26,716 nt of DNA. Source: Elainellaceae cyanobacterium (GTDB lineage: Bacteria > Cyanobacteriota > Cyanobacteriia > CAZCXK01). The stretch is taken from positions 1 to 26,716 of the forward strand of contig JBNPEG010000234.1 in assembly GCA_051117555.1 (NCBI GenBank). Reading direction: 5' to 3'. The position numbers and the translations under genes are program-made. The notes under the pieces are model-generated. The model worked only from the letters and a program-made list of their open reading frames with translations, ran no database searches and was not told the DNA's origin. Positions 1-26,716 of this stretch are shown here, piece by piece. Every line of letters begins with the position of its first letter. The first letter of the stretch is position 1.

Positions 1-66
1 CTGCTTCAGTCGCTGCTTGATCGCATCCAAACTTTCCTCAATCGTGACCACAAACTTGTTCGCCAT
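1..66 (-). CDS. Partial CDS (5' end) running off the left edge; possibly an HTH protein or IS630 ORF-A-like protein
   Basis: ATG at 66 (minus), open to the window edge: MANKFVVTIEESLDAIKQRLKQ. This resembles the 'I-x-ES-x-xL-xx-L' start of cyanobacterial HTH/IS630-type proteins. Only 22 codons are visible. Confidence 0.35.
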   Translation of the reverse strand, partial: MANKFVVTIEESLDAIKQRLKQ

Positions 67-221
67 CAGATGTACTCAAGATCATCATCAATTCCTAATT
101 TAGTGCATGTCTTCCGGGAATTGGTATTACAAGCCGCAGGTAATCCCGCGAAAGACGCCAACGGCAATATCATTTGGGATGCGATGATTCTCCACGTGAG
201 CGATCGCACTAGGCAACTTCG

Positions 222-1079
222 CTAAAACAAATTCTCCAGCGATCGCCACACTGCGATATAAAAATTGCCGCCTTGCTGTTCTCTCAATACCTCAAACGGC
301 ATGCCCTGATACCCAATGAATGGCCGCAATCGCCACCCAAGCTGCATGCCGACAATCGCGTAAATGGCGATCCAAATTTTTAGCAACATGCCATTCAAAG
401 GCTGCTCCATGCGAAATGCCAGATATGAACAGCCTCGATAAAGGTAGCGCACGCCATAGAGACCACACAGACCAAAAATCAGCACGTGCATCAGCATCAA
501 GAACTGGTAGTTTTCAGGAGTAGTAATCGTAAAAAAGAAGGCAATTGGCGCCAGACTCGTCAGCAAAATCGTAGTGGTGCCCAATGTCATCACCATCAGC
601 GCAACGGTTTGCAGAAATTTGAAGCTTTGCCCAAGCAGCACATTAAATGTGTAAAGAGACGGAATACAAATGAGAGCAGTCAGCAGAAACAGAATGGGGA
701 GTTTGATAGTTGAGGCGATCGCCTGAAGGACTCCATTATACATGCCCATGACTAAACCATAGATACCGGAGAGCAGTATGCAAAGAATTGACAATGAGGC
801 GATAATTCTGGGCAAATCTTTCTGACTGTAGATTTGCTCGAACAGCGCCGTTTGCGCTCGCAAGATATAGTCAAGGAAGTAAAATGAGAGTCGAATCAAA
901 CTACTGTCATGAATCGACTGGCGGAGGGCTTGAATCTCTTGAGGAGAGTACTCAAAAGAGTGTCTCTTTTGCTTTTTTCCACCATCGGGAGATTCTGACT
1001 TATCTTCATTCGAAGCAGATGGATCTTCATTCTCACCGTGATCTAAATTACGGTCAGCATCGAACTGCTCATTGTCCAT
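222..1079 (-). CDS. Multi-pass membrane protein of the cyanobacterial family often labelled 'actin-binding WH2 domain protein'; function unknown
   Basis: Acidic disordered N-terminus, about 5 hydrophobic helices, and a C-terminal 'YAIVGMQLGWRLRPFIG...GNFY' motif. ATG 1079 has GGGAG 6 nt upstream; alternative starts are 1145 and 1160. Confidence 0.7.
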   Translation of the reverse strand: MDNEQFDADRNLDHGENEDPSASNEDKSESPDGGKKQKRHSFEYSPQEIQALRQSIHDSSLIRLSFYFLDYILRAQTALFEQIYSQKDLPRIIASLSILCILLSGIYGLVMGMYNGVLQAIASTIKLPILFLLTALICIPSLYTFNVLLGQSFKFLQTVALMVMTLGTTTILLTSLAPIAFFFTITTPENYQFLMLMHVLIFGLCGLYGVRYLYRGCSYLAFRMEQPLNGMLLKIWIAIYAIVGMQLGWRLRPFIGYQGMPFEVLREQQGGNFYIAVWRSLENLF

Positions 1080-1328
1080 CTTATTCTCCCAGCCTGTAGC
1101 GTCAGTAAAAATTTTGATATCACTGTGCTGTTGTAACAGATTCATATCTCGACCTGCCACACTAGACTTTCTACAGGGCTAATTCTTACGCATGCTTCTC
1201 CTTTAAGGTTTTCGGATCAGCAAAAATAGCTAAACACAAATGGCGATCGCACGTCAGCACATCCGATATTCAGTTCCCAAGGCTATGCCAGTCTGCGACA
1301 ATAAACAGAGTCCAACGCAGAGAGAATC

Positions 1329-1760
1329 ATGACCTTGGCGCTAACGTATCAAACAGGGGATATCGTCGCAGCAACCGATCGCTTTGAAAAATGTGGTCGA
1401 GTTATTGACGCGAGCAGTGATGGATGCAACGTAAACCTAGACCACAAGACAGTTTATATACCTGAGCAACATTTAGCACTGATTTCAATTAAAAATAATC
1501 CGAATCTGCGTCTAGTTGCAAACAAGATCAACGAAGCAGGTCAGCAAATCGATGGATTTTCAGCGATGTTTAGCCATGAAGTCATCGCATTCGCAAGTGG
1601 TGGAAGCATTATTGGACGGGCATTTGCCGACTATGTTAGCAAAATCCCAGTTAACATTCTCACCGTTGCCCTTGACCTCCTTTGTCAAACGAGATTACCC
1701 ATGCCAGAAGCCGTCGATCGGGTGATGAATTTAAACTTTGAATTGCTCAGCGGTCGTTAG
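1329..1760 (+). CDS. Hypothetical protein (143 aa)
   Basis: ATG preceded by AGAGAG. Stop is 4 bp before the hpxO start, suggesting an operon. No recognisable motif. Confidence 0.65.
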   Translation: MTLALTYQTGDIVAATDRFEKCGRVIDASSDGCNVNLDHKTVYIPEQHLALISIKNNPNLRLVANKINEAGQQIDGFSAMFSHEVIAFASGGSIIGRAFADYVSKIPVNILTVALDLLCQTRLPMPEAVDRVMNLNFELLSGR

Positions 1761-1764
1761 TAAT

Positions 1765-2925
1765 ATGGAACATTTGAAAGCGGTTGTAATTGGTGCGGGC
1801 ATTGGTGGACTCACAGCAGGCATCGCTCTCAAGCAAGCCGGATATGAGGTTGAAATCTATGACCGCGTTCGAGAATTGCGTCCGGTAGGGGCTGGCATCT
1901 CTCTATGGTCAAACGGCGTCAAAGTCCTCAATCACCTTGGATTGGGAGCAGAGATAGCAAAGATTGGCGGGCGGATGAACCGCATGGAATATCGCACCAA
2001 ATCGGGTGATAGCCTCAACACAATTGATCTGATGCCTCTAGTCCATGATGTAGGCCAGCGTCCGTATCCGGTTGCGCGCCGAGATTTACAAACCATGCTA
2101 CTCAATGCCTTTCCAGGAGAGGTACATTTGGGGCATCAGTGCATCGGGGTTGAGGAAAACGAAAAAGGCGTCACGGCGTTCTTTGAAAATGGACACAAAG
2201 CACAAAGCGATCTAGTTGTCGCAGCAGATGGCATTCGCTCGATTTTACGCACCTATGTGCTCGGCAGAGAGATAGAGCCGAAGTATGGCGGTTATATCAA
2301 CTGGAATGGGTTAGTCGCCGCCGATGAAGACTTTGCTCCTAAAGACTGTTGGGTTATTTATGTGGGCGAACACAAGCGAGCGTCGATGATGCCCGTGGCG
2401 GGCGATCGCTTCTACTTCTTCTTAGATGTCCCCCTCCCTAAAGGGACACCTGCCAATCCAGACCGTTACAAAACAGAACTCAAAGGATACTTCAAAGGAT
2501 GGGCAACTCCAGTTCAGCGACTCATTGAGCGACTTGATCCTGATACAGTCGCTCGTCCTGAAATCCACGATGTTGGCCCCATTGACTGTTTTGTGAAAGG
2601 ACGAGTGGCACTACTCGGAGATTCTGCCCATGCGACCTGTCCAGATCTAGGGCAGGGCGGCTGTCAAGCCATGGAAGATGCGCTCGTACTGACCCAATAT
2701 CTGATGACCACCAACCTCGGCGTTGAATACGCGCTCAAACGCTACAGTGCAGAGCGGACAGAACGCGCCAATGCAGTTGTACGTAAGGCTCGCAAACGCG
2801 CTGAACAAATTCACGGCATTGACCCAGCCGTGACCCAGCAATGGTACGACCAACTCGCACTCGAAACACCTAGCGACGTTACACGGGCGATCGCCAATGT
2901 AATCCTCGCAGGTCCCCTTCATTAG
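1765..2925 (+). CDS. hpxO: FAD-dependent urate hydroxylase
   Basis: GAGIGG Rossmann motif, 'ADG' motif and 'LLGDSAHATCPDLGQGGCQAMED' of class A flavin monooxygenases, plus HpxO-like 'VGAGISLWSNGVK' and 'GYINWNGLV'. Adjacent to an HIU hydrolase. Start taken at ATG 1765. Confidence 0.9.
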   Translation: MEHLKAVVIGAGIGGLTAGIALKQAGYEVEIYDRVRELRPVGAGISLWSNGVKVLNHLGLGAEIAKIGGRMNRMEYRTKSGDSLNTIDLMPLVHDVGQRPYPVARRDLQTMLLNAFPGEVHLGHQCIGVEENEKGVTAFFENGHKAQSDLVVAADGIRSILRTYVLGREIEPKYGGYINWNGLVAADEDFAPKDCWVIYVGEHKRASMMPVAGDRFYFFLDVPLPKGTPANPDRYKTELKGYFKGWATPVQRLIERLDPDTVARPEIHDVGPIDCFVKGRVALLGDSAHATCPDLGQGGCQAMEDALVLTQYLMTTNLGVEYALKRYSAERTERANAVVRKARKRAEQIHGIDPAVTQQWYDQLALETPSDVTRAIANVILAGPLH

Positions 2926-3015
2926 CTATTGGGTCGCTTATTCCTCGCTTGATTACCGATCGAGACAGAAAAGTCTCAGAGAAAAAGATTTGACTCACGT
3001 TATCAGGTAAATTTT

Positions 3016-3378
3016 ATGACAGGTAAGTTGACCACCCATGTTTTAGACACGGTGAAGGGCAGCCCCGCCTCTGGGATGACAGTCGAGCTCTGGTCGCTGG
3101 ATGCAAGATCGGGTGAACGAACGCTGCTCAAATCCATTACCACAAATACAGATGGACGCACTGATGTGCCTCTCTTGGCAAATGATGAATGCGTGTGTGG
3201 TGTTTATGAATTAGTCTTTGTTGTCAGCACGTATTTTGCCCACTATATGACCGACCTTCCCAACCCACCATTTCTCAACCGCGTCCCAATTCAGTTTGGG
3301 ATAGCGGATGCAAGCGCACACTATCACGTTCCACTACTAACGTCGCCTTGGTCGTATAGCACCTATCGAGGCAGTTAG
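3016..3378 (+). CDS. uraH: 5-hydroxyisourate hydrolase (transthyretin-like)
   Basis: N-terminal LTTHVLDT, 'TNTDGR', 'HYHVPLL' and the C-terminal YRGS signature. Confidence 0.95.
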   Translation: MTGKLTTHVLDTVKGSPASGMTVELWSLDARSGERTLLKSITTNTDGRTDVPLLANDECVCGVYELVFVVSTYFAHYMTDLPNPPFLNRVPIQFGIADASAHYHVPLLTSPWSYSTYRGS

Positions 3379-3405
3379 TTCCTGCATTTCATTAATAACG
3401 ACGCC

Positions 3406-3429
3406 AAAATACGCTCATATGAGTGAGCG
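3406..3429 (-). terminator. Possible intrinsic terminator between convergent genes
   Basis: Stem CGCTCA (3412-3417) / TGAGCG (3424-3429), followed by TATTTT on the minus strand. Confidence 0.3.
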
Positions 3430-3467
3430 CCTTCCAGATTCGTGCATTCTTTTTTGAGGAATTTCAG

Positions 3468-4625
3468 TTAGTCTGCTAAGTCCACTACAATACCTGCCGC
3501 GCCCACGACTTGATTCGTTCGACTATAAATTGGGTCAATACTGATTTCAACTCGCCGCTGAACGCCGTCGGCATCAGTAATATGTTCTTCTAGGCGCTGC
3601 GACTGCGAGGATGATATGACATCCGCATCGAGTTGGACATGTTTGCGAATCAAAGCGGGTAGTTGAAAATTCACATTAGACTTGCCAATTAGCTGGTTAG
3701 CAGTCATCCCACATCGTTGGCAGTATATATCATTGACAGCAATATAGCGGTTTTTGGCATCTTTGAGCCACGCCATGTGAGGAATGTTATTGAGCAGAGC
3801 TTGGATGTGACCCTCTTGAACTTCGAGTTGTGTTTCAACGACTTGGCGATCGCGCCCTTCCCTTTGGAGATTGACATTTTGCTGTTCCAGCCGTTTTTGC
3901 AAGTCACGGAGTTTGAGCTGATGCTGCACCCGTGCTAATACTTCTTCGATCTGAAAGGGCTTCGTAATATAGTCTGCTCCGCCCAGCCCAAATGCCTTCA
4001 CTTTGTCAGCAACGTCATCAATTGCACTCAAAAATAAAATCGGTACATCCTGGAGATGAAATGACGCTTTCATTTTCTTGCATACTTGATATCCATCCAG
4101 TCCAGGCATACAGATGTCAAGCAAAATCAAATCCGGGAGTACATGCTGCACAGCATCGAGTGCCATCTCACCGCTAATCGCGCAACTGACTTCGTATCCG
4201 TCTTGTCTTAGGGTAGACGTCAATAGACGTAAGTTTTCAGGCGTATCATCAACTACTAAAATTGTTCCTTGATGTTTGACTTGTATGGGTTTGAAGCCGA
4301 GTATCCAGAAAATCTGCTGTTCTACATCCAGCAGTTCTTTTCGATGAGATCCGGCTTGCCCTAGCAACCCTTGATGGAGGGCGGTTAATTTTTCTAGTTT
4401 CAGCACAACAGATGCTATTTCTTCAGGCTCAAGATATAGGCTGTTGATGACCGCATTCAAGTCGCTCAACGGATCAACTTCAAGCCCTGCCCCTTTGGCA
4501 ACAACAGACTGTAACCGATCGATATTCTGACGGATCAGGCGACGAATATAATATGCGATCGTCGGGGAAAGGAGATTTAAATGGTCATCATGCCCCTGAT
4601 TAGAATGAACTGCACTATGAGTCAT
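3468..4625 (-). CDS. Response regulator: N-terminal helical region, REC, coiled coil, PAS
   Basis: REC motifs 'ILVVDDTPEN', 'LILLDICMP', 'FLSA', 'ADYITKPF'; C-terminal PAS 'WLKDAKNRYIAVN'. ATG 4625 overlaps the kinase 3' end by 11 bp. Confidence 0.85.
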   Translation of the reverse strand: MTHSAVHSNQGHDDHLNLLSPTIAYYIRRLIRQNIDRLQSVVAKGAGLEVDPLSDLNAVINSLYLEPEEIASVVLKLEKLTALHQGLLGQAGSHRKELLDVEQQIFWILGFKPIQVKHQGTILVVDDTPENLRLLTSTLRQDGYEVSCAISGEMALDAVQHVLPDLILLDICMPGLDGYQVCKKMKASFHLQDVPILFLSAIDDVADKVKAFGLGGADYITKPFQIEEVLARVQHQLKLRDLQKRLEQQNVNLQREGRDRQVVETQLEVQEGHIQALLNNIPHMAWLKDAKNRYIAVNDIYCQRCGMTANQLIGKSNVNFQLPALIRKHVQLDADVISSSQSQRLEEHITDADGVQRRVEISIDPIYSRTNQVVGAAGIVVDLAD

Positions 4626-7500
4626 GATGTCTGGTCGTGTCCTGATTGAGGGTAGAAAGAATATCAAATCGAAAGTTATCGACTAACATTGCTAACGAAT
4701 GAGATAGTTCAGCATAGCGAGGTGGAATATGTTCAATTAACTTTAAGCAGTCTGTATCACTGAGGCGAGAAACAGCCCAAAAGAATGACGTTTTCCATGA
4801 GGGCGGCATCACATCCAATTCAGATGGATGAATGACCCGAGGTTCAGAACTAGCATCACGGATACCCAGTCCTATATCGTCTGTATTATTTGAATTATCT
4901 ATATCAGTTGATATCGGAGACGGAGAGTAAACATAATTCACTCCCAAATACTTGGCGATCGCATCAAAAAGCTGATCAGCTTGAAATGGTTTATGAATGA
5001 TGCCATCACATCCGGCATCAAAGATTTTCGAGCGCTGCTCATCAAACGCACTTGCGGTGAGAGCAACAATTTTAGTACTTTCGGAGTCTGTTGCATAATC
5101 AGATGATTGCCCGTCTATCGGGGCGATTTCTTCATGCCTGCCTCTAAATTGTTCTAGGGCTCGAATACGGCGAGTAGCTTCATATCCATCAATAACAGGC
5201 ATTCGCATATCCATTAACACTAGGTGAGGATGCCATCTCCACCACGCACGCACAGCGGTTTTTCCGTCAACAGCTTCTTGGACATCAAATCCAACCTTCG
5301 TTAACAAATTGACAAGAATTTTACGATTTTCGAGCTGATCATCCACCACCAAGATTCGCCAGTGGGATTGGTCAGGGGCTAGTTTAATATGATTAGGCTT
5401 TGAGAGCGCAGGTTGATCTGTAGTTGCAAGCTCAACGGGAATGTTGAGTGTAAAGTTTGTCCCTTTATCGACCTCGCTTTCAAGAGAAATACTACCTTTC
5501 ATCAGATGAACCATTCGCTGACTGAGGGTTAATCCTAATCCCGTGCCATTTAGGGCACCCTTAGACTGTTCTGTTTGTTCAAAGGCTTCGAAAATGCGAG
5601 TTTGATCAGAGACAGCGATACCGATGCCAGTATCTTCAATCTCAAAACATAGCATCACTACTTTTTTGTCACCGGAATGTAGCGTTAGATTCCGATCATC
5701 CTGAGGCAATTTTGCAATGGGCGGGAGTGAATGACCTGTTTCATCATTTATGACCGACACCTTAACGGTCACGCCTCCATCCTGGGTAAATTTGATGCTG
5801 TTACTAATCAAATTGATCAAGACTTGGCGCAGCTTTTGCTGGTCGCCGTAGATCGTACGCGGCAAATCGGGAGCGAGATTAATATCGAAATGCAGCATTT
5901 TGGCGATCGCCTGCTGATATAGCATTCCATGAATCGCCGTTAGCAATTCAACCAGGTCAAATTTCTTATGGACGAGAGACATGCGCCCAGCTTCGATCTT
6001 TGAGAGATCGAGGACACTATTGATCAGAGAAAGCAAATGATTGCCGCTATCGAGAATGATCTTCAAGCATTCGGCATGATTGGGAGAAACAGTAGAGTCT
6101 AAATTCATGACCTGAGCAAATCCCAAAATAGCATTTAAGGGAGTTCGCAATTCGTGACTCATGTTTGCTAAAAACTCACTTTTTGCTCGATTTGCAGCTT
6201 CTGCGACGTCCTTTGCCTGTTTGAGTTCAAGTTCAAATTGCTTGCGCTCGGTAATGTCTGTTGAAATTCCGCAAATAGCATAGGGTTCATGTTGTTCATT
6301 CATGAGCGGAAACTTAACGGCTAAGAAATATCGCCTCTCTCCGTCAATGAAGAGGGTTTCCTCAAGCCAGATTGGGGTTCCGTGTGATAAGACTCGTTCA
6401 TCATTGGCGCGCAGCGGGTGAGCAATGTCAGGTGCCATTAGGTCTGCATCTGTTTTACCTATCCATTCAGCCTGCGACGTTTGAAACAGAGTTTCAATAA
6501 ATCGATTGATAAAGGTATACCGTCCGTCTAGATCTTTTGCGAAGATGGCGACTGGAGAATGAGTCAGAATTGAATGGAGCTGGTCTTGGCTACGCTGAAG
6601 CTGAATTTCTAGCTGTTTGCGATCGCTGATATTGCGAATCGTGAGTAACGCAATGTCAGTGTCATAAGGAACAACTCGCACTTCTTCGTGTTGCAATTGT
6701 TCATTGATCCAGACCTCTTGCTCATAGATCTGAATCGTCTGGGTTGACAACGCCCGATGAATTGCCTGCATCTCTAAGTCGGCAATAGAGTGGGGTAACA
6801 CCTCATAGAGGTTTTGACCGACACGATTATGGGATTTTGGAATAAGGTCAAACAGATAATTCGACTGAATAACCTCTAGAAAGGTACCATCAGCGCAAAT
6901 CAGCATGATCAAATCTGGAATCGCACTAAGGATCGCACGATTCTTTGCCTCACTCTGGCGCAGTTCATCATTAACACGGCTAAGCTCTGTCATCTTATGG
7001 GACAGGGAGGTTAAACTTAGCTTGAGCTCAAGCTGACTCACTACCTGCCGACTCAATACTTGCAGCGCTTGAATCTGCTCAGATGTCAAATTTCGTGGAA
7101 CCAGATCAATCACGCAAAGAGTGCCTAAGGCAAATCCGTCAGGAGTAACTAGGGGAGCTCCAGCATAAAACCGAATATGGGGTGCTCCCGTCACCAAGGG
7201 ATTGTCTGCAAACCGAGGATCTTGGGTTGTATCAGGAATGATTAGAATGTGCTGATCTAAGATGGCGTGAGCACAAAATGCAGCGTCACGACTCATTTCG
7301 GTCGCGTCTAAACCGACGTTTGACTTGCTCCATTGCCGGTCAACGTCAATCAAATTCACCAAAGAAATTGGGGTGTTGCAAATTTGCGATGCTAACGCCG
7401 TTAAATCATCATAGACCAGTTCATACCCTGTATCTAAGATGTTATAGCTGAGTAGCTTCGCAATCCGTTCGTTTTCGTTTGGGGGGAAGGATGCTCTCAT
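4615..7500 (-). CDS. Hybrid sensor histidine kinase (GAF-PAS-PAS-HisKA-HATPase-REC)
   Basis: GAF 'RFYAGAPL..DGFALGTLCVID', two PAS domains, H-box 'FLANMSHELRTPLN', N-box 'QVLINLISNSIKFT', G-boxes 'DTGIGI' and 'GTGLGL', REC 'LVLMDMRMP'. Confidence 0.95.
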   Translation of the reverse strand: MRASFPPNENERIAKLLSYNILDTGYELVYDDLTALASQICNTPISLVNLIDVDRQWSKSNVGLDATEMSRDAAFCAHAILDQHILIIPDTTQDPRFADNPLVTGAPHIRFYAGAPLVTPDGFALGTLCVIDLVPRNLTSEQIQALQVLSRQVVSQLELKLSLTSLSHKMTELSRVNDELRQSEAKNRAILSAIPDLIMLICADGTFLEVIQSNYLFDLIPKSHNRVGQNLYEVLPHSIADLEMQAIHRALSTQTIQIYEQEVWINEQLQHEEVRVVPYDTDIALLTIRNISDRKQLEIQLQRSQDQLHSILTHSPVAIFAKDLDGRYTFINRFIETLFQTSQAEWIGKTDADLMAPDIAHPLRANDERVLSHGTPIWLEETLFIDGERRYFLAVKFPLMNEQHEPYAICGISTDITERKQFELELKQAKDVAEAANRAKSEFLANMSHELRTPLNAILGFAQVMNLDSTVSPNHAECLKIILDSGNHLLSLINSVLDLSKIEAGRMSLVHKKFDLVELLTAIHGMLYQQAIAKMLHFDINLAPDLPRTIYGDQQKLRQVLINLISNSIKFTQDGGVTVKVSVINDETGHSLPPIAKLPQDDRNLTLHSGDKKVVMLCFEIEDTGIGIAVSDQTRIFEAFEQTEQSKGALNGTGLGLTLSQRMVHLMKGSISLESEVDKGTNFTLNIPVELATTDQPALSKPNHIKLAPDQSHWRILVVDDQLENRKILVNLLTKVGFDVQEAVDGKTAVRAWWRWHPHLVLMDMRMPVIDGYEATRRIRALEQFRGRHEEIAPIDGQSSDYATDSESTKIVALTASAFDEQRSKIFDAGCDGIIHKPFQADQLFDAIAKYLGVNYVYSPSPISTDIDNSNNTDDIGLGIRDASSEPRVIHPSELDVMPPSWKTSFFWAVSRLSDTDCLKLIEHIPPRYAELSHSLAMLVDNFRFDILSTLNQDTTRHHDS

Positions 7501-7668
7501 CGGCAACGTTGATAATCTAGGTTTAAGGTAATGGTGCTAGCACGCCACTAGCGCTTTACTACCTAGCATTCCCAAAACGGTTTGATCCTATCGAGCGAGC
7601 TTTGTATGAGTGATTCAACCCGTAAGCGAGAGAGTTATATCCTACACAGGTGAAAAGCTTTCATACCG

Positions 7669-10600
7669 CTAGATAAATGCCTGCACAGCACACTTGATTT
7701 GCCCTATGGGTAGTGTCGATAGCAAGATAGACAAAATTTTGATATGTTCTGAAGCGGATAGCCTATTCCATACCTGTCGCCATTGCCTCACCGTCAATTG
7801 TTGAAACATATCATTGAGTTTTTCCAATAGGTGGGGTATCTCAGTTTTGGGTGCAGGTTCATCGGGTCTGTTTAGTATGGCCGTCAGTTGGCTCGTATTT
7901 TGGACAACGCTATCTGGAGCGTGTATCTCAGCCTGGCTGACTCTACCACTAGCGCTATTTGATTCTTTTAATAGCATCAGTAGTAATTTCCAGAATCGAG
8001 ATAAATACTGCTGAGAATACCCTGTTAATTTGGCGATCGCCGTTTGAGTCACTTTTTTATTTTGATCAGTTAGATGGTTCATGGCATGCAGTGCTGCCGC
8101 GACAAAGCGTTCCTGCTTAGTTGAAGCCTCTGGGGTGACATCAGAGGCAGATACGTGGTGGGTGGATAGATCTAACTCAAAGTTGCTCAAAATAACGACC
8201 TGAAGCTGTTCAGATAGGCGTCGATGGGCTCGAAGTCGCCCAATGGCCTGATAAAAATCTGCTTGGATAGCTCGATCAACAAAGGCTTTGAACCCCTGAT
8301 TGTCAAGATCATAGGCTCCTGTTAGAATCGCATATTCAGCCGCCTGATCGATAATGTTTCGGCAGGGAGTCCCTACGAGAATGAGGGTGTTTATCTCGGT
8401 GAAGTCATTAACTCCCCGACTATCGCGCCACCATGCCCCGTCCCCGTGATACTTTTTGAAGTCGATGACTTTGGTAGTTGGGTCGCGTTGCTTATAGTGT
8501 TCAACGAGAATTTTTGTTCGCTGTTGCTGCTGCTTGCCTCTCTGCATGCCCATTCGTCCAAGGTCAGTAACTTGCGTGATGACGAGGTTTTCGGGACGGG
8601 ACATTTCTTGTCTAATTTCTAAGATCTCGTCAGGGGAGCAGCCGAGTTTAAGCGCTAAATCGTCACGGGTTAGCGTTGCATCTAGAAAGATGGTGGCTTT
8701 AGAGGCACCGGCGATCGCCCGATGATGGGTGTCTGGGAGTGCGATCGTCAGTAGTCCTTGTTTGATCGACAGGGCTCCTTGAATTTGTCCTGTTAGGACT
8801 CGAAGTAATGTAGGGAGCCATTGTTTGACGACGGAGTTTTCGGCATGTTCAATGACGCGGTCATCGCCTGCCAAGCTGTGACTCTGCGGGCGATCGCCAG
8901 GATTCGTCTTATCCTGATCTACTTTATTAAGAAATGAAAGATTGGGAACTAAGACGTGCTCAATTGCTGAAATATCTAATGTGCCTAGATTTGGGAGGAA
9001 ATCTACGACTTGAGTATGAGTTAATCCAAATTTGCCGAGATGCATTGATCCGTCTAAATAAGGAAGTAGCGCAGTCAGCAAGGGCTGTATTGTCTCAAAC
9101 TGTTCGGGAGTTTTTAGCAGCGAGGTAATGACTTGTTCTAAATCGTCAAGTGTGACATGGATATCGTGCTTGACTTGAAATGTTTGCCCAGGTTCGTCCC
9201 AGATAGCTACTACAGAATCGTATTGATATTCCATCGGAGCAGGTAGGCTATCGGGGTGAGCTCTAAATTTTGGAGACGCTAGTGCTGACTGCCGCTGACT
9301 GAGAAAGCCATACCCGACGCCTTTAGACTGAGCACATCGGTCTCGCAAAGGGCACGTTCCGCAGATCAGAGATGCGGTATCGGCACCGTCAACATGCTTC
9401 GCACGCAGCGTGCTGATTACGGAGGTGCGGCTACAGTTTGCTGGCGTATCTGGGATTTCTCGTCGGAGGGGTCGTCTCAGACGAATTTGACCGTTTACGG
9501 TGGTTTCACGAATTAACCCGTCATGGCGAGCGTCTAGATCAACCCAGCCATTTTGAATCTTGAGTGTGTCAACGGTTGGATTGCGATGCTGATCTGAGAG
9601 GTAAATAATTTGTCGGACATCGTCCGCTAAATCGAGGGTGGCGTTTCCTGCATCAAAGCTTTTGCCTGTCCCTGTGGTTGATGAGTCTAGGATATATCGA
9701 TACCCGTTGGCGATCGCCCCTTTCCAGGTTTGCAAGCGCATTCCAGGTTGATAGGTTTGAATCGCTAGGGTTTCATCAGCCGACGATGATGGTGAATGGG
9801 CGGATTGGCGCCGTTGTCGTTTTTTCTGTTTTCCCTTTTCTAATCTGAATAGGGTCGTGAGCTGAGTCAGAATCTGTTCAGGATGGCGGGCGATCGCGTC
9901 AAACTCGGCGTCAGTGATGGAGTTAATTGAATCTAAATCAGAAAGTTCATCAATATCGGGATCTGCTTTGGTGAACTGCTTCCACCACATAACCTGGATT
10001 GTGTATCCCCAGCATTTGAGCAATCTCCAGGTAGCGCGGTACTGCCGCAGCACGTGCGGATTGCAGATTGCTCCGGCATCGGGATAGAACTCAACTATTT
10101 TTTGATCAAATTGGCGTGCCGTCTCGTCCAAGATCTGTCGGAGCATTTGCGGGCTATTCGAAAATTGTCCGCCCGCAGCACCGATGGTTACGATTCCTAG
10201 CCGGTGCGCTGTAAGCAGTGGCTTGGGTCCGGTTCCTTCAACAAGGGCGATCGCCTGTCGCTTAGGTGGCTGATTGGGGGAATAGACAGCCAACGGCAGT
10301 TCTCCATTGCCTAAATGGGGAGTCGCCCCGTCTGGATTTGATTTCGTTCTGCTGGTCAGCCAGTAATATTTGGGTGTATTTGGCTCAAGAGCCCGGTTGC
10401 GAACTTGGAACCCGGTGATTCGTTCTTCGGTGTCATAGATGGGGCAGAGATAGCCAGGGAATGGTGTATTGAGCGATCGCCCGTTTGCGCTAATTCCAGC
10501 TAATGAGGACGGAAAGGTTTGCTCCAACGATTGCCATTGCTCAACAGATTTAAATCCCCAGCGATCGATGAGGTCGTCTGTTAATCCCCGTCGATGGAGA

Positions 10601-10986
10601 TCAGCGCGATCATCGGGATGTAGGGTGAGCTGATTGAGAATCGGACGGTATTGGCGATCGCGCTCGTGGGTTGAGAGCGAATCTAGACGATCGTGCTGGG
10701 AGATTTTTGATCTATTTCTCTGCCGCTGGCTCTGTTGCCCGGAGTTACGATTTTGGGCAGTCCGAAGTTTTTGTCTACTCTCCCTATTATTGGCAATAGT
10801 ATTGGCAATCCATTTTCCCCACAGGTCATCTTTTGTTCGCCCAATGAACGTAAACCCGGGCATGGGCTGTGAGGCGTCTGTAACATTCATGCACAGGAGA
10901 GTTTGATCTGTTTCGCGACACTTTCCCGTAGTGTCGCCGCAAATTTGGCATGGATTTCCGCGCCGGGTCGGGGTGAAAATACTCAT
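7669..10986 (-). CDS. Plasmid-type primase/helicase fusion (Zn finger, TOPRIM-like, SF2 helicase, HTH); probable replication protein
   Basis: N-terminal CQIC-x6-C-x9-C; TOPRIM-like 'LVEG', 'YPDAG', 'DPDIDE'; Walker A 'STTGTGKS'; Walker B 'IWDE'; 'LDAT'; 'RGVND'; motif VI 'QAIGRLR'; C-terminal HTH 'TQTAIAKLTGYSQQYLSR'. Strong SD AGGAGGTGA at 10991-10999. Confidence 0.8.
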   Translation of the reverse strand: MSIFTPTRRGNPCQICGDTTGKCRETDQTLLCMNVTDASQPMPGFTFIGRTKDDLWGKWIANTIANNRESRQKLRTAQNRNSGQQSQRQRNRSKISQHDRLDSLSTHERDRQYRPILNQLTLHPDDRADLHRRGLTDDLIDRWGFKSVEQWQSLEQTFPSSLAGISANGRSLNTPFPGYLCPIYDTEERITGFQVRNRALEPNTPKYYWLTSRTKSNPDGATPHLGNGELPLAVYSPNQPPKRQAIALVEGTGPKPLLTAHRLGIVTIGAAGGQFSNSPQMLRQILDETARQFDQKIVEFYPDAGAICNPHVLRQYRATWRLLKCWGYTIQVMWWKQFTKADPDIDELSDLDSINSITDAEFDAIARHPEQILTQLTTLFRLEKGKQKKRQRRQSAHSPSSSADETLAIQTYQPGMRLQTWKGAIANGYRYILDSSTTGTGKSFDAGNATLDLADDVRQIIYLSDQHRNPTVDTLKIQNGWVDLDARHDGLIRETTVNGQIRLRRPLRREIPDTPANCSRTSVISTLRAKHVDGADTASLICGTCPLRDRCAQSKGVGYGFLSQRQSALASPKFRAHPDSLPAPMEYQYDSVVAIWDEPGQTFQVKHDIHVTLDDLEQVITSLLKTPEQFETIQPLLTALLPYLDGSMHLGKFGLTHTQVVDFLPNLGTLDISAIEHVLVPNLSFLNKVDQDKTNPGDRPQSHSLAGDDRVIEHAENSVVKQWLPTLLRVLTGQIQGALSIKQGLLTIALPDTHHRAIAGASKATIFLDATLTRDDLALKLGCSPDEILEIRQEMSRPENLVITQVTDLGRMGMQRGKQQQQRTKILVEHYKQRDPTTKVIDFKKYHGDGAWWRDSRGVNDFTEINTLILVGTPCRNIIDQAAEYAILTGAYDLDNQGFKAFVDRAIQADFYQAIGRLRAHRRLSEQLQVVILSNFELDLSTHHVSASDVTPEASTKQERFVAAALHAMNHLTDQNKKVTQTAIAKLTGYSQQYLSRFWKLLLMLLKESNSASGRVSQAEIHAPDSVVQNTSQLTAILNRPDEPAPKTEIPHLLEKLNDMFQQLTVRQWRQVWNRLSASEHIKILSILLSTLPIGQIKCAVQAFI

Positions 10987-11167
10987 CGGATCACCTCCTG
11001 AGGAGGCTCATCAGCGCATTGCACTGCGACGAAGCATGCTGAGGGGGACAGGATGCCCCACGTCTGTGACGAAATGTCGGGGGTCCTACACGCATATGTT
11101 GAGGAAACGGAAGATAAACGCATCTAGCCCTTATTCTTACTGTGCAAACCAATGCCAGATTTTTACA

Positions 11168-11670
11168 GATCGGTGGACTATTGTGTTTGTGAGCGATCAG
11201 TTTGATCAAACTGATCAGGATGTAGTAAAACAGCTAGGATGCTTGCTGCATAAGGAATTTATTAGCATCGCTGTGAGCTGATCCGGGCATTTTGTGAGAC
11301 GATCCGGGTGTTTCTGTGGGGATATTCGGGGTTTGTTGTAGTAAGCGGAAAATCTTGCTGCATGGGCGATTAAGGCCAATTTCTTAAGTGATTTTTTCTA
11401 CTACAAAGCTGATCTGTAGTAAAAAGTAGTTGTGAGATTTACATGCTAGATCCGAGGATGTTTTGGAAAATCCAGAGATCTAAAGCCTAGGGGTGTAATT
11501 TTGTGAGTCGATCCGGGAATTTGAGTAGTAAACCGTTGTAGTAATGGCACGGTTTAGGCAGTTTGTGAGACGATTCGGGGTTTGTTGTAGTAAGCGAAAA
11601 GTCTTGCTACATAAGCCTTGTGATCATTTCTTAACACGATTTTTGATAGCGCGATCGCGCTGTGTAGTAA
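11168..11670. repeat. Iteron-like direct-repeat cluster; candidate replication origin
   Basis: 16-mer TGTGAGnnGATCCGGG at 11272, 11293 and 11502, with variants at 11315 and 11564. TGTAGTAA at 11221, 11337, 11415, 11537, 11586 and 11663. 40-bp duplication 11324-11363 / 11573-11612 (37/40 identical). Perfect 22-bp palindrome at 11195-11216. 12 GATC sites. Confidence 0.7.
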
Positions 11671-11688
11671 AAGCTGGGAATCACGGCC

Positions 11689-13347
11689 TCACGCGTTGAG
11701 ATCGCCTTGGAGTTTAAGGACTTTTTTAAGACTCGCTTCTATTTCGATAGTTGGTTCTCGTCGTCCCGATTCGATGTGTGAGATGAGTTGTTGAGACACG
11801 CCCAAAAATCCAGCGAGTTTCGCCTGACTCCAGCCTCGACGCTTGCGGGCATCTCGCACGTCTTCGCCGGTTAGGGTTCCTGTGGGTTCAGGCGGTGAGG
11901 CTTTTAATTTGCGTGGCTCATGCCGGGGTGTTTTCTTGCGATCCAGTAGCCCAGGAATGGGGTCGGGGGGAAGAATTCTGAGCTTACTTTCAAGCAAGAT
12001 ATAGATATAGCCCTTGGGTTTCCGGATTTTAGAATCGGGTCTGAGTGATTCGGGGTAGTTGTCATGAAACTCGACGCTCCAGCCCAGTTTGACGAGTGTT
12101 TTAAGGGCTTCATTCCATTGATGGACGAGATCGCGGGCTTTGTGGCGATCGCTTAAGGCTTTTTCGAGTTTGGCATCGTAGCCCACTAAAACGGATTCGA
12201 ATAATGTCTTGACTCGGTAGTCCCCTGATTTATGAATTCGGCTTTCGATCGTGAGATGAATCGCGAGGCGAAGTGCGAGTTCGTTGTGATAGGGGTCAAT
12301 TTTGAGAACGCTTTGAGCTAGATAACCAAACTGGTGCAGTGCTTCTTTTGCCTTGGCGCCCCCTCGATTTAAGAAGCCTTTGGTCCATAGACCGGGCTGG
12401 ACTTGAAGCTCTACTTTGGTGAGCGCTTCAATTTTATCGGAGAGAAGATTTTTTTGTCCTGTTGCGCTGACGCTGATATTCCACATGCGAGAGGTTTGCA
12501 CGGTCACCTGGGTTTTACGCCGATTGGTTTGTCCTTCTTTCCATTCGACTCGCACAAGCAAACAATCTAATGCAAAGGCGCAACTCGCAAGCTCAGATAG
12601 CTTTTGGCTAACCGTAATATCTTTGCGATTGTTCCAGCCTAGATTTTTGATCACATCTTCACCCGATAGGGTAAAACTGCCACTCCAGGGTTCGTTCTGA
12701 TTCATGGCATGGGCTGCCAAAATCAGCTGAAGTTTGACAGTATTGAAGCCAAAATTGTTGATGATTTTTTCTGCCGCATCCCAGGGCAGCATGGTCACAT
12801 CGCCAGGGCTTGAGATGTAATGCTCAATATAGTTTTGGGGGTTACTCTTCGCGATTTTCTGGAAAACGGCAATCCCGTCGCGCTCATACCAAAGGTCGGC
12901 TCGTAGTTGAGATTCGATGGAGCTCATGAAGGGGGCTCCAGTGGGAATAGGCTCGATGTGATTATTGAGAAAGAGCTCTGCTTCTTTGGGGGAGTTGATG
13001 ATACTTTCGTTGACCGCGTCTTCGAGCGCTCTGCTGAGTGAGTTGATGCGATTCTCGACGTTGTCTAAGCCTATTTGAAAGCGATCGCACGCGTCAGGCT
13101 CATCAGAGGTTTGACGGATTGATAAGAAAGTTTCGGTGATGTCGTCTAAAATCTTCCGAGCCGCGTCTAACCGGGCTTGGTTTAATTTGACGTCAGCCGC
13201 TAGTTGGGGCGACACGCCTTTGTCTCGAATCGCATCCAAACACGCTTCCGCCCCTTCGAGCCATTCCAGCAAGCGAAGGGCATCCACATTCCATAACTCT
13301 ATAAATTGATCCCAGTTGGCTGGAATAGAGATGTCAAGAGAATTCAT
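11689..13347 (-). CDS. Rep-like protein (putative tandem winged helix) with C-terminal XRE-family HTH
   Basis: C-terminal 'VRDARKRRGWSQAKLAGFLGVSQQLISHIESGRREP' is a clear XRE HTH. Central 'NELALRLAIHL...YRVKTLFE...WNEALKTLVKLG' resembles WH2 of RepA/Rep_3 initiators (inference). The gene abuts the repeat cluster. Confidence 0.7.
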   Translation of the reverse strand: MNSLDISIPANWDQFIELWNVDALRLLEWLEGAEACLDAIRDKGVSPQLAADVKLNQARLDAARKILDDITETFLSIRQTSDEPDACDRFQIGLDNVENRINSLSRALEDAVNESIINSPKEAELFLNNHIEPIPTGAPFMSSIESQLRADLWYERDGIAVFQKIAKSNPQNYIEHYISSPGDVTMLPWDAAEKIINNFGFNTVKLQLILAAHAMNQNEPWSGSFTLSGEDVIKNLGWNNRKDITVSQKLSELASCAFALDCLLVRVEWKEGQTNRRKTQVTVQTSRMWNISVSATGQKNLLSDKIEALTKVELQVQPGLWTKGFLNRGGAKAKEALHQFGYLAQSVLKIDPYHNELALRLAIHLTIESRIHKSGDYRVKTLFESVLVGYDAKLEKALSDRHKARDLVHQWNEALKTLVKLGWSVEFHDNYPESLRPDSKIRKPKGYIYILLESKLRILPPDPIPGLLDRKKTPRHEPRKLKASPPEPTGTLTGEDVRDARKRRGWSQAKLAGFLGVSQQLISHIESGRREPTIEIEASLKKVLKLQGDLNA

Positions 13348-13542
13348 ATGCCTAGTTTATGCGATCGCAGTTAGCAAGGATAGGACTTGTGAAATGGCTA
13401 CATAGGGGTGGGGATAACGCCTCATCTCGGTCAACGTGGTATTACAGGTATTTCCTAATGATAGCGGTGAGTGAATGTCGCCCTAATGACTAAGATGGGT
13501 GTTGACTAGGATGGGTTGCCGCTTAGGACTCCCTTGAGTACA

Positions 13543-15240
13543 TTAATTGACAACCGAGCAGCGATCGCCCGCCAACCTCACCTCTTGCTGAACGGTCAAG
13601 CCATTTAGGAACGTACGATCTTCGCTCACATGCGGAAACTTGAGCTGCGCTTCGGCAACTCCCCGCCGAATCATCTGCTGCCGGAATTGTTCGAAACTGC
13701 CGGGTGCCAAAATCCTCAAGCGCGGCAGCGGAATCTGGTCGCGTCGTTTGATGGCGTAAAATGCTTGAACGTCTTTGAGGGTGTCATCAAACTGCTGCAA
13801 AAACGCCTCAGGATTGTGAAGCGTTGCTCCGGCAGCAAGCTCAATATTTACCAGATAATGGGACGGAACTGTATCGTCAGACAGCGTGATACAGAAATTT
13901 TCCAGAGAGACGCCAAACTGTTGTTGCAACCGCTGCATCACGCAAACCACGTGATCTTCCGTTGTTTTTTCGGTGGATGATGACATGACGCCCCCACGCC
14001 GATGCCGAAAAATTATCAACGGTGCCTGACCACAAAAACCGTCAATTTCAACGACATCTCCCAGGTCATAGCGATAAAATCCGCTGTAGTTGGTCAACAC
14101 AATTCGGTAGCGATCGCCCACCTTCACCTCCCACGGCAAGAGCGTTTTTGGATGTTCGACAGTCCACTGATCTTCAGGAATGAACTCATAGAAGCCGCTT
14201 TCAATGGCTAGAATCGCGCTGTCTGTATTAAAGTCTCGATGAACGCCTAATACGCCTTCAGCACAAGAATAGGTGCCACCAAAAATCGGCGTGTCGCCGA
14301 AGTATTCTGGAAAGCGTTCAAAATAAAAATTCGACGTGCCGCCTCGTGCGGTAATGAGGAAGGAAAGATTGCGCCAGGCATCTTTGGGAACCAGTCGTCC
14401 GTTTGTTTTGAGATGATGGCGAAGCTGGGCGGCTCGGTTGGGATTTGCTGTCAATCGACGTTCAAGTTTGGCTCGCAACGGTGGATCAATGGCTAACCAA
14501 CTGGCGATCGTTCCCGTTTCTAAATCATGAATCAGGTCGTCGGCATTTTGTTCTAGATAACCACATAGTTGCAGCGCCAGCACTGGAAACGTTGCCCCAA
14601 TGATGCGAAGGTGAGGATTTCTCAGCGCAAATAGTAGGCAAAGATAGTAGCGGGCTAGCGTATCTGATACTTGAAATGCTTCAAACGGATGGGCAAACAC
14701 CTGACGAAAGGCGGCTCCCATAAGGCGCAAATCGCTAGTGCTGACAGGGGCATAGGCAAGACCCGTCGGAGTATGCCCAACGGGATTGACCGAGATAGGA
14801 AACAGCATGTTGCCGAGAGGTCGCCCGTCTCGAATGGCCGCGTCGGCGACAAACCCCATTGCGGTATGGCTGCCGCGTGATAGAAATCGGCGCGATCGCC
14901 CTGTAACGGGAATAAATTTTTTCTGTCCGGTTGATCCGCTGCTGATATTGACATAGATAAGCGGATCGGGCAGCAGAATATTGGTCTCTCCATTCACCAT
15001 GCGCTGCGTATAGGGTGCAAAGGCGCTATACGGCTGCACGGGAATCCGTTCTCGAAATTGCTCAATTGTGTGAACATCAGATAGCCCGTGGCGACGGCTA
15101 AATTCGGTATGTCGATGCGCCTTGAGCAATGCGTGTAGAAATTTTGCTTGTACCTCGTCGGTACGATGCGTCTTGCGAATAAAACCTGCTTTAGACCGTC
15201 GAACGATTGCAGCTAAAACTGATAGAACCGGATTTGCCAT
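13543..15240 (-). CDS. GH3-family acyl-adenylate-forming amido synthetase
   Basis: GH3 motifs 'SSGSTGQKKFIP', 'YSCAEG', 'GFYEFIP' and 'GFYRYDLGDVV'. Start at ATG 15240. Confidence 0.9.
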   Translation of the reverse strand: MANPVLSVLAAIVRRSKAGFIRKTHRTDEVQAKFLHALLKAHRHTEFSRRHGLSDVHTIEQFRERIPVQPYSAFAPYTQRMVNGETNILLPDPLIYVNISSGSTGQKKFIPVTGRSRRFLSRGSHTAMGFVADAAIRDGRPLGNMLFPISVNPVGHTPTGLAYAPVSTSDLRLMGAAFRQVFAHPFEAFQVSDTLARYYLCLLFALRNPHLRIIGATFPVLALQLCGYLEQNADDLIHDLETGTIASWLAIDPPLRAKLERRLTANPNRAAQLRHHLKTNGRLVPKDAWRNLSFLITARGGTSNFYFERFPEYFGDTPIFGGTYSCAEGVLGVHRDFNTDSAILAIESGFYEFIPEDQWTVEHPKTLLPWEVKVGDRYRIVLTNYSGFYRYDLGDVVEIDGFCGQAPLIIFRHRRGGVMSSSTEKTTEDHVVCVMQRLQQQFGVSLENFCITLSDDTVPSHYLVNIELAAGATLHNPEAFLQQFDDTLKDVQAFYAIKRRDQIPLPRLRILAPGSFEQFRQQMIRRGVAEAQLKFPHVSEDRTFLNGLTVQQEVRLAGDRCSVVN

Positions 15241-15352
15241 GAATGTCCCTGTAATATCCCTCACTTGAATATGTCAACCATCAACCTCGATGATGGAGAA
15301 CACTGAATTATCCTGCGATCGCCCTGACAATGCAAAGTTAGATGTGGCACTT

Positions 15353-15391
15353 TATTAAGTGTCAATATTAAGTGTCAATATTAGGTGTCAA
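15353..15391 (-). repeat. 3 x 13-bp tandem repeat containing TTGACA; possible promoter for the GH3 gene
   Basis: Minus strand reads TTGACACCTAATA TTGACACTTAATA TTGACACTTAATA. The first unit contains the cysteate synthase stop codon. Confidence 0.8.
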
Positions 15392-16695
15392 CAGCCCTGT
15401 GTCGCAATTGGCGAACGGGTGTCCCAGGTTTCAATTCGCCTCGCTACGATGTCGGGTGTGATTTCGTTTGGAGTAAACAAGATATGAGGCTTCAAGGTCT
15501 GCAAAGGATAGTCGCGCTGTATTCGCTTGATGCCGCCACTGGTAATGTTGAGCAACACACAATCGCCCTTGGGAATGGCACCCGTGGCGATCGCCTTGAT
15601 GAGCGCAGCCGTTGCAACTCCTGAGGCGGGGCTGATATCAATGCCTTCTAAGGTTTCAAAGAGCTGCCGAGCGCGATCGGATGCTGCGTTCGTGATGGCG
15701 TACATCTCGCCGTTGGTTTCGACTAGAGCGTCGTAGAGTCCTCCGGCTAGAGAATACGCAGGTTGGCGGTTGGTGAGCACCTGAGCCGAAACCTGGCTAA
15801 TGTGAGATTTGGCGATCGCTTCATCCATCACCGGAATCTCAGGACTGCGACCTGCCCACGCATCGACCATCGGCGTAAACGGTGCATTTTGGGCCAGGTG
15901 GAGTTTCATGCGATGCGTGCCAAATCGCCCATCTGCTAGCAAGCGCAGATGGGCTTCCCAGGCTGAAATGCCGCCCGTTCCTGACCCTACCGCTTGAACG
16001 TAGTGATCGGGAATGCGCCCCAGAGTCGCTGCTGCATCAACCACGGTCACCCCCATGCCGTCCCGTCGAGCAACATTCGCAGCTCCGCCTTCGGGAAAGA
16101 AGCCATCCATTTCGCTGATTAATCGTGCCAGGGCGATCGCATCTGAATAATCGCCATTACCACCGACCCCGATCAAGCAGACGCTGGGATGAAAGGCATG
16201 GGTTGACCAGATGGCAGATAGGTTTCGCTCTGGAATGACCAAGCAGAGGGGCAGTTGTAACGAAGAACAAACATTGGCAAATGCTCTGCCTGTGTTGCCA
16301 GCCGAGGCAATCACCAAGGTTTGTGAATGATGTGCCGGAATTCTAGCGAGAACAGGGGGCGCTTCTAATTCTTTGAATGAGCAGGTGTTCAGGGCTGCTC
16401 CTCGTTCAGGACAATACCCGTTGAAGCTAACGAACAATTGGTCGAGTCCCAAATATGCTGCAAGCTTCTCGCTTTGATACGTGATGGGTTTTCCAGGGAT
16501 GTCTAACCAGCGCTCGACGGGCAGCCAGTCGGCATAGCGAAACACACCTGGCAGATCAGGATTGACGCTAAGCGTTTGAGCAGAATAGACGGCACGCAGC
16601 AGAGACGGGGCATGGGGGCAATCGCACTGGAGACGGAAGGGATCAGGGGTATACTCTGCTCCGCACACGGCACAGCGAAGAATATGATTGGGCAT
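15388..16695 (-). CDS. Cysteate synthase (PLP-dependent, threonine-synthase-like)
   Basis: 'TCSFKELEA' (PLP lysine), 'ASAGNTGRAF', 'EGGAANVARRDGMG', 'PDHYVQAVGSGTGGISAWEA', 'LTNRQPAYS' and 'LLNITSGG' match the cysteate synthase subfamily rather than ThrC. N-terminal CxxC Zn knuckle. Confidence 0.85.
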   Translation of the reverse strand: MPNHILRCAVCGAEYTPDPFRLQCDCPHAPSLLRAVYSAQTLSVNPDLPGVFRYADWLPVERWLDIPGKPITYQSEKLAAYLGLDQLFVSFNGYCPERGAALNTCSFKELEAPPVLARIPAHHSQTLVIASAGNTGRAFANVCSSLQLPLCLVIPERNLSAIWSTHAFHPSVCLIGVGGNGDYSDAIALARLISEMDGFFPEGGAANVARRDGMGVTVVDAAATLGRIPDHYVQAVGSGTGGISAWEAHLRLLADGRFGTHRMKLHLAQNAPFTPMVDAWAGRSPEIPVMDEAIAKSHISQVSAQVLTNRQPAYSLAGGLYDALVETNGEMYAITNAASDRARQLFETLEGIDISPASGVATAALIKAIATGAIPKGDCVLLNITSGGIKRIQRDYPLQTLKPHILFTPNEITPDIVARRIETWDTRSPIATQGC

Positions 16696-16958
16696 AGAAT
16701 CTCTGTGGTTTAGAATCGTAGGTCTTTAATCCAATTCGTTAGCCGTTGGCTGAAGGTGCGCCAAGGGCTCAAAGACCAGACTATACCACAAGAATCTTAT
16801 GCACGGAATGATGCATCAGCCGCTATGAGCAAGTGTCCATTGCTTGCAGTTTTTGCCAAACCAAGGCTGTTTCTGTTCCAGTGGATTTAGGCGAAAGATA
16901 ACCTATGCTTTGGTTTTGAGTTCACCCGGGAACACAAGTCCCATCATTGCCATAGTTT

Positions 16959-16964
16959 TATAAT
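16959..16964 (+). promoter_or_regulatory. Consensus -10 box for pyrC
   Basis: TATAAT separated from the pyrC ATG by 6 nt. Confidence 0.5.
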
Positions 16965-16970
16965 GAAAGG

Positions 16971-17999
16971 ATGCAAAAGCTTACGATTACCCGCCCCGAC
17001 GATTGGCATTTGCACCTACGCGACGGCGCAGCACTGAAAGCGGTTCTGCCCCATACGGTGCGCCAATTTGCCCGTGCCATCATCATGCCAAACTTGAAGC
17101 CTCCAGTCCGCACGGTAGCGGATGCTGCGGCCTATCGCGATCGCATCCTTGCAGCTATCCCAGAAGGCCAACAGTTTGAGCCACTGATGACGCTTTACCT
17201 CACCGACAACACCAGCCCCGACGAAATCATTGCGGCCAAAGAAGCTCAGTTCGTCAAAGCGGTCAAGTACTATCCATCTGGAGCAACGACTAATTCAGAA
17301 TCTGGCGTGACAGATATTCGGAAGTGCGATCGCGTTTTTGAAGCGATGCAGCAGGTTGATATGCCGTTGTTATTGCATGGGGAAGTGACTGATCGAGATG
17401 TGGATGTATTCGATCGCGAGAAAGCGTTTATCGAGCAGCACTTGATTCCCCTCAAGCAGCGATTTCCAAACCTGCGCGTGGTGCTGGAGCACATTACCAC
17501 ATCAGACGCGGTGCAGTTCGTCTTGGCTGCTGACAATGTCGCGGCCACAATCACGCCACAACATTTGCTATTCAACCGTAATAGCCTATTCAGAGGCGGC
17601 ATTAGTCCCCATTTTTATTGCCTGCCTATTTTGAAACGCGAGCAGCATCGCCAGGCTATTTTGCAAGCCGCAACGTCTGGCAATCCTAAGTTTTTTCTGG
17701 GCACTGATAGCGCTCCCCATCCCCGCGATCGCAAAGAAAGTTCCTGTGGCTGTGCGGGTTGTTTTTCGGCTTTGCATGCTCTTGAGTTGTATACAGAAGC
17801 ATTTGAGGGCGCTGATGCACTGGATAAACTTGAGGCTTTCGCGAGCTTCTATGGGCCAGATTTTTATCAACTGCCGCGCAATACTGAACAGATTACGCTG
17901 ACGAAAACGACCTGGCGTATTCCGGATGAGGTGCCATTTACTGAATCAGGGCTGGTGCCTTTGGGCGCAGGTCAGGAGATGACGTGGCAAATGGCTTAA
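16971..17999 (+). CDS. pyrC: Dihydroorotase (E. coli-type)
   Basis: '[12 protein letters not shown]', 'MPNL', '[11 protein letters not shown]', 'LEHITT', 'YCLPILKR', 'FLGTDSAPH'. Confidence 0.97.
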
Positions 18000-18076
18000 C
18001 GCCCCCAATCACCGGATACAATAACGCTTTGCAAATCACTGATTGCTTCACCTTTGGTGCACTGGGATTGTCAGGC
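17994..18076 (-). other. attC-like recombination site A (83 bp, degenerate R'')
   Basis: Minus strand: R'' GCCTGAC, AATCCC, L'' AGTGCACC ... L' GGTGATT, GGGGGC, R' GTTAAGC. Confidence 0.6.
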
Positions 18077-18202
18077 ATCATCTTGGACGTAGTGATGCGC
18101 GGCGCAGTAGGGCAACGCCCCGCCCAACCATACCACTTCCGATGACGGCATTTGCCAAGGAGATGTACCGCACCTGTTCAGTGCCGAAGGCGTCGATTTT
18201 GG

Positions 18203-19114
18203 TTAGTCCCATTGGTGTTGTCGTGCTTCATCGACTATCCCTTGAGCCTCTTCGAGTGAAATGTCATAGCGAGTGCTCAAAAGTTGGGGAATGCGATCGC
18301 AGTCGCGATTGGGATTCACATCGGGTTGGCTGGAATAAGAAGGTAGTGCAGCATTACATAAAAAAGGCGAAGGTTTCGCCTCTAGTTGAAGTGGTTCGAG
18401 ATTTTGAACTTCTCGTGAATTTATAAAAAATAGCAAGGCACCGCTGAGCTTGGCATCGCTGAGGTTGGCATCGCTGAGTAAGGCACAGTTGAGGTCGGCC
18501 CCGCTGAGGTTGGCATATCTGAGGTCGGCCCCGCTGAGGTTGGTATATCTAAGGTCTGCCCCGCAGAGGTTGGCATATCTAAGGTCTGCCCCGCAGAGGT
18601 TGGCCCCGCTGAGGTTGGCACTGATGAGGTCGGCCCCGTTGAGATTGGCACCGCTGAGGTTGGCCCCCCTGAGCTCAGCCCCGTTGAGGTCGGCCCCGCA
18701 GAGGTTAGCCCCGCAGAGGTTGGCATTACTGAGGTTGGCACAGTTGAGCTCAGCCCCGCAGAGGTCTGCCCCGCAGAGGTTGGCGCTGATGAGGTCGGCC
18801 CCGTTGAGGTCGGCATCGCTGAGGTTGGCTGTCTCTGCATTTCTGTTGGCAATGCGGAAATTGATCAGCAGGAACACTCCACCGGCAACCATCGCGACTG
18901 TCCCAATACCGCTGATGAGGGTTTCACGATGTGGGTGAGCCAGGGTTGCTCTTTCGTTGTGAGTTAGGCGACCGTCGTTGGGCTGAAGTCTACGATCGGG
19001 GAGTAACCACAGCCACCCCACCATCCCGAGAAAGACTGGAGTGGCGATCGCTCCAACTACCCACCACTTATTGATCCGTATCTTTGACTGCCACTGCTTG
19101 AATCGCTCCCGCAT
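18203..19114 (-). CDS. Membrane-anchored pentapeptide-repeat protein
   Basis: Two N-terminal hydrophobic segments, then about 25 A(D/N)Lxx repeats. SD GAGGGAGG upstream of ATG 19114. Confidence 0.9.
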
Positions 19115-19184
19115 TCTTGAGCCTCCCTCGACGCTAAGTCCATTATCGCTCTCCTGATTCGGGAACGTCCTAATATTTATGCAC

Positions 19185-19299
19185 GCTTAACCATTCTATT
19201 CACTCCAAAGTAAACGGGGCTCTATCTTTTTACTGGAACCTAGCAGTTCAGCTCATTTATATCGTTGTCACTGCATCGAATGCAACTGGATAGTTAGAT
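19185..19299 (-). other. attC-like recombination site B (115 bp)
   Basis: Minus strand: R'' ATCTAAC, TATCCA, L'' GTTGCATT ... L' AGTGAAT, AGAATG, R' GTTAAGC. Both R boxes match consensus; central pairing is weak. Confidence 0.5.
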
Positions 19300-19385
19300 G
19301 GCGATCGCCCCTTTCCTCATAAAAGCGATTCTCTGACGGAGAGGCTATAGCCCTTTTGGGCATGGCAGCGCTAGTGCCAATGCCT

Positions 19386-19457
19386 CTCAACTACTCAACT
19401 TCTACCAAGGAGCGATCGCCCCTCAACTACTCAATTTCTACCAAGGAGCGATCGCCC
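19386..19457. repeat. 2 x 36-bp tandem repeat containing HIP1
   Basis: CTCAACTACTCAA(C/T)TTCTACCAAGGAGCGATCGCCC at 19386-19421 and 19422-19457, with one mismatch. Confidence 0.9.
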
Positions 19458-19602
19458 CTCACCACTGCCTCCACCACTATCTTCTGAGCGCCTTGCACCA
19501 CCACTCCAAACCTCAAACAACGGTCACAACCACAGTCTCCTGGATGCTCTGGCACTCACTAATAGCCTTGAAGTACAAGTGTAAAAGACCCTGTGCGGAG
19601 TC

Positions 19603-19688
19603 AGCTAACGGTGAAGTGCAGCGGCGACAGGCAACCTTTGCAACTCCACCAAGATCTCTCAACTGACCGCTTCATAGACTTGTTATCT
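19603..19688 (-). other. attC-like recombination site C (86 bp)
   Basis: Minus strand: R'' AGATAAC (contains the TAA stop of the ComB-like gene), AAGTC, L'' TATGAAGC ... L' GCTGCAC, TTCACC, R' GTTAGCT. Confidence 0.7.
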
Positions 19689-20399
19689 TGCGTGATTTGC
19701 GTAGGCTCCATTGACTAACGTAGGAACACAATCACTAACGTTCATCTCTGATGCTAAATCAACATCTTGCTCAAAGCCTCTCTCAATCAGCTCTCGACCA
19801 GAACCACATTGCCTTATCAATTGTTCTAAGGATTGGCGAAGACCTTGATATGCTTCGCTTGCTAATTGTGCTTCTGGGGACAATTTCCCTCGAAGATAGC
19901 TGATCACCGCACCTGCCCCAATAAAATCTTCAAACGAAGGGCGGAGGCTGCCGTCATGCCACTTCTCCCCGGCTGGAATCACGGCAATGCGCTGCCCATA
20001 ATTCATCGCAGCTAAAGCAACGACTCTACAATTTCTCAAACATCCGGTTAAAGTTGCAGTTCCCGCTGCTGCCAGACTTAGAGACGACCCATTGGGAGAG
20101 GGTAGGACTAAGCGAGTTCCTAAAGCAATGGCAAGCAATGAAGCTGGAGACAATGAATAACGGTTATCACCACGCTTCTCTGCAACTTCCGCGTCAACAG
20201 ATTGAGCAAACGCTTTAGTAGATTCATCTTTCCAATGATAGGGAAAAACGATCGCACCTCGGCTGTTAGCAACATCAATGCAAGTTGAAAATGAGAGAAC
20301 GTCAATAATGATAACTACATCACTGATCGTAGCTAACTGCAAAATCCCCTTCTCACCCCACTCACATCGCACCTCAAAATCAGCCTGATCGAAGTTCAT
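19683..20399 (-). CDS. 2-phosphosulfolactate phosphatase (ComB) family protein
   Basis: 'IIIDVLSFST', 'SLSPASL', 'LPSPNGS', 'IPAGEKW', 'RPSFEDFIGAGAVI', 'SGRELIERGFEQDV'. Confidence 0.85.
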   Translation of the reverse strand: MNFDQADFEVRCEWGEKGILQLATISDVVIIIDVLSFSTCIDVANSRGAIVFPYHWKDESTKAFAQSVDAEVAEKRGDNRYSLSPASLLAIALGTRLVLPSPNGSSLSLAAAGTATLTGCLRNCRVVALAAMNYGQRIAVIPAGEKWHDGSLRPSFEDFIGAGAVISYLRGKLSPEAQLASEAYQGLRQSLEQLIRQCGSGRELIERGFEQDVDLASEMNVSDCVPTLVNGAYANHAR

Positions 20400-20477
20400 A
20401 AACTACAATTACCACTTGCCTGACGTCAAATACCTCACAGATAGCTTAACTGTAATGCCCAACCCGAAAACGGAGCA

Positions 20478-20566
20478 AGATAACGGTTCGCTTCACCCGC
20501 CGCAGATACCTTCGAATTCCTAACAGACAACCTCTCAACGGTCGGGTGCATGGGCGTTGTTTATGC
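20478..20566 (-). other. attC-like recombination site D (89 bp)
   Basis: Minus strand: R'' GCATAAAC (one extra A), AACGCC, L'' CATGCACC, CGACCG ... CGGCG, L' GGTGAAG, CGAACC, R' GTTATCT. Confidence 0.65.
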
Positions 20567-20597
20567 TGCGATCGCTTGCTTCAAGGATATGTCTAAA

Positions 20598-20621
20598 GGT
20601 GCGTCATCGGACGCACCCTAC
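20598..20621 (-). repeat. GTAG-type REP-like palindrome
   Basis: Minus strand GTAG GGTGCGTC CGAT GACGCACC: a GTAG tetranucleotide followed by a perfect 8-bp stem. Confidence 0.6.
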
Positions 20622-20636
20622 AAGATGGCGATCGCA

Positions 20637-21053
20637 CTAGTCGTCAGACTCGCGGGCATGTTCCACCAGCTCTGCCAGTAATGCTGCACGATCCGTAACT
20701 GCACGAGTCACGAGTTCGGCAGGCACAGAGCCCGAAGTATGCTTACTTCCCCAAACCATTAAATCGACCAGTACCGGAATCAGCTCCAGACCACTCTCGG
20801 TTGGAACATATCTACGACTGCGGCCATCGCGGGGATCTCTTCGCCGCTCAAGTACGCCAGCCTCGATCAATCGTTCAAGCCGGTCAGTCAGGGTATTCGT
20901 GGCGATGCCTTCGTCGTCGGCGATGTCTGAGAACGTGCGGCGCTGACCCAACACCACGTCACGCAGCACCACTAGCGTCCATCGGTCTCCTAATAGATCT
21001 AGAGCGCAGGCAATCGGGCAGTTTGAGCGCGGCGTGTCTTTTCCAGACGGCAT
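20637..21053 (-). CDS. HxlR/DUF24-family winged-helix transcriptional regulator
   Basis: 'SNCPIACALDLLGDRWTLVVLRD', 'GIATNTLTDRLERL', 'G.ELIPVL..L..WG'. Conserved N-terminal Cys. Confidence 0.9.
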   Translation of the reverse strand: MPSGKDTPRSNCPIACALDLLGDRWTLVVLRDVVLGQRRTFSDIADDEGIATNTLTDRLERLIEAGVLERRRDPRDGRSRRYVPTESGLELIPVLVDLMVWGSKHTSGSVPAELVTRAVTDRAALLAELVEHARESDD

Positions 21054-21095
21054 AAATCGATAATCGTTTATGGTTCAGGGGCTTCAGAATTATAG

Positions 21096-21159
21096 CTTGC
21101 ATTTTGCCAGCCAAAAAGTTACTCTTGTTTTGCAAGTTAAATGACTTGTGTTTTGCTAC
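21096..21159. promoter_or_regulatory. Three operator-like boxes in the hxlR/isochorismatase divergent promoter
   Basis: CTTGCATTTTGCCAG (21096), CTCTTGTTTTGCAAG (21122) and CTTGTGTTTTGCTAC (21145) approximate CTTGCA-N3-TGCAAG. TATAAT on the minus strand at 21089-21094. Confidence 0.55.
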
Positions 21160-21264
21160 TGTGTGACTACCCCTAGTCGTGACGTCCTGCCTAGCTGAAC
21201 TGTCATGTTGTGAAACAAAACGCGCGGGACTTTCTCGCCTCACTCCACCGGAAAGGAACGATTC

Positions 21265-21900
21265 ATGGACGAAACCAGATATCCCGAAGGTAGCACCGCG
21301 CTACTCTTCATCGACCCCTACAACGACTTCCTTGCAGAGGAGGGCAAGATGTGGCCCGCCCTCAGCGAGGTTGCCAAATCGGTCGACCTTCATGCCAACC
21401 TCACTCGGGTCCGTACGGCAGTGCGCCAGGCGGGCATGCCGATCTTCATTCTGCCCCATCACCGGCACAAGTCCACGGACTTTGAAGGATGGGCGCACCT
21501 GACACCCTCACAGAGTGCAGCGCACGAATACCAGTTGTTCGCAGTCGACAGCTGGGGCGGTGAATGGTATCCAGGCTTCGGCCCCGAACCTGGCGATATC
21601 GTCGTCAAGGAACACTGGGGTGCGTCCAGCTTCGCCAACACCGACCTGGATGTGCAGTTGCGCCAGCACGGTATCACCCACGTCATCTTCATCGGCTTGA
21701 TTGCCAATACCTGTATCGAAACGTCAGCGCGCTATGCGGCCGAACTGGGCTACCATGTAACTCTGGTTCGCGACGCAACGGCGGCCTTGTCTCCAGAAGC
21801 GCTGCATGCCGCCCACGAGATTAACGGCCCGACCTATGCGCACGCCATTCTCACCACGGCAGAGGTTGTCTCGAGACTTGTGGGTGCGAACGCCGCATGA
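21265..21900 (+). CDS. Isochorismatase-family cysteine hydrolase
   Basis: 'TALLFIDPYNDF' (Asp), 'VVKEHWGASSF' (Lys), 'GLIANTCIETSAR' (Cys). SD GGAAAGGA. Confidence 0.92.
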   Translation: MDETRYPEGSTALLFIDPYNDFLAEEGKMWPALSEVAKSVDLHANLTRVRTAVRQAGMPIFILPHHRHKSTDFEGWAHLTPSQSAAHEYQLFAVDSWGGEWYPGFGPEPGDIVVKEHWGASSFANTDLDVQLRQHGITHVIFIGLIANTCIETSARYAAELGYHVTLVRDATAALSPEALHAAHEINGPTYAHAILTTAEVVSRLVGANAA

Positions 21901-22009
21901 TCCTCAGCAACACAGCAACGACACTTGTTGCCAAACGTGCCGCGCCGAAAATGCTCTGGAGGCTTCTTTTTGCCAGTGCCTTTCTCATCGACATCTGACG
22001 CCAGGTCCA

Positions 22010-22174
22010 ATAGTCGTTCGGCGCAGGCCATCCGCAGCGGCAATTTTTGAAAACGTGCGGCGCTGACCCAAAAGTACATTGCGCAGCACCACCAGTGTCC
22101 ATCGGCCCTTTAAATAGATCTAGAGCGCAGGCAATCAGGCAGTTTGAGTGCGGCGTGTCTTTGCCAGATGACGT
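22010..22174 (-). pseudogene. Decayed partial duplicate of the hxlR gene (5' part)
   Basis: Aligns with 20932-21053. Start codon ATG changed to ACG (22172-22174), a +1 indel near 22110, and the 3' half is lost. Confidence 0.8.
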
Positions 22175-22280
22175 AAATCACTGATCGCTGATGGTTCGAG
22201 GGCTTCAGAATTATAGCTTGCATTTTACCAGTCAAAAAGTTACTCTTTTTTTGCAAGCTAAATAACTTGTGTTTTGCAAG
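22052..22280. repeat. About 225-bp imperfect direct repeat of 20932-21159 (hxlR 5' end plus divergent promoter)
   Basis: Shared blocks include AACGTGCGGCGCTGACCCAA, TAGATCTAGAGCGCAGGCAATC, GGGCTTCAGAATTATAGCTTGCATTTT and AAAAAGTTACTCTT. Operator-like boxes at 22217, 22243 and 22266. Confidence 0.9.
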
Positions 22281-22319
22281 CTAACTAAGCGGGTCATTAT
22301 TGGCTGAAGGACTATCCCT

Positions 22320-23060
22320 ATGGATCTCAATGGAAAGCGCATCGTCATCACAGGTGGTAGTTCAGGGATTGGGCTGGCTATGGCGCGATCGCTCGCCGCT
22401 GAAGGTGCCCACGTGGTGATCACGGGCCGCGATCAGACGAAGCTAGCGGCGGCGGCATCCCAACATGCCAATATTTCCTCCCAGGTCTGCGATGTGGCTG
22501 ACGAGGCGGCGGTTGTTGCCCTGCGCGACGCTATGGATGCGGCAGGCGGCACGGATATGTTGGTCAACAATGCGGGGATTATGCACGCATTTGATGTCAC
22601 CCAGGGTTTCCCGCTGGAGAAACAGCTGCAAGAAATCGACATCGATGTGTCAGGCCCGGTGCGCTTAATTCATCACTTCTTGCCGGGGATGATGCAACGC
22701 GAGTCGATAATTGTCAACATCAGCTCAGGTTTAGCCTACGTTCCCTATGCTTTTGCACCAGTTTACAGTGCGGCCAAAGCATTCTTACACTCGTACACTC
22801 AAAGCCTACGCGCGCAGTTAGCCGCCACCTCAGTCCGAGTTGTTGAGCTACTGCCACCAGTGGTCGATACCGAGCTAGCTGGCGATTTAGATCCGTCATT
22901 CCCTCGCATGTCGCCCGACAAGTTAGTTGCAGCGCTAATCAAGGGGTTAAACAACAATACTGACGAGATTGCCCCTGGCCAATCGGCACAGTTGAAACTC
23001 ATGAGCCGCCTAGCGCCAAGATTTCTCTTTAAACAAATGAATAAGAATCCACGAGGCTAG
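22320..23060 (+). CDS. Short-chain dehydrogenase/reductase (DltE-like)
   Basis: TGGSSGIG, NNAG, 'NISSGL', YSAAK catalytic motif, 'VVELLPPVVDT'. Confidence 0.93.
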   Translation: MDLNGKRIVITGGSSGIGLAMARSLAAEGAHVVITGRDQTKLAAAASQHANISSQVCDVADEAAVVALRDAMDAAGGTDMLVNNAGIMHAFDVTQGFPLEKQLQEIDIDVSGPVRLIHHFLPGMMQRESIIVNISSGLAYVPYAFAPVYSAAKAFLHSYTQSLRAQLAATSVRVVELLPPVVDTELAGDLDPSFPRMSPDKLVAALIKGLNNNTDEIAPGQSAQLKLMSRLAPRFLFKQMNKNPRG

Positions 23061-23161
23061 CCATAGCACATAACTCAGACGGATTACGCATGGGTTAAAG
23101 GCTAATGAGAACAGTTGTTGTCACACAATCTGAGACGTTTATAGGGCGTTGTTGAACCTGC

Positions 23162-24028
23162 ATGAACCTTGACTTCACCACCATTGACGGATTGCGCATC
23201 CGATTTGCGGCCAGCCGCAATCCGGGCAAACCGCAACTGGTTCTACTTTCGCCCCAGCCGCAGAGCCTTTTGGTCTATCGCCACTGGTGGCCACAACTGA
23301 AGAACGATTTCGACGTGGTGGCTGTCGATCTTCCCAACCATGGACATTCTCAAGCAGCCAAGCATGTTACTACGGTTAGCCAACAGGGTGCATTCTTTGG
23401 ACGAATCTTAGATCACTTCGACTTTGTAAACCCGCACGTAGTGGGGCCGGATGTAGGGACACCCACCGTATTGCGCTACATGGTCAATACGCCCGGACGG
23501 ATCAAATCTGCAACTGTCGGAGATGCGGGCTGCGTATGGCCAATTGATGGGCAACCTCTGTTTCGTTGGCTATGCACCAGCCGCCTAGTTTATCTGTCAA
23601 TCCTGTCTTGTGGCGGGCCAATTGGCGGACGGATTTATACTGCTGTGGCCAATATCATCGGCTACCGAAACGCCTACCCTAGCCAAGACATCCTTAGAGA
23701 TTATCGTCAGAGTTCAACCCACTTCGGTCGGCTTCGCGGTCAGATCGGTTTTCTCGCTAGCTACCCAGATGAGAATCCCCGGCTCTATCAAGATCTTTCC
23801 AATATCACCACTCCCGTGCAGGTTCTGCATGGCCAATACGATTTGTTCGTAGCCGTTAGTAACTCCTGGCGGTTGCACAAAAAGCTGCCTAATAGTCGGT
23901 TTGACATGGTAGAGAACGCCGCACACTATTCCTATGAAGACAATCCTGAAGGATACCTAAGGCGGGTTCTAGATTGGATATATATTGCCGAGTTCGGCAA
24001 CGTTGACAAATATTCTGCTTCCTTTTAA
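23162..24028 (+). CDS. Alpha/beta hydrolase with Asp nucleophile (epoxide hydrolase/dehalogenase-like)
   Basis: 'AVDLPNHGHS', elbow 'VVGPDVG', 'VLHGQYDLFV', 'AAHYSYED'. Confidence 0.85.
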   Translation: MNLDFTTIDGLRIRFAASRNPGKPQLVLLSPQPQSLLVYRHWWPQLKNDFDVVAVDLPNHGHSQAAKHVTTVSQQGAFFGRILDHFDFVNPHVVGPDVGTPTVLRYMVNTPGRIKSATVGDAGCVWPIDGQPLFRWLCTSRLVYLSILSCGGPIGGRIYTAVANIIGYRNAYPSQDILRDYRQSSTHFGRLRGQIGFLASYPDENPRLYQDLSNITTPVQVLHGQYDLFVAVSNSWRLHKKLPNSRFDMVENAAHYSYEDNPEGYLRRVLDWIYIAEFGNVDKYSASF

Positions 24029-24277
24029 GACACTGTCTATCATGTGTCGGTTGTTTTTAGGGCAATGTCGAGAAGTTACACACCAGACGAATTACCTGCG
24101 TGGTTAGTGTTTCACTGGCTTCGAATCACTATCGCACTAACAACGGCATATCTTGCAGTTAGCGCTGCACTTAAAGCGGCCATGCAAGCGTGACAACAGA
24201 TTACATCAAAGAGAATGTAATGACCCGACACCAATGACTTAAATAAATGACTTAAATAATGGAGAAAGCGAATCATC

Positions 24278-24790
24278 ATGAATAATTGGATTATCTTGGG
24301 CGTTCAAAGCACCATTGGATTATTTGTATACACATTGATATTTTTCTGGTACGTGCAACCGATTCTCTCAAAACTACCCTTTGAAAAAGCCGTTTTACCG
24401 CTGCTACTTTTGCACGTTTTTCGATTCGCGGGCTTTGCGTTGCTGGTGGTTGGTCAGGTCGATCCGTCCTTGCCACGACCAGTAATGTCTGCGATCGCCT
24501 ACGGTGATTTACTCGCTGGCATCAGCGCATTAATTGCTGCGCTTGCCCTGCGCAGACGCTCTGGCTTGGCCGTACCGTTGATTTGGCTCTTCACCCTGAT
24601 TGGATTTGCAGACATCGCCAATGTTGGGCGTATCGCCATCAACCTCGATTTGTTCAATCACTACATTGGCACGATGTGGTTCGTGTCGATCTTGTTTTTT
24701 CCGATCCTGCTAATCGCCCACGTTTATATTTTGCATCGCCTCGTTAACAGAGGAAACGAAGATTTTGAAGTGAGTGCCGTCGAGACCTGA
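24278..24790 (+). CDS. Hypothetical integral membrane protein
   Basis: About 5 hydrophobic helices; 'LLLLHVFRF' and 'AYGDLLAG'. SD GGAG. Confidence 0.8.
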   Translation: MNNWIILGVQSTIGLFVYTLIFFWYVQPILSKLPFEKAVLPLLLLHVFRFAGFALLVVGQVDPSLPRPVMSAIAYGDLLAGISALIAALALRRRSGLAVPLIWLFTLIGFADIANVGRIAINLDLFNHYIGTMWFVSILFFPILLIAHVYILHRLVNRGNEDFEVSAVET

Positions 24791-24876
24791 TCGCAGCATA
24801 TTTTCAACACAATTCAAATGATCTGCCAAATCCACTAAGTAGGAGGAGCAAATTAAACCTAGCTTAAGCTTCCGGG

Positions 24877-24934
24877 TTTCGACTCCGCTCAACCCTCTTC
24901 CCAGAAACGGATCGAGCATTGAGCGGAGTCGAAA
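24877..24934. repeat. Perfect 16-bp inverted repeat (REP-like)
   Basis: TTTCGACTCCGCTCAA (24877-24892) and TTGAGCGGAGTCGAAA (24919-24934), separated by a 26-bp loop. Confidence 0.85.
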
Positions 24935-25000
24935 TGCGTCTCATAGATAATCAGACCTACTTACTTACTTACTTACTGTGCAAAGGATTGAAAACAATTG

Positions 25001-25435
25001 ATGAATACCACAACAAAATCTCGACCCATCATGATTACGGGAATAGCCGTTCTGATGCTGCTGACCATCACTCGGTTGCAGGCGATCTTGTTTATTTCTA
25101 GCCTTGAAATATTTGGCGGCATCAGCCCTGATGCTTGGTTGGGACCCTGGGTTAGCGATGCTATTTTGGGCGTCTTGTTGCCAATTATGGTTTACTTCAT
25201 CCTGCGTGGATCTGGCCTTAAGCTCTGGGGACTATTGGTGCTCTATAACGCTGTGGGAGCCTTCGATTATTCCCAAGGACTGGCAACCCAATGGACAGAT
25301 CCACTACCATCGGCGATCGCCAGTTCAAACTTGGTTTATGGAGCCCTTGGCGTCACTCTCTCGTTACAGCTTGTGGCGCTTTTGCTCTTATTTCGGAACG
25401 ACGTAATTTATCACTTCAAAGAATATCAAAGATGA
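25001..25435 (+). CDS. Hypothetical membrane protein
   Basis: About 4 hydrophobic helices; ATG 25001; co-oriented with neighbours. Confidence 0.75.
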   Translation: MNTTTKSRPIMITGIAVLMLLTITRLQAILFISSLEIFGGISPDAWLGPWVSDAILGVLLPIMVYFILRGSGLKLWGLLVLYNAVGAFDYSQGLATQWTDPLPSAIASSNLVYGALGVTLSLQLVALLLLFRNDVIYHFKEYQR

Positions 25436-25466
25436 CCCTTACCCTTAGGTTAAAGACTCAAAAAAG

Positions 25467-25916
25467 ATGAAGAACCTAGTAGAAATTATTGCCATTATTG
25501 CTACTGCTGCTTTTGCTGGCAATATGATTAATATCGGCATGAGCTATGCACGCCACTGGCAATCTATTGATCCAATTGCCTTTATGCAAGATTTCAAGGT
25601 AAAGTTTCCACTGCTTTTACCCCCTACGGCAGCCACTCTTTTACCTGCCTTAATTACAACCCTGCTAGCAGTTGTCTTCAATTGGAATAACCCTGAAACT
25701 CGACTACTTTGGCTGATCGCTTTGCTTGGATTGTTGCTTACCGTAGCTATTACGCTAATTTACCATTTGCCCAACAACCTGGCTTTCATGGACCTGAAAT
25801 ATAGCCCGGCAAAAGCAACCAGTCGATTGCAAACCTGGGTACTACTGCATTGGGTGCGAGTGGTGGTGGCGATCGCCGCCGCAGTGTTTGCAATCCTAGG
25901 GTTTCAAAAGTCATGA
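25467..25916 (+). CDS. DUF1772 / anthrone-oxygenase-like membrane protein
   Basis: Four hydrophobic helices, 'TLIYHLPNN' and C-terminal 'W..LHWVRVV'. Confidence 0.75.
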   Translation: MKNLVEIIAIIATAAFAGNMINIGMSYARHWQSIDPIAFMQDFKVKFPLLLPPTAATLLPALITTLLAVVFNWNNPETRLLWLIALLGLLLTVAITLIYHLPNNLAFMDLKYSPAKATSRLQTWVLLHWVRVVVAIAAAVFAILGFQKS

Positions 25917-25946
25917 AACAAGTAGAAAAACATATATTTGGCCTGT

Positions 25947-26459
25947 ATGAATACTCCATCCCATGCAATTATCAACCTGGCTATTTTAGGACAGAAGTCT
26001 CGTCCTGAGTGGAACCGGCCGATTGTGCTGGGAGCGCTCATTCCAGATTTGGCCATGTTTGTTTTTTATGGCTGGGCCAGACTGATAGCGGGCATGTCAG
26101 AGACGCAGATCTGGGATGTCGCCTACTATGAATCGTTCTGGCAAAACACATTCGACCTTTGGAACTCGATCCCACTTGCGCTGGTCGGAATCAGCCTGGG
26201 CGTAGGCTTAGGACGACAGAAAAAGCTGCGCAGTCTGGGGGCTGCGATCGCCATTGGCTGCGCTAGTATCCTACTCCATTGTTTAGAAGATCTCCTCCTT
26301 CACCGAGAAGATGCCCATCGCCATTTCTGGCCTTTAAGTAATGTCCGCTTCCAGAGCCCAGTTTCCTACTGGGACCCCAATCATTACGGCCATATCTTTG
26401 TCGTGTTCGAGGTCGGGCTGGTACTGGCGCTGAGTGTTTATGTTTTTCGGCGTTGCTGA
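25947..26459 (+). CDS. Membrane-bound metal-dependent hydrolase (YdjM/DUF4184-like), probably C-terminally truncated by an IS end
   Basis: 'MNTPSH', 'LGALIPDL', 'LLHCLEDLLLHREDAHRHFWPLS', 'SPVSYWDP'. The last codons and the stop come from the putative IS terminal repeat. Confidence 0.8.
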   Translation: MNTPSHAIINLAILGQKSRPEWNRPIVLGALIPDLAMFVFYGWARLIAGMSETQIWDVAYYESFWQNTFDLWNSIPLALVGISLGVGLGRQKKLRSLGAAIAIGCASILLHCLEDLLLHREDAHRHFWPLSNVRFQSPVSYWDPNHYGHIFVVFEVGLVLALSVYVFRRC

Positions 26460-26596
26460 ATAAGGGTATGAATCTATGCTGGGACAGGCACTTCCCCAAA
26501 TCTGAGGTAGTGCAGTAGCAAACGGATAGAGTGCTTCAGCATATTCACGCACTTGGAATAGCACAATGTCTTGCGACTCAATCGCGCCAAGTAATA
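26449..26596 (-). mobile_element. IS1-family remnant: transposase C-terminus plus terminal inverted repeat
   Basis: Minus frame 26596-26474 translates YYLARLSRKTLCYSKCVNMLKHSIRLLLHYLRFGEVPVPA*, typical of the cyanobacterial IS1 InsB C-terminus. The terminal sequence GGCGTTGCTGAATAAGGGTATGAA (26449-26472) lies immediately 3' of it. Confidence 0.8.
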
Positions 26597-26716
26597 CCAA
26601 TTCTCTAGAGACCGGCTACAGATAAAGCGTCCAAAATAGACTGCCTTCCTGCGATCGAGGCAACGATGGGAGGGGTTAAGGCGAGCAAACGCTCCCGTAT
26701 CAGTTGGCGCAACTCA

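Follow-up and report, generated by a model that had tools for sequence, protein, structure and literature searches.

The cysteate synthase gene and the GH3 gene that lie side by side in the 26,716-nt window (the whole stretch of DNA analysed here) form a pair that recurs among cyanobacteria, and we put at about even the chance that their products act in one pathway, with cysteate synthase supplying cysteate and the GH3 enzyme using ATP to couple it to a carboxylic acid (a fatty acid being the most probable) to give N-acyl-cysteate.

The first gene of the pair encodes a predicted PLP-dependent cysteate synthase of threonine-synthase fold (435 aa, positions 15388-16695, minus strand; ORF listing and TIGR03844), and the second a complete GH3-family acyl-acid amido synthetase (565 aa, positions 13543-15240, minus strand, with an ATG at 15240). 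Both the order and the shared orientation were evident from the ORF listing, whose ORF ends matched exactly the positions given in the sequence-only reading for two co-oriented neighbours with cysteate synthase leading. The 147-bp distance claimed there is correct if GH3 begins at the ATG at 15240; the GH3 ORF as listed (13543-15264, 573 aa) starts from a GTG and reduces the gap to 123 bp. This ATG and a purine-rich stretch 5' of GH3 were kept in two congeners, and the GTG at 15264 was not. Next to the cysteate synthase gene, the spacer (15241-15387, minus strand) carries a tandem array of three 13-nt repeats (15353-15391; coding-strand unit TTGACACTTAATA), detected by Tandem Repeats Finder with a period of 13, 3.0 copies and 96% matches, the first unit of which overlaps the stop codon of cysteate synthase. 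Congener G001 has one copy of the repeat, and congener G002 lacks the spacer altogether. A promoter/terminator scan of the 147-bp spacer detected no terminator-like site and three promoter-like hits on the minus strand, the total for the region not being above that of shuffled sequences; as the promoter and terminator counts did not exceed the shuffles, the scan is uninformative on co-transcription of the pair. GH3 may be expressed here either from its own promoter within the spacer or together with cysteate synthase.

Assignment of the 435-aa protein to the cysteate synthase family was based on NCBIfam TIGR03844, an equivalog model, with 514.6 bits against a curated cut-off of 324.9, where threonine synthase models gave at most 70 bits and PF00291 gave 102 bits. 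The PDB chain 9k3c_A, entitled 'Cysteate synthase', aligned over the full length (query residues 4-419 with chain residues 9-424; E 3.3e-125); a literature search found no publication on structures 9k3c and 9k3o. The PLP-binding lysine K108 of the SFKE motif aligned with that of 9k3c and was invariant in 11 cyanobacterial homologues, as were the S131-T135 loop, R210/R211 and G237-G239, and an N-terminal Cys/His set was invariant among the cyanobacterial cysteate synthases compared. Enzymes of this family convert O-phospho-L-serine and sulfite to L-cysteate and phosphate, and the same reaction would be expected of the window protein.

The second protein is a GH3 family member by domains and motifs, with a predicted ligase activity. 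It carries three Pfam domains, PF03321 (260.7 bits), PF23571 (85.9 bits) and PF23572 (75.3 bits), each above the Pfam GH3 cut-off of 23.6 bits and together spanning residues 28-550, and its closest solved relatives are plant enzymes (4b2g, E 1.5e-40; JAR1 4epl, E 2.8e-39). The stretches ISSG-STGQKK, TYSCAEG and YRYDLGD align with SSGtSAGERK, MYASSEC and YRYRVGD of VvGH3-1, which we take to be the GH3 adenylating site's nucleotide-binding motifs (SSGT-type loop, YxxSE-type and YRxGD-type). When specificity positions were compared between 18 main-clade linked GH3s and 81 unlinked paralogs, only six differed (T>S, G>A, S>C, I>L, T>S and S>F), all conservatively and with no change of charge, and the sequences thus do not hint at a pocket fitted to a sulfonate. 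Among bacterial GH3s, OlsH of the planctomycete Singulisphaera acidiphila is described, in passages of PMC12493201, as catalysing the ATP-dependent ligation of a fatty acid to ornithine. With 102.1 bits on NF052613, whose cut-off is 620, the window GH3 is not a member of the OlsH family, though it may work alike; a second GH3 of the same genome, a paralog, scored 88.1 bits.

Among 401 genomes of the cyanobacterial class, cysteate synthase was detected in 27, including the genome of the window, and a GH3 gene adjoined it in all 26 others, downstream and co-oriented in 25 and divergent in one. The gaps between the paired genes ranged from -13 to about 200 nt, and both ORFs were called for 20 pairs, eight of which had an ORF gap of -13 to 65 nt. 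No third gene was conserved across the linked loci, and their flanking contexts were unrelated. Named records with the pair were labelled Leptolyngbyaceae, Elainellaceae, Coleofasciculaceae and 'Synechococcales'. The conserved synteny across cyanobacteria envisaged in the sequence-only reading was therefore borne out, extending over several GH3 lineages, and an adjacency unique to this one genome is excluded. The pairing is far beyond chance and, with no GH3 within 4 kb of cysteate synthase at any of 70 non-cyanobacterial loci, specific to cyanobacteria in our sample. A single clade of linked GH3s was rejected (AU test p 0.0004, dlnL 339), indicating that the pairing either arose repeatedly or persisted while paralogs lost it, and the subgroups of the cysteate synthase tree recur in that of GH3. 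The best cysteate synthase tree sets L041, L042 and L044 apart (SH-aLRT 96); as one cyanobacterial clade was not rejected (AU test p 0.274), we dropped the idea of two independent cyanobacterial cysteate synthase lineages and make no claim of two acquisitions. Exceptions to the pairing were five named cyanobacterial cysteate synthase loci with decarboxylase and methyltransferase genes in place of a nearby GH3, three of them from genomes without any GH3 match to the query used, which points to further uses of cysteate within the phylum. In these three genomes the synthase lies beside genes for a decarboxylase, methyltransferases and an opine dehydrogenase, and TauD-methyltransferase fusions occur in the GH3-less loci. 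GH3 itself is far commoner than cysteate synthase (114 versus 27 of the 401 genomes), suggesting that the amine used by most GH3s is a different one. No fusion of cysteate synthase with GH3 was found among proteins of 1004-2865 aa, which is weak evidence; the sole GH3 relative in this size range was an NRPS-GH3 fusion (P0003).

Additional genes beside the pair are limited to a minority of the linked loci, with one to five loci per family. The operon cysteate synthase - DedA - GH3 - PLP decarboxylase was found in two genomes, a PF00282 (group II) decarboxylase lies immediately 3' of GH3 in L041 and L042, and DedA/VTT genes accompany the pair in three loci. In L044 an Asp/Glu-type racemase gene is inserted between synthase and GH3, with the cysteate racemase CuyB as its top NCBIfam match (127.9 bits, below the cut-off of 190), and an alpha-oxoamine synthase gene also lies beside the pair, as does one for a sterol-monooxygenase-like Rieske protein. 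Further neighbours are a TauE/SafE gene and, downstream, a C-A-T-TE NRPS gene in L040, a PAP2 gene 12 nt upstream of cysteate synthase in L046, an OlsE-like fatty-acid hydroxylase gene 93 nt upstream of the pair in L037, a further hydroxylase gene in L033, a fatty-acid desaturase gene in L039, and MFS or EamA transporter genes in five loci. Beside the window's own pair there is no lipid or export accessory gene, and a role for a nearby ComB-like gene was dropped because this gene is not conserved beside pairs. The GH3 paralogs showed a related picture: an OlsC-like hydroxylase gene lies immediately 3' of GH3 on the same strand in all 18 loci carrying such a hydroxylase, and a fatty-acid hydroxylase and an Mpo1-like protein are encoded in ten paralog loci each. 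For the OlsC- and OlsE-like proteins the nearest curated families are ornithine-lipid-modifying enzymes, as described in sections of PMC12971839. Among the cassettes observed are cysteate synthase followed by GH3, GH3 followed by an OlsC-like hydroxylase, GH3 with a fatty-acid hydroxylase or Mpo1, and GH3 with an alpha-oxoamine synthase or Rieske protein.

In the pathway that we propose, cysteate synthase would form L-cysteate, its substrates O-phospho-L-serine and sulfite both being on hand in a sulfate-assimilating cyanobacterium. GH3 would then adenylate a carboxylic acid with ATP and pass its acyl moiety on to cysteate at the alpha-amino group, so that N-acylation would proceed without acyl-ACP- or acyl-CoA-dependent N-acyltransferases, in the manner of OlsH making lyso-ornithine lipid. 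A fatty acid is the most probable acid, with indirect support from the lipid-type accessory genes and the lipid-type cassettes of the GH3 paralogs, and the product would then be a sulfonated lipoamino acid or aminolipid. As no second acyltransferase of OlsI or OlsA type is conserved near the pairs, a two-tailed membrane lipid is not indicated. In the genome of the window the two-gene cassette stands alone, and where a lineage has extra genes, the head group would be altered first, the decarboxylase leading to taurine and hence N-acyl-taurine, and the racemase to D-cysteate as head group; taurine as the GH3 amine gains support from the decarboxylase-containing operons in two genomes. In the literature searched we found no publication linking the cysteate synthase and GH3 families, and in the texts searched no report of a sulfonated amide lipid from cyanobacteria. 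More tentatively, and with odds somewhat against it, cyanobacteria may make sulfonated lipoamino acids or aminolipids of a kind not seen so far by a minimal two-enzyme, ATP-driven route, comprising N-acyl-cysteate and, as variants, N-acyl-taurine and D-cysteate forms. More broadly, cyanobacterial GH3 would be the core of modular cassettes of the type 'amine supply or tailoring enzyme + GH3 + exporter' with a hidden range of N-acyl amino compounds as products, and the unlinked paralogs may make aspartate analogues, since cysteate is isosteric with aspartate and the differences between linked and unlinked GH3s are few and conservative.

A different acid would change the nature of the product: if GH3 joined cysteate or taurine to an aromatic or other small carboxylate, a soluble exported signal, allelochemical or chelator would be expected. 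Jasmonate, auxins and benzoates are substrates of the characterised plant GH3s, MFS exporter genes are convergent neighbours of many GH3 genes in cyanobacteria (28 genes in 26 loci), one MFS protein has a weak best-type match to the siderophore exporter BcbE (74 bits), and the transporters at five linked pairs as well as the lack of an adjoining lipid gene at the window pair would fit such a product. However, the recurring GH3 neighbours come from families that act on lipids (OlsC/LpxO-like, OlsE-like and Mpo1-like proteins, DedA, PAP2 and alpha-oxoamine synthase), genes of aromatic-acid pathways do not recur next to the pairs, and the one bacterial GH3 characterised so far takes fatty acids according to passages of PMC12493201, which together make a small acid unlikely. 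Quite improbable in our view is the absence of any shared pathway, with the synthase feeding free sulfonates (taurine-type osmolytes or sulfur storage), GH3 using an ordinary amino acid, and the adjacency resulting from common regulation or joint transfer. The three GH3-less genomes with their decarboxylase, methyltransferase and opine dehydrogenase genes, the much wider distribution of GH3, and a spacer that could house a separate promoter in the genome of the window are in line with this explanation, but it accounts poorly for an adjacency in all 26 other genomes with fixed order and often short or overlapping gaps, for its recurrence with different GH3 lineages in unrelated flanks, and for genes that would modify the head group lying between or right after the two genes.

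The identity of the amino acid could also be questioned, as the cyanobacterial 'cysteate synthase' might take another nucleophile or substrate and provide GH3 with a different beta-substituted alanine. No assayed cyanobacterial member was found in the literature searched, the N-terminal Cys/His set is invariant in the cyanobacterial proteins, and cysteate synthase is said, going by the title of work by Graham et al. from 2009, to have arisen from threonine synthase. A TIGR03844 score far over the equivalog cut-off and the full-length alignment with a solved cysteate synthase nevertheless render such a change of substrate more improbable still, and the neighbouring CuyB-like racemase, group II decarboxylase and TauE, together with the TauD-methyltransferase fusions of the GH3-less loci, fit cysteate. 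Least credible to us is a reversal of roles, with cysteate as the acid: its carboxyl group would be adenylated by GH3 and coupled to a different amine, and the product would be a cysteoyl amide or peptide. In favour are the place of GH3 in the adenylate-forming superfamily, the NRPS module with a fused GH3 domain in P0003 and the NRPS gene that follows the pair in L040, whereas all characterised GH3s, those of plants and OlsH, activate a non-amino carboxylic acid with the amino acid as nucleophile, and the taurine of the decarboxylase variant offers no carboxyl group for adenylation.

If N-acyl-cysteate formation by synthase and GH3 is true, its meaning would reach beyond the window. Cyanobacterial membrane lipids are usually given as MGDG, DGDG, SQDG and PG, and a second sulfur-containing amphiphile would join SQDG in widespread, mostly filamentous cyanobacteria, made by a route so far known from the single planctomycete enzyme OlsH. 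It would also be the first function for any cyanobacterial GH3 protein and a third fate of cysteate beside coenzyme M and capnine, and the two genes would represent a simple cassette for sulfonated surfactant-like amides.

The proposed pathway begins like that of the capnine sulfonolipids of Bacteroidota, in which the cysteate synthase CapA, the cysteate-C-fatty-acyltransferase CapB/SulA and the reductase CapC act. Both would use the same cysteate-making enzyme family at the start of lipid synthesis, with 45-50% identity between the Bacteroidota homologues and the window protein, but an alpha-oxoamine synthase performs a C-C condensation there, whereas GH3 would form an amide here. The alpha-oxoamine synthase of a capnine-type gene set is absent from the window and not conserved across linked loci; near a pair it was found in L044 only, 2.7 kb from GH3, and the genome of the window encodes a protein with 77% identity to that of L044, its gene lying on a different contig within the second GH3's cassette. 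Cysteate synthase is likewise the first enzyme of the type II (phosphoserine) coenzyme M pathway of Methanosarcinales, and Methanosarcina acetivorans was the sole one of 14 control genomes above the cysteate synthase cut-off. The genome of the window, 100% complete by markers, had no match to the alpha subunit of sulfopyruvate decarboxylase (ComDE, TIGR03845), which was matched in controls, and none to ComA (PF02679); a coenzyme M route was therefore ruled out for its cysteate. The plant GH3s (JAR1, GH3.5/3.6, GH3.12 and VvGH3-1) share with the window GH3 the three-domain fold family and the aligned nucleotide-binding stretches (E 1e-40 to 1e-29), but they are distant from it (143 bits over about 520 residues), join hormones to proteinogenic amino acids and have no paired gene for amino acid synthesis.

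The proposed product would also resemble SAL, a sulfur-containing aminolipid of marine roseobacters with a cysteinolic acid head group, as described in parts of PMC8319176 and of the review PMC11631085. Both would present an N-acylated C3 aminosulfonate as bacterial lipid head group, with cysteinolic acid there and cysteate here and in another phylum. SAL is an acyloxyacyl lipid with two chains finished by SalA, whereas next to the cyanobacterial pair neither a SalA- nor an OlsA-type gene is conserved. In excerpts of the review the N-acylation step of SAL still lacks an assigned gene (PMC11631085), and one may speculate that GH3-type ligases could perform this step in other sulfonate-headed aminolipids such as SAL. 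Another related system is the OlsH/OlsI pathway for ornithine lipid, from which the pair differs in that the partner gene here would supply the amino acid, whereas OlsI is an O-acyltransferase, and in a head group that would be a sulfonate amino acid instead of ornithine. Common to both would be a GH3-type enzyme that N-acylates an amino acid with ATP and a free fatty acid, as described for OlsH in passages of PMC12493201 and proposed here, and the likeness extends to the gene neighbourhoods, with OlsC-like genes 3' of cyanobacterial GH3 paralogs and an OlsE-like gene before one linked pair.

The gene pair on the minus strand of the window comprises a cysteate synthase (15388-16695; 435 aa) and, behind it, a GH3 amido synthetase (13543-15240; 565 aa from ATG). 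The 435-aa protein matched the NCBIfam model TIGR03844 'cysteate synthase' with 514.6 bits (cut-off 324.9), threonine synthase models reaching at most 70 bits, and aligned over residues 4-419 with PDB chain 9k3c 'Cysteate synthase' (E 3.3e-125), the SFKE lysine included. The GH3 protein carries all three GH3 Pfam domains; among solved structures it is closest to plant GH3 amido synthetases (4b2g, 1.5e-40; JAR1, 2.8e-39), and its adenylating-site stretches align with theirs. By sequence comparison, both enzymes thus belong to their families and have intact catalytic stretches. In the ORF listing, GH3 reaches 15264 (573 aa) if a GTG is taken as start; since alignment showed the ATG at 15240 and the preceding purine-rich stretch to be kept in two congeners and the GTG not, the protein is 565 aa long and separated from the synthase by 147 bp. 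The sequence-only reading of two co-oriented genes, synthase first and 147 bp apart, was therefore correct in its outer coordinates, gap and gene identities. C8, C11, C24 and H28 at the N-terminus of the cysteate synthase, which may form a small metal-binding knuckle, are invariant in 11/11 aligned cyanobacterial proteins, divergent ones included.

TIGR03844 was searched (E <= 1e-60) in 401 genomes that sample the class of the own genome, a larger group in which related genomes are not independent observations. Matches came from 27 genomes including the own one; 26 of them exceed the cut-off, and the match in the remaining one is truncated by a contig end. Subsequent search with the window GH3 protein in the 26 other synthase-bearing genomes found a GH3 on the same contig, adjoining the synthase, in all 26, which bears out the conserved synteny across cyanobacteria on which the sequence-only reading depended. 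The synthase lies upstream of and co-oriented with GH3 in 25 of them, among these genome G071 with the first 81 matched GH3 residues before the contig end, and the pair is divergent in G262; one gene stands between the two in three of the 25 co-oriented pairs. Gaps in the 20 pairs with both ORFs called, with starts from a simple longest-ORF rule, were -13 to 65 nt (eight pairs), 123-214 nt (eight), 608-976 nt (three) and 380 nt (one, divergent). In all-against-all clustering of the ORFs around the pairs, no additional gene proved to be conserved from locus to locus. GH3 is the more widespread of the two genes, with 114/401 genomes positive at E <= 1e-120. At one linked locus (L124, 4985-6662) the GH3 reading frame is in three pieces; as an identical record has an assembly coverage of about 2.6x, a pseudogene and a sequencing error are equally likely explanations.

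Beyond this sample, an alignment of 11 synthases from cyanobacteria served to scan one genome per species; of 576 confirmed loci, the best 80 were translated in six frames and their ORFs searched with a GH3 profile. Among these best 80, GH3 was present within 4 kb at none of the 70 non-cyanobacterial loci (Bacteroidota, Spirochaetota, Aminicenantes, Methanosarcinales and others) and at 5/10 cyanobacterial loci, four of the five being sequence-identical to ones already counted. In total, 33 distinct cyanobacterial synthase loci were obtained, with GH3 adjacent in 28 and not adjacent in five. Within the genomes and loci sampled, synthase and GH3 form a conserved two-gene cassette specific to cyanobacteria, its ordered adjacency kept across lineages and contexts. 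Two of the five exceptions come from genomes carrying an unlinked GH3. For the other three (L136, L140 and L141; two records labelled Moorena and one marine cyanobacterium), no GH3 was found in the genome with the GH3 query used, and the synthase neighbours are a PF00282 (group II PLP) decarboxylase, TauD-methyltransferase fusions, further methyltransferases and an opine (octopine-type) dehydrogenase. This set suggests a pathway towards taurine derivatives, with N-methylated taurine or tauropine-like solutes as candidate products; the GH3-less loci indicate that cysteate has other fates in cyanobacteria.

Both enzymes were placed in quick IQ-TREE searches (LG+G4). The GH3 tree comprised 110 rows (24 linked GH3s, the G071 fragment, 81 unlinked GH3s and four distant GH3s as outgroup), the linked group having been set beforehand from adjacency, without sight of the tree. 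The window GH3 falls into an 18-row clade (SH-aLRT 99) whose rows are all linked, counting the G071 fragment, and the other seven linked GH3s occupy four further places; a single group of the 25 linked GH3s was rejected by the AU test (dlnL 339, p 0.0004). The pairing was therefore either built more than once, or is ancestral with the synthase lost beside most GH3 paralogs, and both histories argue for a functional tie. In the synthase tree (106 rows; L120 was omitted as too short a fragment), the main cyanobacterial clade comprises 33 rows (SH-aLRT 100), and the synthases of L041, L042 and L044 group beside Bacteroidota/Spirochaetota sequences (SH-aLRT 96). As the AU test leaves a single cyanobacterial clade unrejected (p 0.274), two acquisitions of the synthase are not claimed. 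Subgroups such as L048+G071+L050/L051, L034+L035/L119 and L045-L047 recur in both trees, which fits synthase and GH3 travelling together.

Accessory genes beside the linked pairs are sporadic, each family occurring in one to five loci. L041 and L042 share a tightly packed, single-strand order of synthase, DedA/VTT, GH3 and PF00282 decarboxylase, the last of which would convert cysteate to taurine, and L042 also has GT2 and GT21 glycosyltransferases. In L044 an Asp/Glu-type racemase stands between synthase and GH3; the cysteate racemase CuyB is its best curated family, although the 127.9 bits fall short of the 190-bit cut-off. L044 also has an alpha-oxoamine synthase, as well as a Rieske protein whose best family is 4beta-methylsterol monooxygenase. 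Lipid-type neighbours are a PAP2 gene 12 nt upstream of the synthase (L046), a fatty-acid hydroxylase 93 nt upstream on the same strand (L037; best family OlsE, 114 bits, cut-off 475), another beside the pair in L033 and a fatty-acid desaturase in L039. DedA/VTT occurs in three linked loci (best curated family the undecaprenyl-phosphate transporter UptA, below cut-off), MFS transporters in L035/L119, L043 and L044, EamA transporters in L035/L119 and L038, and L040 contains a TauE/SafE permease and, after GH3, one C-A-T-TE NRPS gene.

The window pair has none of these lipid, head-group or export genes beside it. Upstream lies a divergent dihydroorotase gene, in a gene order rearranged even within the genus. 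Downstream of GH3, two large proteins (7669-13347, minus strand) are kept beside the pair only within the genus and may be lineage-specific regulators. The one neighbouring the pair has 552 aa and a C-terminal HTH_3 domain as its sole Pfam match; the other has 1105 aa and no Pfam match that passes the threshold. From the synthase stop codon on, the 13-nt unit TTGACACTTAATA (coding strand) occurs three times (15353-15391); congener G001 has one copy, and G002 is without the whole spacer of ~125 nt, so that synthase and GH3 nearly abut. Because each unit includes a TTGACA hexamer, copy number could alter promoter activity before GH3. The window also contains a second, divergent ComB-like gene of the 2-phosphosulfolactate phosphatase family (PF04029; 19683-20399, minus strand, 80 bits); the usual copy in cyanobacteria, with 280 bits, is on another contig. 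PF04029 was matched in 40/41 relatives; an additional low-scoring full-length match was seen in G014 only, and the two matches in G010 and in G015 are one gene split in two. The sole homologue of the window gene among the compared loci lies ~3 kb from an unlinked GH3 (L073).

Unlinked GH3s gave further hints at the acid substrate. Of 80 such loci, 26 have MFS exporters nearby, mostly convergent directly after GH3, and 18 a PF05118 oxygenase, always directly downstream on the same strand (gap <=105 nt in 13/18), with the ornithine-lipid hydroxylase OlsC as best curated family (254-269 bits, cut-off 450). Rieske oxygenases (11 loci), fatty-acid hydroxylases and Mpo1-like proteins (10 each), amidohydrolases (9), cupin/JmjC proteins (8) and alpha-oxoamine synthases (5) also occur. 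The second GH3 of the own genome, 58% identical to the window GH3, is on another contig (L216, 6497-13840) together with an alpha-oxoamine synthase (BioF/serine-palmitoyltransferase-like), a Rieske oxygenase (best family 4beta-methylsterol monooxygenase), an MFS transporter and an OlsC-like hydroxylase, an arrangement that resembles an independent cassette for an N-acyl or sphingoid-type lipid. GH3 is fused to a C-terminal pentapeptide-repeat domain in L106 (3971-6223, plus strand, 750 aa) and, in one case (P0003, 1527 aa), lies within an NRPS module with condensation, adenylation and carrier domains. The curated families nearest to the GH3 companions are thus those of ornithine-lipid tailoring, in which OlsC and OlsD are described as homologues of LpxO and OlsE is a di-iron fatty-acyl hydroxylase (PMC12971839). 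This is the main reason, an indirect one, to regard a fatty acid as the probable acid substrate of GH3.

Cysteate synthases form L-cysteate from O-phosphoserine and sulfite, and GH3 enzymes adenylate a carboxylic acid and transfer it to an amine. From family membership, the window synthase would supply L-cysteate, and GH3 would activate an acid and pass the acyl group to an amine; from context, the amine would be cysteate, or taurine or D-cysteate in loci with an inserted decarboxylase or racemase, the acid probably fatty and the product an N-acyl-cysteate, which may be exported. As no second acyltransferase is conserved beside the pairs, the product is equally likely to be a surfactant-like compound with one chain or a true bilayer lipid. 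Arguments against this pathway are that only a few positions, with conservative changes, set linked GH3s apart from unlinked ones, that the accessory genes are sporadic, and that some synthase loci have no GH3. A coenzyme M role of the synthase is excluded in the own genome, where ComA and the ComDE alpha subunit were not found. The earlier idea of a sulfonated amide of cysteate or taurine has passed the synteny test and gained contextual support, the product being a prediction from sequence.

In the library searched, no paper has 'cysteate synthase' together with 'GH3', and the only one with both 'cysteate synthase' and 'cyanobacteria' has the former in its reference list alone. By titles among the matches listed, cysteate synthase papers concern methanogens, coenzyme M, Bacteroidota sulfonolipids and others; those on GH3 and cyanobacteria concern mainly plant hormones, with two ornithine-lipid papers and few other non-plant ones, and none of these titles assigns a function to a cyanobacterial GH3. 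Two cyanobacterial GH3 sequences stand in the tree of the paper on OlsH, the GH3-type enzyme of ornithine lipid synthesis in Singulisphaera acidiphila, where no function is given (PMC12493201). A review of aminolipids covers ornithine, glutamine, glycine, lysine and cysteinolic acid head groups, and term counts in it gave no mention of cysteate, taurine or cyanobacteria (PMC11631085).
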